Source: Syntrophales bacterium | Lineage (GTDB): Bacteria > Desulfobacterota > Syntrophia > Syntrophales > UBA2192 | Reading direction: 5' to 3' | Length of the DNA: 59,007 nucleotides | NCBI GenBank assembly: GCA_035685905.1 | Contig: DASRZY010000280.1 | Location: 1 to 59,007 of the forward strand | Shown: in pieces, positions 1 through 59,007 of the stretch | Layout: every line of letters starts with the position of its first letter | Position numbering within the stretch: position 1 is the first letter of the stretch | Translations under genes and position numbers: made by a program | Notes under the pieces: generated by a model | Database searches by the model: none | The model's input: only the letters and a program-made list of their open reading frames with translations | Told to the model about the DNA's origin: nothing

Positions 1-119
1 AGACCGGGATTGATGATGTGCCATTGATACCAGCGGCCCTCGAGCCTGTCAAGCGGTGGCAAAAGCGCTCAGTCGGTGGAAGTCGGGGAGAAGCCTGATC
101 CCGGATAACTTCTTCTCTC

Positions 120-1160
120 TTATCGGGATTTGAACAGGTTGCGGATCGAGGGGCCGAAGGGTTTTTTCGCAACTCCGGCCTCGGTGATGATGGCCGTGAT
201 GTAGCGATGCGGGGTCACGTCGAAGGCGGGGTTGTAGACTTCGACCTTTTCGGGGGCCGTCCTCACGCCATGGAGGTGTTTCACCTCGTCGCTGTGCCTC
301 TCTTCGATGGGGATGCCGCTGCCGTCGGCAATCGAGCGGTCAATGGTGGAAAGCGGGGCCGCCACGTAGAAGGGGATCCTGTGCTCCCTGGCCAAAACGG
401 CGAGCGAGTAAGTCCCGATCTTGTTGGCCGTGTCGCCGTTTGCTGCGATCCGGTCGGCGCCGACGATCACGAGGTTGACCTTTCCCTGGGCCATGACAAA
501 GCCGGCCATGCTGTCCGTGATCAGGGTCGCCGGGATCCGGTCTTCCATGAGCTCCCAGCAGGTCAGCCTCGCCCCCTGGAGCACGGGACGCGTCTCGTCG
601 GCATAGACGTGTATCGTTTTCCCGTCTTCCCGGGCCGCCCGGATGACACCCAGGGCCGTCCCGTAGCCCGCTGTCGCCAACGCGCCGGCGTTGCAGTGAG
701 TGAGGATGTTGTCGCCGTCGCGGATGAAGGCCTTCCCGTTGAGGCCGATCCGGCGGTTGATCTCGATGTCCTCCTCGCCGATGGCGATGGCCTCTTCGAC
801 AAGGGCCTTTTTCACCGCGGCAATCCCTGCGGGCAGCGCCTCTGCGAAGCGCCGCTGCATGCGCTCGATGGCCCAGAATAGATTTCGCGCCGTGGGGCGC
901 GCCTTCGCGAAGGACTCGCAGAGGTTGTTGAAGGACGCTCGAAATTCGACGACGGGGGTCTCGGGGAGCTGCAGCGTGCCCAGCGCGATGCCCATGGCCG
1001 CGGCAACCCCGATCGCGGGGGCTCCACGGATGGTGAGATCCTTGATGGCGGTGACGACGTCGCGCCAGTCTGTCAGGGTCAGGTAGCGGACCTTTCCCGG
1101 AAGGGCCTTCTGGTCGATGAGGACGACGGCGTCGTCGGCCCAGAGAATGGTTCGGATCAT
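120..1160 (-). CDS. mtnA: S-methyl-5-thioribose-1-phosphate isomerase (eIF-2B-like family)
   Basis: 346-aa ORF. Motifs [22 protein letters not shown] and [18 protein letters not shown] are typical of MtnA. The start ATG overlaps the gatB stop (ATGA). Confidence 0.85.
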
Positions 1161-2590
1161 GATCCCGAAAGCATCTTCTTGAGCAGGTCGTTGACGAGCT
1201 GCGGGTTTGCCTTGCCCTTCGTGAGCTTCATCACCTGGCCCACGAAGAAGGCAAAGAGCTTCTCCTTGCCTGCCCGGTACTCGGCGAGCTGCGCCGGGTT
1301 TTTCGCCATGGCCTCCTCGATGGCCCCTACAACGGCCCCCTCGTCGGTGATCTGGGTGAGGCCCTTCTCCTTGACGATGTCTGCGGGCTTCTTGGACGAC
1401 TTGTACATCTCCTCGAAGACTTCCTTGGCGATCTTGCCGCTGATGGTCCCGTCCTCGATGAGGTTGATCATCTGGGCCACGTGGTCGGGGGAAACGGGGG
1501 ATTCCTTGATGTCGCGCTTCTGCTCGTTGAGATAGCGGAGCAGATCGCCCATGACCCAGTTGCTGACGATCTTGGGCTTGCCGCAGAGTTTCACCGTCTC
1601 TTCATAAAAGTCGGCCAGGGCCCGGGTGGTCGTGAGCACGCTTGCGTCATAGACCGGGATGCCGTACTGCGCAACGAAGCGGTCCTGTTTCTCCAGCGGC
1701 AGCTCAGGGAGCGCCCTGCGGACCTCCTCGATCCACTCGCTCGAGATCATGATGGGCACGAGGTCCGGGTCGGGGAAGTAGCGGTAGTCGTGGGCTTCCT
1801 CCTTGCTGCGCATGGAGTGGGTCTGCCCCTGGGCGTCGTCCCAGAGGCGGGTCTCCTGGACGACCTCGCCGCCGCTCTCCAGGATGTACTGCTGGCGCTT
1901 GACCTCGTACTCGAGGGCCCTCTGGACATTGCGGAAGGAGTTCATGTTCTTGAGCTCCGCCCGGGTGCCGAAGGCCGCTTCGCCCTTCGGACGGATGGAG
2001 ACGTTGGCATCGCAGCGAAACGACCCTTCTTCCATGTTGCCGTCGCAGATCTCGAGGTAGACGAGAATATCGCGCAGCCTGCGCAGGTACTCGCCTGCCT
2101 CCTCGGGGCTTCGCATGTCGGGCTCGCTCACGATCTCGATGAGGGGCACGCCCGTGCGGTTGAAGTCCACGTAGCTCCAGGGGTTGCGCTCATCGTGGAT
2201 GAGCTTGCCGGCGTCTTCCTCCATGTGGATCCGGGTGATGCCGATCCGTTTCTTCCCGCCGTTGAGCACGATGTCGATGTGGCCATGCTCGGCCAGCGGG
2301 TGGGCGTACTGGGAGATCTGGTAGCCCTTGGGAAGATCGGGGTAGAAGTAGTTCTTCCGGGCGAAGTTCTCGTACGCGTTGATGCTGCAGTTGGTGGCAA
2401 GCCCCATCCTGATGGTGAACTCCACGACCTTCCGGTTCAGGACGGGGAGCACTCCCGGCATGCCCAGACAGATCTGGCAGGTGTGTTCGTTGGGCCCGGC
2501 CCCGAATTTCGTGGAGCAGCCGCAGAATATCTTGGAGTCGGTCAGAAGCTGGGCGTGAACCTCCAGCCCGATGACGGTTTCGTAAGCCAT
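1157..2590 (-). CDS. gatB: Asp/Glu-tRNA amidotransferase subunit B
   Basis: Homology starts at [25 protein letters not shown]. The upstream 190+ aa of the 671-aa track ORF are R/P/G-rich and overlap gatA in another frame. The ATG at 2590 overlaps the gatA stop (TAATG). Product is 477 aa. Confidence 0.95.
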
Positions 2591-4047
2591 TAGAGTTTCG
2601 GCCTCCTTCGTTCGATTCCGGAATGTTGCTCGTAGGCGTGGGCGACCTGCAGGAGCTTTCCCTCCTGGAAGTGGCCCGCCTGGAACTGGACCCCGATGGG
2701 CAGGCCCCCCTGCGTGTACCCGCAGGGAACAGAGATGCCCGGGATGCCCGCGAGATTCGTCGAGATCGTAAAAATGTCCGAGAGATACATCTGCAGCGGG
2801 TCGTCCATCTTCTCGCCGATCTTGAAGGCGGGCGTGGGGGTCGTGGGGGTCAGGATCACGTCGCAGGTCTTGAAGGCTTCCTGGAAGTCGCGCTTGATCA
2901 GGGTGCGCACCTGGGAGGCTTTCTTGTAGTAGGCGTCGTAGTATCCCGACGACAGGGCGTAGGTCCCGATCATGATGCGGCGCTTCACCTCGGGGCCGAA
3001 GCCCTGCGAGCGCGTCTTCTTGTACATCTCCATGAGGTCTCGCCCGTCGGTCGAGCGGTAGCCGTACTTCACGCCGTCGTAGCGGGCAAGGTTGGAGCTC
3101 GCCTCGGCCGGCGCGATGATGTAGTAGACCGCAAGGCAGTACTGCGTGTGGGGAAGCGAGATCGCGACGCACTTTGCGCCGAGGCCCTCGATGACCTGGA
3201 TCGTCCTTTTCACTGCGGCGTCGACCTCGGCGTCGATGCCCTCGATGAAGTACTCCTTGGGGATCCCAACGGTGAAGCCCTTGATGTCCTTGCCGATAAA
3301 GCTGCGATAGTCGGGGACTTCCGTGGGCACCGACGTGGACTCCATGGGATCGTAGCCGGCGATGGCATTCAGCATGATGGCCGAGTCCTCCACGTCCTTC
3401 GTGAAGGGGCCGATCTGGTCAAGCGACGAGGCAAAGGCGACGAGCCCGTAGCGCGAGACGCGCCCGTAAGTGGGCTTGAGGCCGACAACACCGCACAGCG
3501 CCGCGGGCTGGCGGATGGAGCCCCCCGTGTCGGAGCCCGTCGCGGCGATGCATTCGTCGGCCGCCAGGGCCGCAGCGGAGCCTCCGCTGGAGCCTCCGGG
3601 TATGCGCTCCAGGTCCCAGGGGTTGCGGGTGACGCCGAAATAAGAGGTTTCCGTGGAGGAACCCATGGCGAACTCGTCCATGTTCGTCTTGCCGACGAAT
3701 ACGGCCCCCTCGTCACGCAGCTTCTTCACCACCGTGCCGTCATAGGGCGGCACGAAGTTGTGCAGGATATGCGAGCCGCAGGTTGTGCGGTATCCTCTCG
3801 TGCACATGATGTCCTTGAGCGCGATGGGGATGCCGGTGAGCGGCCTGATGTTTCCCTTGCCGATCTCACTGTCGGCCTTTTTCGCTCCCTCGAAGGCGTA
3901 TTCCTTCATCATCGTGGTGAAGGAGCGGACCCGGTCCTCGACGGCATCGATGCGCTTGAAAACGTCCGTCACGATCTCCGTGGACGTGACTTCCTTCTTT
4001 TTGATCTTGTCCTGTAACTCGTGTATCGTCAGTTCATTCAGTCCCAT
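2590..4047 (-). CDS. gatA: Asp/Glu-tRNA amidotransferase subunit A (amidase signature)
   Basis: Amidase signature [14 protein letters not shown] prefer the ATG at 4047 ([11 protein letters not shown]), which has GGAG upstream; the track start at 4059 is a TTG. Confidence 0.95.
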
Positions 4048-4104
4048 ACTTGACTCCAAACTCTTTCCTTTTTGCCTGGTCCCTGCACCCCGGTCCCCGG
4101 TCCC

Positions 4105-4392
4105 TTATTCAATGACCTTCGGTACCCGGTAGCAGTTGCCGCTGTCGTCGGGGGCGTTGGCCAGTGATAGCTCCGGGGGGAGCGATTCCCAGACAACGTC
4201 CTCCCGGAAGGCGTTCTGGATGGCAATGGCGTGCGTCTCGGGCTCGACGCCCGTCGTGTCCACTTCGTTGAGTTTCTCCATGTAGAGAAGGATATTGTTC
4301 AGCTGGATGGTGAATTTCTCCTTTTCCTCTTCGCTGAACTCGAGCCGCGCCAGATGGGCCACGTATTCAACCTGATCCTTCGTGATCTTCAC
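4105..4392 (-). CDS. gatC: Asp/Glu-tRNA amidotransferase subunit C
   Basis: 95 aa, MKITKDQVEYVAHLARLEFSEEEKEKF. GTG start with GGAGG 8 nt upstream. Lies directly upstream of gatA. Confidence 0.9.
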   Translation of the reverse strand: MKITKDQVEYVAHLARLEFSEEEKEKFTIQLNNILLYMEKLNEVDTTGVEPETHAIAIQNAFREDVVWESLPPELSLANAPDDSGNCYRVPKVIE

Positions 4393-4460
4393 TCTTCAAT
4401 CCTCCAAGTAATGAAACCGCTTCATCGCGAAGCGGCATTCGATTTCCCTGTTTTCGTTAC

Positions 4461-4486
4461 CCTTTACCCTGGACCCTGAACCCTTT
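4461..4486 (-). repeat. dispersed 26-nt repeat (AAAGGGTTCAGGGNCCAGGGTA..), minus-strand copy
   Basis: The reverse complement, AAAGGGTTCAGGGTCCAGGGTAAAGG, matches 32130-32155 at 24 of 26 positions. Confidence 0.8.
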
Positions 4487-4505
4487 GGCCCGCCGCGAAG
4501 CGGCA

Positions 4506-5564
4506 TTATTGAAAGCACTTCCAGTATGGCTTGATCTGGCCGATCACCGAATCAATCGTCCGGTTGATGGACGCGTCGGCCTCGCTCTCGTGGCGCCTCA
4601 GATCCGCCTCCGTCACGCGGGTGGCGCTGCTCATTTCGTTGAGTACCACCCTGATGCCGTCCGTGAGCCCCCCGAGGTGATAACCGCCCTCGAGGACGGC
4701 AACGAACTTTCCGCCGCAGCATTCGTCGGCGATGTCCATGAGCACCCGGGCAAGCATCCCGAAGCCCGACGGTGTCACCTTCATGCCTCCCAGGGGATCC
4801 CGGAAGTAGATGTCGAAGCCCGCCGACAGCAGGATGATCTCGGGCATGTAATCGAATGCAAGGGGCTGGAGCACCCGGCGGAAAATCCGGAGATACTCGG
4901 CATCGCCGGGGCCTGTCCGCAGGGGCACATTCACCGTGAACCCCGTCCCATCGCCCCGGCCGATTTCCTGGAGGCTCCCGGTCCCGGGGTAGTAGGGAAA
5001 CTGGTGGGTCGAGAAATAGACGACCCGGGGATCCTCGTAGAAGGAATGCTGGGTGCCGTTCCCATGATGGAGGTCCCAGTCGACAATGAGGACCCGCCTC
5101 ATCTTGTGAACCTTGATGGCGTGCATCGCCCCGATGGCGACGTTATTGAAGATGCAAAAACCTGCTGCCCGGTTTGCCTCTGCGTGGTGGCCGGGCGGCC
5201 GGACGAAGGCAAAGGCGTTGCGCAGATCGCCCTTCACGACACCGTCGACTGCATTCAGAAACCCTCCAACGGCAAGCTTGGCGATCTCGTAGGACTCGGC
5301 GGAGGCCTCCGTGTCCGGATCGAGGTACGTATGGTCCTTTCCCGCAGACTGGGCAATCATCTTCACGTAGGAGTGCTTGTGGATCATCTCGATCTCTTCG
5401 TCAAGAGCGACCCGCGGTTTCACTTCCACGAATTTCCCAGCCATTTCAGGGCTTTCGAGCATCTTGTAGATGGATTCGAGCCGCTTGGGGGATTCGGGGT
5501 GGTAATGGCCCGTCTCGTGACGGAGGTACCGGTAATCCTTTACGATTCCAGTCGCCGAAGCCAT
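4506..5564 (-). CDS. histone deacetylase-family (AcuC/class II HDAC-like) amidohydrolase
   Basis: Motifs RPPGHHAE, FCIFNNVAIG and DWDLHHGNGTQ. I prefer the start at MASATGIV (ATG 5564), which has GGGAG upstream. Confidence 0.85.
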   Translation of the reverse strand: MASATGIVKDYRYLRHETGHYHPESPKRLESIYKMLESPEMAGKFVEVKPRVALDEEIEMIHKHSYVKMIAQSAGKDHTYLDPDTEASAESYEIAKLAVGGFLNAVDGVVKGDLRNAFAFVRPPGHHAEANRAAGFCIFNNVAIGAMHAIKVHKMRRVLIVDWDLHHGNGTQHSFYEDPRVVYFSTHQFPYYPGTGSLQEIGRGDGTGFTVNVPLRTGPGDAEYLRIFRRVLQPLAFDYMPEIILLSAGFDIYFRDPLGGMKVTPSGFGMLARVLMDIADECCGGKFVAVLEGGYHLGGLTDGIRVVLNEMSSATRVTEADLRRHESEADASINRTIDSVIGQIKPYWKCFQ

Positions 5565-5658
5565 AAGGGACTCCCTTCGGGGTGAGATCAGAAGGGATTC
5601 ATTACCACACAATCCCTTAAAAATCAAAAGGATTCCCTCTCGGGGACGGTCAAAAGCC

Positions 5659-5687
5659 TTGACAATGGGGATGACAAACTATATTTA
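5659..5687 (+). promoter_or_regulatory. sigma70-like promoter candidate for tatA
   Basis: TTGACA (5659-5664), a 17-nt spacer, then TATTTA (5682-5687), about 30 nt upstream of the tatA GTG. Confidence 0.4.
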
Positions 5688-5718
5688 GTTATAATTACGC
5701 AATTTCCGAGGTGTTGCC

Positions 5719-6024
5719 GTGTTCGGAATCGGCATGCAGGAACTGATCATCATTCTCGTCGTGGCGCTCATCTTCATCGGGCCCAAAAAGCTGCCCGATC
5801 TTGCCAAGGCCCTGGGCAAGGGGGTTGCCCAGTTCAAGAATGCCATGGACGACGTGAAGGGCACCTTCGACGAAGGCATCAAGAAGGAGATGACCCAGGT
5901 AAAGGATTCCATTCTCGAGGACAAACCCGAAGTCAAGACGAAGGGAAATGAAGGGGAGACGACAGAACAGAAGCCTGTCGATCCTTACATAGCGGCGGAA
6001 GAGAAGAAAGACAAACCTGCATGA
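5719..6024 (+). CDS. tatA: twin-arginine translocase TatA/TatE/TatB-family protein
   Basis: N-terminus MFGIGMQELIIILVVALIFIGPKKLPDLAKALGKG is canonical for TatA. GTG start with GAGGTG upstream. Confidence 0.85.
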   Translation: MFGIGMQELIIILVVALIFIGPKKLPDLAKALGKGVAQFKNAMDDVKGTFDEGIKKEMTQVKDSILEDKPEVKTKGNEGETTEQKPVDPYIAAEEKKDKPA

Positions 6025-6125
6025 GGATCAAGGCGCAAGGATAAAGGCTAAAGGCCTCGGGTAACAGACGCGAGCCGTTTCTTGCCATAGGTCAGTTGCC
6101 TTTCGCCCTTCGCCATTTTTTTATT

Positions 6126-6884
6126 ATGACGGAACCCGAAAACGACAAGATGCCACTCACCTCCCACCTGGAGGAGCTGCGCAAGAGGCTTATCCGCAGC
6201 ATGATCGCCATCGGTGTGGCCTTCCTGGGCTGTTACGCTTTTGTTGAGGACCTCTTCCGGATCATCGCACAGCCCCTGATCAGCGTTATGCCGGCAAACG
6301 GCTACCTGGTATACACGGGACTTCCCGAGGCCTTTTTCACCTACATCAAGGTCGCCTTTTATGTGGGGCTGTTCATCGCCAGCCCCTTCGTGCTCTACCA
6401 GATCTGGAAGTTCATATCACCGGGCCTCTTCCCGAAAGAAAAGAAATTCGTGGCCCCCTTCGTCATCACCTCCACGCTTCTGTTTGTCGGCGGCGTCTGC
6501 TTCGGCTATTTCCTGGTGCTCCCGCCGGCATACAAGTTCTTCCTGGAATTTTCGACGGACTATCTCAAGCCCATGCTCTCCATTCGCGAATACATTTCGC
6601 TCACACTGAAACTCCTGCTCGCATTTGGGATTATTTTCGAAATCCCTGTCTTTCTTTTCTTTATGACGAAGATCGGCCTGGTGACGCCGCGCAAGCTGGC
6701 GAAGACACGTCGCTACGCCATCGTGGTCTGCTTCATCATCGCGGCGATCATCACGCCCACGCCGGATGCCTTTACGCAGTGCATGATGGCGATCCCCATG
6801 GTCATCCTCTACGAGGTCGGAATCATCGTCTCCAAGCTCGCCGTGCGAAAGAAAGACGATGCGGACAACGAACAGCCTGAATGA
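6126..6884 (+). CDS. tatC: twin-arginine translocase subunit TatC
   Basis: PLTSHLEELRKRLIRS followed by six predicted TM segments. Start taken at MTEPENDK (ATG 6126), in frame with the track ORF. Confidence 0.9.
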   Translation: MTEPENDKMPLTSHLEELRKRLIRSMIAIGVAFLGCYAFVEDLFRIIAQPLISVMPANGYLVYTGLPEAFFTYIKVAFYVGLFIASPFVLYQIWKFISPGLFPKEKKFVAPFVITSTLLFVGGVCFGYFLVLPPAYKFFLEFSTDYLKPMLSIREYISLTLKLLLAFGIIFEIPVFLFFMTKIGLVTPRKLAKTRRYAIVVCFIIAAIITPTPDAFTQCMMAIPMVILYEVGIIVSKLAVRKKDDADNEQPE

Positions 6885-8914
6885 AACCGAATAACCGATC
6901 CCTGAAAAGAGTCATTGTCAAGCGAGCCCGCCGGAGCCGTTTTTTCCGCATGCTTTTTTCCGCCATGATCGTCCTGGGGCTGCTGGCATGTATAGGCGCT
7001 GCGGGACTGGTGGCGTACCTGGCCTATGAATCCCCCAGCGTGGATGCCCTCAAGGACTACCGGCCGAACACGACGACCCGTGTTTACTCGGACAAAAACG
7101 AACTCGTGGATTCCTTTTTTGCCGAAGACCGCCACGTGGTCCCCATTTCGGAGATCCCCGACGTGGTCATCAAGGCCTTTGTCGCGGGCGAGGACGCCCG
7201 ATTTTTCCAGCACGAGGGTCTTGATCTCATCGGCATCCTGCGGGCCTTCGTCAAGAACATGATCGCCGGCGAAATCGTCCAGGGCGGCAGCACCATCACC
7301 CAGCAGGTGGCCCGCTCGCTTTACCTTTCGCCGGAGAGGACCTTCACGCGCAAGATCCGGGAAGCGATCCTCGCATACAAGATCGACCGCTACCTGAAAA
7401 AGACCGAGATCCTCGAGCTCTACCTCAACCACATTTACCTCGGCCACGGGGCCTACGGGATCGAGGCTGCGGCCCAGAGCTACTTCGGCAAGTCGAGCCG
7501 GAACCTGACGCTCTCCGAAGCGGCCGTGCTCGCGGGGCTGCCCAAGGCGCCCAGCCGGTTCTCCCCCTATGTGAACATGGAGCGGGCACGCCAGCGTCAG
7601 GCCTACGTTCTCACCCGGATGCAGGAAGACGGCTACATCACGCTGGCCGCCCGGGACAAGGCCCTGAAGGAACCCATCAAGCTCATCTCGTCGAAGCCCC
7701 GGGAGAAGATCGCCCCCTACTTCACGGAGAACGTACGGCGCTACATCCTGGAGAAGTACGGCGCCGACGCCCTCTACCGGGAGGGGCTCGAGATCTACAC
7801 GACGATCAACGTGGAGATGCAGAAGGCGGCAAACGAGGCCGTGGAGCGGGGCCTCAAGGAGATGGAGACGCGGGAGAAATTCGCGCCGGGCGAGCTCCAG
7901 GGAGCGCTTTTGTGCATGGATGTGAGGACCGGCGAGATCAAGGCCATGGTGGGGGGACGGGATTACAAGAAAAGCGAGTTCAACCGGGCCACCCAGGCCA
8001 GGCGCCGGCCCGGGTCCTCTTTCAAGCCCTTCGTCTACACGGCCGCCTTCGACAAAGGGATGACGCCGGCATCGGTGATCATCGACTCGCCCATCATCTT
8101 CAATGACGCCGCACGGGGCGAGTGGAAGCCGCAGAACTTCGAGCACAAATTTTTCGGTCCCACGACACTGCGGACGGCGCTCACGTTTTCGCGCAACGTC
8201 GTCACCGTCAAGGTTCTCCAGGAGGCAGGGCTTGCCTACGTCATCGACTACGCCCACAACATGGGCATCAACTCGCCTCTTACCCGCGACCTGACTCTCG
8301 CCCTGGGGACTTCAACCGTCACCCTTCAGGAGATGATCCGCGGCTACGGCGTGCTTGCCAATAGCGGCAAGCGGGTCGAGCCCTACTTCATCCGCAAGAT
8401 CGTCGACCGGCACGGACACATCCTCGAGGAGCAGGCGCCCCAGGTCGAACAGGCCATTGACCCGCGCATTGCCTTTCTCACCACATCGGTGCTGCAGAAC
8501 GTCATCCAGGAGGGAACGGGCGAGCGGGTAAAGGCCATCGGCAGGCCGGTGGCCGGCAAAACGGGGACCACGGACGACTACTTCGACGCCTGGTTCATCG
8601 GCTACACGCCGTCTCTGGTGGCCGGCGTGTGGGTGGGCTTCGACGCGGAGAAGACCATGGGACGCTCCGGCGTGGGCGGCCGGGCTGCGGCCCCCATCTG
8701 GCTCTACTTCATGGAGCAGGCCCTGGCGGGAAAACCGGTGGAGGCCTTCACCGCGCCCGAGGGGATCGTCTTTGCCCGCATCGACCCCAAGACGGGCCTC
8801 CTCGCAGGCCCCGGGACGAAGGATTCCGTTTTCGAGAGCTTCCTCGAGGGCACAGCGCCGAAAGAGTACTCTGCCGCAACAAGCGAGGACTCCGGCGAGG
8901 CCGTGAGGCCCTAG
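6881..8914 (+). CDS. mrcA: penicillin-binding protein 1A (bifunctional transglycosylase/transpeptidase)
   Basis: GT51 motifs EDARFFQHEGLD, GGSTITQQ and RKIREA. Transpeptidase motifs SSFKP and KTGTT. N-terminal TM anchor. ATGA overlap with tatC. Confidence 0.9.
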   Translation: MKPNNRSLKRVIVKRARRSRFFRMLFSAMIVLGLLACIGAAGLVAYLAYESPSVDALKDYRPNTTTRVYSDKNELVDSFFAEDRHVVPISEIPDVVIKAFVAGEDARFFQHEGLDLIGILRAFVKNMIAGEIVQGGSTITQQVARSLYLSPERTFTRKIREAILAYKIDRYLKKTEILELYLNHIYLGHGAYGIEAAAQSYFGKSSRNLTLSEAAVLAGLPKAPSRFSPYVNMERARQRQAYVLTRMQEDGYITLAARDKALKEPIKLISSKPREKIAPYFTENVRRYILEKYGADALYREGLEIYTTINVEMQKAANEAVERGLKEMETREKFAPGELQGALLCMDVRTGEIKAMVGGRDYKKSEFNRATQARRRPGSSFKPFVYTAAFDKGMTPASVIIDSPIIFNDAARGEWKPQNFEHKFFGPTTLRTALTFSRNVVTVKVLQEAGLAYVIDYAHNMGINSPLTRDLTLALGTSTVTLQEMIRGYGVLANSGKRVEPYFIRKIVDRHGHILEEQAPQVEQAIDPRIAFLTTSVLQNVIQEGTGERVKAIGRPVAGKTGTTDDYFDAWFIGYTPSLVAGVWVGFDAEKTMGRSGVGGRAAAPIWLYFMEQALAGKPVEAFTAPEGIVFARIDPKTGLLAGPGTKDSVFESFLEGTAPKEYSAATSEDSGEAVRP

Positions 8915-8972
8915 CCGGCCCGAGGCCGGCGGCCACGAGCCGCAAGCCTCGAGGCAAAGAAAGAAAAAATAC

Positions 8973-9001
8973 TTGACAACCGAGCGGTTTTATTGGATAA
9001 G
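8973..9001 (+). promoter_or_regulatory. sigma70-like promoter of the ilv leader/operon
   Basis: Perfect TTGACA (8973-8978), a 17-nt spacer, then GATAAG (8996-9001). A-rich tract upstream. The leader ORF starts about 30 nt downstream. Confidence 0.5.
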
Positions 9002-9033
9002 GGGATTCGTTTTTTTACAACCGGAGAGCATTC

Positions 9034-9117
9034 ATGATCCATCAAATTATTACGAGCATCCCGGTCGTCGTAGTCGTCGTCATCGTACAGGCGGGGACCG
9101 CAGCTCGCACTCTCTGA
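9034..9117 (+). CDS. ilv operon leader peptide (Val/Ile-rich, 27 aa)
   Basis: GGAGAG lies 5 nt upstream of the ATG. Translation is MIHQIITSIPVVVVVVIVQAGTAARTL (7 Val, 5 Ile). Two intrinsic terminators follow immediately, then ilvB. Confidence 0.6.
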   Translation: MIHQIITSIPVVVVVVIVQAGTAARTL

Positions 9118-9138
9118 TGGAAACATAGAGCAAAACGA

Positions 9139-9168
9139 GCCGCGGCCCCCGAAAGACCGCGGCTTTTT
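9139..9168 (+). terminator. attenuator terminator 1 (ilv leader)
   Basis: GCCGCGG-cccccgaaaga-CCGCGGC followed by TTTTT. The upstream segment GGGGACCGC (9093-9101) can pair with the 5' arm, giving an alternative antiterminator. Confidence 0.6.
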
Positions 9169-9179
9169 CTTACAGGAAA

Positions 9180-9212
9180 GCCGCAACGGAAAAAACGTTC
9201 GCGGCTTTTTTT
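9180..9212 (+). terminator. attenuator terminator 2 (ilv leader)
   Basis: GCCGCAACG-gaaaaaa-CGTT(C)GCGGC followed by TTTTTTT. Confidence 0.6.
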
Positions 9213-9254
9213 CTATCGCTATCATTATCATTCATGATCGGAGGAGGTAGTCCC

Positions 9255-10964
9255 GTGAAAATGAAAGGAACCCAGATCTTGATCGAATGCCTGAAGGCGG
9301 AGGGAGTGGACGTCATGTTCGGCTACCCCGGTGGCTCCGTCATCGACATCTATGACGAGTTGTACCGAAGCGGCTTCAAGCACATCCTCGTCCGCCATGA
9401 ACAGGCGGCCGTGCATGCCGCCGACGGCTACGCCCGCGCAACAGGAAAGGTTGGCGTGGCGCTGGCCACCTCCGGTCCCGGGGCCACGAACACCGTGACC
9501 GGGATCGCCACGGCCAACATGGACTCCATCCCCATCGTCGTCTTCACGGGGCAGGTGCCCACGCATCTCATCGGAAACGACGCCTTCCAGGAGTGCGACA
9601 TCACGGGCATCACCCGCCCCTGCAGCAAACACAACTATCTCGTCCGCAATCCCGACGAGCTGGCCGGCACCATCCACGAGGCCTTCCACATCGCCCGCAC
9701 GGGACGCCCCGGGCCGGTGCTCGTGGATCTGCCGAAGAACGTCATCGCCGCAGAGATCGATTACGACCCCTCGAAGATCAAGGTCGACCCGACGAGACTG
9801 TCGCTGCCGCCCAAACCGTCCTCCAAGAAATACGTCCAGCTCCTCGAGATGCTGAGGGCCTCGAAGCGGCCCGTGCTGATGACCGGCGGCGGCATCCTCC
9901 TGGGAAAGGCGTCGGAGGAGTTGCGGGCCTTCGCCAGAAGGGCCAAGCTCCCTGTCACATCGACCCTCATGGGCCTCGGCGCATTCCCGGGATCGGACCC
10001 GCTCTTCCTCGGAATGCCGGGAATGCACGGCACCTATTTTGCCAACATGGCCATCAGCCACTGCGACCTTCTGATCTGCATCGGGGCCCGCTTTGACGAC
10101 CGCGTGACGGGCAAGATCGACACCTTCGCGTCCAACGCCCAGATCATCCACATCGACGTGGACCCCTCTTCGATCAACAAGAACATCGTCGTGGACCTGC
10201 CCATTGTGAGCGACGCGAAGAGCGCCCTCGAAAACATCATCCGCCTCCTCAAGGACAACAACTACGCGGCAACCGATGCGGAGCGCAAGGACTGGCTCGG
10301 CGAGATCGAGTCCTGGAAGAAGAAGGCGCCGCTCAGTTATTGCCAGGACGGCAAGGTCATCAAGCCCCAGTGCGTCATCGAGACGCTCCACGAGATCACG
10401 AAGGGCAAGGCCCTCATCACCACCGAGGTGGGCCAGAACCAGATGTGGGCGGCCCAGTTCTACAAGTATGACGACCCCAACACGTTCATCTCCTCGGGCG
10501 GTCTCGGGACAATGGGCTACGGCTTCCCGGCGGCGATGGGCGTGAAGCTCGCCTTCCCCGACCGGATCGTCGTGGACATCGCCGGCGACGGCAGCATCCA
10601 GATGAACATCCAGGAGATGGCCACGTGCATGCAGTACAACATCCCCGTGAAGATCGTCCTGCTGAACAACGGCTACCTCGGCATGGTGCGCCAGTGGCAG
10701 GAGCTCTTCTACGAGAAGCGCTACTCCAACACGGACATGACCTTCCAGCCCGACTTCGTGAAGGTGGCCGAGGCTTACGGCTGGGAGGCCTTCCGGGCGA
10801 AGACGCCCGACGAGATCCGGCCCGTCCTCGAAAAGGGGCTCATCAGCAACAGGCCCTGCCTCATGGACTTCCAGGTGGCCCGCGAGGAGTGCGTCTACCC
10901 CATGGTGAGACCCGGGGCTTCGATCAGCGAGATGACGCTGGGGACGAGGGAGATGACGAACTAA
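9255..10964 (+). CDS. ilvB: acetolactate synthase large (catalytic) subunit
   Basis: TPP-enzyme motifs FGYPGG, GPGATN and GLGTMGYGFPAAMG. GTG 9255 (or ATG 9261) follows GGAGGAGG. Confidence 0.95.
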   Translation: MKMKGTQILIECLKAEGVDVMFGYPGGSVIDIYDELYRSGFKHILVRHEQAAVHAADGYARATGKVGVALATSGPGATNTVTGIATANMDSIPIVVFTGQVPTHLIGNDAFQECDITGITRPCSKHNYLVRNPDELAGTIHEAFHIARTGRPGPVLVDLPKNVIAAEIDYDPSKIKVDPTRLSLPPKPSSKKYVQLLEMLRASKRPVLMTGGGILLGKASEELRAFARRAKLPVTSTLMGLGAFPGSDPLFLGMPGMHGTYFANMAISHCDLLICIGARFDDRVTGKIDTFASNAQIIHIDVDPSSINKNIVVDLPIVSDAKSALENIIRLLKDNNYAATDAERKDWLGEIESWKKKAPLSYCQDGKVIKPQCVIETLHEITKGKALITTEVGQNQMWAAQFYKYDDPNTFISSGGLGTMGYGFPAAMGVKLAFPDRIVVDIAGDGSIQMNIQEMATCMQYNIPVKIVLLNNGYLGMVRQWQELFYEKRYSNTDMTFQPDFVKVAEAYGWEAFRAKTPDEIRPVLEKGLISNRPCLMDFQVAREECVYPMVRPGASISEMTLGTREMTN

Positions 10965-11065
10965 GACAGGATCGAGGCTCGAGGAACGAGAATCGAGGAA
11001 AGCAGAAACGAGACGGGACCGCCGAAGGGCGGCCCGGAATTCATATTAAAGGAAGGCGCGGAAGC

Positions 11066-11551
11066 ATGGACAAGAAAGAAAACGTCATTTCCATCCTGGT
11101 CAACAACAAGCCCGACGTTCTGGCCCGCGTGGCGGGAACCCTCGGCGGCAAGGGGTACAACATCGAGACGCTCTGCGTGGACGTCACGATCAACCCCGAG
11201 GTCTCCAAGATCATCCTGACCACGGTCGGCACGAAGGCCACCGTGCAGAAGATCGAGGCGCAGCTTGCGCGTCTCATCGACGTCATCAAGGTGGAAAACC
11301 TCACCGACGTGGAGACGGTCAAGCGGGAACTGGTGCTGATCCGGATGAGCCTCACGGCGGACAGCAAAAGCGAGTTGATCCGGACGATCAACCAGCTCAA
11401 CTGCAAGATTCTGACGTTCAATTCCGATCACTGCGTCCTGGAGTACAGGGGGAGCAAGGCCGAGGTCGACAAGGTCCTGGAGACCCTGAAGCCTCTCGGG
11501 ATCGACGACATCGCCCGCACGGGCATCGCCGCACTGGAACGCAAGAATTGA
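11066..11551 (+). CDS. ilvN: acetolactate synthase small (regulatory) subunit
   Basis: ACT-domain start MDKKENVISILVNNKPDVLARVAGTLGGKGYNIETL. The upstream part of the 308-aa track ORF is an out-of-frame overlap with ilvB. Confidence 0.9.
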   Translation: MDKKENVISILVNNKPDVLARVAGTLGGKGYNIETLCVDVTINPEVSKIILTTVGTKATVQKIEAQLARLIDVIKVENLTDVETVKRELVLIRMSLTADSKSELIRTINQLNCKILTFNSDHCVLEYRGSKAEVDKVLETLKPLGIDDIARTGIAALERKN

Positions 11552-11557
11552 AAATCA

Positions 11558-11588
11558 GTGGCTAGTGGTTAGTGGCTTGTGTTTCGTG
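11558..11588. repeat. left arm of imperfect inverted repeat (7-nt stutter TAGTGGN)
   Basis: GTGGCTAGTGGTTAGTGGCTTGTGTTTCGTG. By hand count, 24 of 31 positions are complementary to 11696-11726. Confidence 0.75.
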
Positions 11589-11695
11589 CCGGAAAAAAAG
11601 CAGGGGGATATTTGCCCTTTTTTTCGGGCTTGAATTCCGGGCCGCTTTCAACCGCCGTTCAATAGAGCGGCCGGACATTGACGCAAAACTCCCGT

Positions 11696-11726
11696 CACTA
11701 GACACTAGACACGAACCACTAACCAC
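11696..11726. repeat. right arm of imperfect inverted repeat
   Basis: CACTAGACACTAGACACGAACCACTAACCAC. It ends 17 nt before the ilvC ATG. Confidence 0.75.
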
Positions 11727-11743
11727 AAAAGAAGGAGGAACCC

Positions 11744-12787
11744 ATGTCACAGCTCAACATCGGCGGGGTGGTCGAGGAAGTCATCACCTCTGAGGAATTT
11801 ACCCTGGAGAAGGCCCGCAAGGTTCTCAAGGACGAGGTCGTGGCCATCATCGGCTACGGCGTACAGGGGCGCGGCCAGGCGCTGAACCTGCGCGACAACG
11901 GGATCAACGTCATCGTCGGCGAGGAGTACAACACAAAGAAGGCAATCGAAGAAGGCTGGGTCCCCGGCAAGACGCTCTTCCCCCTCATGGAGGCCGCAAA
12001 GCGGGGCACGATCCTGCAGTATCTCATGTCCGATGCCCAGCAGAAGTCCCTGTGGCCCGAGTTGAAGCCCTACCTGACCAAGGGGAAGGCCCTCTACTTC
12101 TCTCACGGGTTTTCCATCGTCTACAAGGAGCAGACGGGCGTGATCCCGCCTGCCGACATCGATGTCATCCTGGTGGCCCCCAAGGGAGCCGGGCGCACCG
12201 TGCGCGACAATTACCTGGCCGGCAGCGGCATCAACTCGAGCTACGCCGTCTTCCAGGACGCAACGGGACGTGCCCTCGAGCGCACACTCGCCGTCGGCGT
12301 GGCCATCGGGTCCGGCTACCTCTTCCCGACGAGTTTCGAGCACGAGGTCTGGAGCGATCTTACGGGCGAGCGCGGCGTGCTGATGGGGTGCCTGGCCGGC
12401 GTCCTCGAGGCCCAGTACAACGAGCTGCGCAAGCACGGCCACAGCCCCAGCGAGGCCTTCAACGAGACCGTGGAGGAGCTCACCCAGAGCCTCATGCCGC
12501 TGGTCGCCCAGAACGGGATGGACTGGATGTACGCCAACTGCAGCACCACGGCCCAGCGCGGGGCCCTGGACTGGAAGGACCGCTTCCGCGATGCCGTGGC
12601 GCCCGTTTTCAGCGAACTCTATGATCGCGTGAAGACCGGCAAGGAGACGGAGATCGTCCTGAGAGTCAACAGCATGCCCGACTACCGGGAAAAGCTGCAG
12701 AAGGAGCTTGACTCGATGCGCAACTCCGAGATGTGGCAGGCCGGCGCCGTTGTGCGGTCCCTCAGGCCGGAGCGGCGCAAGAAATAG
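11744..12787 (+). CDS. ilvC: ketol-acid reductoisomerase
   Basis: IIGYGVQGRGQALNLRDNG NADP-binding motif. GAAGGAGGA RBS. Confidence 0.95.
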   Translation: MSQLNIGGVVEEVITSEEFTLEKARKVLKDEVVAIIGYGVQGRGQALNLRDNGINVIVGEEYNTKKAIEEGWVPGKTLFPLMEAAKRGTILQYLMSDAQQKSLWPELKPYLTKGKALYFSHGFSIVYKEQTGVIPPADIDVILVAPKGAGRTVRDNYLAGSGINSSYAVFQDATGRALERTLAVGVAIGSGYLFPTSFEHEVWSDLTGERGVLMGCLAGVLEAQYNELRKHGHSPSEAFNETVEELTQSLMPLVAQNGMDWMYANCSTTAQRGALDWKDRFRDAVAPVFSELYDRVKTGKETEIVLRVNSMPDYREKLQKELDSMRNSEMWQAGAVVRSLRPERRKK

Positions 12788-12971
12788 AAGTGAGGAAGTG
12801 AAAAAGAGCGGAAGAGCGGCAAAAGACGGAGGAAGGCCCTGACTCTTTATGCGATCTTCTGATCTTCCGCGCTTCCGATCTTCGTAATTTTCAGGGGGAG
12901 GGGGCCGAAGGTTGACCCTCCCTTTGCCTTATGGCATAAAGAGAACATCTGCATCCAAAAGGGAGGGAAAC

Positions 12972-14636
12972 ATGCGAAGCGATCTGATGAAAAAAGGCGT
13001 TGAGAGGGCACCCCACCGGTCCCTCTTCAAGGCCATGGGTTACACCGACGAGGAGATCGGCCGCCCCCTGATCGGCGTGGTCAACTCGTACAACGAGATC
13101 ATCCCGGGGCACATCCACCTGCGCACCATCACCGAGCAGGTGAAGGCGGGCATCCGCATGGCCGGGGGCACGCCCGTGGAGTTCCCCGCCATCGGCGTCT
13201 GCGACGGCATCGCCATGGGCCACGTGGGCATGAAGTACTCGCTCGCGAGCCGCGAGCTGGTCGCCGACTCCGTCGAGATCATGGCCATCGCCCACCCCTT
13301 CGACGGCCTTGTCTTCATCCCCAACTGCGACAAGGTCGTGCCGGGCATGCTCATGGCGGCCCTGAGGCTGAACATCCCTTCCATCTTTATCAGCGGCGGG
13401 CCCATGCTGGCGGGGAAGCTTCGCGGCAAGCCCGTGGACCTCATCACCGTCTTCGAGGGCGTGGGCGCCGTCAAGTCGGGGAAGATGACGGCACGGCAGC
13501 TCAAGGAACTCGAGGACTGCGCCTGCCCGGGCTGCGGGTCCTGCTCCGGCATGTACACGGCCAACACGATGAACTGCATGACCGAGGCCCTCGGGATGGG
13601 CCTTCCGGGCAACGGGACCGTACTGGCTGTCGACTCGGCGCGGCTGCGCCTGGCCAAGGAGGCCGGGATGCAGGTCATGGAGCTCGTGAAGAAAAAGCTC
13701 CTGCCCCGCGACATCGCAACGATGGAGGCCTTCAAGAATGCCATCGCCGTGGACATGGCGCTGGGCGGCTCGACGAACACCGTTCTTCACCTTCCGGCCA
13801 TCGCCCACGAGGCGGGCATCCGGCTCGACCTGGAGCTGTTCAACCAGATCGGCGCCAAGACCCCCAACATCTGCAAGTTGAGCCCCGCAGGGGCCCATCA
13901 CATCGAAGATCTCGAGGCGGCCGGCGGCGTGCAGGCGGTCATGAAGGAAATCAGCCAGCTCGGTGTCATCAACGGGAAGGCGCTGACCGTATCGGGCCCC
14001 GTGGCGAAAAATCTCAAAGAGGCCCGGGTCTGGGATTACTCTGTGATCCGCTCCATCAAGGATCCGTACAGCCCCGACGGCGGCCTGGCCGTCATCAAGG
14101 GCAACATCGCACCCGAAGGCGGCGTCGTGAAGCGCTCTGCCGTGGCCCCAGGCATGCTGGTCAATGAAGGCCGCGCGCGCGTTTTCGACAGCGAGGACGA
14201 CGCCATCGAGGCCATACTCGGCGGGAAGATCAAGGCGGGCGACGTTGTCGTCATCCGCTACGAGGGACCCAAGGGCGGCCCGGGGATGCGCGAGATGCTC
14301 GCGCCCACGTCGGCGCTGGCCGGCATGGGCCTGGCCGAGTCGGTGGCGCTGCTCACCGACGGGCGCTTCAGCGGCGGCTCGCGGGGCGCCGCGATCGGGC
14401 ACATCTCGCCCGAGGCGGCCGAAGGCGGCCCCATTGCGCTCGTCAAGGAAGGCGACCGCATCGCCATCGACATCCCGAAGCGCAAGATCGCCCTCCTGGT
14501 GAGCGCCGAGGAACTGAAACGGCGCAAGAAGGCCTGGAAACCGCCGAAGCCCAGGATCCAGTCGGGCTACCTCTCCCGGTACGCCAGCCTCGTCACATCG
14601 GGGAGCACGGGCGCGGTCCTGAAAGACAGGGTTTGA
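12972..14636 (+). CDS. ilvD: dihydroxy-acid dehydratase
   Basis: [18 protein letters not shown] start. Motifs [16 protein letters not shown] and [24 protein letters not shown]. Confidence 0.95.
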
Positions 14637-14646
14637 ACATGAAGAA

Positions 14647-14676
14647 GGGGAGCCGATGAGGCTCCCCTCAATTTTT
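14647..14676 (+). terminator. intrinsic terminator after ilvD
   Basis: GGGGAGCC-gatga-GGCTCCCC followed by tcaATTTTT. Confidence 0.7.
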
Positions 14677-14732
14677 CCAGGGTAATCTGCAATATGGATC
14701 CGTCGGATCCATGATCAACAGGGAGGTGCGTC

Positions 14733-15374
14733 ATGAAACCATTTGAGAAAAAGCTCCTGTGTCTCATCGTTGCCCTTTCCATTATCGTGGTTTTCTCTTT
14801 CGGCGCTTTCGCCCAGGACCGGATGCCCGCCATCCCTCTCGACAAGATGAACGCTCTCCAGAAAAAGTATGCCGATGAAATCATCAAGGGCCCCCGCGGC
14901 GCACTCTATAATCCCTTCACCACTCTCATCCGCAGCCCCGAGCTCATGGATCGGGCCCAGAAAATCGGCGAATACCTGAGATACAAAAGCGCCATCGGTA
15001 CACGACTCACGGAACTCGTCATATTGATCGTGGCGCGCCAATGGACCCAGCAGGTGGAGTGGGCGATCCATGAGCCCATCGCCCTCAAGGAAGGAATCAA
15101 ACCCGACGTGATCCTGGCAATCGCCGATGGCCGTCGCCCCGTCGGCATGAGCGACGATGAAGAAATGATTTACAACTTCTGCACGGAGCTGCACACCAAC
15201 AAGAGCATCACCGACGTGACCTATGACAGGGTGTTGAAGCGTTTCGGCGAACAGGGCGTGATCGACACCCTCGGCATCAACGGGTACTATACGTTCCTCG
15301 CCATGGTCATGAACGGCACGCGGACCGCCGTGCCAGATAACAAGCCGGGAGCGCTCAAGCCGTTCCCTAAGTGA
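14733..15374 (+). CDS. carboxymuconolactone decarboxylase (AhpD-like) family protein, signal peptide
   Basis: N-terminal signal peptide ending FGAFAQ. CMD-like helical core TRLTELVILIVARQWTQQVEWAIHEPIALKEG. No CxxC motif. Confidence 0.7.
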   Translation: MKPFEKKLLCLIVALSIIVVFSFGAFAQDRMPAIPLDKMNALQKKYADEIIKGPRGALYNPFTTLIRSPELMDRAQKIGEYLRYKSAIGTRLTELVILIVARQWTQQVEWAIHEPIALKEGIKPDVILAIADGRRPVGMSDDEEMIYNFCTELHTNKSITDVTYDRVLKRFGEQGVIDTLGINGYYTFLAMVMNGTRTAVPDNKPGALKPFPK

Positions 15375-15499
15375 AAGGGCGGCCTGACCCACTGGGAGAG
15401 GAAAAGAACATTCCTGCAAGAAGGGGCAGGGCGCATTCTCCGGCCCTGCCCTTCTTGCCCTGTCACGGCAGGGCGTGATCGTTTTCCAGAAATGCATCC

Positions 15500-16309
15500 A
15501 TGATCTCATCGGCCCTTCGCGCGATTGCCATCTCCATCACGGGGGTTCTCGCCTTGATGTTCTTCCTGCAGTCGCGGCTTGTCTACTTCCCCGACGCTCA
15601 GATCATCGCCACGCCGAGGGACAGGGGGATGGCCTACGAGGAGATTTCCTTCGATGCCGCCGACGGCGTGCAGCTTTCGGCCTGGTACGTGCCGTCACAG
15701 AGAAACCGCGGGGTCGTCCTCTTCAGCCACGGAAACGGCGGGAACATCTCCTACAATCTCCCCTTCGTCGAGATCCTGCACAGCGTGGGCCTTTCCACGT
15801 TCATCTACGATTACAGGGGTTATGGACAAAGCAAAGGAAAACCATCAGAGGACGGGACCTACAGCGACGTCGCGGGGGCCTGGCGTTACCTGACGGAGAG
15901 CCGGAAGGTGCCTGCCGGACAGATCCTTCTCTACGGTCAATCCCTGGGCGGCCCCATCGCAGCCAAGCTCGCTGCAGAGAAAACGCCTGCAGCGCTCATC
16001 CTCGATTCCACGTTTACAAGCTTTGTTGACATTGCAGGCTACCACTACCCTTTCCTTCCCGTGCGGTGGCTTGCCCGCTTCGAGTACAACACGCTCGATC
16101 ACGTAAAAAAAGTGCACTGTCCCGTGCTGGTCATCCACAGTCCTGATGACGAGATCGCGCCCTTCAATCAGGGAGTAGCACTTTTCGAGGCGGCGCCGGA
16201 ACCGAAAGGCTTCATCAAACTTCGGGGCGGTCACAACGACGCCCTCTTCCTTTCGGCCGACGCATACAGGACGGGCCTGGATGCCTTTCTCAAGAAGACT
16301 GGCCGCTGA
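15500..16309 (+). CDS. alpha/beta hydrolase (membrane-anchored)
   Basis: N-terminal TM segment, HGNGGN oxyanion region, GQSLGG nucleophile elbow, and D and H near the C-terminus. Confidence 0.8.
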   Translation: MISSALRAIAISITGVLALMFFLQSRLVYFPDAQIIATPRDRGMAYEEISFDAADGVQLSAWYVPSQRNRGVVLFSHGNGGNISYNLPFVEILHSVGLSTFIYDYRGYGQSKGKPSEDGTYSDVAGAWRYLTESRKVPAGQILLYGQSLGGPIAAKLAAEKTPAALILDSTFTSFVDIAGYHYPFLPVRWLARFEYNTLDHVKKVHCPVLVIHSPDDEIAPFNQGVALFEAAPEPKGFIKLRGGHNDALFLSADAYRTGLDAFLKKTGR

Positions 16310-16396
16310 ACCGTATTTTCCCAGCATCGTGTCCTGCCTTCATGGCTGAGCCGGCGGGAATAACGGACGCTTTGTGATCGATGGAGTTGAGAATAA

Positions 16397-18379
16397 CTAG
16401 GTAAGGACGCGGACCGGCAGGATCACGGCCGTAATCCCCGCAAACTGCAGCCGCCTCTGGATGGCAAAGGCCGTCTCGTTGTGAAGGATTCGCTGGAAGG
16501 GCATCTCATGCTGAAAGACCAGTTGCCCGGCAAAGACTGTGGATCGGGGAAATTCTTTGACGATCGATTCGATCAGGTCCGTTGCCGCCTCGACCACGTC
16601 GGTGCCCACGTCGGTCCTGTAATCGGCGGGGAAGCCGTAGGAGCGGCAGAGAGTCGCGTATTGCTGCAATTGATCGACTACGGAGGCCTTCAGGGCATCC
16701 ACCTCGTCCCGGCCCTTGAAGGAGCCCGAATCGATCGCCCCCACCGACACAAAGATGAAATTCCTGTAGAGCTTGGGGAACTCCCGGAAGACGGAGAGCC
16801 AGGCGTGAATCCCGGCGCCGTTGAAGCCGCTCACCAGCATGATGGCCGTCCTCTCTTTCGGATCGAGAGGCTCGTGGTTGTACTGTCCCCCGGGGGGGGT
16901 TGTTGAAAGAAGGTCCTCTATCTGCCGGACGCTGAGGGCGACCTTCGAGTAGTGGCGGCGAATCAGGTAGCACAATCCAATCAAGCTGGTTGTCAGCATC
17001 AGGGTAACCCAGCCGCCCTCTTCAAACTTCTCAAAAACAGTGACCGCCAGGATGGTCACACAGAGTATAAAGCCGATGACATGGATGACGATGTGCCTTT
17101 TCCAGTCCGGGTCCTGGTGCCGGGTTCGCACACAAAGACGCATCATTCCAAACTGGGACAGGGAGAACGTCAGAAAGACGTTGATGGAGTACATGATGAC
17201 CAGTGCAGATACGGATCCCCCCGTATAGAACAGGACGAGCATGGCGGCCCCTCCCATGAGGAACACGCCGTTCTGCATGGTCAGGCGCTCCGACAGGGCC
17301 GTAAAGCGGCGGGGGAGCCAGGAGTCGACGGCCATGTTCGCCATGACGGACGGCCCGCCGACAAACCCCGATTGGGCGGCCACCATGAGAAGGGCCCCCT
17401 CGGAGAGGATCGTGATGAAGGCTAGGGCCGCTCCAAGGGGCCATTCTGCGAACGTCGCGTCGGCCAGGATGGAATTCAGGGTCCGCCCCTCGACGGGCTT
17501 GATGGAATACAATAAATAGCAGATGAGCAGTCCCCCGGCCGTGATCGCCAGCGAGGCTGCCAGGTAGACCATCGTCCGCTTGCCCGTCTGGACCTTGGGT
17601 TCGCGCATGATGTTCATGGCATTGGAGACAGCCTCGATCCCCGTATAGGTCCCTCCCCCCAGGGAGAAGGCCCGGAGAAAAATCGCGAGGATTGCCAGGA
17701 AGCCTATGGAGATCATATCCTGGTTGAGGCTTCCCCTGAGCTCGTGGATCAGCGGATCCACGCGTTCGGAATGGCTGAGGATCCCGTAACCGATCAGGAG
17801 GATGTGGGTCACGATAAAGACGGCGAAGATCGGCGCCAGGACGGTGACGGACTCTTTGACGCCGCGCAGGTTCAGGAAAAGCATGACGATGATGAGAAAG
17901 GACACGACGGCGAGCTTGTAGTGCAACCAAGCCGGCGGCAGATAACTGAAAATGGCGTCGCCGCAGGAAGCCAGGGAAACAGCGATTGTAAGGACGTAAT
18001 CCACGAGGAGGGCCGACCCCGCGATGACGCCGGCGCTGTCACTGATGGTATGGGTCGAAACGACGTAGCCCCCTCCTCCGTGTGGAAAATGCTCGATGAT
18101 GCGGGAATAGGCATAGCAGATGACGATGACGGTGAACGCCGTTGCCAGGGCCAGGAACACGGCAAGATAGGTATGCGGGCCCAAGGCCCTGAAGGCTTCC
18201 TCGGGACCATAAGATGACGAAGACAAGCCGTCGGCGCCCAGTCCGATCCAGGCCATTATGGGAATGAGGGAGATCTTGTGGAAGACGGTGGGTTCGTTGA
18301 TGTCGCGAGGCTTGCCGAGGAGTTTTCTCCGCAGCCGCGACAGAAAGGTGAGATCGTGCTCCGATGCCGATGGCTTCAT
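16397..18379 (-). CDS. APC-superfamily permease with C-terminal cytoplasmic domain (KimA-like architecture)
   Basis: 660 aa. About 12 TM helices follow the N-terminus, then a soluble C-terminal domain of about 200 aa. Substrate cannot be assigned from sequence. Confidence 0.75.
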   Translation of the reverse strand: MKPSASEHDLTFLSRLRRKLLGKPRDINEPTVFHKISLIPIMAWIGLGADGLSSSSYGPEEAFRALGPHTYLAVFLALATAFTVIVICYAYSRIIEHFPHGGGGYVVSTHTISDSAGVIAGSALLVDYVLTIAVSLASCGDAIFSYLPPAWLHYKLAVVSFLIIVMLFLNLRGVKESVTVLAPIFAVFIVTHILLIGYGILSHSERVDPLIHELRGSLNQDMISIGFLAILAIFLRAFSLGGGTYTGIEAVSNAMNIMREPKVQTGKRTMVYLAASLAITAGGLLICYLLYSIKPVEGRTLNSILADATFAEWPLGAALAFITILSEGALLMVAAQSGFVGGPSVMANMAVDSWLPRRFTALSERLTMQNGVFLMGGAAMLVLFYTGGSVSALVIMYSINVFLTFSLSQFGMMRLCVRTRHQDPDWKRHIVIHVIGFILCVTILAVTVFEKFEEGGWVTLMLTTSLIGLCYLIRRHYSKVALSVRQIEDLLSTTPPGGQYNHEPLDPKERTAIMLVSGFNGAGIHAWLSVFREFPKLYRNFIFVSVGAIDSGSFKGRDEVDALKASVVDQLQQYATLCRSYGFPADYRTDVGTDVVEAATDLIESIVKEFPRSTVFAGQLVFQHEMPFQRILHNETAFAIQRRLQFAGITAVILPVRVLT

Positions 18380-18410
18380 AAGTGACCGGGATTATATAAC
18401 GGCGGGGATG

Positions 18411-18758
18411 CTATTCAATGGGATTTTCGACATACACTCCATCGCCGCACTTCCCGCACAGGAAGCCTAATTTTCCATTGAGCTGGGTGCCTTCCGCATC
18501 GAGGACCCGGACAGACAAATTGACCGTGTTCACCTGCAGGGCGATGGTTTTCCCGTCTTGGATGGTCAGCTGGATCGGCTTGCATTCAACGGGCAGTTCA
18601 TTATCGGATTTGGCCCGGAAAGACAATTCATATTTCCCGGGGGGCACATCAACGCTCACGCCCTTCAGCGGGGGCAGGTTTGCGCTCTCCTGCCCGTTCA
18701 GGAGGAGCGTATATTCATAATGGCGATCCAGGTTGGTCAGGTCAATTGTAGCGGACAT
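18411..18758 (-). CDS. hypothetical protein (115 aa, beta-rich)
   Basis: Ends 31 nt upstream of the permease start, so probably co-transcribed. I recognise no family. Confidence 0.45.
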   Translation of the reverse strand: MSATIDLTNLDRHYEYTLLLNGQESANLPPLKGVSVDVPPGKYELSFRAKSDNELPVECKPIQLTIQDGKTIALQVNTVNLSVRVLDAEGTQLNGKLGFLCGKCGDGVYVENPIE

Positions 18759-18915
18759 AGTCAGTGCACCAGACGCTCCTTATAGAGCAAGGCCCAGGGC
18801 AAAGTCAAACGGAATAAATGCGGGCACTTGACGCTTCGTATGAACAACGGGCCGAACCAACATCCCATGCATTTCGATGCAATCGATCGATACGCATTCA
18901 AGCCCCTCACCCTCT

Positions 18916-19242
18916 TTACGGTGAAGGATACTTGTCCTGGAATTCATCCTTCTGCTTGAGATGCTCGGCCATCATGATCCGCGACTGGACGTCCTTTTGC
19001 CGCGCTTTCAGGTCTTCGAGGTAGGCCTCGCGGGACACGCCGGCCGGCACGGCTCCCCCCCCGTTCACCCGGTCGATTTCCTGATCGATCTTCAATCCGT
19101 AACTCTGCAGCTCGTCGGGCGACATGAACGTATCGCTCGTGGCGAGGATCCCCTCGGAATAGGGACGCGGCGCAGCGCACCCCAGCAGGAGCAGGATTGA
19201 CGCAATTGCGAACAGAACAGCCACCCTGAATTTCGTCGGCAT
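18916..19242 (-). CDS. small lipoprotein, unknown family (paralog A)
   Basis: ATG 19242 preceded by AAAAGGAGGG. Lipobox LLLGC. Paralogous to 19372..19713. Confidence 0.6.
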   Translation of the reverse strand: MPTKFRVAVLFAIASILLLLGCAAPRPYSEGILATSDTFMSPDELQSYGLKIDQEIDRVNGGGAVPAGVSREAYLEDLKARQKDVQSRIMMAEHLKQKDEFQDKYPSP

Positions 19243-19371
19243 AGAGACAACCCTCCTTTTCCATTTCCGCCCCGGGGGCATCGGATTCCCCGTCTTCTGA
19301 ACCGCGAAGTCCGCTTCCGAGTGTGTTCGCGGGGCCGGTCTCCGTGCGTCACGGGAAAACGGGAAACGCCA

Positions 19372-19713
19372 TCAGGGCAGGGCAAACGGGCTTCGCTGAT
19401 CGGATCGGCCCTTCTGTTCTTCGAGCCGCATCAGATTTCTGTCTTCGATCTGCCTCTGTACGTCGTAACGGGTCGATCGCAGGTCCGACAGGTAATTTTC
19501 CCGGCTTTCGCCGGCGGGAGCCGGGGCGCCCTTTTCCACCCGGGCGATCTCGTCCTGAAGAGTGACGGAATAGCGCTGAAGCTCCTCGGTGGACATCGTC
19601 CTGTAGTCCTTCGCCAGGACTCCCTCCGTGTAAACGCGCGACGGGGCGCACCCCGACACAAGGATCAGCAGGATGAAGAAATACAGCATCGTGCTTTCGA
19701 ACAGCTCCTTCAT
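19372..19713 (-). CDS. small lipoprotein, unknown family (paralog B)
   Basis: ATG 19713 preceded by AGGAGG. Lipobox LVSGC. It aligns along its length with paralog A (YxEGxLA..MSxxELQxY..DEIxRV..PAGxSRExYLxDL). Confidence 0.6.
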   Translation of the reverse strand: MKELFESTMLYFFILLILVSGCAPSRVYTEGVLAKDYRTMSTEELQRYSVTLQDEIARVEKGAPAPAGESRENYLSDLRSTRYDVQRQIEDRNLMRLEEQKGRSDQRSPFALP

Positions 19714-19962
19714 GGGTTGCCTCCTTTCGATCAATAGACGATCGTCATCATGAAAAGACAGCTTCAGTATACGTCCATGTCGCCCCGACTTCAATACCGG
19801 AGCGTGATGCCCCCTGATGCCGCATGAACCGATGTATGAGATCGAGAAAATGATTGGCACCCATCCCGAAAAAGTGTAGATTTGAACGTCCGATTACCGT
19901 CGACAGATCCGAGCTCTCCGATCCGAAAGCACGGATTGAACACGCGCCAGGAGGCACCCGAC

Positions 19963-21579
19963 ATGAAGCCGAGAACTTGTCTGATCCTCTCCATTGCGAC
20001 CGCACTGATCCTGGTTGCGCTCACGGGGTACACGGCCCCGCCGACGACCGTTGAACAAGTGCCCCGCCTGACAAAAGAGCAGGTCCGGGACATGCTCGGG
20101 AAACCCGACGTCGTCATCGTGGACATCCGCTTCATCAAGCAGTACGAACAGAGCGACAGGAAACTGCCCGGGGCGGTTTTCGTTCAGCCGGAACAGTTCG
20201 ACGAATTCGTCAAGAATAACCCGAAGGACAAGACCTACGTCCTCTACTGAGCCTGACCTCAGGAGTACACGGCTGCCCGGGGGGCGGTTGAGCTTTACAA
20301 GCGGGGGTACACAAAGGCATACGCCCTGGAGGGCGGGTGGAACGAATGGGTCAAGGCAAACTACCCCACGGAGCCCAAAGAGATTGCCTCTGCGAAGAAC
20401 TGTGTTCTCTGCCACACCGCCACAACTCCGGGGGTGGTCGAAGACTGGAAGTTGAGCAAGCACAGCCAGAAGGGAGTTGACTGCGCCGTCTGTCACAGCG
20501 ACAAGCATTATTCCAAAGAGACCGTGGACAAGGCCGAAGTCCCGGGGCCCGAGCGTTGCGCCTACTGCCACGGCACCCAGGTGAAGCAGTTCAAGGACGG
20601 CAAGCACGCCAAGGCATGGGCCGCGATGAAGGCCATGCCCACCTTCCACATGCAGCCCATGGCCCTGATGGACGGCATGAAGGGGTGCGGAGGCTGCCAC
20701 AAGGTCGGCATCAAGACGGATGAGGAGGTGAAGGAACTCAGAAAACGGGGAGGCCAGTTCGGGGTTGCCTCCTGTGATTCCTGTCACACCCGGCATCTCT
20801 TCTCCAGGAAAGAGGCCCTGCAGCCTCAGGCCTGCCAGACGTGCCACATGGGTATCGACCACGCCCAGTGGGAGATGTACTCCACCTCCAAGCACGGGGT
20901 GCGCTACCTCCTGAAGCAAACTGGCGTCATTCCCGAAAACGCTTCGGCCCCCACCTGCCAGAGCTGCCACATGTCAGGCGGCAATCACGGCGTGCGCACG
21001 GCCTGGGGGTTTTTGGCGGTCCGGCTTCCAATGCCCGAGGACAAGAAGTGGGCCGCGGACCGGACGACAATCCTCAAGGGCCTGGGGGCCCTGGACCCCG
21101 CAGGAAAAGAAACGGCCCGCTTCGGCGTACTCAAAGACCTCGACGTCTTCCGGACGACCCAGGAAGAATGGCAGAAAGAGCGCGACCGGATGTTCGCCAA
21201 CTGCCGCCAGTGCCACTCGCCCGAGTTTGCCCAGGGCGAGCTCGAAAAGAGCGACGGCATGGTCCGCGAGTCGGACCGGCTGCTGGCCGAGGCCACCGAG
21301 ATCGTGGCAGGCCTGTACCGGGACAAGATCATCACAAAGTCGCCGTATTACGCATACCCCTACCCTGACCTGCTCTCCTTCCACGACGCGCCGACGGCAA
21401 TCGAGCAGAAACTCTACCTCATGTTCCTGGAGCACCGGATGCGGACCTTCCAGGGTGCCTTCCATTCCAACCCGGACTACGCCCTCTGGTATGGCTGGAG
21501 CAAGATGGTCTCGGACATCACGGAAATCCGGAAAACGGCGGCGGACCTTCGGAAAGAAAAAAATGGGAAACGACGATAA
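19963..21579 (+). CDS. exported rhodanese-domain / octahaem c-type cytochrome fusion, putative selenoprotein with two in-frame TGA codons (20248-20250, 20254-20256)
   Basis: - Track ORFs 19882..20250 and 20434..21579 share one frame and are separated only by two TGAs.
- The gap translates to the conserved C-terminal half of the rhodanese domain plus an eighth CxxCH (CVLCH).
- Signal peptide MKPRTCLILSIATALILVALTG; CAGGAGG RBS before ATG 19963.
- 8 CxxCH motifs in total. Confidence 0.65.
20272..20288 (+). other. candidate SECIS-like stem-loop downstream of the tandem TGAs
   Basis: GCTGCCC-ggg-GGGCGGT (7 pairs including 2 G-U). It starts 15 nt after the second TGA and 21 nt after the first. 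Confidence 0.35.
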
Positions 21580-21597
21580 ATGCGGGGAGGGCATTTT

Positions 21598-21921
21598 ATG
21601 GGATTCGTGAAGAGCATCGGTCATCGCATTCAGTTCGCCCTGGTTTGTGCCCTGCTGCCGGCCGGCCTGCTCATGATGAGCGGATGCCATCAAAACATCT
21701 ATTTCTGCGATAACGGAAAGACCATCGAGGCACGATACCAGATGGGCGGCGAGAGGGTTGTGATCGACGTGGACGATGGGGCCTTCACCCTTCCCAAGAT
21801 TCCCTCGGACACCGGGGCCAAGTACGGCGACGCAAACAGGTCCTTCTGGTTCAAGGGGGATGAGCTCATCGTCGAGACAGCGGGAAAATTCCCTTACGGC
21901 CGCTGCGCTCTGCCGAAATGA
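21598..21921 (+). CDS. MliC-family (lysozyme-inhibitor-like fold) lipoprotein
   Basis: Lipobox LMMSGC. The pattern Y.CDNGK...SDTGAKYGD...FWFKGDEL......C matches the MliC domain. It starts 19 nt after the cytochrome stop. Confidence 0.65.
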   Translation: MGFVKSIGHRIQFALVCALLPAGLLMMSGCHQNIYFCDNGKTIEARYQMGGERVVIDVDDGAFTLPKIPSDTGAKYGDANRSFWFKGDELIVETAGKFPYGRCALPK

Positions 21922-21950
21922 ACCGGAAGAGCCCCTCTGAAATCATCTCC

Positions 21951-21988
21951 GAGAGAGGCGCTCCGCACGTGCGGGGCGCCTCTCTTTT
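21951..21988 (+). terminator. intrinsic terminator after the cytochrome-MliC operon
   Basis: Near-perfect palindrome of about 32 nt, GAGAGAGGCGCTCCGCAC/GTGCGGGGCGCCTCTC, followed by TTTT. Confidence 0.75.
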
Positions 21989-22115
21989 GGCCTGGCCGGG
22001 CCCCTTGCACAGCCGTGCAGTCAGTGACTTTCCGCTTGTTGATCTCCCCTGAAAAAACTGCTGGACGAACACCCCGATTAGCGGTATGGGGAAGCGGCTT
22101 TTGGAGGCATGTTGA

Positions 22116-24236
22116 ATGGCACAGGAACAGCAGGCAGATCGGGAAACCCATCGGATCGCCATGGTTGTCCTCACGGGCATGGTTTTCGTGGGGGCCATTT
22201 TGCTCTTCGGGCTCGAGCCGCTGGCCGGGCGGTTACTGACACCCTACTTCGGCGGGGCTGCCCATGTCTGGCTTACCTGCCTGATGTTTTTCCAGGCGGT
22301 TCTCTTCATCGGGTACCTTTACGCCCACCTCTTCGCCAGGAAGCTCGGCGTGTGGCACATGGCCATCCTCGCCCTGCCCCTGATCAATCTGCCTCTGCAG
22401 CTCCACGCACAGCCTGATCCGCACGCCCCCCTGCTGCATCTTCTCTCCGTGCTCTCCCTGTACGTGGCCATGCCGTTCGCCGTACTGTCGACAACGGCCG
22501 TTGTCGCTCAGGCGTGGTTGACGCACTCGCGGGTGGGGCAGCACCACGATCCCTATCCGCTCTACGCGGCCTCCAACGCGGGCTCGCTCATTGCGCTCCT
22601 GGGCTACACCTTTATTGCCGAGCCTCTCATGGGGGTGAAGCTGCAGAGCGTTGCCTGGAGCCTGACCTACGTCCTTTACGTTGCCCTCGTCGTGGCTTCG
22701 TGGTACCTCCTGCGCCCCCGTCTCGGGTCTGCAGCGGCGCGCGGGCCGGAGCAGATCGACGTCGCGGCAACGACAATCGGCCGGACCGATTACGGCAGGT
22801 GGCTGTTGCTCTCCTGCCTCCCTTCGGCATTCCTGCTTGCCGTTACGAACTACATCGCCCTCGAAGTCGGTTCTTTTCCGCTCACGTGGATCCTCCCGCT
22901 TGCCCTGTACCTGGGCAGCTTCATCGTCACGTTCCGGACAGGGGGCGGCGTGCCCCGGGTGATAAAAAACCTGTGGCCGGAGATCCTGCTTGCCGGGATG
23001 CTCGTGTACCTGCTGGGGCCGGTGCACTGGCTTGCCATCCTCGGGCACCTCGCGGTCTTTTTCCTGATCTGCCTGGTATCCCACGGGACACTCTACGAAC
23101 TTCGCCCCCCGGCTTCGCACCTGACGAACTTCTATCTCTCGTCTGCCCTGGGCGGTTGGATCGGGGGCGCCCTCATCAGCCTGGGCGCGCCTTTCGTCTT
23201 CCCGGCCCTGTTCGAGTACCCGATCATCGTCGTGCTCTTCGCCCCCACGCTCTGGTGGTGCCGCGGGAAGCCCTTTACGAGCCTGCGCACCAGCCTCTCG
23301 TATGTGGCCGTCGTGGCCCGTGCCGTGGTCGTTGCCTTCCTTGTCTTCCTCATTGTGAAGGAGGGATGGGAGACCATGAAGGAGCCCGTGCGTTTCCGCC
23401 ACCGGAACTTCTACGGCACCTATACGATCTGGGACGTTCAAAAATACCCTGCGGACGTGCGTCAGCTCCTTCACGGACGCACCATCCACGGCGCCCAGAT
23501 CCTCGATGAGGATCAGCGCATGGAACCCATCATGTATTATTTCATCGGCGGCGGGATCTCCGATGTATACGAGACGACCCCGCCCGTCCGCAGGATGGCC
23601 GTGCTGGGGCTCGGGGCAGGCGCCGCGGCGGCCTATGTCAAGCCGGGCGAGTCCATGACCTACTACGAGATCGATCCGGACAACGAGCAGATCGCCAGGC
23701 ACTGGTTCAGCTATCTGAATGACTGCCCGGGGGATGTCCGGGTGATCGTGGGGGACGGCAGGCTGTCCTTGCAGAAGATCGGCCGCGACGAGCCGCCTTA
23801 CGACATCATCCACATGGATGCCTTCACGGGTGACGGCATCCCGACCCACCTGCTGACCCGGGAGGCCATCGAGATCTACCTCGAGCGCCTCGACGACGAC
23901 GGGGTCATCCTGTTTCACGTGTCAAACCGCTACTACGAGCTGCGGCCCGTTCTCAAGGCGGTGGCCCAACAGATGGGGCTTGCGGGCACAATCAATGTGC
24001 CCACGCCGAAAACCCAGCTGAAGGCCAATCAGAGCGCGACATGGTGTGTGGCCCTTTCGAGGAACCCGGAGCGGCTGAAGAAGCTTGTTGAACGAGGCTG
24101 GATCCCCTTCGGTCCAGGCGACGGGCTGAGAACGGCGACACCCTGGACGGACGACTACATCAATATCCTCTGGCCGCTCTGGGAGAGCATGAACGAGCGA
24201 TGGGCGAGCTTCCGGTTTTCGGACTGGTGGAAATGA
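22116..24236 (+). CDS. polytopic membrane protein fused to spermidine-synthase-like methyltransferase-fold domain
   Basis: The N-terminal roughly 400 aa are multi-TM. The C-terminal domain has LGLGAGAAAAY, YYEIDPD and DIIHMDAFTGDGIP, typical of spermidine synthase-like proteins. Confidence 0.75.
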   Translation: MAQEQQADRETHRIAMVVLTGMVFVGAILLFGLEPLAGRLLTPYFGGAAHVWLTCLMFFQAVLFIGYLYAHLFARKLGVWHMAILALPLINLPLQLHAQPDPHAPLLHLLSVLSLYVAMPFAVLSTTAVVAQAWLTHSRVGQHHDPYPLYAASNAGSLIALLGYTFIAEPLMGVKLQSVAWSLTYVLYVALVVASWYLLRPRLGSAAARGPEQIDVAATTIGRTDYGRWLLLSCLPSAFLLAVTNYIALEVGSFPLTWILPLALYLGSFIVTFRTGGGVPRVIKNLWPEILLAGMLVYLLGPVHWLAILGHLAVFFLICLVSHGTLYELRPPASHLTNFYLSSALGGWIGGALISLGAPFVFPALFEYPIIVVLFAPTLWWCRGKPFTSLRTSLSYVAVVARAVVVAFLVFLIVKEGWETMKEPVRFRHRNFYGTYTIWDVQKYPADVRQLLHGRTIHGAQILDEDQRMEPIMYYFIGGGISDVYETTPPVRRMAVLGLGAGAAAAYVKPGESMTYYEIDPDNEQIARHWFSYLNDCPGDVRVIVGDGRLSLQKIGRDEPPYDIIHMDAFTGDGIPTHLLTREAIEIYLERLDDDGVILFHVSNRYYELRPVLKAVAQQMGLAGTINVPTPKTQLKANQSATWCVALSRNPERLKKLVERGWIPFGPGDGLRTATPWTDDYINILWPLWESMNERWASFRFSDWWK

Positions 24237-24243
24237 CAGGAAT

Positions 24244-24275
24244 CAGTGTCTGAGTGTTTGGGTGCCTGAGTGAAG
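24244..24275. repeat. left arm of imperfect inverted repeat (7-8-nt stutter CTGAGTG)
   Basis: CAGTGTCTGAGTGTTTGGGTGCCTGAGTGAAG. By hand count, 25 of 32 positions are complementary to 24391-24422. Confidence 0.75.
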
Positions 24276-24322
24276 AGGTGAAGATCGGAAAAATACAAGC
24301 CGCGGCAAAAGACTCAAAAAAA

Positions 24323-24357
24323 CCCCCGACATTCCGATACCGGAAGCGGGGGTTTTT
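24323..24357 (+). terminator. intrinsic terminator inside inverted-repeat element
   Basis: CCCCCG-acattccgataccggaag-CGGGGG followed by TTTTT, flanked by extended GGCAAAAG/CTTTTGCC pairing. Confidence 0.6.
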
Positions 24358-24390
24358 CTTTTGCCGTATCCCCGAATGTCGGGCGTTTTT

Positions 24391-24422
24391 CTTCACTCAG
24401 ACACTTAGACACTCAAGCACTC
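24391..24422. repeat. right arm of imperfect inverted repeat
   Basis: CTTCACTCAGACACTTAGACACTCAAGCACTC. Confidence 0.75.
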
Positions 24423-24458
24423 AGGCAGTTCTACCTCAGGCTCTCCGGGTCTGCCGGA

Positions 24459-25082
24459 TCAGACGCCCGGCAGCCGCGAGCGGTTCCGCTCGTATTCCTC
24501 CATGACCTTCTTCGTGTACCACGTCTTCGGCTCGCTGTTTCTCTGCATGTTCTGCCTGGCGCGCGTGTAACCCACATTGTAGGCATAAAGGACTGCGTAG
24601 TGGTTGTCATAGTAACGGCTCAGCCAGGAGAGGTAGTAGACGCCGAAGCGCACATTCGTGTGGGGGTCGTGCAGCACGTCGGGCTCGTAGGGAATTCCCA
24701 CCTCCTGCGAAAACGTGCGAGCCACGACGGGCATGACCTGCATGATCCCGATGGCCCCGGAATCGGACACGACATTCTGGCGGAAGTTGCTCTCGGCATC
24801 CATGACGGCCAGCACGAGACGGTAATCGACAGAGTAACGCCGCGAGGCATCGTACATGGTTCTCGCCACCTCGCGAAGCTCCTCGTCGGGGATGAGGGCG
24901 TTCTTTTCCGCGAGATGACCGGCAATCATCTCCACGGCATGTTCCTGCTGCCAGTCGATTTCAGATCCGAAGTTGATTTCCTGTTCGAAACTGACAAGGG
25001 TCTCGTCGGAAAAATTGAGACTTGTCAGCGAGATAACCCCGATGATCATCCCGAGGAGAGCGAGGAATTTCATAGCTCTCAT
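24459..25082 (-). CDS. lytic transglycosylase (SLT domain)
   Basis: Catalytic region MDAESNFRQN, GIMQVMP and YAYNVGYTRA. N-terminal TM/signal sequence MRAMKFLALLGMIIGVISL. Confidence 0.85.
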   Translation of the reverse strand: MRAMKFLALLGMIIGVISLTSLNFSDETLVSFEQEINFGSEIDWQQEHAVEMIAGHLAEKNALIPDEELREVARTMYDASRRYSVDYRLVLAVMDAESNFRQNVVSDSGAIGIMQVMPVVARTFSQEVGIPYEPDVLHDPHTNVRFGVYYLSWLSRYYDNHYAVLYAYNVGYTRARQNMQRNSEPKTWYTKKVMEEYERNRSRLPGV

Positions 25083-25463
25083 GTCTTTCACCCTTCTTTC
25101 TCCTGTCCGATCCCCCATCCGGCTAGTCCTGTGGCACGGCTTTTTTCACGTGAGTTTTCGCTGGGGAGTATGAGCGGGATCAGGCGACCGGAAGGTCAGG
25201 TTGGTTAAAGACGACTACATGCACCCGCTGCAACATTATTTTTGCAAATGTTACAAATCAATGGCGGCGATTGCAAGTAAAAAATGACCGTTATCTTTTA
25301 TTGCTCAATGATAACAAGAGCATAAAACAAATAAACGGGGTTCCCCGCCCGCTGGTGTAAATAAATCTTGATTTTTCCCATTTTTTCTCCCCGAACTTCC
25401 CTTCCCTCCGTCCCCTGTTGTGCTCTTCCACCTGTCTTTTGCCCGGTTTCCTGCCGCGGTCAA

Positions 25464-25513
25464 GTGAAGCTCCCCGCCCGCAGGGCGGGGCTTGCGGGAC
25501 GCGCCCCCGGTCA
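25464..25513 (+). repeat. structured dispersed repeat, copy 1
   Basis: GTGAAGC..GGCGGGGCTTGCGGGACGCGCCCCCGGTCA. The 30-nt core is identical to 46409-46438. It contains the CCCCGCCC/GGGCGGGG hairpin. Confidence 0.8.
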
Positions 25514-25653
25514 TGCAACCCCTCGACATCGCCTGCCTGCCGCCATTTCCATTCTTGCCATCGATCTGCTTTTCAGCTATTTTTACTCCTCAGGCGGCTG
25601 AATCCACAGCGGCATCCTGCCGAATGACTGCGAGGTCGCGAAGGAGAGAGTTC

Positions 25654-27087
25654 ATGCAGAATCTGTTTTTCACTGGAGCCCGGGCATTGAGGCTCCCGGC
25701 CTTTCTGGGAGTCATCGTGCTCGCACTCCTGCTGCCGTGTGCTGCTTCGGCCCAGAAGGCAGGCCCCCCGGACCTCAGCACCGCCATCATCCGGGTCGCC
25801 AAGGAGAGTATCCCCGCTGTCGTTCACATCGAAGTGACCCGAAGCCAGGAAGTCGGCCGGCCGCAGACGCCTTTTGAGGGGGACCCCTTCTTTCGCTTCT
25901 TCCAGGAACCGCAGCGCGCACCCCGCAAGTTCAAACGCGAGATGCGGGGGCTCGGTACGGGGATGATCATAGACGCCCAGGGATTCATCCTGACCAACAA
26001 TCACGTCGTGGGAGGGGCCTCCAAAGTCCAGGTGCTTCTTGCCGACGGCTCCCAGTACGCTGCACGCGTCGTGGGAACGGACCCCAAAACGGATCTGGCC
26101 GTCGTGAAGATCGATGCCAAGAGAGCGCTTCCTCACATGAAGTTCGGGAACTCGGACGCCGTCGAGGTGGGCGAGTGGGTCGTCGCGATCGGTCACCCCC
26201 GCGGTCTCGACGAGACCGTGACGACGGGCATCATCAGCGCCAAGCACCGTCGGGGGATTACCGACCCGTCGGGCTACCAGGATTTCCTCCAGACCGATGC
26301 GGCCATCAATCCCGGCAACAGCGGTGGACCGCTGCTGAACCTGCGGGGCGAGGTTGTCGGCGTGAATGCCGCCATTGCCTCCACCTCGGGCGGGTTCGAG
26401 GGCATCGGCTTTGCAATTCCCAGCAACATGGCCGCCTACATTTCCCGTGAACTTATCGCAAAGGGAAAGGTGGAGCGAGGCTGGCTCGGCGTGTCTGTCC
26501 AGGACCTCAGTTACGACTTGTCGAAGACGATGGGCATCGAGGGGACCCGGGGCGCTCTGGTGTCCGAGGTCATCAAGGGCAGCCCGGCGGAGAAGGCGGG
26601 CCTGAAGCAGGGTGATGTCGTCGTCGCATACAACGGCAAGGCGATCAACGACGCCTCTCAGCTTCGCAACGAGGCCGCATCCACCGCTATCGGCAAAGCA
26701 GCGACGGTGACCATTGTCCGCGAAGGAAAGAAGCGAGAGATCCCCGTTCGAATCGAGTCCATGCAGGCCCTTCACCAGACCGCCACGGCCCCGATCCGCG
26801 AGCGTCTGGGCATCACGGTGCGCATCCCCACGGCAAAAGAGGCAAGCCGTCTGAAGCTCAAGTCAGGCCAGGGAGTGATCATAACCCGCGTGGAGAACGG
26901 AAGCCCCGGCGCCAAGGCCGGCCTCGAGCCCGGGGATGTGATCCTGGAAGTCAATGAAATGGCCGTGACCGGCCCGCAGGACATATCGGGAGCCCTGGCG
27001 CTTGTGAAACAGGGCCAGTATATTCTGGCGATGGTCGTGGATGGACGAACGGCCGACAGGGGCTCTCTGCAGATCCAGGTTCGATAG
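25654..27087 (+). CDS. htrA: periplasmic serine endoprotease DegP/DegQ/HtrA (two PDZ domains)
   Basis: Signal peptide. Catalytic motifs TNNHVV, DLAVVK and GNSGGPL. Two PDZ-like regions. RBS AAGGAGAGAG before ATG 25654. Confidence 0.9.
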   Translation: MQNLFFTGARALRLPAFLGVIVLALLLPCAASAQKAGPPDLSTAIIRVAKESIPAVVHIEVTRSQEVGRPQTPFEGDPFFRFFQEPQRAPRKFKREMRGLGTGMIIDAQGFILTNNHVVGGASKVQVLLADGSQYAARVVGTDPKTDLAVVKIDAKRALPHMKFGNSDAVEVGEWVVAIGHPRGLDETVTTGIISAKHRRGITDPSGYQDFLQTDAAINPGNSGGPLLNLRGEVVGVNAAIASTSGGFEGIGFAIPSNMAAYISRELIAKGKVERGWLGVSVQDLSYDLSKTMGIEGTRGALVSEVIKGSPAEKAGLKQGDVVVAYNGKAINDASQLRNEAASTAIGKAATVTIVREGKKREIPVRIESMQALHQTATAPIRERLGITVRIPTAKEASRLKLKSGQGVIITRVENGSPGAKAGLEPGDVILEVNEMAVTGPQDISGALALVKQGQYILAMVVDGRTADRGSLQIQVR

Positions 27088-27266
27088 GGCACCCTTCCCA
27101 GGCACTTCGAATTGTTTTACCGACGCAGGAAACGAACGGGATCGGGGGCCATCGATGCGGGTCAGGGCGATCGATCAACAGGAGTTTTTCTTTCTCGCGT
27201 TTTTTTCTGTTATAGTGAGACAGGACAAGCACCCCATTTCTTCGAACACGACGGACGGGGAGTGAC

Positions 27267-27830
27267 GTGCACATGGGAACGAGACGGGCTCAGACAGCGG
27301 TCAGGGTAGCGGCAGTGATGGTTCTGCTCACCGCCTTCTTCTCGGCATGTTCCACACCCGAATCCGGCCAGTCCGATGCCATCCTGTCCTTCAAGAAGGA
27401 AGTGAAAGAGACCACGGATACCCTGGTTCCCCTTTTGATCGAACCCGTCACCAAACGGGATCCGCACGCGGTCAAGCTCATCCTCGAAAGGGAATGCGCC
27501 CTGGCCAGGGAAAACGGCCGGCCCTTCGCATGCGGGATCACCGTCCTGGATCTTCACGGAATCACGCTCGGATCTGTCACTCCCAGCGATGCGATCCGGC
27601 GCCTGAATTACTCGCGACACGAAGCCGTCACGCAAGCCCTGAAGGACAGAAAGATCGTTACGGCGAAGCTGTACCTGCAGGACGGGACGACCCTCGACGT
27701 TGTCGGCATTCCCCTTGCAGGCAATGGAAAGGCGCAGGGTCTCCTGGTGCTCACGTTCGATGCCGGGGAGCTGAAGAGCAGGATCGGCATCTCCGAAAAG
27801 GAATTTCTGAAACTCGACCTGAACCGTTGA
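27267..27830 (+). CDS. hypothetical lipoprotein
   Basis: Lipobox FFSAC. Immediately upstream of the Mla-like operon. I recognise no family confidently. Confidence 0.5.
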   Translation: MHMGTRRAQTAVRVAAVMVLLTAFFSACSTPESGQSDAILSFKKEVKETTDTLVPLLIEPVTKRDPHAVKLILERECALARENGRPFACGITVLDLHGITLGSVTPSDAIRRLNYSRHEAVTQALKDRKIVTAKLYLQDGTTLDVVGIPLAGNGKAQGLLVLTFDAGELKSRIGISEKEFLKLDLNR

Positions 27831-27851
27831 CAGGCGCCTCAGGCATCGTCC

Positions 27852-29021
27852 GTGGGGAAGAGGGTCACATCACACGTGGAAACTCCGTCTCAAACAACTG
27901 GATACCGCCTCCGGGTCGAACCGAGGGAGGGCGTGACGATCGTGAAGCTCGAGGGACGGCTGGCGCTCGAGGACATGAGAAGCCTCATGTCCGAGCTCCT
28001 GTCCATCCCCAGGGCGGGGATGTCACAGAGGATATCCGTGGATCTGTCCGGTGTGGAGTATCTCGACAGCGCGGGGGCGCTGGCCCTGATCGAACTGCAG
28101 AACCGGGGGAGCGCCCTGTCGATTCCCGTTGACCTGCTGAATATCTCCGAGAAGAATCACGGGCTTCTTTCTCTCATCGACCGCGAGGTGATTCAGCGGC
28201 CGCCGCTCCGGCCGGAAGTCGTCCGGTCATCGATCGTCGAGAACCTGGGAGAGCTTGCCCGCAGACAGTACCGGGACTTCCAGGAGATCATGTCGTTCGT
28301 GGGGGAACTCATCACGGCGCTGCTGTACTGCCTGGCTCACCCCCGCCTGGTGCGCTGGGCGGACGTCATGTTTTACATGAAGCGGGCAGGGGCGGACGGC
28401 CTTCCCATTGTCGCGCTCATCAGCCTGCTGCTGGGCCTGATCATGGCCTTCATGTCCTCGCTGCAGCTCAAGCAGTTCGGGGCGAACATCTACGTGGCCA
28501 ACCTCGTGACGATCGCCATGGTCCGCGAGCTCGGCCCCATCATGACGGCGATCATCGTGGCGGGGAGATCGGGGTCGGCCTTTGCCGCCGAGATCGGCAC
28601 CATGATCGTGAACGACGAGGTCAATGCCCTTGTCACGATGGGCTTCGACCCCACGCGGTTTCTCGCCGTCCCGAAGGTCCTGGCCGCCATGATCGTGGTC
28701 CCCATCCTCACGGTCTACTCGGATTTTTTCGCGATCCTCGGCGGCCTCATCGTGGGGGTCACGGGTCTCGATCTCACCGTCTACACCTACATCCTGCAGA
28801 CAAAATCGAGCATCAGCATCTTCGACTTTGTGACGAGCCTGACCAAGGCCGTTGTGTTCGCCCTGCTGATCTCCGGGATCGGCTGCCAGCGCGGCTTCCA
28901 GGTGAAAGGCGGCGCCGAGGGCGTGGGGACATCGACGACGTCGGCCGTCGTGTCGGCGATTTTTCTCATCATCTTGTTCGACTCGGCCTTTGCCATTATG
29001 CTGAACTACCTCCGGCATTGA
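27852..29021 (+). CDS. MlaE-family ABC permease with N-terminal STAS (MlaB-like) domain
   Basis: The N-terminal roughly 110 aa are STAS-like (VTIVKLEGRLALEDM...LSGVEYLDSAGALALIEL). The C-terminal part is an MlaE-type permease. Confidence 0.8.
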   Translation: MGKRVTSHVETPSQTTGYRLRVEPREGVTIVKLEGRLALEDMRSLMSELLSIPRAGMSQRISVDLSGVEYLDSAGALALIELQNRGSALSIPVDLLNISEKNHGLLSLIDREVIQRPPLRPEVVRSSIVENLGELARRQYRDFQEIMSFVGELITALLYCLAHPRLVRWADVMFYMKRAGADGLPIVALISLLLGLIMAFMSSLQLKQFGANIYVANLVTIAMVRELGPIMTAIIVAGRSGSAFAAEIGTMIVNDEVNALVTMGFDPTRFLAVPKVLAAMIVVPILTVYSDFFAILGGLIVGVTGLDLTVYTYILQTKSSISIFDFVTSLTKAVVFALLISGIGCQRGFQVKGGAEGVGTSTTSAVVSAIFLIILFDSAFAIMLNYLRH

Positions 29022-29036
29022 CATCGCCGAAAAGGA

Positions 29037-29807
29037 ATGGAACGAGTGAGCCCATCGGACAGGGACCCGGTCATCATCGTCGAGAATCTGACGGCCCGTT
29101 ACGACGACGTGACGATCCTCGAGAATGTGAGCTTCGAGGTCTATCGCGGCGAGCGGTTCATGATCCTCGGCGGGAGCGGCTGCGGGAAATCGACGCTGCT
29201 CAAACACATGATCGGCCTGTTGAAGCCCAGCTCGGGTCGGGTGCTCATCAACGGAATCGACATCACGCAGGCCGATGAACGATGGCTCCAGCAGGTCCGG
29301 CGGCAGATCGGCGTGCTCTTCCAGGCCGATGCGCTCTTCGGCTCCATGTCGCTTGCCCAGAATGTGGCTCTGCCGCTCACGGAGTACACGGATCTCTCGC
29401 CGGAGCTCGTTCGGGAAATTGTGAAAATGAAGCTCGGTCTCGTGGATCTGTCCGGCTATGACAACCACATGCCCGCGGAGCTCTCGGGCGGGATGCGCAA
29501 GCGGGCAGGTCTCGCCCGGGCCATGGCCCTGGACCCGATGTTTCTCTTTTTCGACGAGCCCTGGGCGGGCCTGGATCCCGTGACGGCGGCAGAGCTCGAC
29601 ATCCTCATCCGAAGCATCAACGAGGGAATCGGAACGACCATGGTCTTCGTCACGCAGGAGCTGGCCTCCATTTTCAACCTCGGCCAGCGGGTGATCATGC
29701 TCCACAAGGAGGCAAGAGGGATCATCGCAAGGGGAACCCCCGCAGAGCTTCGTGAAAAATCCACAGATTCCCGGGTGATGAATTTTTTCAATCGTCACGC
29801 CGTGTGA
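29037..29807 (+). CDS. ABC transporter ATP-binding protein (MlaF-like)
   Basis: Walker A GGSGCGKST, signature LSGGMRKR, Walker B LFFDEP. Confidence 0.9.
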   Translation: MERVSPSDRDPVIIVENLTARYDDVTILENVSFEVYRGERFMILGGSGCGKSTLLKHMIGLLKPSSGRVLINGIDITQADERWLQQVRRQIGVLFQADALFGSMSLAQNVALPLTEYTDLSPELVREIVKMKLGLVDLSGYDNHMPAELSGGMRKRAGLARAMALDPMFLFFDEPWAGLDPVTAAELDILIRSINEGIGTTMVFVTQELASIFNLGQRVIMLHKEARGIIARGTPAELREKSTDSRVMNFFNRHAV

Positions 29808-29824
29808 CAAGGAGAAAACGGTAG

Positions 29825-30754
29825 ATGGTCAGACACGTATCAAGCCGCGCCCTCGGCCTTTTCGTCACCCTCGGCGTTGTCCTCGGGGTGGCCGTCATCA
29901 TCTGGATCGGGGCCTCGAAATACTTCGAAAAAGGGGACCGCTACGTGACCTATTTCGACGAGTCCGTCCAGGGGCTCCAGCGGGATTCCGCCGTGAAGTA
30001 CCGCGGCGTGGACGTGGGGCGCATAGAGAACATCCAGGTGGCGCCCGACAACCGGCTCATCGAGGTGGTCATGAAGATCAACCTCAAGGAGGACGTGGAG
30101 AAGAACAGCGTGGCCTACCTGCGGGTTGCGGGCATCACCGGCATCGTGTTCATCGAGCTTGACCGCAGAGACCCCGAGGCGCCCGATGTTTCCCCGAAAC
30201 TCGATTTCGCCTCCCAGTATCCCATCATCCCGTCGCGCCCCTCCCAGGTCCGCCAGATTTTTTCCGGCATCGACGAGATCATCGAGAAGATCAAGCAGCT
30301 GGACCTCGAGGACGTCGCCAGGAGCATCAAGGCCACGGGCAAGGCGGCCGAGAACCTCTTCGGCGGGCCTCAGATGACAAAAACGCTGCAGAACCTGGAA
30401 TCGATCTCGACGAGCATCGATCTGTCGGCGGCAAGGATAGAGAAGATGACGGCAAGCGGCAAGCTGGAAGGGGTCCTGGACGATACCCGCACGACCCTTG
30501 CCGAGGCTCGCTCCCTGATCGTCACCACACGCGACGAGATCAGGGCATTGAAGCTGGCCGAGACGGCGGAAAAGACGAACCGCGTCGTGGACAACCTGTC
30601 GCGGACGTCGCGGACGACGGCCCGCGATATCCAGGTCATGAGCGACAACCTGAAGCGCACCTCGGAGTCGCTGGAGAGGCTCGTCGAGCGGCTGGAAGCC
30701 AACCCGTCGGATCTGATCTTCAGCAGCCCTCCCCAGGAAGGCAGGCGGAATTGA
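29825..30754 (+). CDS. MCE/MlaD-family substrate-binding protein
   Basis: N-terminal TM, then an MCE domain (VTYFDESVQGLQRDSAVKYRGVDVGRIENI), then a long helical C-terminus. Confidence 0.85.
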   Translation: MVRHVSSRALGLFVTLGVVLGVAVIIWIGASKYFEKGDRYVTYFDESVQGLQRDSAVKYRGVDVGRIENIQVAPDNRLIEVVMKINLKEDVEKNSVAYLRVAGITGIVFIELDRRDPEAPDVSPKLDFASQYPIIPSRPSQVRQIFSGIDEIIEKIKQLDLEDVARSIKATGKAAENLFGGPQMTKTLQNLESISTSIDLSAARIEKMTASGKLEGVLDDTRTTLAEARSLIVTTRDEIRALKLAETAEKTNRVVDNLSRTSRTTARDIQVMSDNLKRTSESLERLVERLEANPSDLIFSSPPQEGRRN

Positions 30755-30816
30755 TCAGGGGTGCAGCGGGCCGGAAAGAAGAAACTCGAACGGAGAGGTT
30801 TTACAAGGGGAAGAGG

Positions 30817-31458
30817 ATGAGACGGATTCTGCTGATTTGCCTGGTTGCCCTGCTGGCGCTGTCGTCCATCTGGGGCTGCGGGAGCGCGAAGTCGACGTAT
30901 ACGGTGAGGCAATACCTTCTCGAGTACGCCCCGCCCGTGTCGGCGGGTCTGCCGAAGACGGGGGAGGTCCTCCGGGTGGAGATGTTCTCCACGGCCCAGG
31001 CCTACGGCAGCACGGCCATGTATTACCGGCCGTCGGCCTTTGAGCTCAACCCCTACAGCCGGGAGCGCTGGCGCGTGACACCGGGGGAGATGGTGACGGA
31101 TTTCCTGCTGCGGGACCTGAGAAACTCAGGCACCTTCAAGGCCGTCCTCTCCTACGACGACCCGGGGGAGGGCTGCTTCACCCTGACCGGCACGGTCGTC
31201 GAGTTCCTCGAGGTCGATGGGGCCGGCGGCCCCGTGGCGCAGCTTTCCGTTGATGTGACGCTGCTGGACGTGAAGCAGCGGGAAATCACGAGGCGCGTCG
31301 TCTTCCAGAAGACCTACACCATCAATGAAGCCATGAAGGAAAAGGCCGCCCGGTCACTTGCCGAATCCATGAGCCTGGCGATGAAGAAGTTCTCCGCAGA
31401 GCTGATGACCGATATTCACCGGGGAGCTGAAAACGCAAACGCCATCAAGGCTCCCTGA
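30817..31458 (+). CDS. ABC-type transport auxiliary lipoprotein (DUF330/PqiC-like)
   Basis: Lipobox SSIWGC. Position directly after the MCE gene. Conserved W.V.PGEMVTDFL..DLRNSG pattern. Confidence 0.7.
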   Translation: MRRILLICLVALLALSSIWGCGSAKSTYTVRQYLLEYAPPVSAGLPKTGEVLRVEMFSTAQAYGSTAMYYRPSAFELNPYSRERWRVTPGEMVTDFLLRDLRNSGTFKAVLSYDDPGEGCFTLTGTVVEFLEVDGAGGPVAQLSVDVTLLDVKQREITRRVVFQKTYTINEAMKEKAARSLAESMSLAMKKFSAELMTDIHRGAENANAIKAP

Positions 31459-32117
31459 TGCGAGAACCCTTTCCTCAACGGAAGGGTTTTATAAGGGAGG
31501 AAATACCCGTTGCGTCGTGCATGACGAAACGCAAACCGGAAATAGGTGATGCCATGACAATCAAGGAAAAGGATTATTTCACCGCCCTCTACGAGGTGGC
31601 CAAGGTCATCAATGCCTCCCTGGAGCCCTCCGAGGTCCTGAAGAAAATCGTCGAGTGCGTGGCCCGGGCCATGGGCGTGAAGGCCTGCTCCATCCGGCTT
31701 CTCGATGCCCGGGGCAAGCGCCTCCTCATGGGGGCGGCATGCGGGCTCTCCAGGGGATATCTCGTCAAGGGGCCCGTGCTGGTCAAGGAAAGCGGCATCG
31801 ACCGGAAGGCGCTCGGCGGCAAGACGATCTGGATCCGGGATGCCCGGTCGGACAGGGGCTTCCAGTACTCGGCCGAAGCGAGGAAGGAAAAGATCCGTTC
31901 CGTGCTGGTGACCCCGCTGCTCGTGGGGAAAAAGGCGATCGGGGTGCTCAGGGCCTACACGGGGGAGGAACGGAAATTCGACAAGCAGGAAATCCGGTTC
32001 CTCGAGGCCGTGGCCAACCTGAGCGCCATCGCCCTGGACAACGCCCGCCTCTACAATGCCCTGAAAACGAATTTCGACCTGCTCGTGGAGCACAAGTACC
32101 GTATTGACGACAATTAA
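31458..32117 (+). CDS. GAF domain-containing protein
   Basis: GAF core from YFTALYEVAKVINASLEPSEVL to FLEAVANLSAIALDNARLY. The start is uncertain: ATG 31458 overlaps the upstream stop, with alternatives at 31521 and 31554. Confidence 0.75.
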   Translation: MREPFPQRKGFIREEIPVASCMTKRKPEIGDAMTIKEKDYFTALYEVAKVINASLEPSEVLKKIVECVARAMGVKACSIRLLDARGKRLLMGAACGLSRGYLVKGPVLVKESGIDRKALGGKTIWIRDARSDRGFQYSAEARKEKIRSVLVTPLLVGKKAIGVLRAYTGEERKFDKQEIRFLEAVANLSAIALDNARLYNALKTNFDLLVEHKYRIDDN

Positions 32118-32129
32118 AAAGACGAGGGG

Positions 32130-32155
32130 AAAGGGTTCAGGGGCCAGGGTATAGG
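32130..32155 (+). repeat. dispersed 26-nt repeat, plus-strand copy
   Basis: AAAGGGTTCAGGGGCCAGGGTATAGG, between the GAF gene and gap. Confidence 0.8.
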
Positions 32156-32160
32156 AATAG

Positions 32161-33201
<1,041 letters not shown>

Positions 33202-33327
33202 TCGGATCTTCTATTTCATCACTTGAATCGAAGCGCCGAAAGGCGTTAATCTACAATCGATAGAAGCGGGGGCCCCGTCCCGGGGCACCCCGTTCATTTC
33301 CATTCCACCTCCTCGCCGGAGCAAGCC

Positions 33328-35457
33328 ATGCCGAAGATCATCCTTCCCCGCAAAATCCGGAAGCGCGACGGCTCCGTCGTCCCCTTCGAAAAGGAAAAGA
33401 TCCGTTACGCCATCGAGCGGGCCGCTTTCGAAGTCCTCCAGGACCGCCTCAAATCAATCGCCGTCTCGGAGACGGTTGCGCAGGCTGTCCTCCAGGAGGC
33501 AAGCCGGCAATATCGCACGGCTCTCCCCAACGTGGAGAACGTCCAGGACCTGGTCGAACAGGGCCTCATGAAGGCGGGGCTCGGTCCCATCGCGCGAGCC
33601 TACATCATCTACCGTGAGCGCCGTGCCGAGATGCGCCAGGCCAAGGCGGCCCTGGGCCTCCGGGACGACCTCAAGTTCCCGATCAATGCCATGGAGGTTT
33701 TGAAGAAGCGATACCTGATCAAGGACGACGAGCGCAATATCGTCGAGACGCCGGGCGAGCTCTTCCGCCGGGTGGCCCGCCACGTGGCCCAGGGGGAGAA
33801 AAATTTCAAGTCCGCCATCTCGGCCAGCGAGGCCGAAGAGACCTTTTATGACATGATGCGCGAGCTCGACTTCCTCCCCAACTCCCCCACCCTCATGAAC
33901 GCGGGGACGGCGCTGGGCCAGCTCTCGGCCTGTTTTGTCCTCCCCGTTGAGGATTCCATCGACGGGATCTTCGGGGCGCTCCACCACATGGCGAAGATCC
34001 ACCAGTCGGGCGGCGGCACGGGATTTAACTTTTCGCACCTGCGGCCCAAGGGGGACCTCGTCAAGACGACCAAGGGCGAGGCCTCGGGCCCCGTCTCCTT
34101 CATGAGCATATTCGACGGGGCCACGGGCGTCATCGTCCAGGGCGGGCGCCGCCGGGGGGCGAACATGGGGATCCTGCGCTGCGACCACCCGGACGTCATG
34201 GAGTTCATCGAGGCCAAGATCGACAAGGGCCGCTTTGCCAATTTCAATCTCTCCGTCGCCGTGACAGACCGTTTCATGGATGCCGTGCGGCGCAATCGCA
34301 GCTTCGACCTCATCAACCCCCGAACGGGGAAGAAGGACCGCTCGGCGAGGGCCCGGACAATCTTTGATCTCATCGTGTACGGCGCCTGGCGCACGGGCGA
34401 TCCCGGGCTCATCTTCGTCGACACGATCAACCGGCTGAACCCCACGCCGGGCGTGGGGAGGATCGAGGCGACAAACCCCTGCGGGGAGCTCCCGCTGCTG
34501 CCCTTCGAGAGCTGCAACCTGGGGTCGATCAACCTGGCAAGGATGGTGAAGGACGGCAAGCCCGACTGGGCGCGGATGACCGAGACGATCCGCTGGGGCG
34601 TGCGCTTCCTCGACGACGTCATCGAGGTGAACAACTTCCCGATGCCCGAGATCCGGGAAATCACCTTCGGGAACCGCAAGATCGGCCTGGGCGTCATGGG
34701 GTTCGCCGACATGCTCATCCGGCTGGGGATCCCCTACAACTCGCAGGAGGCCGAGCGTTTCGCCGGGCGCCTCATGGCTTTCGTCCGCCGCGAGTCTCTC
34801 AAGGCCTCGTCGACGCTCGCCACCGAGCGGGGCGTCTTTCCGAATTACGACAAGTCCATCTTCGCACGGAAGAATCTCCCCGTGCGCAACGCCACGGTCA
34901 ACACGGTGGCCCCCACGGGGACGATCAGCATCATCGCCGGCTGCTCGAGCGGCATCGAGCCTCTATTCGCGATCAGCTACGTTCGCAACGTCCTGTCCGG
35001 CACGCGGCTCTTCGAGATCAACCCCATCTTCGAGCGCGTCGCCAGGGCCCGGGGGATTTACAAAAGGGAGATCCTCGCCGAGATCGCCCGATGGGGCACC
35101 CTGCAAAAGATCAAGGGAATCCCGCGGGACATCAAGAGGGTCTTCGTGACGGCCTTCGACGTGGAGCCCGAGCAGCACCTGCGGATCCAGGCCTCCTTCC
35201 AGGAGCACTGCGACAACTCGGTGTCCAAGACGATCAACCTCCCCACGGAGGCGACCATCGACGACGTACGCGAAATCTACTTGATGGCTCATAGGCTCAA
35301 GTGCAAGGGGATCACCATCTACCGTTACGGGAGCAAGGCCGAGCAGGTCCTGTCGTTCCGGGGCGCCGACGGCGGGCCCGTGATTCTCGAAGAGGATCTC
35401 ATGGCGGCCGACTCGGAATTTGCCGGGGGCTGCATGACGGGAACGTGCAACTTCTGA
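33328..35457 (+). CDS. nrdJ: adenosylcobalamin-dependent (class II) ribonucleotide reductase with ATP-cone
   Basis: N-terminal ATP-cone (KRDGSVVPFEKEKI). Class II core NPCGE, and a C-terminal region with TINLP. Confidence 0.9.
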   Translation: MPKIILPRKIRKRDGSVVPFEKEKIRYAIERAAFEVLQDRLKSIAVSETVAQAVLQEASRQYRTALPNVENVQDLVEQGLMKAGLGPIARAYIIYRERRAEMRQAKAALGLRDDLKFPINAMEVLKKRYLIKDDERNIVETPGELFRRVARHVAQGEKNFKSAISASEAEETFYDMMRELDFLPNSPTLMNAGTALGQLSACFVLPVEDSIDGIFGALHHMAKIHQSGGGTGFNFSHLRPKGDLVKTTKGEASGPVSFMSIFDGATGVIVQGGRRRGANMGILRCDHPDVMEFIEAKIDKGRFANFNLSVAVTDRFMDAVRRNRSFDLINPRTGKKDRSARARTIFDLIVYGAWRTGDPGLIFVDTINRLNPTPGVGRIEATNPCGELPLLPFESCNLGSINLARMVKDGKPDWARMTETIRWGVRFLDDVIEVNNFPMPEIREITFGNRKIGLGVMGFADMLIRLGIPYNSQEAERFAGRLMAFVRRESLKASSTLATERGVFPNYDKSIFARKNLPVRNATVNTVAPTGTISIIAGCSSGIEPLFAISYVRNVLSGTRLFEINPIFERVARARGIYKREILAEIARWGTLQKIKGIPRDIKRVFVTAFDVEPEQHLRIQASFQEHCDNSVSKTINLPTEATIDDVREIYLMAHRLKCKGITIYRYGSKAEQVLSFRGADGGPVILEEDLMAADSEFAGGCMTGTCNF

Positions 35458-35542
35458 TCGTTCCCTTCCGGGAAGGAGACTTCCCGCTTCGTCATCCCGC
35501 CGCAGATTCCCACAAAACCCGCCAGCTCTCAGGAGGAGGAAC

Positions 35543-36310
35543 ATGACCCTGTTCGGAAACATCTTCATGAACCGGCTTGTCCTGTTGTGTGCCTCGATGA
35601 TTCTCTTGATGCTTCCCGCGCGCACATGGGCCGGTCCCCCCTTCCAGACCGATGACCCCGAGCCTGTCGAATACAGGCACTGGGAGATCTACCTCGCCTC
35701 GCAAATCAGGCACGACAAAGACGGGGACTTCGCCACGCTGCCGCAAGTCGAGATCAACTACGGCATCTTCCCGAACACGATGATCCATCTTATCGTCCCG
35801 TTCCAGTACAGCAGCCCCTCGGGCAGCGAGGCCCATTACGGTTACGGCGACACGGAGCTCGGCGTCAAGTTCCGCTTCATCCAGGAGACGGAGTGGATCC
35901 CCATGGTCGGGACCTTCCCGCTGGTCGAGCTGCCGACGGGCAACCAGGACGAGGGACTGGGCAATGGCAAAGCCCAATACTTTATTCCCTTATGGCTCCA
36001 GAAGAGCTGGGGGTCCTGGACCAGTTACGGGGGCGGGGGCTACTGGATCAACCCCGGCGACGGGAACAAGGACTGGTGGTTTTTTGGATGGGAGGTTCAG
36101 CGCGAAATTTCCAAGGCCCTCACCCTCGGCGGCGAGCTGATCTACAAGACGGCCGATACGGACGACGGCGAAAACAGCTTCGGGTTCAACGTCGGCGCCA
36201 TCATCAACCTCACCGAGAATCATCATATCCTGTTCTCCGCAGGGGGCGATTTTTCGGGCCCGACCCGTTTTCAATGCTATATCGGATACCAGTTCACCTT
36301 CGGACCCTAG
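35543..36310 (+). CDS. outer-membrane beta-barrel protein (MetA-pathway/phenol-degradation-like transporter family)
   Basis: Signal peptide ending TWAG. PFQTDDPEPV start of the mature protein. Alternating beta-strand pattern with C-terminal F..F. Confidence 0.55.
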   Translation: MTLFGNIFMNRLVLLCASMILLMLPARTWAGPPFQTDDPEPVEYRHWEIYLASQIRHDKDGDFATLPQVEINYGIFPNTMIHLIVPFQYSSPSGSEAHYGYGDTELGVKFRFIQETEWIPMVGTFPLVELPTGNQDEGLGNGKAQYFIPLWLQKSWGSWTSYGGGGYWINPGDGNKDWWFFGWEVQREISKALTLGGELIYKTADTDDGENSFGFNVGAIINLTENHHILFSAGGDFSGPTRFQCYIGYQFTFGP

Positions 36311-36484
36311 CAGAAGGCCCGTCTCGTTTCTTTCACTCGGATTTTTCTTTTCATTGTCCTTTCGTGCTGATACATCTGTCTTCAACAAGGCAGGCAGGGA
36401 GCCGGGCAAGCTATCCATGCCCAGCCCCAGCAGCGCCTGCACGAGTTCCAAAACTCCGCATCACGTCGAAACACAAGGGTGACC

Positions 36485-36943
36485 ATGAAGGAGAATCGAG
36501 TCGAGGAAGTGGTAAAAACGCACGCAGAAGGGTTCAGCTGTGCTCAGGCCCTTCTCGCGGTCTATGGGCCGGAGCTGGGAATGGACAGGGAGACGGCGCT
36601 GAAGGTGGCCGGCGGCTTCGGCGGCGGCATGGGCCGCATGGCGGAGACCTGCGGGGCCGTGACGGGCGCCTTCATGGTCATCGGCCTTGTGCACGGCATG
36701 ACCCAAAAAGGCGATCTGCAGCAGAAGGAAGTCTCCTACGAGTACATTCGGAAGTTCGCCGATAAATTCAAGGAACGCAACAGGACCCTCGTGTGCCGGG
36801 AGCTCATGGGTGTCGACGTGAGCACGACGGAGGGCTTCGCTGAAGCAAGGGCAAAAAACATCGCCCGGACCATCTGCCCGAAGTATGTCCGGGACGCAGC
36901 GGAGATCCTCGAGGGGATGCTGGCCGCTTCGCTCAATCAATGA
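36485..36943 (+). CDS. C_GCAxxG_C_C family protein (Cys form)
   Basis: FSCAQALL, ETCGAVTGAFMVIG and C..L motifs define this family. Confidence 0.8.
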   Translation: MKENRVEEVVKTHAEGFSCAQALLAVYGPELGMDRETALKVAGGFGGGMGRMAETCGAVTGAFMVIGLVHGMTQKGDLQQKEVSYEYIRKFADKFKERNRTLVCRELMGVDVSTTEGFAEARAKNIARTICPKYVRDAAEILEGMLAASLNQ

Positions 36944-36985
36944 CTCGGAAGGAGTCAAGAGCGGAAGTGATTCTGGGGCCTTGCC

Positions 36986-37267
36986 ATGAAAGAGAAAGAA
37001 ACCCGTCAACTCAAGGACCTGTTCTCGGTGGGGCCGGCAACGGTCCGCGATCTGAAGCTCCTCGGGATCACCCGGGCGGAGCAGCTGGCCGGCAAGGATG
37101 CGAGGAAGCTCTACGATCACTTGTGCAAACTGGCAGGAGAGCGCTGCGATCCCTGCATGATGGACGTTCTCTCGGCAGCGATCGCGCAGGCACAGGACCC
37201 CGGGCTGCCAAAAGAGAAACGCAAGTGGTGGTACTGGAGCCGAATCCGGAAATCACGCAGCGAATGA
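36986..37267 (+). CDS. helix-hairpin-helix domain protein (pathogenicity-locus/Cdd1-like)
   Basis: LFSVGPATVRDLKLLGITRAEQLAGKDARKLYDHLC...CDPCMMDVL pattern. Confidence 0.55.
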   Translation: MKEKETRQLKDLFSVGPATVRDLKLLGITRAEQLAGKDARKLYDHLCKLAGERCDPCMMDVLSAAIAQAQDPGLPKEKRKWWYWSRIRKSRSE

Positions 37268-37286
37268 GAAAAGTCCTGCTATCGCC

Positions 37287-37829
37287 TCATTTCATGAAAT
37301 CGCCTGCCGAAACAACCTCCGCATAGATCCCCTGCAGCGCCGCCATGAAGGCGCCGTGAACGGCCCACGCCGGCACGATCTCCCCCTTGAAAGTGAGGTT
37401 CCTCGTCGCGCAGGCATCCTCGATGACGGTACATTTAAACCCCAGGTCGAAGGCCGCACGCGTGGTGGCATCGATGCACATCTGGGACATGGCGCCGCAG
37501 ATGACGAGCTGTTCGATGCCATCCTTCTTCAGCAGATCCAGAAGGTTTGTGCCCCGGAAGCTGTTGGGGAAATACTTGGTGATGACGGTCTCCGCGGCCA
37601 GGGGCTTGACGGCGGCATGGATCTCGGCGCCCGGCGTGTCAGGGATGAAAAACGTTGCGCCCGGGCGCTTCGAGAGATGCCGGATGTGAAAGACGGGCTC
37701 GGCGCGCTCGCGGAAACCCTGCAGGACCGCGTTGGCCTTCCCGGCGGCAGCCTCCATCCCGACCAGTTGCATCGCCCCGCCCGTGAAGTAATCGTTCTGG
37801 ATGTCAACCAGCAATAGTGCCCTTTTCAT
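37287..37829 (-). CDS. isochorismatase-family cysteine hydrolase
   Basis: ALLLVDIQNDY start, catalytic Cys context ICGAMSQMCIDAT. Confidence 0.85.
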   Translation of the reverse strand: MKRALLLVDIQNDYFTGGAMQLVGMEAAAGKANAVLQGFRERAEPVFHIRHLSKRPGATFFIPDTPGAEIHAAVKPLAAETVITKYFPNSFRGTNLLDLLKKDGIEQLVICGAMSQMCIDATTRAAFDLGFKCTVIEDACATRNLTFKGEIVPAWAVHGAFMAALQGIYAEVVSAGDFMK

Positions 37830-38769
37830 GATCCCTCCCTTTCAGGCTCTCGCCCGACGACGCTTCGATCCTCTTGAGTTCATCAAACAGTCTCTGGTTC
37901 ACCGGTGTGGGGATGCCGTGGCGTTTGCCCAGCTCGATCACCGTGCCGGCGAACATCTCCACCTCCGTCTTGCGGCCGGCCTCGACGTCCTGGAACATGG
38001 AGGTCTTGCCCACCGGGTTCAGAGGCTCGAGGACCTTGTACCACTCTTCAATGTCCTTCTCACTCAGATCCACCTTCATGGCCCGGGCAATTGCGATGAC
38101 TTCCCGCATGGCCGAATCCATGAGCTCCCTGGCTTCAGGGGACGTTTTCAGGGTTCCGTAATTCGCCCTCAGGACGGCCGAGGCCTGGTTGGCTCCCACA
38201 TTGACCATGTACTTGAACCAGAGGCTGCGGATCATATCCGGCGGGATCACGTGGGCGATCCCCGCGCGGTCGAAGAGTTCCTTGATCCTGCGGACCCGAT
38301 CCGTCATCGCAGGGTTCTTAGCCTCTCCGAAAAGGATCCGTCCCTGGTTCTTGTAGTTGACGCTGTTGCCTTCCCTCACGGCGTCGATGCCGAGCGTCAG
38401 GCCGTAGAGAACCTTGTCCATCCCGTAGACGGCGCCGATGCGCTCTTCGCTTTCGATGCCGTTCATGACGGACAGGACCGCCGTCTCCGGCCCGATGGCC
38501 CTCTTCATCTCCGCGATGGCCTGATCGAGGTGATGATGCTTGACCGCGACGATGAGCAGATCGGCGGGGGTTGCCTCTTCGGGCCGGGCCACGGCAATCG
38601 CATAGCGCTTGCCGTTCACGACGACGCCGTCCCGTTTCAACTTCTCGTAGCGTGCCCCGCTTGCGATGAAGTACACGCACCGGGGATTCCTTTCGTAGAA
38701 GATGCTGCCGTAGGCCGCACCGAGTGCCCCGGCGCCGATAATGGCAATTTTTTCAATGGATGGTTTCAT
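37804..38769 (-). CDS. panE: 2-dehydropantoate 2-reductase
   Basis: Rossmann motif IAIIGAGALGAAYG. ApbA/PanE C-terminal domain with a conserved K and E..D pattern. Start at MKPSIEK (ATG 38769). Confidence 0.8.
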   Translation of the reverse strand: MKPSIEKIAIIGAGALGAAYGSIFYERNPRCVYFIASGARYEKLKRDGVVVNGKRYAIAVARPEEATPADLLIVAVKHHHLDQAIAEMKRAIGPETAVLSVMNGIESEERIGAVYGMDKVLYGLTLGIDAVREGNSVNYKNQGRILFGEAKNPAMTDRVRRIKELFDRAGIAHVIPPDMIRSLWFKYMVNVGANQASAVLRANYGTLKTSPEARELMDSAMREVIAIARAMKVDLSEKDIEEWYKVLEPLNPVGKTSMFQDVEAGRKTEVEMFAGTVIELGKRHGIPTPVNQRLFDELKRIEASSGESLKGRDHEKGTIAG

Positions 38770-38918
38770 GAGTGCCTGACCGGGCCCCTTTTTCTGAATG
38801 TTGTTCGGCCAACAGGGAGCGTAAAAACAGTTTTGCACCCCCATTTCTATCATCGCAAAGAAAATCTTCGCCCTTCCATCCTACCGTGCCGGTATGAGGA
38901 AGGGCGAAGCCTGTACCT

Positions 38919-39461
38919 CTACTTCCCGGCTTTCTTCTTCGCCTCCGGTTTCGCCTTCCCTTTCCCTTTGGTCGCGACCTTTTCCAGCTCGCTCTCCAGC
39001 ATGATCACCTTCTTGAGTTCCTCAAAAAGGATCTTGTTCTTGGGCCGATCTTTAATGTTGTGAATGTCGATGTAGCGGATGATCCCGAACTTGTCGAGGA
39101 CGAATATCGCCCGCTCAGAGAAGCCTTCCTTCCGCTTCACGCCGTATTTCTTCGCAACGGCAGCCAGGGGGCCGAAGTCGCTCAGGAGGGGAAACGAAAT
39201 CCCTCCGAGACTCTTTGCCCACGCTTTCAGGCAGGGGACATGGTCGACGCTGATGCCCAGGACCTGGGCATTGAGCTTCTCGAACTTGGCCATATCGGCC
39301 TCGTACGAGGGAAGCTGATTCGTTCAGACCGGTGTCCAGGCCAGGGGGAAGAATGCGATGACAACGGGACCCTTGCCGAGGCATTTGCTCAGAGTCACCT
39401 TCGTGTCGAGATGGCTCGGCAGAGTGAAGTTGGGGGCCTTTTGCCCCACTTTCAACTTCAT
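38919..39461 (-). CDS. peroxiredoxin (AhpC/TSA-Bcp type), putative selenoprotein, TGA at 39326-39324
   Basis: AGGAGG RBS then ATG 39461. Translation is MKLKVGQKAPNFTLPSHL..VVIAFFPLAWTPV-TGA-TNQLPSYEADMAKFEKLNAQVLGISVDH. The TGA is codon 46, at the peroxidatic Cys position, in frame with track ORF 38919..39293. Confidence 0.8.
39276..39314 (-). other. candidate SECIS-like stem-loop
   Basis: On the minus-strand RNA: CUUC-c-CUCG-uacga-GGCC-gauau-GGCC-aaguu-CGAG-AAG. It starts about 10 nt after the UGA. Confidence 0.3.
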
Positions 39462-39657
39462 GTTCAACCTCCTTTATAATGGGATGGATTCGATTCAGAC
39501 CGGAATGAAAGTCTGCAATCCGATGGCGTGCATTCTAGCATGGTTTTGAAACAGGCTGAAAGAGTTTCTGCCTTCGCCTCCAGGCTGTTTGCAAATGCCT
39601 GGATGCCAGGCCCCAGGGGTCTCAAGGGGACGCAGCCCGGCATTTCCGAGAAGCCTT

Positions 39658-40746
39658 CTAGCTGTTTTTCAGCCGGCGATAAGCCCAGCAATTGACAAAG
39701 AAAAACCAGGTGAGCGGCCCTCCTTCGCGCAGAAGCCGCAAAGCCAGTTTTCTCGCGCTGCCGCCCTGCCGGCCCATTTTCGCGTCGGCGAGATAGACGG
39801 CGACGATGCCGCGGAGGAGCATCTGCTGGAATTTCGGGTGGGGCAATCCCCGCAAAGTCCGATCCGACATGCGGAAGAAATGGATGAACCTCTCTTCCAT
39901 CTCGGTCTCGCTCCGGTAGTAATCGCAGAAGTTGAGCTCCCCGGCATGGCGGTCTTCATCCCGGTCCACGTAATAGTCCAAAAGAATATGGAGTCCCTGC
40001 ACCCAGGGGAAGTATGCCTCCATGACCCGGCGGACATCGTCATCCGGGCTTTCTTCCCATGCCTGCGAGACGAGACAGAAGATCCCCAGCGTGGAGCCCG
40101 AGGCGGCGGCAAATTCCTGCCACTGGATACCGGGGAATTTTCCCCGGTTGTCGGCAAACCATGCCTCGAGGCGCGCCCTGACGTCCTCGGCTCTCACGTG
40201 TTTGTGGACCTGCAGCTCGCGGTAGTAGCCGGCCAGTTCCTGAAGGTGGGCAGCGATGCGTCCATAGGAAGGGTGCGTCTTGAGAGCATCCTGGCAGGTC
40301 CGGACAAGGGACGGCAGATAGCCCCCGTCGTCCTTCTCTATTCGATACCGATAGTAATCCCCGGTTTCTGCACCCGGGGTCAGTGCATGGGCCAGGGCGG
40401 TGTGGAGGATCCGGAAGTCCTCGGGGTCCTTCGAGCTGCCCCGGTCGCAGAGATTGTCGAGGTAGTCGCTGATCGTCTGGTAGGCAACGATGAAGCGCAT
40501 CGTCTCGTGGGCGCGCTTGCCTGCAAGCAGTGTATAGACCCCGCCGCCCTCGCAGTGAAACTTCTTCACCCCGAGGCCCGCGAGGGCCTGATGTCGAAGC
40601 TCGGGATCGGGAATCTTTTTTGCCTTCTCTGTCCAGCCTGCAAGAAAACGGTTCACCGTGGGCAGGACCTGCGTCATGGCAATATGTGTCAGCGATGCGA
40701 AATTCTCGGGAACGCCCATCAATGCCTCCGTCGGCCCTTTTAACAC
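39658..40746 (-). CDS. DUF2600 / tetraprenyl-beta-curcumene synthase (YtpB)-family protein
   Basis: KKFHCEGGGVY, ISDYLDNLCDR and LLDYYVDRDEDR motifs resemble the YtpB family. Family assignment is from memory. Confidence 0.55.
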   Translation of the reverse strand: MLKGPTEALMGVPENFASLTHIAMTQVLPTVNRFLAGWTEKAKKIPDPELRHQALAGLGVKKFHCEGGGVYTLLAGKRAHETMRFIVAYQTISDYLDNLCDRGSSKDPEDFRILHTALAHALTPGAETGDYYRYRIEKDDGGYLPSLVRTCQDALKTHPSYGRIAAHLQELAGYYRELQVHKHVRAEDVRARLEAWFADNRGKFPGIQWQEFAAASGSTLGIFCLVSQAWEESPDDDVRRVMEAYFPWVQGLHILLDYYVDRDEDRHAGELNFCDYYRSETEMEERFIHFFRMSDRTLRGLPHPKFQQMLLRGIVAVYLADAKMGRQGGSARKLALRLLREGGPLTWFFFVNCWAYRRLKNS

Positions 40747-40893
40747 AGGCGCCTCAGCAACACAATCGGCGAGTCCTTTCCCCGGGCTGGCGGTTTTGCA
40801 TTCCCCGCGACCCCGGCAAGGGCGATCATCCGGCCGTCAACCTGTGACTCTCTGGATTTTTGGAATGGATAAACCGGAAGGGGTCCTGAAACT

Positions 40894-41844
40894 TCAGGGC
40901 AGCTGCGTGAAGCAGACCTGGTTTTTCCCGGCGCCCTTGGCCGTGTAAAGGTTCTGATCGGCACGGCGCAGGAAGTCCATCATTTCCTCGCTCTTGTTGT
41001 GCTGCGCAACCCCGATGCTGACGGTGACCCGGATCTCCTTGTCGGGGCCCGGCTTGAAGATCTCGTTTTTCAGGGCAATCCGGACGCGTTCGGCCGTGAC
41101 CACACCCTGCTCGCCCCGCGTGGACGGCAGGATGACGGCAAATTCCTCCCCCCCGTAACGGTAGGCCGAGTCGGTGTGGCGAAGACACTCCCGGATGATC
41201 TCGGAAAACCTTGTCAGGACCCGGTCGCCTTCGAGATGGCCGTAGGTGTCGTTGTATTTCTTGAAGTCGTCGATGTCGAGCATCAGCACGGTCAGCGGGA
41301 GGTCGTAGCGGTTGGAGCGCTCGATCTCGCCGCGAAGCACCGCGTAGAACTGGCGCGAGTTGAAAAGCTTCGTGAGGCCGTCGGTGATGCTCAGCTCCTG
41401 GTAGCGCTGCTCGCTCTCCCGCAGCCTCTCCATGGCGTGATTCCTCTCACTCAACAGGGCCTTCTCGCGCACCACGCGCTTGATCCGGAGGCAAAGCTCC
41501 GGAATGCTCACGGGCTTGAGCATGAAGTCGCTTGCGCCCTTCGTGATGATCTCCTCATAGGTGAAGTCGTCGGTGAACCCCGTCATGACAATGACGTCGA
41601 CATTGTGATCCTTCTTGATGTACTCTGTAAGCTCCAGGCCGTTCATCTCCGGCATCTTGATGTCCGTCAACACCACGTCGACAGGATTTGCCGCCAGGCA
41701 CTCCAGGGCTTCCCGGCCATTGCCTGCCGTGAGACAATCGTAGCCCGAAAGGACCATTGCCTCCTTGAGCATGTCCCGCAGCTCCACGTGATCGTCTACG
41801 ATGAGGATCCGGGCCCGAATGTCGTTGCTTTCGCTTTTATCCAT
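40894..41844 (-). CDS. response regulator receiver + GGDEF diguanylate cyclase
   Basis: REC domain (ILIVDDH..., DVVLTDIKMPEMNG). GGDEF domain (DGLTKLFNSR, RYGGEEFAVIL). Confidence 0.9.
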   Translation of the reverse strand: MDKSESNDIRARILIVDDHVELRDMLKEAMVLSGYDCLTAGNGREALECLAANPVDVVLTDIKMPEMNGLELTEYIKKDHNVDVIVMTGFTDDFTYEEIITKGASDFMLKPVSIPELCLRIKRVVREKALLSERNHAMERLRESEQRYQELSITDGLTKLFNSRQFYAVLRGEIERSNRYDLPLTVLMLDIDDFKKYNDTYGHLEGDRVLTRFSEIIRECLRHTDSAYRYGGEEFAVILPSTRGEQGVVTAERVRIALKNEIFKPGPDKEIRVTVSIGVAQHNKSEEMMDFLRRADQNLYTAKGAGKNQVCFTQLP

Positions 41845-41947
41845 GATTCCTGAAGGTTGGCACAGTCCGACGTATGCGGCAAATGCTGCAGGTTTAGATG
41901 CACGAACCATACCCGGAGAGAGGTTCCTGCCGGTTGTTCCGCGCGGG

Positions 41948-42988
41948 TTATACGGTCACAAGATCATAGCCCCTGCGGCCAAGGCCGATGGCTTCGGCAT
42001 AGCCGAGGATGTGAGTCCCGTCGATGCGGGTGGCCTTCTTGAAGATATCGGTATTGCCGTGTCCCGCCCGGACAAGGTCGAAAGCCGCCTGCTCACAGGC
42101 CACCGGATCCGTGGAAGCGACAATCCCGACGTCGCGCCCGATGATCTCGCTGTCGGCCATGCAGTCGCAGTCCTTTGCGATGTTGTTGACGAAGGTCACG
42201 CAGACACAGGGCTTGCCGTTCAAGGCGCCCAGGGCGTACTCGGCAGCCCGTTCCATGACGGCGCTGGAGGCCAGGTCCATCCAGGGGATCTCGACGGCAT
42301 CGAACTCACAGACGGCAATGCAGGTGGCGCACCCTTCGCAAAGATCGGGGTCGATCGTCGCCTGGTCTTCCCCGAGCAGGATCGCGTCGGCCGGGCAGAC
42401 ATCGACGCATTTCCCGCACACCGTGCAGCTGCTGCCGATCGAGGGTTTCACGGCCGCGTGCATCGCGAGCTTTCCCGCCCTGGAACCGCAGCCCATGCCG
42501 AGGTTCTTGATGGCCCCCCCGAAACCGAAGAGCATGTGCCCCTTGAAGTGGGAAACGACAACGAGGGCCCCGGCCTCGGCGATGTGGCGGGCGATCCTGA
42601 CCTTCGGGAAGATTTTCCCCGGGATGGCGATCTCGGTTTCCTCCTCGCCCCGTTCGCCGTCGGCGATGATGACGGGGAGCCCGAGTTTGTCGAAGCCGTG
42701 CTTCCGGACGATTTTCATATGGTCCGTTGCGTTGTGACGCATGCCCCGGTACAGGGCATTGGCATCCGTCAGGAAGTGATTGCTGTTGTGCTTTGCCAGG
42801 GATGCAAGTATGGGCCTGAGGCTCTCGGGCGATACGAAGCGGGTGTTCCCTTCCTCGCCGAAGTGCAGCTTCACGGCCACGCGGTCCTTCTTGCCGACTC
42901 GCCCTGCCGTGTCGGCCAGGGCGCGCTCGAAAAGCCCGCCAATCGTATCTGCGTTGAATTTATCGGAAAAATAGACAGGGACCTTCAT
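41948..42988 (-). CDS. DUF362 domain protein with inserted 2x[4Fe-4S] ferredoxin domain
   Basis: DUF362-type N- and C-terminal parts. CTVCGKCVDVCP and CEGCATCIAVCE cluster motifs. Confidence 0.8.
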   Translation of the reverse strand: MKVPVYFSDKFNADTIGGLFERALADTAGRVGKKDRVAVKLHFGEEGNTRFVSPESLRPILASLAKHNSNHFLTDANALYRGMRHNATDHMKIVRKHGFDKLGLPVIIADGERGEEETEIAIPGKIFPKVRIARHIAEAGALVVVSHFKGHMLFGFGGAIKNLGMGCGSRAGKLAMHAAVKPSIGSSCTVCGKCVDVCPADAILLGEDQATIDPDLCEGCATCIAVCEFDAVEIPWMDLASSAVMERAAEYALGALNGKPCVCVTFVNNIAKDCDCMADSEIIGRDVGIVASTDPVACEQAAFDLVRAGHGNTDIFKKATRIDGTHILGYAEAIGLGRRGYDLVTV

Positions 42989-43068
42989 CTTTCACCCCTC
43001 GGTTCATTACTCGATTATCCATACCGGAAAAATCACTCTTTGCCAAGAGAATCGTGGGTGGAATTTCC

Positions 43069-43097
43069 TTTACAAAACGGGGCCTTTTGATTATAGT
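43069..43097 (+). promoter_or_regulatory. sigma70-like promoter
   Basis: TTTACA (43069-43074), a 17-nt spacer, then TATAGT (43092-43097). About 60 nt upstream of the 58-aa ORF. Confidence 0.5.
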
Positions 43098-43158
43098 GGC
43101 CCAAAGGCAAGGCCCCTATCTGTCCGGCCTGTCATTTTTCAGGGGAGGGGAGTAGATC

Positions 43159-43335
43159 ATGTCTCAGATTCAGCCCGAGGGTGAGGAGATCAGAAAAGCC
43201 ATCAAGTGGATCTCCGCCAATCTGGAAGAGGGAAAAAAGAAGAGCCAGTTGATCGAGGAAGCAGCACTGAAGTTCGATCTTTCTCCGGCACAAACGGACT
43301 TTCTTCTCAACTTTTTCACGAAGAAGCCGGCGTAA
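43159..43335 (+). CDS. small hypothetical protein (58 aa), below ORF-track cutoff
   Basis: GGGGAGGGGAG RBS region. Translation is MSQIQPEGEEIRKAIKWISANLEEGKKKSQLIEEAALKFDLSPAQTDFLLNFFTKKPA, predicted helical. Confidence 0.4.
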   Translation: MSQIQPEGEEIRKAIKWISANLEEGKKKSQLIEEAALKFDLSPAQTDFLLNFFTKKPA

Positions 43336-43797
43336 CAGCGGACGCTTCGTCCGCCAATAATTCTCGGATGGGTCAAGGCGCCCCTCATTCGCAAGGGGGT
43401 AGCTGTACCGGGATGTTATGAGAATCGACGGATCAACCTGGACAGGAAGCACTGACCGGAGAATCTCTTCCCAGGACAATCCCCTGGCGGGGGCGCTTGT
43501 CCCGATGCTCACCGGTGAGAGCCGCAGAGGTTATGCTCCGCCTTTCCAGCAGATTCCCGCCGATGAATTCCTTCTCGTTCACGACGAGGCTCACGGGGCA
43601 GTCGTCATCGACCTCTACCTCGCCGCCCAGCGTTTCGACGAGTCGCCCACGTATCAGCTGACGGGAAAAGGCGACATCGAAGTGGGCAAAAAACCTCGCA
43701 AAGGCGGCATCGTCAATCTTCTGGCCTGATCTCGTCATTGAACGTCACAGGGGCTTGGAGATGTAAAAAAACAGCAGATTTCCGCACTGCAGTGAAA

Positions 43798-43828
43798 AGC
43801 CCCGCAGGTATATGCCCGCGGGGCTTTT
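43798..43828. terminator. bidirectional intrinsic terminator
   Basis: AAAAGCCCCGC-aggtatatgccc-GCGGGGCTTTT. U-runs are available on both strands. It lies 60 nt downstream of the minus-strand polyferredoxin gene. Confidence 0.7.
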
Positions 43829-43888
43829 CGTTCAGCTTCTATCCTCTTCCCTTGGCTTTTTCCTTTATCCTCGTTCCTCGAACCTGCC

Positions 43889-45463
43889 CTACTTGTAGGG
43901 CGACCCCGTCGGTGCCTGAAGCAGGAGCTGGTTTTCCTCCGAGCGCGACTCTCCCGAGCTCGTGACATAGATGGCGGGCTGGTCGGCAACCGGGCAGTGC
44001 TTCTCGCAGGCCCCGCAGCCGATGCATTTCGTGAGATCCACGTGGGGCTGCTGCAGGCGGATCGGGTTCCCCTCGCGGTCCCGCACCGTCACTTCCTCGA
44101 TCCAGATGGCCTTTTTCGGGGTCGGGCAGGTCTCCTCGCAGACGATGCAGGGGGTGGCATGGGCAAAGGGCAGGCAGCGGCCCTTGTCGATGGCGGCGTG
44201 CCCCAGCCGCACCTGCTGCTTCTCCTCCAGGGGCAGGCGCTTGATCGCCCCCGTCGGGCACACCTGTCCGCAGAGGGTGCAGCGGAATTCGCAGAACCCG
44301 ATACGCGGCACCAGAACGGGCGTCCAGAGCCCCTCGAGACCGGCCTCCAGGAGAGTCGGCTGCAGCCCGCCCGTGATGCAGACCTTCATGCACTCCCCGC
44401 AGCGCACGCAGGTCTGGAGGAATTTCGGCTCCTCGAGCGCACCGGGAGGCCGGATGAGTTTCGCGTCGGACATGCGCGGTCTCGCAAGCGGCGAGATCCG
44501 CAGGAGCGGCACGGCAAAGGCCCCCGAAAGGAAAGCGCTCACCACGTTGCGCCGCCCCAGGTCGAGGCCCCCCGTGGGTCGCCCTTTCAGGAAGCCGAAG
44601 CTCACGGCATTCTTCGGGCAGACATCGTCGCAGATGTTGCAAACGAGGCACTCCGAGGCCCGCCATTTCTCCCGGTCGGCAGGCAAGGCGTCGGCCTGGC
44701 ACACCCCCGCACAGGCCCCGCAGGAATCGCACTCCTCGCTGACTTCCCTGCGCAGGACGGCATGGCGCGACAGGAGCCCCAGCAGCGCCCCCAGCGGGCA
44801 GAGGAAGCGGCACCAGAAGCGCCTCTGCACGAGGTTGAGCCCCAGGACGGCAAGAAAGAGCGATCCAATGAACACCCCCTGCAGAAACCAGGGCTGTTGG
44901 AAGGGCAGGACCGTTTTTTTCAGCACATCGTAGAGGATCTCCGATGCCGGCGTGACGCCGGGCAGGTTCAGCCGGTAGATCCCGTCGAAAAAGGACGTCG
45001 CGGCATAGCTCAGGGCCGGGTAGACGGCAAGCGAGAAGGACCGGATGGTCAGCGAGATGGGGTCCACGACCCCGGCCAGCTGCGCGCCAAAGACAGACGA
45101 GGCAAGAACAAAGGCAAGGATGTAGTACTTGAGCCGGAACCAGCCGGCACCGGGGGGCTTCGATCGCTTTTTTTTACGGAGGCTTCCCGCAATGTTGTTC
45201 AGCGTCCCCAGCGGGCAGACCCAGCCGCAGAAAAAGCGGCCCAGAAGCACCGTAAGCCCCACGATGATCAGGGACAGCCAGAAGAGCCCCTCCACGGCAC
45301 GGGAGGCAAGCAGGGTCGTCAGGAAGATCAGGGGGTCGAAATCGAGGAAGAGCTTTACGGGGTAGCCGAGTTCATCGAGACCCTTCGACTCCGTCTGGAT
45401 GAAAAGAAAGAGGAACAGGGCGAGGAACAGGCCCTGAACAATGCGGCGTGTTCGAGTCAACAT
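43889..45463 (-). CDS. NapH/NosR-like membrane polyferredoxin fused to NapG-like multi-[4Fe-4S] domain
   Basis: Two CxxxCP(L)G motifs (CGWVCPLG, CRFLCPLG) within TM segments. At least six CxxCxxCxxxC(P)-type cluster motifs. Start at MLTRTRR (ATG 45463), 4 nt after the upstream stop. Confidence 0.8.
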   Translation of the reverse strand: MLTRTRRIVQGLFLALFLFLFIQTESKGLDELGYPVKLFLDFDPLIFLTTLLASRAVEGLFWLSLIIVGLTVLLGRFFCGWVCPLGTLNNIAGSLRKKKRSKPPGAGWFRLKYYILAFVLASSVFGAQLAGVVDPISLTIRSFSLAVYPALSYAATSFFDGIYRLNLPGVTPASEILYDVLKKTVLPFQQPWFLQGVFIGSLFLAVLGLNLVQRRFWCRFLCPLGALLGLLSRHAVLRREVSEECDSCGACAGVCQADALPADREKWRASECLVCNICDDVCPKNAVSFGFLKGRPTGGLDLGRRNVVSAFLSGAFAVPLLRISPLARPRMSDAKLIRPPGALEEPKFLQTCVRCGECMKVCITGGLQPTLLEAGLEGLWTPVLVPRIGFCEFRCTLCGQVCPTGAIKRLPLEEKQQVRLGHAAIDKGRCLPFAHATPCIVCEETCPTPKKAIWIEEVTVRDREGNPIRLQQPHVDLTKCIGCGACEKHCPVADQPAIYVTSSGESRSEENQLLLQAPTGSPYK

Positions 45464-45467
45464 CCCG

Positions 45468-46370
45468 TCAGACACTGATCCTTTTGATATTGAGCTTTGC
45501 GAGGTCCATGACCCCGAGGCCTGCCTTGGCTGCAAGTTTTACGGTATTGAGATCGCTGCCCTTCATCCCGAACAGGGTGGCACCGAAGGAGTCGATGGCC
45601 ACCTGGTCCGTTCCCACGACAACCGTGTCGAGCCTCTTCACGTCGTCCAGGTCCCCTCCGGTGGGGCCGTTTGCCGTGAGGATACGGACGGCGTCCAGCA
45701 CGGTGAGCGTCGGCTTGATGACCCGGATCAGATCCACGAGACTCTCGTCGATGCGCTGGTGGACACGGAACCGCACGCCCCCCATGACGCCCATCCAGTT
45801 CTTCATGGCCAGTGTGAGAGTCGTCAGGCTGTGGGTCTTGGCGATGGGGATGTTGATCACCTTGTCGGCCTCGAAGATGTCGTTGTAGAGGGGCCAGGTC
45901 TTCAGCGCCGTCCCGTTGAGCTGGACCTCCCGGTACTTGCGGTTGTCCATGAAGATCATCTCGGCCCCGGCGGCAGCGGCAGCGTCGGCGATGCCGCTCT
46001 GCTTGTAGCAGCGCCTGGCATCGCTCACAGGGTTGTCCATGACCTTGACCTTCTTCGCCCCCGATTCGTAGCACAGCTTTGCCAGGGTGCCGACAACTTC
46101 GGGATTCGTGGTGGCGGCATAGGCAGGGGTGCGGTCCCAGCCGATATTGGGTTTGAGGACGACGACATCGCCCTTGGAGACGAAGCGCTTCATGCCTCCC
46201 ATGGCATCCAGCGCAGAGCGGACGATCTGCGGGGTCGAGGCCCCTTTCGCGACGACAAGATCCGGCCCCTGTGCGGCCTCGACGATCCGTCCCAAACCGG
46301 GAAGACCCATTGGAAGCACAAGCCCTGCCGATGCTGCGGCAGTCATTTTCAGAAATTTGCGCCTGTTCAT
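45468..46370 (-). CDS. DUF362 domain protein with twin-arginine (Tat) signal
   Basis: MNRRKFLKMTAAASAGLVLP Tat motif. DUF362 core (VVLKPNIGW..., INIPIAKTH). RBS GGAG before ATG 46370. Confidence 0.8.
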   Translation of the reverse strand: MNRRKFLKMTAAASAGLVLPMGLPGLGRIVEAAQGPDLVVAKGASTPQIVRSALDAMGGMKRFVSKGDVVVLKPNIGWDRTPAYAATTNPEVVGTLAKLCYESGAKKVKVMDNPVSDARRCYKQSGIADAAAAAGAEMIFMDNRKYREVQLNGTALKTWPLYNDIFEADKVINIPIAKTHSLTTLTLAMKNWMGVMGGVRFRVHQRIDESLVDLIRVIKPTLTVLDAVRILTANGPTGGDLDDVKRLDTVVVGTDQVAIDSFGATLFGMKGSDLNTVKLAAKAGLGVMDLAKLNIKRISV

Positions 46371-46390
46371 CACACACTCCTGGAATCGAT

Positions 46391-46438
46391 GTGAAGCGCC
46401 CGCCCACAGGCGGGGCTTGCGGGACGCGCCCCCGGTCA
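46391..46438 (+). repeat. structured dispersed repeat, copy 2
   Basis: Same orientation as copy 1 (25464-25513) and the same 30-nt core. Sits in the divergent intergenic region between the DUF362 gene and the Fe-S gene. Confidence 0.8.
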
Positions 46439-46619
46439 ACAAAACTATCACGACCACAGGGTCGAGGCCAAGAAAAAAGGAGATTTCACTTTCCGGGGGT
46501 CATACCGCGTCCGCCTCCCCCGCCTGGGTGAGGGCGAAACGGAAGACAAGGTCTTCTCGGGACGAGGGAAACGAAGCGGATGGGTGGTTTTCAGCAGCCC
46601 ATTGTGATATGTTTGGCGC

Positions 46620-47909
46620 ATGGGCCATATCGCCAACCCCGACAGGGAGTATCGTCTTCTCCAGCAGCGCCTCGACCGCAACGTGACGGGTGCGCCCGAC
46701 TCGCCCCACTTCATCGAGATCCTGAAACTTCTTTTTTCTCCGGAAGAGGCCTCCCTCGCGCGGCAGATCCCGACGCGCTTCGTCACCGTGGGACGGCTTG
46801 CAAGGAAGCTGGGTATGGAGCCCGCCGCTCTCGATGACTGGGTCACCGAGATGGCTCTCCGGGGGCTTGTCATCGACATCGGAAGGGGCGGGCGCCGTTA
46901 CGTGTCGCTTGCTCCCGTCGTCATCGGTTTCTTCGAGTACACCTTCATGCGAGCCGATGACAAACTCCCCTTGAAGGAGCTGGCGCGGCTCTTCGATGCC
47001 TATATGCACGGGAATGACCGTTTCGCCCGGTCCGTCTTTACGGCCGATACGCAGATCGGCCGATCGCTTGTCCGCGAGGAGGCCCTGTCCGAGGGGGACC
47101 ACACGGAGATCCTGGACTGGGAGCGAGCGACCCGGCTCATCGAGTCGGCCTCGTCGGCATCGGTTTCGCTCTGCGCCTGCCGGCACAAGGCCTCCCATCT
47201 CGGGAAGGCCTGCGACAGGCCCATGGAGAACTGCATTGCCCTCAACATGGGGGCGGAGATCCTGGTGAAGAGCGGCTTTGCCCGCCCCGTTTCGACGGCG
47301 GAGGCGCTCACCATTCTCGAGCGGTGCAAGGATCTGGGTCTTGCCCAGACAGGAGACAATGTCCAGCAAAACGCGGCCTACATCTGCAACTGCTGCGGTT
47401 GCTGCTGCGAGATGATGAAGGCCATCCGGGTCATGGGCGTGCGCAATGCGATTGTCACCTCGAACTGGACCGTCGATATCGACGGCGGGAAATGCAGGGG
47501 CTGTGGCAAGTGTGCAAAACTCTGCCCTGTAGATCTGATCGACATGGTCCCCGATGCAGCCCTCGACGGGCAGAAGCCCGTGAAGAGGGCCCGTCACCAG
47601 GGCGAGTTCTGCCTCGGCTGCGGGGTCTGCTGCACAGGCTGCAAGACGGGGGCGATCCGCATGAAGGCCCGTCCCAAGCGGGTGTTCACGCCCGAGACGA
47701 CCTTCGACAAGATCATCGCCATGGCCATCGAGCGCGGCAAGCTCGCCAGCCTCGTGTTCGAGGGCCACGAACACTGGGGCTGGCGCGCCTTCGGTCGCGT
47801 TGCGGCGGTTCTGGAAAATACACCGCCGGCCCGGGCCCTCCTGGCAATCGAACCCCTCCGTTCCGCCTTTTTCGAGGCCGTGGTGCGAAAGGCCAAGCCG
47901 CCCGCCTGA
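46620..47909 (+). CDS. Cys-rich Fe-S protein with 2x[4Fe-4S] ferredoxin domain
   Basis: CACRHK...C, CNCCGCCCEMM, CRGCGKCAKLCP and CLGCGVCCTGC motifs. No precise family assigned. Confidence 0.75.
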   Translation: MGHIANPDREYRLLQQRLDRNVTGAPDSPHFIEILKLLFSPEEASLARQIPTRFVTVGRLARKLGMEPAALDDWVTEMALRGLVIDIGRGGRRYVSLAPVVIGFFEYTFMRADDKLPLKELARLFDAYMHGNDRFARSVFTADTQIGRSLVREEALSEGDHTEILDWERATRLIESASSASVSLCACRHKASHLGKACDRPMENCIALNMGAEILVKSGFARPVSTAEALTILERCKDLGLAQTGDNVQQNAAYICNCCGCCCEMMKAIRVMGVRNAIVTSNWTVDIDGGKCRGCGKCAKLCPVDLIDMVPDAALDGQKPVKRARHQGEFCLGCGVCCTGCKTGAIRMKARPKRVFTPETTFDKIIAMAIERGKLASLVFEGHEHWGWRAFGRVAAVLENTPPARALLAIEPLRSAFFEAVVRKAKPPA

Positions 47910-47974
47910 CACCTCGCAACCCATCAACCCTTCAACCGTTCCCCGCAAAATCATCATAAGAGAAGGAGGTTCCC

Positions 47975-48514
47975 ATGATGACTCGACAATTCAGCGTAGG
48001 GCTTCTCCTCCTGATCGCGCTGCTGATGAACCCGCTGACGCTCCAGGCAGCCGGTCAGCAGGATCCCCTGGTCGGCAAGAAGACCGTCAATTTTACCCTT
48101 TCCTCGACGGAGGACCGGGCAATCAACTACGGATCGGAATACTACGACAAGGCTTTCCTGATTATCACGTTCTTCCCGGCGGCCTACACCCCCGTTTGAA
48201 CTGGCGAAATGCAGGGACACCAGGCGAAACTGGCTGCCTACGGGTCCCTCAACGCCCAGGTCGTGGGCGTCAGCCGAGACGACGTGCAGACCCTCCAATA
48301 CTGGAAAAAACATCTGAGGTTGTCCTTCCCCCTGCTGTCCAACATCTCCGGCTACCTGGGAAACTCCTTTGGTGTCGTGAAGGAGGGAAAGTTCCCCTTT
48401 GAGCGGCGAACCGTCATTATCGACAAGAAGGCAACCATCCACTACGTGCGGGACGGGTCGCCCGATTATGACGAGATCCTCAGGGTGTTGAAAGACCTCA
48501 ACGAAGGCAAATAG
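47975..48514 (+). CDS. exported peroxiredoxin (AhpC/TSA-Bcp type), putative selenoprotein, TGA at 48197-48199
   Basis: Track ORFs 47975..48199 and 48209..48514 share a frame. The junction reads FFPAAYTPV-TGA-TGEMQGHQAKL..VVGVSRDD. Signal peptide ends LQAAG. Confidence 0.8.
48211..48237 (+). other. candidate SECIS-like stem-loop
   Basis: GCAG-ggaca-CCAG-gcgaaa-CTGG-CTGC. It starts 11 nt after the TGA. Confidence 0.35.
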
Positions 48515-48577
48515 AATTGTGTGGATTTTGGCGAGGGGAATCATTAAAATATCTCAAATTGAAAAGGAGGTTTCCCC

Positions 48578-48886
48578 ATGAGAATGAAATCGCCGCTTCT
48601 GGTGCTGATCACCGTGCTGCTTGTCGTCCTGATCGGCGCCTCTTCCGCGATGGCCAAGATGCGGACCGTGCAGGTCATGCTGCCGAACTGCGAGTGACCC
48701 TTCACCCGGGACAGGGTCAGTTGGACCCTCACAAATGTCGTCAAGACGGAAAAGGTGGAAGTCAACGAGTACTCGCACATCGCGACGATTACCTACGATG
48801 ACGAGAAAACGACCATCGAACAGATTGTCAGCGCCCTCGAAAAGGCAGGCTTCCCGCTCGATGGCCCGCCGAAATTCCTGAATTAA
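48578..48886 (+). CDS. exported MerP/HMA-like ferredoxin-fold protein, putative selenoprotein, TGA at 48695-48697
   Basis: Absent from the ORF track because both halves are under 60 aa. AAAAGGAGG RBS. Translation is MRMKSPLLVLITVLLVVLIGASSAMA-KMRTVQVMLPNCE-TGA-PFTRDRVSWTLTNVVKTEKVEVNEYSHIATITYDDEKTTIEQIVSALEKAGFPLDGPPKFLN, with a beta-alpha-beta-beta-alpha-beta pattern like HMA/MerP. Confidence 0.6.
48713..48729 (+). other. candidate SECIS-like stem-loop
   Basis: AGGGTC-agttg-GACCCT. Six perfect pairs with a G/U-containing loop. It starts 15 nt after the TGA. Confidence 0.4.
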
Positions 48887-48898
48887 CCCGTATCGTCG

Positions 48899-48938
48899 CC
48901 GGGGCGGTGGCCGGTGAAGGCCATCGCCCCGGTTTTTT
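48899..48938 (+). terminator. intrinsic terminator after the selenoprotein pair
   Basis: CCGGGGCG...CGCCCCGG stem followed by TTTTTT. Confidence 0.75.
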
Positions 48939-49006
48939 GCACAATCGCAGACTCATCTTTTTCTAACCGTGATCGCCTCTCTCACTGCGATCACGGCGAG
49001 AATCCC

Positions 49007-49249
49007 ATGGAAGGTTCAACGAGAGAACGGTTCATCCACGCCCTGATACGGTACCAGGAGAAGTTCGGCCAGGACAGGGCGTCGGTTATCCAGGAGAAAC
49101 TCGGGCAGCTCCGGGAGCAGATTGTCGCGGAAAACTCGGCCGATCTGGACTGGTTCCCCGACTGGAAAAAGAGGCAGATCCTCGAATCGCTCTTGGAGAA
49201 GACCTACCTGGGCCTCATCGCTGAAATGGAGCGCGAGAGCCAATCCTAG
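49007..49249 (+). CDS. hypothetical protein (80 aa)
   Basis: Start taken at MEGSTRERF, because the track start at 48914 lies inside the terminator. Helical, no family recognised. Confidence 0.4.
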   Translation: MEGSTRERFIHALIRYQEKFGQDRASVIQEKLGQLREQIVAENSADLDWFPDWKKRQILESLLEKTYLGLIAEMERESQS

Positions 49250-49345
49250 GGACCTGCGTCCCGCTGTCGCCGGGGACTCGCCCGTTCCCGGAGAATCAAC
49301 TTCCCAATCCCTCTTCGTGCCGCTCACAGCCTTCGGGAGGACACC

Positions 49346-50971
49346 ATGGAATTCAGCGTACTCATCGGCGGGGAAGCCGGCCAGGGGATGTTCTCCGTCG
49401 AGCTCGAGCTCTCGGATCTTCTTTCCAGGCTCGGCTACCATTTCTTTGCAACAAAAAACTACATGTCCCGAATCCGGGGAGGCCACAACTTCCACATGAT
49501 CCGCATATCCGACCGGCCGGTGCATGCCCTCAGCGGCAGGCCCTGGGACATGGTCATTGCCCTCGATGACGGCGAGACGGAGCGCCGCCACGGCCGCTCG
49601 CTCCGAGAGGGCGGGATCCTTCTCGGCAACGACAAGGTGAAAGATATCGAAAAGGAGGCTCGCGAGACGTTACAGGACGTCACCGCGTCCAACACGATCC
49701 TTGCGGGGATCATCCTGGCTGTCCTGGGTGCCGATCCGCTGAAGGCGAAAGCATCCGCATCCGATACACCCATGGCAGAGCGCCTGGAAAAGGGCCGGGT
49801 CTTTGCGCAGCGCTGGGGACTCGAGGGGAAAATCCCCGTTTCGGCCAAGGCCGGCGATCACTGCAAGCTCGATGGAAACCAGGCCCTCGCCCTGGGGGCG
49901 CTTCTGGGCGGATGCCAGTTCATGGCCGGTTACCCCATGACGCCCGCCACATCGATCATGCACTACTTCGCCACCGTTGCTGCCGAGTTGCCGGTTCACT
50001 TCGAACAGGCCGAAGACGAGATTGCCGCGATCAATATGGCTCTCGGGGCCTCCTATGCAGGGCTCAGGTCCATGGTCGCCACCGCAGGTGGCGGCTTTGC
50101 CCTCATGACGGAGGCCGTCTCGCTTGCCGGTATGACGGAAACGCCCGTCGTCATCGTCGTTGCACAGCGTCCGGGCCCGGCAACAGGGCTGCCGACGCGG
50201 ACAGAGCAGGGGGATCTCAATTTCGTACTCCATGCGGGACACGGCGAGTTCCCGAGAGTGATCTTCGCCCCGGGATCCATTGAAGAAGCCATCACATTGT
50301 CGCGCCTGAGCTTCGATGTGGCCGACCGCTGGCAGATACCCGTTTTCGTCCTGACGGACCAGTACTTCGCAGACTCCGTCCAGTTCATGGAAGGAAACGC
50401 CCCGACGGCGATGCTGCAGAGGCAGTTCCCCGTCTTCGAGGCCGGGTACCGGCGCTACGCCCTCACGTCCGACGGCGTCTCTCCCCTGACCTTCCCCGGG
50501 CTCTCGGAGGCCCGTATCGAGGCGGACTCCGACGAGCACACCGAGGATGGCAAGATAACCGAGGATCCGGATCTGCGGGCACGCATGGTGGACAAGCGGC
50601 TCCGGAAAATGGACGGGATCGCCATGGAAGCTCTCATGCCGGCCTGTTTCGGCGACCGCAAGGCCGGCACGATCCTCATCTCGTGGGGTTCGAACCGGCT
50701 CATTGTCCAGGAGGCGGTGGAGATCCTCCAGTCTGGAGGGGTGCCGGTCAGCGCCCTTCACTTTGGCCAGGTTTACCCCCTGACGCCGAAGATGGCGAAG
50801 GGGCTTTCGCGCAGGCGCCTGATCTGCATCGAGAACAATGCCACGGGCCAGTTCGCGCAACTGCTCAGGCGAGAGTTGGGCTTGAAGGTGGATCACCTCG
50901 TTCTGAAGTACAACGGAGAGTGTTTCACCGTTGATGAACTGGTTGAGAGGGTTCGAAAGATAATCGGTTGA
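49346..50971 (+). CDS. 2-oxoacid:ferredoxin oxidoreductase, fused gamma-alpha subunit
   Basis: The N-terminal gamma-type domain has GGEAGQG. The alpha domain has GYPMTPAT. The TPP-binding beta subunit follows. Confidence 0.85.
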   Translation: MEFSVLIGGEAGQGMFSVELELSDLLSRLGYHFFATKNYMSRIRGGHNFHMIRISDRPVHALSGRPWDMVIALDDGETERRHGRSLREGGILLGNDKVKDIEKEARETLQDVTASNTILAGIILAVLGADPLKAKASASDTPMAERLEKGRVFAQRWGLEGKIPVSAKAGDHCKLDGNQALALGALLGGCQFMAGYPMTPATSIMHYFATVAAELPVHFEQAEDEIAAINMALGASYAGLRSMVATAGGGFALMTEAVSLAGMTETPVVIVVAQRPGPATGLPTRTEQGDLNFVLHAGHGEFPRVIFAPGSIEEAITLSRLSFDVADRWQIPVFVLTDQYFADSVQFMEGNAPTAMLQRQFPVFEAGYRRYALTSDGVSPLTFPGLSEARIEADSDEHTEDGKITEDPDLRARMVDKRLRKMDGIAMEALMPACFGDRKAGTILISWGSNRLIVQEAVEILQSGGVPVSALHFGQVYPLTPKMAKGLSRRRLICIENNATGQFAQLLRRELGLKVDHLVLKYNGECFTVDELVERVRKIIG

Positions 50972-51036
50972 AGGAGGATGAAAATTCCCCCTCATCCTGG
51001 CACTCTTCAGATAAAGGAAGGGGAATTTCCCCCTCC

Positions 51037-51091
51037 TCCACTTCCTCCTCCCACCGGGGGAGGAGAACAGAGGAAAGGGACTTCACAGGGA
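51037..51091 (+). repeat. long imperfect intercistronic hairpin of pyrimidine/purine stutter arms
   Basis: TTCCCCCTCCTCCACTTCCTCCTCCC-accg-GGGGAGGAGAACAGAGGAAAGGGAC. The perfect core is CTCCTCCC/GGGAGGAG. Confidence 0.7.
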
Positions 51092-51116
51092 GAGGGAGCC
51101 TGAGAGGAGCAAATCC

Positions 51117-51938
51117 ATGTTGAGACAGGATATCGCCTGGTGCCCGGGTTGCGGGGATTTCCCCATACGGGCCACATTGGAAAAGGTCATCGGGGAGCTG
51201 CCGATACCGGGAAAAGACGTCGTTCTCACCTCGGGGATCGGCCAGGCGGCAAAGATGCCCCACTACCTGCCCTACAGCTATTTCAACGGTCTGCATGGCC
51301 GGTCGCTCCCGCTCGCCGTCGGGATCAAGCTTGCGCGCCCGGAGCTCACCGTCATTGCCGTCTCGGGGGACGGGTGCCAGTACGGGGAAGGGGGAAACCA
51401 CTTCATCCACACGATCCGGCGGCGCCTCGACATCACAATCCTCGCCTGCGACAACAAGGTGTACGGCCTCACGAAAGGCCAGAGTTCGCCGACGACGGAT
51501 CGGGGTATGAAAAATGCCCTGGACCCCGAGGGAAATGCGAACACCCCGTTCAGCCCGCTGGCCGTGGCCATCACCGTCGGTGCTCCCTTTGTGGCGAGGA
51601 CCTTTGCCGGCGACCCCCTTCACATGGAACAGGTCTTTCGAGAGGCGATCCTCTTCAAGGGGACGGCCGTCGTCGACATCCTCCAGCCCTGCGTCAGCTT
51701 CAACAAGGTGAACACGTATCAGTGGTATCGCGAGCGGGTCTACAGGCTGGAGGAGCCGTTCAAAGACCGCTACGAGGCAATCCGCGCAGCGGACAGCTGG
51801 GGCGATCGGATCCCCATCGGGATTTTCTACAGGGATGAGCAATTCGTCTGTCGGGAAGGAAAGGAGCTGTTTCGAAAATCCGTCACGGAAGAAGCCGTGG
51901 CAAGGCTTCTGGACACAAAGTGCATCATGATGCGTTAG
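51117..51938 (+). CDS. 2-oxoacid:ferredoxin oxidoreductase beta subunit (TPP-binding)
   Basis: WCPGCGDF start. GDGCQYGEGGNHF TPP motif. Confidence 0.9.
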   Translation: MLRQDIAWCPGCGDFPIRATLEKVIGELPIPGKDVVLTSGIGQAAKMPHYLPYSYFNGLHGRSLPLAVGIKLARPELTVIAVSGDGCQYGEGGNHFIHTIRRRLDITILACDNKVYGLTKGQSSPTTDRGMKNALDPEGNANTPFSPLAVAITVGAPFVARTFAGDPLHMEQVFREAILFKGTAVVDILQPCVSFNKVNTYQWYRERVYRLEEPFKDRYEAIRAADSWGDRIPIGIFYRDEQFVCREGKELFRKSVTEEAVARLLDTKCIMMR

Positions 51939-52334
51939 CAGGGGAAGGAGTCGGCAAGAACCCCTCGGGCGTCTTCGATGAGTCGTGAGATGGCAGGGAA
52001 TCGTCAAATTTCCGGCAGAATGACCGGCACGAGTGACAGTATTCCGTCACAATCCCCCAATCACCCGCCAGTAGTTTTCGTCTTTCTCGACTTCGGGCTT
52101 CCTCTTCCCCTTCTTTTTCATGGAGAGGAAGACGACGAAAAATACGATCATCCACGGCTGCTTCTGGGAAGTCTTCATCAGCCGACGGACAAGACCTTTC
52201 TCTATGTTCTCCAGAACCCCCACAAGCCCCGCCAATGCTGTCTTTGAACTTGCGCAGGAAGCGCATCAGCATTTTATATCTGACAAAACCGGGAGCTTGT
52301 AAAGATAAAACAATGACAAGAGGGAAAAGGGGCT

Positions 52335-52379
52335 AAAAAAAAGATTGGGTGCCAGGTGAAGGAGGGGAAACTGGCACCC
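52335..52379 (-). terminator. intrinsic terminator (minus strand)
   Basis: GGGTGCCAG-15 nt-CTGGCACCC. On the minus-strand RNA the stem is followed by AAUCUUUUUUUU. Confidence 0.65.
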
Positions 52380-52663
52380 AGAGAGAGATAAATGGGGTTT
52401 CAGGTTATCGGATTCGCTTTATATAATATGCAACAAGTGTGACAACATGTGCTTGCTTTGAAAAATAATTCAAATTTCATGGCCGGCATCGATCTGTAAC
52501 CAAGATGAACTTGATGCCATGCTGTTAGGAGATGTCCAGATGCTGAGCGCTGTCGCCTCAAGGGGCGAGTCCTCCAGCAACCCTGATCTTCAGTCTTGTT
52601 CTCAATGAGTGAATCGAGGAAGGGAACATCAGGGGCAGCAGATTGGTGTTTCTGATCGGCATT

Positions 52664-53158
52664 CTATCTGGACGCAACAGGTGCGGGCCGCCGCAGAATC
52701 AGGAAGGGGAGAACGATAAGTCCCGACAAATACTTGATTATTGCCTGCCCGATGATGGCAGGCCAGATCGGACCGAAGGCCAGCAGGACAAACACAAGGG
52801 AATCGACGGGGCAGGAGACGAGGTTGGACCAGACGACTCTGGAAACGAAGGAGCGCTTGAGAATCTTAAAGATAAACCAATCGAGGCTCTCTGAAACAAA
52901 AAAGGCCGTCATCGAAGCTAACGCTATGTCCATATTGAAGAAAAGCGTGATGATCGAAGCGGCGATCATCCAGCCCCAGGTGGCCCAGTCGCCCCAGTAG
53001 CGCTGAACAAAATCCCGGAACGAAAAGGTGAGCCCGATCCAGACGACCCCTGCAGGGAAAGTGAGCCCTGCAATGGTGACGATGCCGAACAGGATCACGA
53101 AGGCATTGCCCAGGAGTATGCTGAGGAGGTAAAGGAACCCCCAGATCCACTTCTTCAT
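52664..53158 (-). CDS. VUT-family (YhhQ/DUF165-like) queuosine-precursor transporter family protein
   Basis: 164-aa polytopic protein. GLTFSFRDFVQRYWG and ESLDWFIF..L...F.SRVVWSN patterns resemble the VUT family. Shorter than E. coli YhhQ. Confidence 0.65.
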   Translation of the reverse strand: MKKWIWGFLYLLSILLGNAFVILFGIVTIAGLTFPAGVVWIGLTFSFRDFVQRYWGDWATWGWMIAASIITLFFNMDIALASMTAFFVSESLDWFIFKILKRSFVSRVVWSNLVSCPVDSLVFVLLAFGPIWPAIIGQAIIKYLSGLIVLPFLILRRPAPVASR

Positions 53159-53283
53159 GGTACTGCTCCTACAATTTTTGTAGGGTTTTCTCTCAAGGAC
53201 GGCCTTTTATTTCACAGAACGACTCCCGATTCAAGGGTTTTCGCCTTGACGAGGTCCTGGCTTGTTGTTAGGGTTTGAACCGA

Positions 53284-53694
53284 ATGACGACAACCGGCTC
53301 AGACGATAAAAGGATCACGGTCACAGCCGCCATCATCGGAAGAGAGGGCAAAATTCTCATTGCCCGCCGCAAAAGAGGGGATCGCCAGGCCGACAAATGG
53401 GAGTTCCCCGGCGGGAAGCTCGAGGAAGGCGAGACTCCCGAGGTCTGCCTGCGGAGGGAATTGCGGGAGGAGTTCGGCATCGACGTCGCCGTGGGCGGAT
53501 TTGTCGGTCGCAGTTCCCATCGGTACCCCTATGGCGAGATCGATCTGCTGGCTTATCGCGTCACCCATCTCTCCGGGGATTTTCAACTCCACGATCACGA
53601 GGAGATCCGCTGGGTAGAGCCGGCAGATCTTCCATCCCATGATTTTTCCGCTGCCGATATCCCGATTGTGAAACTTCTACTTGAAGGGAAGTGA
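53284..53694 (+). CDS. NUDIX hydrolase (MutT-like nucleoside triphosphate pyrophosphohydrolase)
   Basis: NUDIX box GGKLEEGETPEVCLRRELREEFGI. Confidence 0.85.
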   Translation: MTTTGSDDKRITVTAAIIGREGKILIARRKRGDRQADKWEFPGGKLEEGETPEVCLRRELREEFGIDVAVGGFVGRSSHRYPYGEIDLLAYRVTHLSGDFQLHDHEEIRWVEPADLPSHDFSAADIPIVKLLLEGK

Positions 53695-53697
53695 ACA

Positions 53698-54534
53698 ATG
53701 CCCGTCGATCAGACCCCGAGGGAGCAAACCCTCATGCTCAACGGCCTCCGACTCCGAATCATTGAACGGGGCCCGGCGAGCGGACAGCCCATGATGCTTC
53801 TTCACGGAACCGGGGATAACGCCTGCACGTGGGATCTGCTTGCTCCCCACCTGGCATCTCATTTCCGTGTCATCGCCCTGGATCAGCGGGGGCACGGCAA
53901 AAGCGGCTGGGCCGTGCCGCCGGCCTACCGGTGCGGGGATTACATGCTCGATCTGACCGCACTGATCGACCATCTCGGCCTGGCCGGAATGATCCTGCTG
54001 GGGCATTCCATGGGAGCGCTGCACGCAACCCTTTATGCCGCGTTCAATCCCGGCAAGGTGGCCGCCCTCATCCATGTCGACATCGAGCCCTTCCCGCCGG
54101 ACTGGAACCGCAAATATCTCCTCGGTCTCTACAACAACCTCCCCGGCTCCTATGCCTCCCCGGAGGATTACATCGCGGAGATGGCCAGGAACAGCCCCCA
54201 CGCTCGCCGGGAACACCTGCAGGCCCTGGCGATGAAGTCTCTCCTGTGGCGTGACGGCCGGTGGCACAGGACGTACGACCGGGAGATCCTCGCCCGGTTC
54301 GACAACTACGACCTGCGGGGGAATCTTGCCGGGATCCGGTGCCCTGCCCTCATCGTGCGCGGCGCCGAAAGCCGCGTCCTCGGACGCCAGGCGGCGGAGG
54401 CGATGGCCGGGACCATCCCGGCCGGCGAGATGGCGGAGATTCCGAATGCAGCCCACCCGGCCCACCTGGACAACCCCGATGGGTTCCGGGAGGCCGTGAT
54501 GGGCTTTTTGAAAAAACATGGATTCATCTCATAG
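53698..54534 (+). CDS. alpha/beta-fold hydrolase
   Basis: HGTGDN, GHSMGA nucleophile elbow, C-terminal AAHPAHLD. Confidence 0.85.
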   Translation: MPVDQTPREQTLMLNGLRLRIIERGPASGQPMMLLHGTGDNACTWDLLAPHLASHFRVIALDQRGHGKSGWAVPPAYRCGDYMLDLTALIDHLGLAGMILLGHSMGALHATLYAAFNPGKVAALIHVDIEPFPPDWNRKYLLGLYNNLPGSYASPEDYIAEMARNSPHARREHLQALAMKSLLWRDGRWHRTYDREILARFDNYDLRGNLAGIRCPALIVRGAESRVLGRQAAEAMAGTIPAGEMAEIPNAAHPAHLDNPDGFREAVMGFLKKHGFIS

Positions 54535-54550
54535 CAGACAGGAGGTGCAG

Positions 54551-55123
54551 ATGGATATCTTTACGGCTATCAAGGAACGGAGGAGTTGTCGGAAGTTCCA
54601 TCCCGAAGCAATCAGCGATGCAGATATCGAGACTATCCTCGAGGCGGGCAACTGGGCCCCGTCATCCGCCAATCAGCAGCCCTGGGAATTCGTCGTCATC
54701 ACGAACGCGGGCATCAAGGAGAGGATCTTCTCCGAAAGCGAGATCTGCAAGCAAAAGCTCTTCGAGCGAAGCGGCTGGAAATGGCTGGAGAAATTCCCCA
54801 TCGACTTCGTGAAGGAAGCCCCCGTCGTCATCGCAGTGGTGGGCGACCCGAAAAAAAGCGGAGCCGACATGTTCCTCGACGAGGGCACCGGCCGGGGCTA
54901 CCTGGAGGGCTGCTCGGCCGCGGTTCAGAACATGATGCTCGCGGCTCACGCCCTGGGGCTCGGGAGCCTCTGGTTCACCCTCTTCGAGGCCGCGGTGGTG
55001 CGGCAAATCCTCGGTCTCGATGCGGGAAAAGATCCCGTTGCCCTGTTGTGCATCGGGAAGCCCGCCTTCACGGCCGGATCAAAGCGGAAGGATTTCCGTG
55101 AAAAAACAACGTACCTCCGGTAG
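54551..55123 (+). CDS. nitroreductase-family protein
   Basis: RRSCRKF, APSSANQQPWEFVVI. GGAGG RBS before ATG 54551. Confidence 0.85.
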   Translation: MDIFTAIKERRSCRKFHPEAISDADIETILEAGNWAPSSANQQPWEFVVITNAGIKERIFSESEICKQKLFERSGWKWLEKFPIDFVKEAPVVIAVVGDPKKSGADMFLDEGTGRGYLEGCSAAVQNMMLAAHALGLGSLWFTLFEAAVVRQILGLDAGKDPVALLCIGKPAFTAGSKRKDFREKTTYLR

Positions 55124-55138
55124 AAAACAGCATCGCCG

Positions 55139-56509
55139 ATGATCCATCCCTCGCGCATACAACCGCTCAACACACGAAGCATCCAGGACGGCCGATATGT
55201 CCTGTACTGGATGCAGTCCTCCCAGCGAGTCGAGTGCAATCACGCGCTTGAATACGCCGTCGGCGCGGCAGACGAGCACAATCTCCCCGTTGTCGTCGCG
55301 TTTGGACTCACAGAGCGGTTCCCCGAGGCAAACCTGAGGCACTACACCTTCATGCTCGAGGGGCTCGAGGAGGTTCGCAAGGGGTTACGCCGGAGGGGCA
55401 TCCGTTTTGTGCTCCTGCGCCGCTCGCCCGAGCTGGCCGCAGTGGAACTGGCCCGGGAGGCCTCGCTTGTCGTTGCGGATCGCGGATATCTTCGAATGCA
55501 ACGCCAGTGGAGACGCCACGTCGCAAAGAACGCCCCCTGTGCCGTCATCCAGGTGGAATCCGACGCTGTCGTCCCCGTCGAGACGGCCTCGCCAAAGGAG
55601 GAATACACGGCCGGAACCTTGAGGCCGAAACTCCAGCGCATTCTCCGGGACTACCTCGTCCCGCTGGCGGAAAGGCCCCTGCGGAAGGAATCGCTCTCGC
55701 TGCCCCTCGACGTCGAAGGCGAGAATGACTTCCAGGCCCTGCCCGGGAGGATGGCCATCGATCGCACCGTCGCCCCTGTAAAAACCGCCCGGGGCGGTAC
55801 AGCCCAGGCCAAGGCCCTCCTGGGGGAATTCATCGCAAACGGGCTGCGCCACTACAACGATCTTCGCAACGACCCGGGCCTCGACTGCTCATCGCACTTG
55901 AGCCCCTACCTCCATTTCGGCCAGATCTCGCCCCTGGCCATCGCCCTTCGCATCAGCGGCGAGAGAGCCGTCCCCGCCGCGGCGCGCGATGCCTACCTGG
56001 AGGAGCTCATCGTGCGGCGCGAGCTCAGCATGAACTTCGTTTATTACAACGAGCGCTACGACGAGTTCGAGAGCCTCCCCGACTGGGCGAAAAAGACCCT
56101 TGCCGGGCATGCGAAGGACCGCCGTGAATATCTTTACCGCCCCGAGCAGTGGGAGCGCGCAGAGACTCACGACCCGTACTGGAACGCCGCACAGAAGGAG
56201 ATGGTCCTCTCCGGCAGGATGCACAACTACATGCGCATGTACTGGGGGAAGAAGATCCTCGAGTGGAGCCGCAGCCCTGCGGAGGCCTTCCGGACAGCCC
56301 TCTGGCTGAACAACCGCTACGAACTCGACGGGCGGGACCCCAACGGATTCGCCGGCGTGGCCTGGTGCTTCGGCAAACACGACCGGGCCTGGCCCGAGCG
56401 GAAGGTCTTCGGAAAGATCCGCTACATGAACGATGCGGGGCTCAAGCGCAAGTTCGACATGGATGCCTACCTGAAGAAGGTGGATGTCCTGGAGCGACAG
56501 AGCGGGTGA
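55139..56509 (+). CDS. phr: class II CPD deoxyribodipyrimidine photolyase
   Basis: YVLYWMQSSQRVECNHAL N-terminus. C-terminal HNYMRMYWGKKILEW and GFAGVAWCFGKHDRAW are typical of class II. Confidence 0.9.
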   Translation: MIHPSRIQPLNTRSIQDGRYVLYWMQSSQRVECNHALEYAVGAADEHNLPVVVAFGLTERFPEANLRHYTFMLEGLEEVRKGLRRRGIRFVLLRRSPELAAVELAREASLVVADRGYLRMQRQWRRHVAKNAPCAVIQVESDAVVPVETASPKEEYTAGTLRPKLQRILRDYLVPLAERPLRKESLSLPLDVEGENDFQALPGRMAIDRTVAPVKTARGGTAQAKALLGEFIANGLRHYNDLRNDPGLDCSSHLSPYLHFGQISPLAIALRISGERAVPAAARDAYLEELIVRRELSMNFVYYNERYDEFESLPDWAKKTLAGHAKDRREYLYRPEQWERAETHDPYWNAAQKEMVLSGRMHNYMRMYWGKKILEWSRSPAEAFRTALWLNNRYELDGRDPNGFAGVAWCFGKHDRAWPERKVFGKIRYMNDAGLKRKFDMDAYLKKVDVLERQSG

Positions 56510-56591
56510 GAACTGAAAATTCCTGTCGACTTCTCAATTATAAACAGGTATATAGATTGCACGAGCGTCGTAGGCCCTGGACCGCTGCGAT

Positions 56592-56618
56592 CGCCAGTGG
56601 CGACTGGCGGTTTTTTTT
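56592..56618 (+). terminator. intrinsic terminator after phr
   Basis: CGCCAGT-ggcg-ACTGGCG followed by G and then TTTTTTTT. Confidence 0.8.
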
Positions 56619-56647
56619 ATCGTAAACCCCAACTCTGTGTTGAAACG

Positions 56648-58345
56648 ATGATTCCCGCATATTCTCGAGAACTGATCCGTCTGCTGCTGCTCATTGCCCT
56701 GACCGCATGCTTCGCAAGCAACTCCCTGGCCCAAGTCCCGCCCGAGGATGTCCGAAAAAGCCTGGAGCGCTCCGTCAAGGCGGGCTCCGTCCAGAAGACC
56801 GTCTGCCCCGCGGCGCCCTACTGCAACCCCTCATCGGTGATCCGTTTTTACCAGATGCGCAAGTACGAAGCGGCCTGGACGCGGGACGGCTACCCGCTTC
56901 CCGCTGCGGAAGCTCTGGCAAAGGCCGTCAGAGGGGCCGATGCCGAGGGCCTGCAGCCCAGGGACTATCACCTCGAGCGCATCGAGTCTTCCCTCGGCTA
57001 CATCCGGCAGGCCCAGGCCCGGAACGAACAGCCGGAGACGGCAAAAATCATCGAACTGGAATTTCTCCTCTCCGACGCCTACCTCGTTTACGCGGCGCAC
57101 CTGCTCAATGGGCGTGTCAACCCCGAGACGTTCCATTCCGACGAGTGGACGATCTATCCCACCCGCTTCAATCTGGCGCAACATCTCTCGAAGGCCCTGG
57201 CCGGGGGGGATGTCGAAGGGAGCCTGAAGGGTCTCCTGCCGGCCCAGCAGGGCTACGGCAGGCTCAAGACGGCGCTGATCGTTTACCGGGGGCTTGCCGG
57301 ACGGGGCGGATGGCCCGTCATCCCGGGAGACGGCAGGCTCGAGAAAGGCATGAAGAACGACCGGGTCCCCGCGCTTCGCAGCCGGCTGAAGGTCACAGGC
57401 GAAATGCCGGCCACGGTGGACGGCACAAGCGATCTTTTCGACGAGGCCGTCGAAGAGGCGGTGAAGAAATTCCAGCTGAGCCATGGTCTGCTCGATGACG
57501 GAATCGTGGGCGCCCGGACGCTTCGGGCCCTCAACGTTCCCGTGGAAAAACGCATTCGCCAGATCGAGCTCAACCTGGAGAGATGGCGCTGGCTTCCCCA
57601 GAACCTCGGGAACCCCTATATCATGGTAAACATTGCAGGGTACGGTCTCGAAGTCGTCGAGAATGAGTCACCCGTCCTGACGATGAAGATCGTCGTGGGG
57701 ACGGCCTACCAGAAAACTCCCGTCTTCAGCGGGAAGATGACCTACATCGAGATGAACCCTTACTGGAATGTCCCCCACAGCATCGCCACGGAGGAAACCC
57801 TCGAGAAGATCCAGAAAAACCCGAAGTTCTTCGAAAAGGAAGACATGAAGGTCTTCAAGGCGGGGCCCAACGGAGAGATGGTCGACCCGGCCTCCGTTGA
57901 CTGGTTAGCGCTCTCGGAGAACAATTTTCCCTACCGGCTTCGCCAGGAACCCGGCCCCCGGAACCCCCTGGGTCGGATCAAATTCATGTTCCCCAATAAG
58001 CACAGTGTCTACCTGCATGACACTTCCGACCCCCAGCTTTTCCGAAAGGAGAGGCGGGGATTCAGCCACGGCTGCATCCGGATTGAAAAGCCAATGGAGA
58101 TGGCCGAGTTCGTCATGAGGGGCAGCAAGGAATGGTCGCGCCAGAAAGTCGAGGCGGTGCTGAAAACGAAGGAGACGACGGCGGCCTACCTGCCGAAACC
58201 CATTCCCGTGCACATCCTCTACTTCACGGCATGGGGCAATGGCGACGGGACAGTGCACTTCCTGGAAGATATCTACGGACGTGACGAGCGGCTTGACAGG
58301 GCCCTTCAGCAAAAAGCAAAGCCTGCAAGGGCCGCAAAGCCCTAG
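56648..58345 (+). CDS. L,D-transpeptidase (YcbB-like) with peptidoglycan-binding domain
   Basis: Signal peptide. PG-binding domain (AVKKFQLSHGLLDDGIVGARTLRAL). YkuD catalytic motif HDTSD...SHGCIR. Start taken after the terminator. Confidence 0.85.
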   Translation: MIPAYSRELIRLLLLIALTACFASNSLAQVPPEDVRKSLERSVKAGSVQKTVCPAAPYCNPSSVIRFYQMRKYEAAWTRDGYPLPAAEALAKAVRGADAEGLQPRDYHLERIESSLGYIRQAQARNEQPETAKIIELEFLLSDAYLVYAAHLLNGRVNPETFHSDEWTIYPTRFNLAQHLSKALAGGDVEGSLKGLLPAQQGYGRLKTALIVYRGLAGRGGWPVIPGDGRLEKGMKNDRVPALRSRLKVTGEMPATVDGTSDLFDEAVEEAVKKFQLSHGLLDDGIVGARTLRALNVPVEKRIRQIELNLERWRWLPQNLGNPYIMVNIAGYGLEVVENESPVLTMKIVVGTAYQKTPVFSGKMTYIEMNPYWNVPHSIATEETLEKIQKNPKFFEKEDMKVFKAGPNGEMVDPASVDWLALSENNFPYRLRQEPGPRNPLGRIKFMFPNKHSVYLHDTSDPQLFRKERRGFSHGCIRIEKPMEMAEFVMRGSKEWSRQKVEAVLKTKETTAAYLPKPIPVHILYFTAWGNGDGTVHFLEDIYGRDERLDRALQQKAKPARAAKP

Positions 58346-58416
58346 CAGGCGATTGCCTGTTCTTCTCTTTCCTGACGCCGGAAGCCTGATGCCCGACGCC
58401 CGCGGCCTCCCGGCCG

Positions 58417-59007
58417 CTATGCTTTCTTCTTGCCCTTGGCTTTTGGCTTTTTCTTCCTGCTGTCTCGCCACGTGCGGACATCCCCCACGTCAAGGTGGAC
58501 AAACCCGCGTCTTGCGTAATACCCGACACCGCCACAGTGCATCTCGAGGGCCGCGTTGCAGAGATGCTTGACGTTCAGATCGGGCACTCTTAAATCGACG
58601 GCCATCCCGGACATGTGAAGGCTGTTTCGGGCAACGCTGCGGTTGCGCTTGCGCAGGGCTGCATTGGTCTTGGGCGAGCGGTATCCCGAGATCACATAGT
58701 AGGGCCGGTCACACTCAAGTTTCTGGTTGAGATTGTGCAGTAGGTCGAGCAGGTTGGGGTCGATTTCCTTGATCAGGTTGGCCCGGTAGTCGCGCATGAG
58801 GAAATTGACCTCCTCGAGCGCCTCGGGGATGTACTCCCCGTCGGCCCAGTACACCCGATTGAACGTATCCCCTGTGTTGGTGCTATACAGGTGGAGCCTG
58901 CGCTCCTCCGTGGGCTCGAGAATAAGATCTGCTTCCTCGCGCCAGCCGGGTGTGATCAATTCCGGTGCGGGAGCTTCTTCGAGCACTGCAAATGCTTTAT
59001 GGGGTAG
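58417..59007 (-). CDS. DUF882 / peptidase M15A (YcbK-like) protein, 5' end outside window
   Basis: SGYRSPKTNA, HMSGMAVD and GGVGYY...FVHLD motifs. The frame stays open to the window edge and no signal peptide is seen, so the N-terminus is probably missing. Confidence 0.8.
   Translation of the reverse strand, partial: LPHKAFAVLEEAPAPELITPGWREEADLILEPTEERRLHLYSTNTGDTFNRVYWADGEYIPEALEEVNFLMRDYRANLIKEIDPNLLDLLHNLNQKLECDRPYYVISGYRSPKTNAALRKRNRSVARNSLHMSGMAVDLRVPDLNVKHLCNAALEMHCGGVGYYARRGFVHLDVGDVRTWRDSRKKKPKAKGKKKA

Follow-up and report, generated by a model that had tools for sequence, protein, structure and literature searches.

The ilvN-ilvC spacer and its operon

The window analysed here, a stretch of 59,007 nt from a Syntrophales bacterium, contains an ilvBNCD operon in which ilvB, ilvN, ilvC, and ilvD each score above the NCBIfam cut-off. 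The 192-nt spacer between ilvN and ilvC (11552-11743) holds an element with two inverted arms, described here on the forward strand. The left arm (11558-11592) starts 6 nt past the ilvN stop codon TGA (11549-11551) and is a relatively purine-rich series of degenerate heptamers anchored by GTG (GTGGCTA, GTGGTTA, GTGGCTT, GTGTTTC, and a final GTG). The right arm (11692-11726) is pyrimidine/A-rich and consists of CAC-anchored heptamers (CAC, TAGACAC, TAGACAC, GAACCAC, and TAACCAC) that pair with those of the left arm. Five nucleotides past it follows the ilvC Shine-Dalgarno sequence AAGGAGG (11732-11738), with the ATG start codon at 11744-11746. Each arm comprises four full units and a partial one. 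An inverted-repeat search delimits arms of 35 nt each that are 80% complementary and 99 nt apart. For the 31-nt arms proposed in an earlier note on this DNA, where 24 positions had been counted as complementary, our recount gives 24 Watson-Crick pairs and one G-T pair.

Two hairpins occupy the core, as that note had described. Core hairpin 1 (11593-11624; A7, a weak stem, and T7) resembles a terminator, and no other part of the spacer is as well conserved. A consensus scan flags 11602-11619 within it as terminator-like, with five pairs, three of them G-C, and a T7 tail; the scan count is 2, compared to a shuffle mean of 1.6. Core hairpin 2 (11637-11674; CCGGGCCGC..GCGGCCGG) lacks a T-run downstream. 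A small protein encoded in the core was considered and rejected, as neither of the two open reading frames in the spacer matches a Pfam family or is retained in relatives.

Both the inverted symmetry and the periodicity of the spacer lie well outside the range of its dinucleotide shuffles. The inverted-repeat score is 21 (shuffle mean, 7.6; maximum, 14) and the lag-7 periodicity is 20/24 (shuffle mean, 10.2; maximum, 17), and neither value was reached by any of 2,000 shuffles. Lag 7 alone is raised in the arms, with 18/24 and 20/24 matches compared to 5 to 12 at other lags, which agrees with their earlier description as degenerate tandem arrays of words of about 7 nt. Neighboring units are about 75% identical and leave two columns free, so that the repeats are degenerate and neither perfect nor near-perfect. 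The folding energy, a check suggested in the same note, is -73.3 kcal/mol for the spacer RNA (z = -4.15). Covariance models from Rfam, searched against the spacer up to an E value of 1, gave only two chance-level matches to plant miRNAs (E, 0.8 to 0.9). The 17- and 18-mers of the ilvN-ilvC arms have a single occurrence in the genome, and no direct repeat flanks the element despite its inverted arms; the target-site duplication of a MITE is not seen.

Arrays of the same heptamer/octamer class are present in all three intercistronic spacers of ilvBNCD. In the 101-nt ilvB-ilvN spacer, a solitary heptamer array of the CGAGG family (10967-11000, forward strand) starts 2 nt past the ilvB stop codon and has no partner arm; it was absent from the sites listed in the earlier note. 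A G+C hairpin without a T-run lies 3' of this array (approximately 11014-11036). The ilvC-ilvD spacer carries an octamer-array hairpin (12788-12884, forward strand) that begins within the final bases of the ilvC stop codon. Its AAG- and CTT-anchored arms have 8-nt units and occur once in the genome, and its fold has a z score of -2.8. A second hairpin past it (GGGGGAGGG..CCCTCCCTTT, approximately 12893-12927) is conserved in three relatives (L005-L007). The start codon of ilvD is most likely ATG 12973 and not TTG 12912, with the Shine-Dalgarno sequence AGGGAGGG and an N terminus, MRSDLMKKG, that is common to relatives.

Outside the operon, the architecture recurs between convergent genes at 24244-24422. 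Octamer-array arms at 24244-24274 and 24391-24421 (8-nt units; fold z = -8.5) surround a bidirectional intrinsic terminator (24317-24358). This site and the ilvC-ilvD hairpin had both been named as recurrences of the ilvN-ilvC architecture and stand as such, with units of 8 nt, whereas a further candidate, 51037-51091, does not belong to the class: its pyrimidine arm comes first and no 7- or 8-nt periodicity was flagged in the scan. A hairpin rich in CCTCC/GGAGG, it is made up of runs that resemble anti-Shine-Dalgarno and Shine-Dalgarno sequences and lies about 25 nt ahead of the next gene. More non-coding heptamer or octamer arrays are found in the window at 4073-4108, 4451-4487, 6024-6057, 43852-43885, 47908-47946, and 58371-58408, with families that include CCCTGnn, AAAGGnn, and CCTCGnn.

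A genome-wide class of periodic arrays

The whole genome (3.34 Mb in 320 contigs, 59% G+C, 100% complete by marker genes) was scanned for arrays, each called as a window with at least 18/24 matches at a given lag. The scan returned 747 lag-7 and 88 lag-8 arrays, compared to one each in a Markov shuffle and 1 to 26 at lags 4 to 6 and 11, which places the recurrence claimed for the architecture far above chance. After merging, 640 arrays remain, built from about 150 different words (CGAGGnn, CAGTGnn, CAGGGnn, AAAGGnn, ACAGCnn, GGAATnnn, etc.). An inverted partner lies within 300 nt of 264 of them, compared to 11 in a control of random genomic stretches. This yields about 182 paired hairpins with a median loop of 23 nt; in 23 of these hairpins the loop exceeds 60 nt. 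A canonical terminator (A-run, G+C stem, and T-run) lies inside at least 12 of these 23 large-core hairpins, and the ilvN-ilvC core, with its A7, 5-bp stem, and T7, contains a weak version. A T-run lies 3' of 20% of the hairpins, compared to 8.5% at random intergenic positions. The class does not consist of plain intrinsic terminators, a possibility that we rejected since only this fifth of the hairpins has a T-run after them.

The arrays follow gene ends. Gene context was taken from a crude home-made gene caller that recovered the ilv genes correctly, so that distances from start or stop codons should be read as approximate. Coding sequence makes up 86% of the genome, yet 89% of the arrays are non-coding. 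Convergent spacers contain 1.84 arrays per kb and tandem spacers 1.45, compared to 0.41 for divergent ones. Hairpins start at a median of 4 nt past the upstream stop codon and end at a median of 38 nt ahead of the next start. Likewise, 228/640 arrays map to the interval from -8 to +10 nt around a stop codon, compared to 54 near a start codon, and TAA accounts for 42% of the array-adjacent stop codons versus 28% genome-wide (p ~1e-7).

Between tandem genes, the purine-rich arm comes first in 107/112 hairpins. We rejected this order as a sign of transcription polarity, as a hairpin of this kind reads identically on both strands. In other words, the purine-first order is a built-in handedness, and bidirectional terminators composed of an A-run, a stem, and a T-run share the handedness of the arrays' hairpins. 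True polarity is given only by solitary arrays. Among the 373 of these, 141 are purine-rich in the sense of the flanking or upstream gene versus 57 of the opposite polarity, and 119 of the 141 lie near a stop codon.

The usual arm has four or five units, and in each word about five letters are fixed and the other two or three are free. Opposing arms pair in 94% of the fixed columns, compared to 43% of the two or three free columns, for which 32% is expected by chance. Since pairing is limited mostly to the fixed columns, the helix alternates between paired blocks of about 5 bp and small internal loops. Arm length is sharply limited. When run lengths were counted without a detection threshold, CGAGG runs of 3, 4, 5, and 6 units numbered 59, 165, 32, and 0, and CAGTG runs numbered 27, 35, 45, and 1. 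The run lengths peak at four to five units and collapse at six or more; free slippage should give a longer tail than we observe.

One family is dispersed in nearly identical copies. The exact CGAGG 23-mer GGTCCGAGGAACGAGGACCGAGG occurs at 41 loci, each time in the left arm of one recurring hairpin, about 75 nt long, that has an A-rich loop and one of a few right-arm subfamilies; many copies directly abut TAA or TAG. No target-site duplications were seen, by inspection, around the 41 copies. Examples lie on one contig at G000:C251:3072, 4127, 7324, 9519, 9601, and 11896, and some copies form tandem doublets. Samples from congeners differ in overall array density, from 3.3 per 100 kb in G045 to 19 in the present genome (G000) and 27 in G004, an approximately eight-fold spread.

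Orthologous spacers and the PF05635 gene

Orthologous spacers were collected via IlvC from Syntrophaceae/Syntrophales metagenome-assembled genomes. The window, L001-L006, and L018 all have the ilvN-ilvC arms, which are absent in L007 and in more distant Syntrophales. The L007 spacer keeps the core motif GGGGGA..TTTGCC..TTTTT, the most conserved part of the ilvN-ilvC spacer, with the arms absent. Similarly, two congeners (G045 and G004) have a terminator orthologous to that at 24244-24422, again with the arms absent. These arm-less orthologous hairpins in relatives suggest that the arms are additions around pre-existing hairpins.

Where the arms are present, the outer helix folds in all eight orthologous spacers, with 77% of the cells paired, compared to at most 49% when the partner is slid. 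Covariation across the eight orthologues amounted to two double-change pairs, no better than in shuffles, so that the search for compensatory changes suggested in the earlier note did not lend support to a selected structure. Mismatches on the transcribed strand likewise give no G:U bias, with 119 G:U and 137 A:C. The arms diverge by 1.4 to 5.7% among four genomes that share one spacer type. Four-fold sites in the neighboring coding sequence (240 nt of ilvN and 300 nt of ilvC) diverge by 7 to 23%; the arms thus change 3 to 6 times less, with Fisher p values of 0.003 to 0.13 per pair for pairs that are not independent. Between L003 and L018, however, the arms diverge as fast as four-fold sites (28% vs 21%). 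The ilvN-ilvC element is under some constraint in part of the genus, and conservation of the arms beyond that of synonymous sites would fit a selected function better than passive persistence.

The spacer and its surroundings also show a mixed ancestry. Between L001 and L003, flanking four-fold sites are 96 to 97% identical, compared to only 66% for the spacers, with 30 gapped columns, and the L003 spacer is similar to the one in L018, a far more remote genome. Between L005 and L006, identity is 97% in ilvN but 82% in ilvC. This mosaic ancestry points to recombination breakpoints at or near the ilvN-ilvC spacer.

The ilvC-ilvD hairpin is shared by the window and L002-L007, where it begins at the stop codon, TAG. 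It is anchored by AAG throughout, with an octamer word that varies by lineage (AAGAGCGG, AAGTTGAG, or AGGGTAAG). The left arm matches its own right arm with scores of 16 to 19, whereas left arms compared across lineages score 8 to 13, which is near random; hence, both arms change in step. Such in-step change is compatible with arm-to-arm copying or with selection for pairing, although the two free columns are accounted for by neither. The earlier idea of a conserved structure with a locus-specific sequence holds for this hairpin, which persists with changed arms, and for the unique arms of the sites listed in the earlier note, but not for the CGAGG family with its 23-mer at 41 loci.

The class may have a protein associate. 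The assembly contains a single gene for a PF05635 four-helix-bundle protein (C6:11912-12160, at locus G000:C6:11816-12165, L081). It is preceded by an ACAGCAG array that itself follows the stop codon of a sugar transferase gene. The gene is truncated by the contig end, so that the expected downstream pyrimidine-rich arm is not assembled. Across many phyla, arrays lie within the 600-nt flanks of 66/80 PF05635-homologous loci, at a density of 0.84 per kb, compared to 0.10 per kb for the 80 ilvC loci. Of the upstream arrays, 34/38 are purine-rich, and of the downstream arrays, 35/43 are pyrimidine-rich; these arrays can reach 10 to 20 units. Within the order, 25/61 genomes carry the gene. Ten gene-bearing genomes had 23 arrays in 397 kb, with at least one array in six of the ten and none in 20 to 40 kb of the other four, compared to one array in 382 kb from eight genomes without the gene; these samples (20 to 60 kb per genome) are small and the genomes related. 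A left arm of the CGAGG family also adjoins the four-helix-bundle gene of a related genome (L082, 497-522). The nearest solved structures, 2gsc (Xanthomonas campestris XCC0516) and 2rld, were deposited with five chains each. The PF05635 protein has no known catalytic domain. No link between it and heptamer repeats was found in the searchable literature. Searches of the assembly, whose marker-gene completeness is 100%, detected neither a Y1 transposase (PF01797) nor a reverse transcriptase.

Probable origin of the element and its place among known repeats

The ilvN-ilvC element is a copy of this genome-wide hairpin-repeat class, and we believe that its arms, placed around an older terminator-like hairpin, probably arose and were homogenized at the DNA level. 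The arms would have been added around a terminator-like hairpin that relatives keep arm-less. The arrays may arise and stay alike in the DNA through slippage of units within an array, together with sequence copying between arms or arrival as a cassette, and the same arms frame PF05635 genes. The arrays would then persist directly after stop codons, where they presumably do least harm. Slippage alone or arm-to-arm copying alone leaves two features unexplained, namely, the same two variable columns in every unit and the barely complementary free positions. Once in place, the arms would allow the ilvBNCD transcript to fold into a bulged helix of about 31 to 35 bp that bridges the ilvN stop codon and the ilvC ribosome-binding site. 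Such a helix would most likely act as a structural barrier or an RNase III site and so separate the decay of ilvBN from that of ilvC(D). RNase III is encoded in the genome, and a role of the bulged helix as a site for this enzyme or as an exonuclease barrier is plausible.

A stronger version of this idea, in line with the earlier note, treats the helix as an intercistronic RNA element in its own right, favored by selection as an RNase III processing site or as a barrier to 3' exonucleases and setting the relative stability and translation of ilvBN, ilvC, and ilvD. It would account for the outer helix in 8/8 arm-bearing spacers (77% paired vs at most 49% slid), for arms that diverge 3 to 6 times less than adjacent four-fold sites in four genomes, for arrays in all three intercistronic spacers of the operon, and for a helix that extends from 6 nt past the stop codon to 5 nt ahead of the Shine-Dalgarno sequence. 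RNase III, moreover, is present in the genome, and it is this enzyme that excises rRNA intervening sequences bearing S23p (PMC4990558). Nevertheless, we consider this version unlikely. Covariation is not significant and a G:U bias is absent, the arms decay in a neutral-like manner between L003 and L018 (28% vs 21%) and are missing from L007 and distant relatives, and array density varies about eight-fold within the genus. The same architecture is found, furthermore, between convergent genes and around terminators, where intercistronic processing is meaningless. Less likely still is an ilv-specific terminator or attenuator in which the A7-hairpin-T7 of the core partially terminates transcription between ilvN and ilvC and the arms modulate the outcome. 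The core motif is indeed the most conserved part of the spacer, is kept in the arm-less L007, and is marked as terminator-like by the consensus scan at 11602-11619, but its stem is weak (five pairs, three G-C) and the scan count of 2 barely differs from the shuffle mean of 1.6. The right arm is made only after the terminator decision, and the arms therefore cannot act in cis during transcription; they are, besides, generic to about 180 sites in the genome.

Another reading takes the element as the gene-less form of a mobile or protein-maintained cassette system comparable to a REP/RAYT "REPtron," in which the Avd-like PF05635 protein would bind the arms, one subunit per unit, and help to spread copies of them to further positions downstream of stop codons and around hairpins. 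We regard this, too, as doubtful. The protein is without a known catalytic domain, the assembly has no Y1 transposase or reverse transcriptase, no target-site duplications mark the 41 copies, and one gene would have to serve about 150 words while the ilvN-ilvC arms are unique in the genome. Arrays near homologues elsewhere can hold 10 to 20 units, and the association itself comes from related genomes and small samples. On the other side, the exact CGAGG 23-mer recurs at 41 loci with right-arm subfamilies, an array precedes the sole PF05635 gene and arms of the same polarity frame homologous loci across phyla, and arrays are nearly confined to gene-bearing genomes in the order sample. The sharp limit of four to five units would match the five chains of 2gsc and 2rld, and the source species of 2gsc, Xanthomonas campestris, is the species in which GGGAATC arrays have been described (PMC4692102). 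Finally, a chance inverted repeat in a long spacer has practically no probability left, given that 0/2,000 shuffles reach either score and that the genome holds 747 lag-7 arrays compared to one in the shuffle.

Possibly, though with low probability in our estimate, the periodic arms are recognition sites of a PF05635/Avd-like protein, one subunit of the pentamer per unit, and arms and protein jointly form an undescribed repeat-spreading system that operates without a HUH transposase and lays arms after stop codons and around terminator hairpins. If so, one-subunit-per-unit binding by the pentamer would explain the limit of four to five units, and spreading driven by PF05635 proteins would account for the bacterial excess of heptamer repeats.

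Several of these observations are new: the apparent gain of arms, at two sites, around hairpins that relatives keep arm-less, the replacement of both ilvC-ilvD arms in step between lineages, and the lower divergence of the ilvN-ilvC arms than of neighboring synonymous sites in four genomes. The four- to five-unit limit of the arms and the partial support for an association of PF05635 with arrays are also of wider interest. Heptamer repeats are among the most over-represented short repeats of bacteria, and the ilvBNCD locus offers a clean natural comparison in an operon that is well understood, with conserved hairpins that do and do not carry arms in close relatives. Such comparisons make two questions testable, namely, whether DNA copying yields the repeats as a by-product or selection maintains them as RNA structures, and whether a protein of the four-helix-bundle type partners with them. 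In annotation terms, the unusual length of the ilvBNCD spacers is explained by the repeats, which probably also underlie many of the 320 contig breaks.

Among known systems, the short tandemly repeated repetitive heptamers (STRR) of heterocystous cyanobacteria, reportedly described by Mazel et al. in 1990, are said to comprise several unrelated heptamer words per genome, to lie in the intercistronic spacers of operons, and to create intergenic regions that vary in sequence yet are structured. The present arrays share with them the several words and the intercistronic placement, but occur in a different phylum. REP/BIME elements are likewise high-copy intergenic hairpins that follow gene ends and avoid divergent promoters, and in REP/RAYT systems a single-copy gene is framed by the same repeats, as is the case here. 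In contrast, our arrays lack a GTAG-type conserved head, their arms are periodic and not a single short palindrome, and no Y1 transposase is present in the assembly; with a reverse transcriptase equally missing, an origin from REP/RAYT, retron, or DGR elements was rejected. Near-identical dispersed copies, as found for REP, are absent for the ilvN-ilvC arms, whereas the CGAGG family has them (41 copies of an exact 23-mer). The earlier view that the element does not behave like REP/MITE families is thus right for the unique ilvN-ilvC arms but too broad for the class, in which other families are dispersed, sit after gene ends, and avoid divergent spacers.

The inverted arms also invite comparison with the S23p-bearing rRNA intervening sequence of Coxiella burnetii, one of a kind that is excised by RNase III (PMC4990558). 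As in these open reading frame-bearing insertions in 23S rRNA, the arms form a long stem around a loop, but the core of our element has no PF05635 open reading frame, it lies in an mRNA spacer instead of an rRNA, and the RNase III cleavage described is that of the intervening sequences. With PF05635-gene loci in general, the element shares inverted periodic arms of which the purine-rich one comes first, and it would represent at most a gene-less form.

The closest counterparts are the heptameric long simple-sequence repeats (LSSR), that is, the GGGAATC arrays of Xanthomonas and the GGGGAYT arrays of Nostoc (Rehm et al. 2015, PMC4692102). GGGAATC arrays and convergent pairs have been described in Xanthomonas campestris, and Xanthomonas genomes contain 70 to 75 convergent heptamer-array pairs each, near the preceding open reading frame (PMC4692102). 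A general excess of heptamer repeats in bacteria was reported by Mrazek et al. (2007), according to the summary in PMC4679880. Like the LSSR, our arrays have tandem 7-nt units, are about 90% intergenic, form inverted pairs, lie much nearer to the end of the preceding open reading frame than to the next gene, and are rare between divergent genes (PMC4692102). The earlier suggestion of a slippage-generated repeat class comes close to this published view of heptamer repeats. Unlike the LSSR, the arrays of this member of the Syntrophaceae use about 150 words in place of one dominant G-rich word and include 8-nt units; the units are degenerate, with five fixed and two free letters, the arms are capped at four to five units, and most words, those of the ilvN-ilvC element included, cannot form G-quadruplexes. 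Hence, the heptamer-array hairpin is of a kind already described as LSSR or STRR, and the ilvN-ilvC element is a degenerate variant of it.

Follow-up and report, generated by a model that had tools for sequence, protein, structure and literature searches.

Two adjacent genes annotated in a Syntrophales bacterium very probably encode a single exported protein, in which a rhodanese domain with two selenocysteines is joined to an octahaem cytochrome c. They lie within the window, the whole 59,007-nucleotide stretch of contig DASRZY010000280.1 analyzed here, and together form one complete coding sequence (19963..21579, forward strand) in which the UGA codons 96 and 98 are predicted to be read as selenocysteine (Sec). 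The predicted product is 538 residues long (~60 kDa) and would run from a Sec-type export signal peptide through a LYCAU rhodanese and a linker of ~8 residues to a cytochrome of the HAO family. From the comparative sequence data, we consider it likely that this is one exported protein in which both UGA codons are decoded as Sec by way of one SECIS hairpin, and in which the resulting U-A-U center is wired to the haem chain. The selenoprotein domain itself is known, but we found no description of a rhodanese-octahaem cytochrome fusion in the literature. The fusion recurs with either CAU or UAU in Desulfobacterota MAGs, and once it is recognized, the annotation of this recurrent gene would be corrected.

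One reading frame across two UGA codons

Translation of 19963-21579 yields a single frame of 538 codons that starts at an ATG (19963) with AGGAGG 8 nt upstream, ends in TAA, and is interrupted only by the TGA codons at 20248-50 and 20254-56 (context V-L-Y-TGA-GCC-TGA-CCT). This agrees with the initial annotation, which had placed both ORFs in one frame with only these two stops between them. It had also taken the supposed intergenic gap to encode the C-terminal half of a rhodanese and an additional CxxCH motif, and the profile matches bear this out, with Pfam Rhodanese (PF00581) covering aa 38-131 (E 6.6e-15) and NCBIfam NF041203 covering aa 16-139. Public gene calls split the gene into two ORFs in the window and at every U-first locus looked up, so that what remains here is a "rhodanese-like" piece of 95 aa and a cytochrome that lacks its beginning and starts at GTG 20434, downstream of the first haem motif (CVLCH, 20401-15). 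The 90%-identity clusters of the N-terminal half end exactly at the first TGA in 120 of the 120 among those listed. A hydrophobic, signal-like stretch is read from the translation at aa 1-23 only (MKPRTCLILSIATALILVALTGY, 19963..20031, forward strand), with neither a twin-arginine motif nor a lipobox; as had been supposed, none precedes the GTG-initiated ORF, the product of which would also lose haem 1. In the free-standing homologs of the cytochrome, by comparison, haem 1 directly follows a signal peptide of the protein's own.

The arrangement is well conserved. The same rhodanese-cytochrome architecture is present in three related loci (L001 to L003) and in 29 of 35 genome loci, a sample drawn with the 10-sequence alignment A4 (a single peptide pattern biased the sample to one sub-family), and orthologs with 87, 76, and 65% identity keep Y-TGA-GCN-TGA-CCN in frame. 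In the 177 nt following the second TGA, the differences from 13 orthologs number 303, 85, and 61 at codon positions 3, 2, and 1, respectively. The double TGA is more than a chance occurrence, because 30 distinct sequences, orthologs or paralogs, share it, as do two independent assemblies of the same locus (L041 and L042), the first of which has 0 mismatches in 1617 nt. As an ordinary stop, TGA is used more often than any other in the window, by 21 of 36 long ORFs, and any recoding is therefore local. Read-through, which had been held necessary for a single exported protein, is thus favored by the conservation of the TGAs and the frame, by the coding constraint after the second TGA, and by the signal peptides of the free-standing cytochromes.

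It is very improbable that the locus comprises two separate genes or a decayed pseudogene, with a truncated rhodanese followed by a cytochrome starting at GTG 20434. The gene calls favor this reading, but the stretch they leave as intergenic is constrained as in-frame coding sequence and encodes half of a rhodanese together with haem 1, the GTG product would have neither a signal peptide nor haem 1, and more than 30 genomes preserve the same arrangement. Moreover, there is a fusion with no Sec and no interruption (P0118; 530 aa, with the loop LYCVQPSE). Sequencing or assembly errors at the TGAs, which the initial annotation had named as a possible undoing, are conceivable only as a prior possibility for any MAG contig and have a next to negligible probability, given that the identical bases occur in independent assemblies from other samples and the same codons in dozens of orthologs.

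The predicted U-A-U loop and its SECIS-like hairpin

The single-domain rhodanese (20008..20379, forward strand; aa 16-139) matches NF041203, a curated rhodanese-related selenoprotein family named for its Leu-Tyr-Cys-Ala-Sec motif (LYCAU, or CxU), at 143.2 bits (cut-off 115), with profile positions 3-126 of 126 covered. The CxU rhodanese selenoproteins are listed in PMC13188914 and PMC9312934, with one Sec in the CxU motif (PMC13188914). The second UGA (UGA-2; codon 98, 20254..20256, forward strand) aligns at position +2, the Sec of the motif, and the first (UGA-1; codon 96, 20248..20250, forward strand) stands at position 0, the canonical catalytic Cys of rhodaneses and the Cys of LYCAU, so that the loop would read U-A-U. 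The domain is also not free-standing here and runs on into eight CxxCH motifs; both fused and free-standing forms occur in the family.

The assignment of the first TGA to the catalytic Cys is upheld by its ungapped alignment with that residue in the solved rhodaneses 6mxv, 1yt8, and 2k0z, and by Cys at position 0 in 7 of 7 Sec-free homologs examined. Position +2 is usually non-Cys in these homologs, and a two-chalcogen redox couple is therefore not obligatory in the family. Two details of the initial annotation fall away. The 2-residue insertion proposed for the loop is contradicted by the gap-free alignment, and the proposed hexamer duplication (TGAGCC/TGACCT) is rejected as well, because close relatives have TGY-GCN-TGA, so that a point change at position 0 turned C-A-U into U-A-U. 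The U-x-U loop is likewise not the novelty that had been implied: CxU is already curated as NF041203, and a UxU form of the rhodanese-related selenoprotein was reported in silico in 2007 from Olavius algarvensis delta-symbiont metagenomes (Zhang & Gladyshev, PMC1976440).

Among 41 distinct related sequences, position +2 is TGA in all 41, and position 0 is TGA in 30 and TGY in 11. An NJ tree shows repeated C/U switching at position 0, with TGA in at least three clades. Of the 150 best 50%-identity representatives, 41 end at position 0 and 100 at +2, and a relative of 73% identity ends in LYCA. UAU was found by a DNA-pattern scan in at least 20 metagenome loci, 60 of the 80 loci listed being chance matches. 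A rule that UAU implies fusion, drawn from a genome sample in which every UAU copy is fused, was abandoned, as 17 of the 20 true metagenome matches listed are free-standing UAU rhodaneses.

A SECIS-like hairpin is present at 20270..20290 (forward strand), where a GC-rich stem-loop had been noted after the second TGA. It folds at -13.6 kcal/mol over 29 nt (RNAfold) and has a 5-bp core (20273-77 with 20283-87) closed by a G-rich apical loop (CGGGG, 20278-82) that begins at a distance of 21-22 nt from UGA-2 and 27-28 nt from UGA-1. Compared with the bSECISearch constraints as given in PMC13188914, the loop (3 nt as GGG or 5 nt as CGGGG) is within 3-9 nt, the upper stem (8-9 bp in the window, with the conserved core of 5 bp) is within 4-16 bp, the energy is below -7.5 kcal/mol, and both UGAs are within the UGA-to-loop range of 16-37 nt. 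The required G in loop position 1 or 2 is also present, and none of 28 sequences departs from this residue (G41 of alignment A5). Covariation is seen at the two variable core pairs in 28 sequences (GC:18/CG:7/GU:1 and UA:21/CG:6/UG:1), although the covariation statistics are inflated by relatedness, because most of the counts stem from one clade-level switch. Paired cells amount to 79%, compared with 25-54% when the partners are slid, and the register does not change between CAU and UAU forms or between fused and free-standing ones. Scanning 20200-20360 against Rfam, both at the gathering threshold and at E <= 10, returned no family; since neither scan returned any family at all, this blank is not evidence against a SECIS.

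No tRNA, including tRNA-Sec, was found in the window by ARAGORN, and a crude motif scan of the window identified no SelB-type GTPase or SelD motif; there is no selA, selB, or selD in the window. Three other genes in the window do have a TGA at a Cys position, as first described, two of them Prx-like (TGA 48197 and TGA 39326) and one MerP-like with C-E-TGA (48695), and we count these other Sec-type genes in favor of Sec use in this organism. A TGA at 56507 was also considered as a Sec codon and rejected; it lies between photolyase-like and transpeptidase-like ORFs and looks like an ordinary stop.

These comparative data suggest that SelB would decode both in-frame UGA codons as Sec, with the one hairpin within the coding sequence serving both. 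The hairpin may have evolved for an ancestral Sec at +2, in the C-A-U form, and upon a TGY-to-TGA change would then also serve the catalytic-Cys codon 6 nt upstream. We think it distinctly unlikely that only UGA-2 specifies Sec and that UGA-1 mostly terminates translation, as a Se-dependent attenuator or with a 95-aa by-product, or is decoded as Cys or Trp through a near-cognate tRNA. The hairpin is placed as in the C-A-U forms and hence tuned to UGA-2, position 0 switches readily between TGY and TGA, and the spacing from UGA to hairpin is tightly constrained in E. coli, as Liu et al. reportedly found in 1998. However, TGA at position 0 is kept in those 30 distinct sequences, at least three clades, and at least 20 metagenome loci, termination there would cost the catalytic residue and all eight haems, and the 27-28 nt from UGA-1 to the loop are inside the bSECIS range. 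Furthermore, those who defined the family took UxU to be Sec-Sec (PMC1976440). With both codons read as Sec, two UGAs 6 nt apart with one hairpin and with repeated Cys/Sec switching offer a natural system for studying how SelB handles variable UGA-SECIS spacing, and for asking why Sec is selected at the catalytic Cys of a rhodanese.

The octahaem cytochrome and its genomic neighborhood

The cytochrome domain (aa 147-538; 20401..21576, forward strand) starts with haem 1, 8 residues past the end of the rhodanese profile. All eight CxxCH motifs listed in the initial annotation are found in the translation, all on the forward strand: CVLCH at the start of the domain, followed by CAVCH (20482-96), CAYCH (20557-71), CGGCH (20686-700), CDSCH (20773-87), CQTCH (20833-47), CQSCH (20956-70), and CRQCH (21202-16). 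A PDB sequence search with the domain returned kustc1061 (4n4j; E 1.3e-28), and also 6t5e, 6h5l, HDH (6hif), and NeHAO (4fas/1fgj), and Pfam Multi-haem_cyto matches with an E of 1.2e-23. The eight motifs align one-to-one with those of kustc1061, with the order and spacing of the HAO family. Of the earlier description as "HAO/Otr-like", the HAO part is thus supported and the Otr part is not, as the octahaem tetrathionate reductase model TIGR04315 is not among the NCBIfam matches at E <= 0.1.

In the HAO family, which is described by seven bis-His haems, one five-coordinate catalytic haem, and a trimer, a Tyr cross-linked to the catalytic haem marks the oxidative members. The HAO distal motif CHMGIDH is conserved in the domain, and the C-terminal helices are closest to those of the cross-link-free kustc0458. 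Tyr467 of NeHAO aligns with a Leu in NPDYALWYGW, in a weak alignment with Tyr at both -2 and +2, and the domain is probably HAO-like without the Tyr cross-link. Free-standing homologs without a rhodanese share 65-70% identity with the cytochrome domain. An AlphaFold2 model of the Sec-free fusion P0118 is too poor (pLDDT 62, pTM 0.48) to reveal how the domains dock, and is without haems.

The genes flanking the fusion are also conserved. Directly downstream is a gene for an MliC-like lipoprotein (21598..21921, forward strand; Pfam MliC, with weak NCBIfam lysozyme-inhibitor matches), and in 11 related loci its tblastn matches follow immediately on the fusion gene. Divergent from the fusion are two paralogous small lipoprotein genes (18916-19281 and 19372-19713, reverse strand) that are 43% identical to each other; the pair (18916..19713) has no family match, and in at least 12 Syntrophales loci tblastn finds matches to it immediately upstream of the fusion. 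Neither redox partner genes nor nitrogen-cycle genes are present near the fusion, and no dihaem or NapC-type partner gene adjoins it. In one related locus (L001), MsrA/B is coded downstream of the fusion, and one of the free-standing cytochrome homologs adjoins rubrerythrin and a diiron ODP/metallo-beta-lactamase protein.

Candidate function and relation to known systems

We infer that the protein may work in the periplasm as a redox site for chalcogens that is wired to its haem chain, the closest analogies being the Sec-plus-haem polysulfide reduction of MccSep and the delivery of sulfur to polysulfide reductase by Sud. The periplasmic U-A-U loop would constitute a selenolate/diselenide or Se-S(n)-Se center, which could be supplied with sulfane sulfur or selenium by polysulfide, thiosulfate, or selenite, and which might be reduced or oxidized through the tethered haem chain, next to haem 1. 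The fusion points to a candidate redox activity on sulfur/selenium (or nitrogen) in the periplasm of syntrophs and sulfate reducers.

It is possible, although we lean against it, that the HAO-like domain of this same protein is the main catalyst, either in reduction of nitrite, NO, or hydroxylamine or in detoxification of peroxide or N-oxides at a five-coordinate haem. The U-A-U rhodanese would then replace the external partner at haem 1, with electrons drawn from sulfide, thiosulfate, or thiols, or it would act in periplasmic stress defense and not in sulfur respiration. Haem 1, from which the rhodanese is tethered by only ~8 residues, is the proposed electron exit in HAO; we know of no precedent, however, in which a diselenide and a bis-His haem exchange electrons. 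The conserved distal motif, the close identity to homologs that lack the rhodanese, the rubrerythrin and diiron neighbors of one such homolog, and MsrA/B in L001 are all consistent with HAO-type catalysis, as is a C terminus closest to reductive, cross-link-free kustc0458, since such HAOs reduce nitrite, NO, and NH2OH (PMC8042395). Against it, nitrogen-cycle genes are lacking nearby, and the neighborhood evidence comes from one free-standing homolog only. Rather unlikely, in our estimation, is a two-site enzyme with a diselenide/selenolate rhodanese docked at the haem-1 end and a catalytic haem at the other end, in which two-electron S/Se chemistry (sulfide, polysulfide, thiosulfate, or selenite) would be coupled to a haem reaction without a separate redox partner and with one SECIS for the two UGAs; if true, it would provide a natural test case for the UGA-to-SECIS spacing tolerated by SelB.

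Among known systems, the fusion is like NF041203 proteins in that the cut-off is passed over the whole profile, Sec is at +2, the protein is exported, and the hairpin is in the same register, and it differs in that position 0 is also UGA (two Sec) and that a domain described by a profile of 126 positions continues into an octahaem cytochrome of 392 residues. The UxU selenoprotein of PMC1976440 is of the same family with the same U-x-U, a second Sec having evolved beside the first, but that report is an alignment-level note in which the word "cytochrome" is absent and the question of one SECIS for two codons is not analyzed. TsoB (NF045694; UxxxxU, two Sec; PMC13188914) is likewise a two-Sec rhodanese fused to an electron-transfer module, but with another motif and a DsbD-like membrane partner, and the match to it is 21 bits against a cut-off of 805.

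Among cytochromes, the eight CxxCH motifs and CHMGIDH are shared with HAO-family structures, including the reductive, cross-link-free kustc0458/HAOr (6h5l; PMC8042395) and epsilon-proteobacterial HAO, but identity is ~30% and the domain is shorter (392 versus ~500-550 aa) and preceded by a selenoprotein domain. Sud of Wolinella succinogenes (1qxn) offers a functional analogy, as a periplasmic single-domain rhodanese that passes sulfane sulfur to a respiratory reductase; Sud, however, is not joined to its partner, a Mo enzyme (polysulfide reductase), and has a single Cys, and the similarity is marginal (E 0.18).

MccSep/ExtKL, a pentahaem Sec-containing polysulfide reductase of Geobacter sulfurreducens, was characterized in 2026 as the first multihaem selenoenzyme, acting in sulfur respiration (Mihara et al. 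2026, PMC13510729). It too is a periplasmic multihaem cytochrome c selenoprotein from the Desulfobacterota that was once miscalled as two ORFs at an in-frame UGA, and the fusion may share its Sec-plus-haem chalcogen chemistry. The fusion is not a member of the MccSep/ExtKL group, having eight haems, Sec in a rhodanese domain, and no ExtKL-annotated NCBIfam match, whereas MccSep is of an unrelated fold with five haems, one Sec inside the cytochrome domain by a Cys-ligated haem, and no rhodanese. The fusion is a candidate for a second class of multihaem selenoenzyme with an architecture unrelated to that of MccSep, and a second, unrelated combination of Sec with a haem chain suggests that this design principle is more general.

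Reading frame and conservation of the two TGA codons

The fusion gene, on the 59,007-base contig of a Syntrophales MAG that makes up the window, translates as 538 codons in a single frame at 19963-21579 (+), with an AGGAGG 8 nt upstream of the ATG at 19963. Its only internal stops are the TGAs at 20248-50 (UGA-1, position 0) and 20254-56 (UGA-2, position +2), in the context V-L-Y-TGA-GCC-TGA-CCT, giving the rhodanese domain the active-site loop U-A-U-P-Q-E, where U denotes an in-frame TGA. A mechanical ORF list cuts the region into 19882-20250 and 20434-21579, leaving between them the C-terminal half of the rhodanese along with CVLCH (20401-15), which opens the series of eight CxxCH motifs, and the GTG-initiated cytochrome ORF has neither a signal peptide nor haem 1. 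Public annotation names the 95-aa N-terminal fragment alone, as a 'rhodanese-like domain-containing protein' (P0121). About 8 residues link the rhodanese domain to haem 1 of the HAO-type octahaem domain, and the two very probably form one exported polypeptide.

The motif Y-TGA-GCN-TGA-CCN is in frame in three orthologs (L001, L002, and L003; 87, 76, and 65% identity) with synonymous variation around it, and both TGAs recur in two further assemblies of this sequence, made from other samples, one (L041) with 0 mismatches in 1617 nt and the other (L042) with 2 in 931 nt, both distant from the loop. Scanning one genome per species yielded 35 loci in Syntrophales, Desulfobacterales, Syntrophobacteria, Desulfatiglandaceae, and Nitrospirae MAGs, which together with earlier loci give 41 distinct loop-region sequences. 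The second position is TGA in all 41 and the first is TGA in 30, which thus carry both, and TGY in 11. The 120 best 90%-identity clusters that match the N-terminal half all terminate in ..[LF]Y, which places the cut at the first TGA; of the best 150 representatives at 50% identity, 41 stop at position 0 and 100 at +2 (..YC[A/S/..]), and 6 lack Sec and are full-length. Against 13 orthologs, the 177 nt after UGA-2 show 303, 85, and 61 differences at codon positions 3, 2, and 1, respectively, showing that this stretch is translated in the fusion frame. TGA also remains the most frequent ordinary stop, ending 21 of the window's 36 long ORFs, so there is no global code reassignment. With frame and TGAs conserved and the following stretch translated, the core of the initial annotation, a rhodanese read through into a cytochrome, stands, and the double-TGA fusion is real.

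Three further genes in the window are of Sec type. Two are Prx-like, at 47975-48514 (+) and 38919-39467 (-), with TGAs at 48197 and 39326, respectively, at the peroxidatic Cys (..FFP..TPV-TGA-T..) and a hairpin downstream; both are likely Sec-peroxiredoxins divided by gene callers. The third, at 48578-48886 (+), codes for an exported MerP/heavy-metal-associated-like protein with L-P-N-C-E-TGA-P at 48695, a CxU motif; its match to the MerP model (E 6e-13) is under the model cut-off. At 55139-58345 (+), a photolyase-like ORF is followed in frame by an L,D-transpeptidase-like ORF, and the intervening TGA at 56507 looks like an ordinary stop.

The rhodanese loop and a SECIS-like hairpin

In Pfam, aa 38-131 match Rhodanese (E 6.6e-15), and multihaem families come after it. 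The full length of NCBIfam NF041203 ('rhodanese_LYCAU, rhodanese-related (seleno)protein') aligns to aa 16-139 and scores 143 bits, above its cut-off of 115. In recent reviews the family appears among predicted selenoproteins, with a single Sec in a CxU motif (PMC13188914; PMC9312934), so the second TGA is the family's known Sec. The first aligns ungapped with the catalytic Cys in rhodaneses of known structure; the seven Sec-free homologs examined all have Cys there, and at +2 they have S, K, Q, D or, in one case, C. UGA-1 thus matches the catalytic Cys, and neither the 2-residue insertion nor the hexamer duplication initially proposed for the loop is supported; U-A-U is C-A-U after a TGY to TGA change. 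In a rough neighbour-joining tree, U-A-U (UAU) forms fall in at least three clades with one C-A-U (CAU) form nested inside one of them, and a relative 73% identical to the window protein ends in LYCA, so position 0 has switched repeatedly between Cys and Sec. The domain is a variant member of a known curated family, and the UxU variant had already been seen, in Olavius symbiont metagenomes, in 2007 (PMC1976440).

A SECIS-like hairpin lies at 20270-20290 (+), with a 5-bp core (20273-77/20283-87), loop CGGGG, and a folding energy of -13.6 kcal/mol, 21-22 nt past UGA-2 and 27-28 nt past UGA-1. For both UGAs alike it satisfies the published bacterial SECIS constraints of a 3- to 9-nt loop, a stem of at least 4 bp, an early G in the loop, 16-37 nt spacing, and an MFE of at most -7.5 kcal/mol (PMC13188914). 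In an alignment of 28 sequences, the three pairs nearest the loop are invariant or nearly so and the two below them covary (GC:18/CG:7/GU:1 and UA:21/CG:6/UG:1), counts that overstate independent events because much of the change is one clade-level switch; 79% of hairpin cells are paired, compared with 25-54% when partners are slid. The register is common to CAU and UAU forms and persists in distant free-standing UAU genes whose stems differ in sequence. The simplest reading is that a single SECIS, evolved for UGA-2, would also serve UGA-1 six nucleotides further off.

The cytochrome domain and the distribution of the fusion

Homology places the cytochrome domain in the HAO family, as initially suggested. 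Among solved structures its best matches are kustc1061 (4n4j, E 1.3e-28), 6t5e, kustc0458 (6h5l), hydrazine dehydrogenase, and Nitrosomonas HAO, with which CHMGIDH and all eight haem motifs align. The C-terminal part most resembles kustc0458, a reductive HAO with no Tyr cross-link, and Leu stands opposite NeHAO Tyr467, where the alignment is weak. An NCBIfam scan of the fusion protein gave no match to the tetrathionate-reductase model, leaving the earlier Otr-like label without support, and no ExtKL-annotated match. More than 6,000 homologous proteins score at E <= 1e-5; the free-standing cytochromes sampled (~415 aa, 65-70% identical) have their own signal peptide immediately ahead of haem 1, and an uninterrupted Sec-free fusion also occurs (P0118, 530 aa, loop LYCVQPSE). 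We note that aa 186-296 weakly match (E 6.5e-5) the C-terminal part of NF041198, 'UshA-like (seleno)protein PCGU', and this selenoprotein family may also have a multihaem segment.

In the genome sample, which is biased by a search with a single peptide pattern, each UAU copy runs on into the octahaem domain, with eight motifs where the contig allows; CAU copies occur both fused (L020, L022-L026) and free-standing (L029, L032, L033, and second copies in L035, L036, and L039). The L007 fusion shows five motifs after a frameshift; there, at ~3289-4900, a frameshift or deletion removes the haem-6 motif, and the gene is either misassembled or a pseudogene. Among the 80 loci listed in a metagenome DNA-pattern scan, 20 are true UAU rhodaneses, 3 fused and 17 free-standing. 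Each motif variant is therefore found fused as well as free-standing. Free-standing U-A-U rhodaneses, such as IIFY-U-A-U-PAEAS, are common in metagenome matches (L049, L056, L061, L063, L066, L071, L080, L106, L126, and others), and UxU is thus not confined to the fusion. Three Desulfobacterota MAGs have a UAU fusion gene and, within about 0.5 kb downstream, a free-standing CAU gene from the same rhodanese family (L035 660-2744, ~3253; L036 2-1573, ~2111; L039 356-2077, ~3244).

Gene neighbourhood and possible function

At least a dozen Syntrophales-clade loci have two divergent, paralogous genes for small lipoproteins of no known family upstream of the fusion gene (18916-19281 and 19372-19713 [-] in the window) and an MliC-like lipoprotein gene downstream of it (21598-21921 [+]). 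At the loci whose neighbours were inspected, the fusion gene adjoins neither a quinol dehydrogenase nor any other redox partner. Downstream of one free-standing cytochrome homolog (P0053; L043-L047) lie rubrerythrin and a diiron protein of the metallo-beta-lactamase/ODP type, which hints at a role for the cytochrome family in oxidative or nitrosative stress.

Both UGAs probably specify Sec, and the two selenols would form a redox-active or sulfane-carrying centre that exchanges electrons with the haem chain. It is also conceivable, though we consider it unlikely, that the HAO domain is the actual catalyst, reducing N-oxides or peroxide, with the rhodanese as an electron-input or protective module. 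The AF2 model of P0118 is too poor to reveal how the domains dock, and the data cannot separate the two models.

No mention of a rhodanese-HAO or rhodanese-octahaem fusion was found in the open-access literature, and the fusion to an HAO-family octahaem cytochrome, its wide occurrence, and its systematic mis-annotation appear to be new, as does the evidence suggesting that one conserved hairpin serves two UGAs. For a selenol centre coupled to haem, the analogy is with MccSep, in which Sec and haem reduce polysulfide (PMC13510729), and for the rhodanese domain it is with Sud, a periplasmic rhodanese that supplies polysulfide reductase.

Follow-up and report, generated by a model that had tools for sequence, protein, structure and literature searches.

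A string of three genes on the forward strand of an uncultured Syntrophaceae genome is a lineage-specific arrangement and not one conserved module, and taken jointly with the explanation of its two selenoproteins as a pair, we give this reading a probability of about 0.6. The recurrent unit, found across Syntrophales, consists of an exported peroxiredoxin with one selenocysteine (Sec) residue (Prx-U) and an exported selenoprotein of the heavy-metal-associated (HMA) fold with a C-x-U or C-x-x-U motif (HMA-U). The resident gene would be that of the MerP-fold C-x-U selenoprotein, which lies on a family-conserved backbone. Within the genus, a widespread Fe-S gene may have been added upstream of this anchor gene, and in a subset of species the one-Sec peroxiredoxin gene may have come to lie between the two. 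The window is the whole stretch of DNA analysed, 59,007 nucleotides of contig DASRZY010000280.1, which belongs to a metagenome-assembled genome in 320 contigs that is 100% complete by marker genes and fragmented.

Organization of the locus

The features of the locus are as follows.

46620–47909, forward strand: Fe-S protein ORF, translated into 429 aa
47975–48514, forward strand: exported one-Sec peroxiredoxin gene, 179 aa, with a Pfam AhpC-TSA match
48201–48259, forward strand: SECIS-like stem-loop of the peroxiredoxin gene, folding at −26.8 kcal/mol (z = −3.45), a stability reached by none of 200 shuffles
48520–48550, forward strand: conserved promoter-like block, TGTGGATTTTGGC, then TAAAAT at 48545–48550
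48578–48886, forward strand: exported HMA/MerP-fold selenoprotein gene, 102 aa, fold from an AF2 model and Foldseek
48713–48729, forward strand: SECIS hairpin of the HMA-U gene, AGGGUC-AGUUG-GACCCU, with GU in the apical loop
48898–48939, forward strand: intrinsic terminator, a 15-bp G+C-rich stem and T-run at the end of the gene string

All three genes are genuine and are found at the positions given in an earlier note on this DNA, separated by 65 and 63 nt. The single strong terminator that it described is also borne out, as the sequence at 48898–48933 forms, together with its T-run, a fold of −37 kcal/mol (z = −5.0) that no shuffled sequence equalled, and both internal spacers are devoid of significant structure by the same comparison with shuffles (z = +1.7 and −0.16). 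One strand, short gaps and a terminator only at the end make up the architecture of a single operon. Since no terminator lies between the genes, their co-transcription is possible, and the Fe-S promoter could read through all three. The HMA-U gene is probably also transcribed alone from an element of its own. In the promoter-like block 5' of this gene, TGGATT (48522–48527) is located 17 nt upstream of TAAAAT, and the block is conserved across all loci of family f1, including those (L053–L057) without the Fe-S or Prx gene; its promoter function is predicted from the sequence. A regulon for this motif was rejected, with the exact motif occurring once in the genome and genomic matches of up to two mismatches being chance-like.

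The string diverges from a Tat-DUF362 gene and a polyferredoxin gene, as described earlier, and the polyferredoxin is NapH/NapG-like. The "structured repeat" reported at 46391–46438 was overstated, being a single local hairpin (CCCGCC-CACA-GGCGGG) in a shared intergenic region that as a whole folds no better than shuffles (z = −1.0 and +0.46). An Rfam search of positions 46000–49400 gave no family match.

Two exported selenoproteins

Each selenoprotein gene has one in-frame TGA at the position of an active-site Cys. In the peroxiredoxin gene, TGA at 48197–48199 corresponds to U75 in FFPAAYTPV-U-TGE, the peroxidatic position of the PxxxTxxC motif, in agreement with the first reading of a signal-peptide peroxiredoxin with U at this position. 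In the HMA-U gene, TGA at 48695–48697 corresponds to U40 in LPNCEUP, giving the motif C38-E-U40-P. A single TGA within a conserved open frame on both sides is seen in almost every one of about 90 HMA matches and in 11 of 11 Prx matches. In both genes a SECIS stem-loop follows shortly after the UGA. Family f7 keeps the long stem of the Prx element while its sequence differs (GGGAC/GUCCC versus GGGGCA/UGCCUC), and the HMA-U hairpin, which begins 15 nt after the UGA, is present in every homologue examined, with compensatory changes in four of its seven consensus pairs. As for the decoding machinery, the genome encodes SelA (611 bits), SelB (373 bits) and SelD (376 bits), all above the cut-offs. 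The selD gene itself contains a TGA.

The reading of these TGA codons as true stops, with both genes being split or decayed ORFs, has a probability close to zero. It would fit the failure to find tRNA-Sec (selC) by Rfam and whole-genome ARAGORN searches in this assembly of 320 contigs, where only 44 tRNA genes were called; one Rfam match just above the cut-off was rejected, being tRNA-Ser(CGA) by ARAGORN. However, tRNA-Sec is found (76 bits) in 15 of 17 congeners, and its absence here is therefore taken as an assembly gap. True stops are also contradicted by the frame that, in dozens of genomes, remains open and conserved around a lone TGA, by the covarying SECIS hairpins and by the presence of selA, selB and selD. 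The two downstream genes encode genuine exported selenoproteins of a redox or detoxification type, as the earlier note had proposed.

The signal peptide of Prx-U ends at LTLQA/AG in the sequence, and the protein contains no Cys besides U75, leaving it without a resolving residue. It matches AhpC-TSA (PF00578) with 80.9 bits against a cut-off of 26, and it falls short of the PrxU equivalog (NCBIfam NF040737; 36 bits against 270). Its orthologues are 56–62% identical, every one with a single TGA, and P68, T72, U75, R144 and R145 are invariant. Sec-containing "TxxU" peroxiredoxins are a major prokaryotic selenoprotein family (PMC2398784), and Prx-U shares with these proteins of Zhang and Gladyshev, and with PrxU of Eubacterium acidaminophilum, the AhpC/TSA fold, Sec at the peroxidatic position of PxxxTxxC and a SECIS hairpin right after the UGA. 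It differs from them in that it has a signal peptide and is exported, lacks a resolving Cys and has an HMA-fold selenoprotein as its partner in nearly every case. A further difference is its distribution, which was limited to Syntrophales in the searches made, including a pattern search for distant orthologues whose sensitivity was limited by U being written as Cys in one of its two patterns.

In HMA-U, an N-terminal hydrophobic helix followed by an SSAMA/K site forms the signal peptide, and a single HMA domain follows, modelled by AF2 as β-α-β-β-α-β with pLDDT 83. Its top Foldseek match is oxidised MerP (1osd; TM 0.87, rmsd 1.4), and C38 and U40 are located in the β1-α1 loop, where the CxxC of MerP and CopZ resides. 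Thus, "MerP-like" in the earlier note holds for the fold, and for the combination of signal peptide and single HMA domain, but does not extend to membership of a mer system. The best NCBIfam match is MerP, with 49.1 bits against the TIGR02052 cut-off of 92.55, and the match to the HMA domain (PF00403; 26.1 bits, cut-off 24.8) is limited to the domain's C-terminal half. The GMTCxxC metal-binding motif of MerP is missing, P-N-C-E-U-P being found instead with the shortened spacing of C-x-U, one residue between the pair. No MerT match was found in the genome, which is complete by markers and fragmented; the best match to the MerA model there (375 bits) is below the cut-off of 454, and no merR partner was found for HMA-U. 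As neither merT nor merA was found, a mer operon was rejected. The neighbours of HMA-U are redox genes rather than metal transporters. The family is present in 71 of the 151 genomes of the order, nearly always with one TGA; natural Cys forms exist (CRPC in L069 and CKTC in L130), and a sister subfamily has C-x-x-U instead of C-x-U.

The Fe-S protein as a genus-level neighbour

The features ascribed earlier to the Fe-S protein, CNCCGCCCEMM and two ferredoxin-type cluster motifs, were all confirmed in the 429-aa translation. ICNCCGCCCEMM occupies residues 255–266, and the two CxxCxxCxxxC motifs (C292–C302 and C331–C341) lie in a 2×[4Fe-4S] ferredoxin domain at residues 285–350, to which all Pfam and NCBIfam matches, exclusively of the Fer4 type, are confined. 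A winged-helix-like domain is located at about residues 29–97. The central α/β region has 10 invariant Cys (C185, 187, 198, 205, 256, 258, 259, 261, 262 and 263) out of 18 in the family, and this region (CxCRH...C...C...CNCCGCCC) is without a described counterpart. The protein is predicted to be cytoplasmic and is a member of a large, widespread, highly conserved uncharacterised family, with more than 4000 homologues and about 60% identity across phyla. No whole-protein match was found in PDB (Foldseek), Pfam or NCBIfam. With an AF2 model of moderate quality (pLDDT 66.7), Foldseek gave domain-level matches, in which residues 285–350 resemble polyferredoxins (FwdF, MvhB and the ferredoxin domains of HdrA) and residues 29–97 resemble winged-helix regulators of the ArsR/SmtB/HlyU type; a sequence profile search of PDB gave ferredoxin domains only.

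The Fe-S gene adjoins HMA-U in 13 of 13 loci of the genus, with Prx between them in four, and this adjacency is limited to the one genus. The backbone conserved in the family is a polyferredoxin gene and a Tat-DUF362 gene on one side and, diverging from them, HMA-U, an 80-aa ORF and a 2-oxoacid:ferredoxin oxidoreductase gene on the other. In one congener (G017) and in the sister genus, HMA-U occupies the same backbone position and no Fe-S gene is found there. Fe-S orthologues in other phyla (55–66% identity) are never beside either selenoprotein; their neighbours include B12-radical SAM, URO-D, BlaI and a DUF134/NifX-like/Mrp set, in which DUF134 was identified by its N-terminal sequence alone. 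The order of the three genes is thus not conserved in relatives, the trio being confined to four of the 13 genus loci. The earlier note had named loss of synteny in related genomes as grounds for abandoning the trio as a functional module, and this loss was largely found. Of the envelope module dependent on Sec that it envisaged for redox or detoxification, the coupling of two exported selenoproteins stands, while the Fe-S gene, a neighbour in one genus only, drops out.

It is quite improbable that the three genes nevertheless form a true functional operon, in which the Fe-S protein would either use its clusters and ArsR-like winged helix to sense stress from redox changes or metals and control the selenoprotein genes, or act as an electron donor to the exported selenoproteins. 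Such an operon would be consistent with one strand, short gaps and a sole terminal terminator, with the adjacency of the Fe-S gene and HMA-U in all 13 genus loci, and with the Foldseek matches of the N-terminal domain, which have a probability of about 1.0; ArsR-type regulators are often encoded beside metal-binding genes. However, the E-values of these matches are weak (0.05–0.1, for a model with pLDDT of only 66.7), no HTH family is found for the protein in Pfam or NCBIfam, and the putative recognition helix EPAALDDWVTEM is acidic, not basic. Besides the restriction of the adjacency to one genus, HMA-U and its upstream motif are kept in genomes without this Fe-S orthologue, and the combination of about 60% identity between phyla and unrelated gene neighbours is more in keeping with an enzyme than with a local regulator, a role considered unlikely on these grounds and on that of the acidic helix. 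Direct reduction of periplasmic proteins is impossible for a cytoplasmic protein. Under the reading of a lineage-specific string, the Fe-S protein most likely works independently, as a redox enzyme or an electron carrier, and would be co-expressed here through position and not common function. With 18 invariant Cys and a function still to be assigned, the family is a worthwhile target, and this locus offers little clue to its role.

The selenoprotein pair and its possible role

Prx-U is immediately beside HMA-U in 13 of the 14 Syntrophales loci with enough flank, among 17 Prx-U loci from species-representative genomes; these genomes are related and non-independent, and the number of separate juxtaposition events that can be discerned is only about three. 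In the source genus, Prx is upstream of HMA-U. In family f7, cydAB and a gene for an Lpd-like disulfide reductase are followed by HMA-U and then Prx; this FAD-dependent reductase was rejected as MerA, being without the C-terminal Cys pair and best matched as Lpd-like below all cut-offs. In a third context, HMA-U (CKTU) and then Prx lie between a gene for a Tat metallo-β-lactamase-fold protein and a CoA-disulfide-reductase/rhodanese gene. In the sister genus, Prx-U is not next to HMA-U and is found beside ferritin-like and AhpC-like genes. HMA-U must also have a role independent of Prx, since it is present in 71 of the 151 genomes of the order versus only nine with exported Prx-U. Genes of the C-x-x-U subfamily usually lack a redox partner and have housekeeping genes around them (maf, yggS and manC-like, identified by N-terminal sequence alone).

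As oxygen-sensitive syntrophs, Syntrophales inhabit digesters, peat and sediments, and to our knowledge their envelope peroxide defence is poorly characterised. The pair is likely to serve as a periplasmic peroxide defence. Both selenoproteins, exported via the Sec secretion pathway, would form the functional unit, in which Prx-U would reduce peroxides at U75. It needs an outside reductant because it has no resolving Cys, and the Cys/Sec pair of HMA-U may recycle it through a thiol/selenol relay; alternatively, HMA-U may act beside Prx-U as a periplasmic soft-metal or redox buffer. The strongest form of this proposal, that HMA-U is the dedicated thiol/selenol reductant of one-Sec Prx in an undescribed two-selenoprotein periplasmic peroxide detoxification of strictly anaerobic Syntrophales, is unlikely as it stands. 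Under it, electrons might come from membrane modules encoded nearby, namely the NapH-like polyferredoxin and Tat-DUF362 protein in the source family, or cytochrome bd oxidase and a disulfide reductase in another family. We know of no HMA-fold protein that serves as a peroxiredoxin reductant; if the proposal is true, a metallochaperone fold has turned into a redox shuttle. A comparable system is the envelope peroxiredoxin PprX of Caulobacter, which is reduced through ScsB/TlpA-type thioredoxin-fold proteins. In both systems an exported Prx needs a periplasmic reductant encoded nearby, but the candidate partner in Syntrophales has the HMA fold instead of the thioredoxin fold, both partners use Sec, and no DsbD, ScsB or CcdA membrane electron transporter is encoded next to the pair.

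Somewhat unlikely, too, is a plain periplasmic binder of soft metals (Hg, Cu, Cd) like MerP or CopZ, with an unrelated Prx sharing only regulation or location. Sec raises soft-metal affinity, which would strengthen such a binder, and the best structural and NCBIfam matches are MerP; most HMA-U genes, moreover, are without Prx-U. Existing catalogues list metal-binding selenoproteins of the MerP, MerT and UxxU types, a MerP selenoprotein having been recorded in the GOS selenoproteome (PMC2398784 table 2; NCBIfam NF045683, NF041115). On the other hand, merT and a true merA were not found in the genome, no metal transporter or MerR-type gene is beside any examined HMA-U locus, GMTCxxC is replaced by the shorter-spaced C-x-U, and the adjacency in 13 of 14 loci seen from the Prx side is hard to ascribe to co-regulation alone. 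If the preferred reading of a paired peroxide defence is true, a Prx without a resolving residue and a MerP-fold partner represent an unusual use of selenium and of the metallochaperone fold outside the cytoplasm. Selenoproteins of both kinds had been described before, and the modest novelty lies in the C-x-U variant and in the pairing. In public protein sets the C-x-U HMA family is nearly invisible, which amounts to an annotation gap: only two full-length entries were found there, and both read TGA as Trp.

The gene string and its conservation

The string comprises three genes on one strand:

46620-47909, + strand, gene for the Fe-S protein (429 aa by ORF translation)
47975-48514, + strand, gene for Prx-U, an exported 1-Sec peroxiredoxin (179 aa with TGA 48197-48199 taken as Sec)
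48578-48886, + strand, gene for HMA-U, an exported HMA/MerP-fold selenoprotein (102 aa with TGA 48695-48697 taken as Sec)

The observation of the earlier note is borne out as a whole, and the three ORFs are as it described them. The gaps of 65 and 63 nt agree with the translated coordinates, the HMA-U gene starting at 48578, not 48579. The terminator said to close the string is recovered by a terminator scan as a 15-bp G+C-rich stem with a T-run at 48898-48933 (folding energy -37 kcal/mol, z = -5.0). The two internal spacers have neither significant structure on folding nor a terminator-like site in the scan. The "structured repeat" reported in the divergent intergenic region upstream of the Fe-S gene amounts to one small hairpin; the region folds no better than shuffled sequence, and no Rfam family matches it.

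Within the genus, all 13 loci recovered have the HMA gene downstream of an Fe-S orthologue (84-90% identity), and in four of them the Prx-U gene lies between the two, in agreement with public records. In a congener (G017) and in all four sister-genus genomes, the HMA gene occupies the same place without the Fe-S gene. The shared backbone consists of the Tat-DUF362 and polyferredoxin genes on one side and, divergently, HMA-U, a conserved 80-aa ORF and 2-oxoacid:ferredoxin oxidoreductase alpha on the other. Neither selenoprotein is found near the Fe-S orthologues (55-66% identity) of Chloroflexota, Phycisphaerae, Hydrogenedentes and other Deltaproteobacteria, which adjoin a B12-binding radical SAM protein, a URO-D-like protein, a BlaI/M56 pair or a DUF134/NifX-like/Mrp set (DUF134 being assigned by its N-terminal sequence only). 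Synteny of the trio is thus largely lost among relatives, and the association of the Fe-S gene with the others is one of position, in one genus only. The proposed operon stands as a plausible transcription unit but not as a conserved functional trio.

Directly upstream of the HMA gene, a block at 48520-48550 (TGTGGATTTTGGC ... TAAAAT) is unique in the genome and conserved family-wide, even at loci that lack the Fe-S or Prx genes; it looks like the HMA gene's own putative promoter region. Given this block and the unstructured, terminator-free spacers, transcription from the Fe-S promoter can run through the whole string, and a separate transcription start for the HMA gene is very probable as well. 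Between HMA-U and the gene for 2-oxoacid:ferredoxin oxidoreductase alpha, the 80-aa ORF (49007-49249, + strand; MEGSTRERFIHALIRYQEKFG...) is conserved in the family's two genera at 35-71% identity, without a match in Pfam or NCBIfam. In one congener (UBA2192 contig L102, 1889-4001), the DUF362 and Fe-S genes are about 2.1 kb apart, versus about 250 nt in the window, which suggests another insertion at this variable junction.

The Fe-S protein

Sequence matches in Pfam, NCBIfam and PDB are confined to residues 285-350, a 2x[4Fe-4S] ferredoxin domain. Alignment of 33 diverse homologues gives 18 invariant Cys, eight within the ferredoxin motifs and ten upstream (C185-x-C187-R-H, C198, C205 and C256-N-C258-C259-G-C261-C262-C263). 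The AF2 model, of moderate quality (pLDDT 66.7), has N-terminal winged-helix-like, alpha/beta and ferredoxin domains, with the extra Cys at strand ends of the alpha/beta domain. Foldseek returns weak, domain-level matches only, to ArsR/SmtB/HlyU and ferredoxin domains. Identity of about 60% across phyla, together with changing neighbours, argues against a local regulator and for a putative enzyme or electron carrier. With >4000 matches the family is very large, and shorter paralogues (about 360-380 aa) are expanded to dozens in some Syntrophales. By N-terminal sequence only, the paralogues' neighbours resemble CoA-transferase, FAD-oxidoreductase and beta-oxidation-type genes and, at loci L111 and L112 (G033:C6), also SDR, thiolase-like and RND-exporter genes. 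Such surroundings suggest a possible general role as an electron-transfer partner in degradative pathways.

Two exported selenoproteins

Both downstream genes are real selenoprotein genes. Of 151 genomes sampled in the order, 71 have HMA-U homologues, almost every homologue carrying a single in-frame TGA; nine have orthologues of exported Prx-U, all with one TGA. Every HMA homologue has a hairpin with G/U in the loop, beginning about 15-20 nt past the TGA, with compensatory changes at four of seven consensus pairs. A stable stem-loop (z = -3.45) lies just after the Prx-U UGA, and its long stem is preserved in another family with different letters. Natural Cys versions of the HMA protein are also present (CRPC at locus L069, CKTC at locus L130). 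The genome has selA, selB and selD; tRNA-Sec is not found in the source assembly (320 contigs, 44 tRNA genes), which is read as an assembly gap because tRNA-Sec is present in 15 of 17 other congeneric genomes. The selD gene (G000:C127:3448-4377) itself has one in-frame TGA, making selenophosphate synthetase a selenoprotein here.

Prx-U matches Pfam AhpC/TSA (80.9 bits) and, at the N-terminus, has a hydrophobic signal peptide and a cleavage site of AxA type. Its active-site string is FFPAAYTPV-U-TGE, and there is no Cys besides U75; it is therefore a 1-Sec enzyme needing an outside reductant. Among prokaryotic selenoproteins, Sec-peroxiredoxins (TxxU) form a major known family (PMC2398784). A second one is encoded at 38919-39461 (- strand), without a signal peptide; translation confirms U46 in FFPLAWTPV-U-TNQ, and the protein has one further Cys (C77) and a Lys-rich C-terminal tail.

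HMA-U, which contains LPNCEUP, likewise has a hydrophobic signal peptide with an AxA-type cleavage site. It scores marginally against Pfam HMA, and its best NCBIfam match, MerP, is under the cut-off. In the predicted model (pLDDT 83), C38 and U40 sit in the beta1-alpha1 loop of a beta-alpha-beta-beta-alpha-beta fold; the closest structure is oxidised MerP (1osd; TM 0.87, rmsd 1.4 Å), copper chaperones ranking after it. It does not belong to a mer system, since neither merT nor a true merA was found in the genome. A single residue separates Cys and Sec; the alignment has no indel here, and Sec lies one position away from its place in the C-x-x-U subfamily.

A "MerP" selenoprotein is already in the GOS selenoproteome list (PMC2398784), and NCBIfam has models for MerT-type and UxxU metal-binding selenoproteins, which are discussed in 10.1101/2022.07.06.499078; in the table of a 2022 review (PMC9312934), term searches turn up neither an HMA nor a MerP entry. 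Full-length homologues of the C-x-U protein number only two in the public protein collection, P0125 and P0126, both with TGA read as Trp. These JGI metagenome gene calls bear the names "mercuric ion binding protein" and "copper chaperone CopZ", and their CEW is an annotation artefact of the TGA=Trp gene call. The C-x-U HMA family is effectively unannotated in practice. No report of this variant, or of the pairing of HMA-U with exported Prx-U, was found in the limited literature searched, so absence is unproven.

Recurrence of the selenoprotein pair

A search of species-representative genomes with a profile of exported Prx-U recovered 17 loci, all in Syntrophales, and an HMA-fold gene is immediately beside Prx-U in 13 of the 14 having enough flanking DNA. 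The pair of exported selenoproteins is thus a genuine recurring unit. Of the envelope redox or detoxification module earlier envisaged, this pair is retained but the genus-limited Fe-S gene is not part. The pair probably acts in envelope peroxide defence, and we infer a possible redox relay between HMA-U and Prx-U.

Three arrangements are seen. In the source genus, Prx-U precedes the resident HMA gene. In another Syntrophales family (f7), cydA, cydB and an Lpd-like FAD disulfide reductase gene, whose product lacks the C-terminal Cys pair of MerA, precede HMA (C-E-U) and then Prx-U, which looks like an oxygen/peroxide defence cluster; this order is seen at locus L076 (G027:C1:1409000-1424000, 3230-8350) and likewise at L078, L085 and L137. 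In the third, on public Syntrophales MAG contigs (L130-L132, about 650-6500), HMA (C-K-T-U, with C for U in L130) precedes Prx-U. Genes for a Tat-signal metallo-beta-lactamase-fold protein and an OpuAC-like protein lie upstream, and those for an exported 234-aa protein, a CoA-disulfide-reductase/rhodanese fusion and a TrmO-like protein follow, a hint of sulfur or persulfide chemistry in the periplasm. The sister genus is the exception, with Prx-U beside ferritin-like and AhpC-like genes.

The pairing is one-way, most HMA-U genes being without a nearby peroxiredoxin. The C-x-x-U subfamily is usually found between maf, yggS and manC-like genes, the last an apparent mannose-1-phosphate guanylyltransferase gene, as judged from N-termini only. 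At L064-L073, in Syntrophales genomes, the C-x-x-U gene lies at about 1500-1800; its position, kept in many of the order's families, is like that of a core housekeeping gene.
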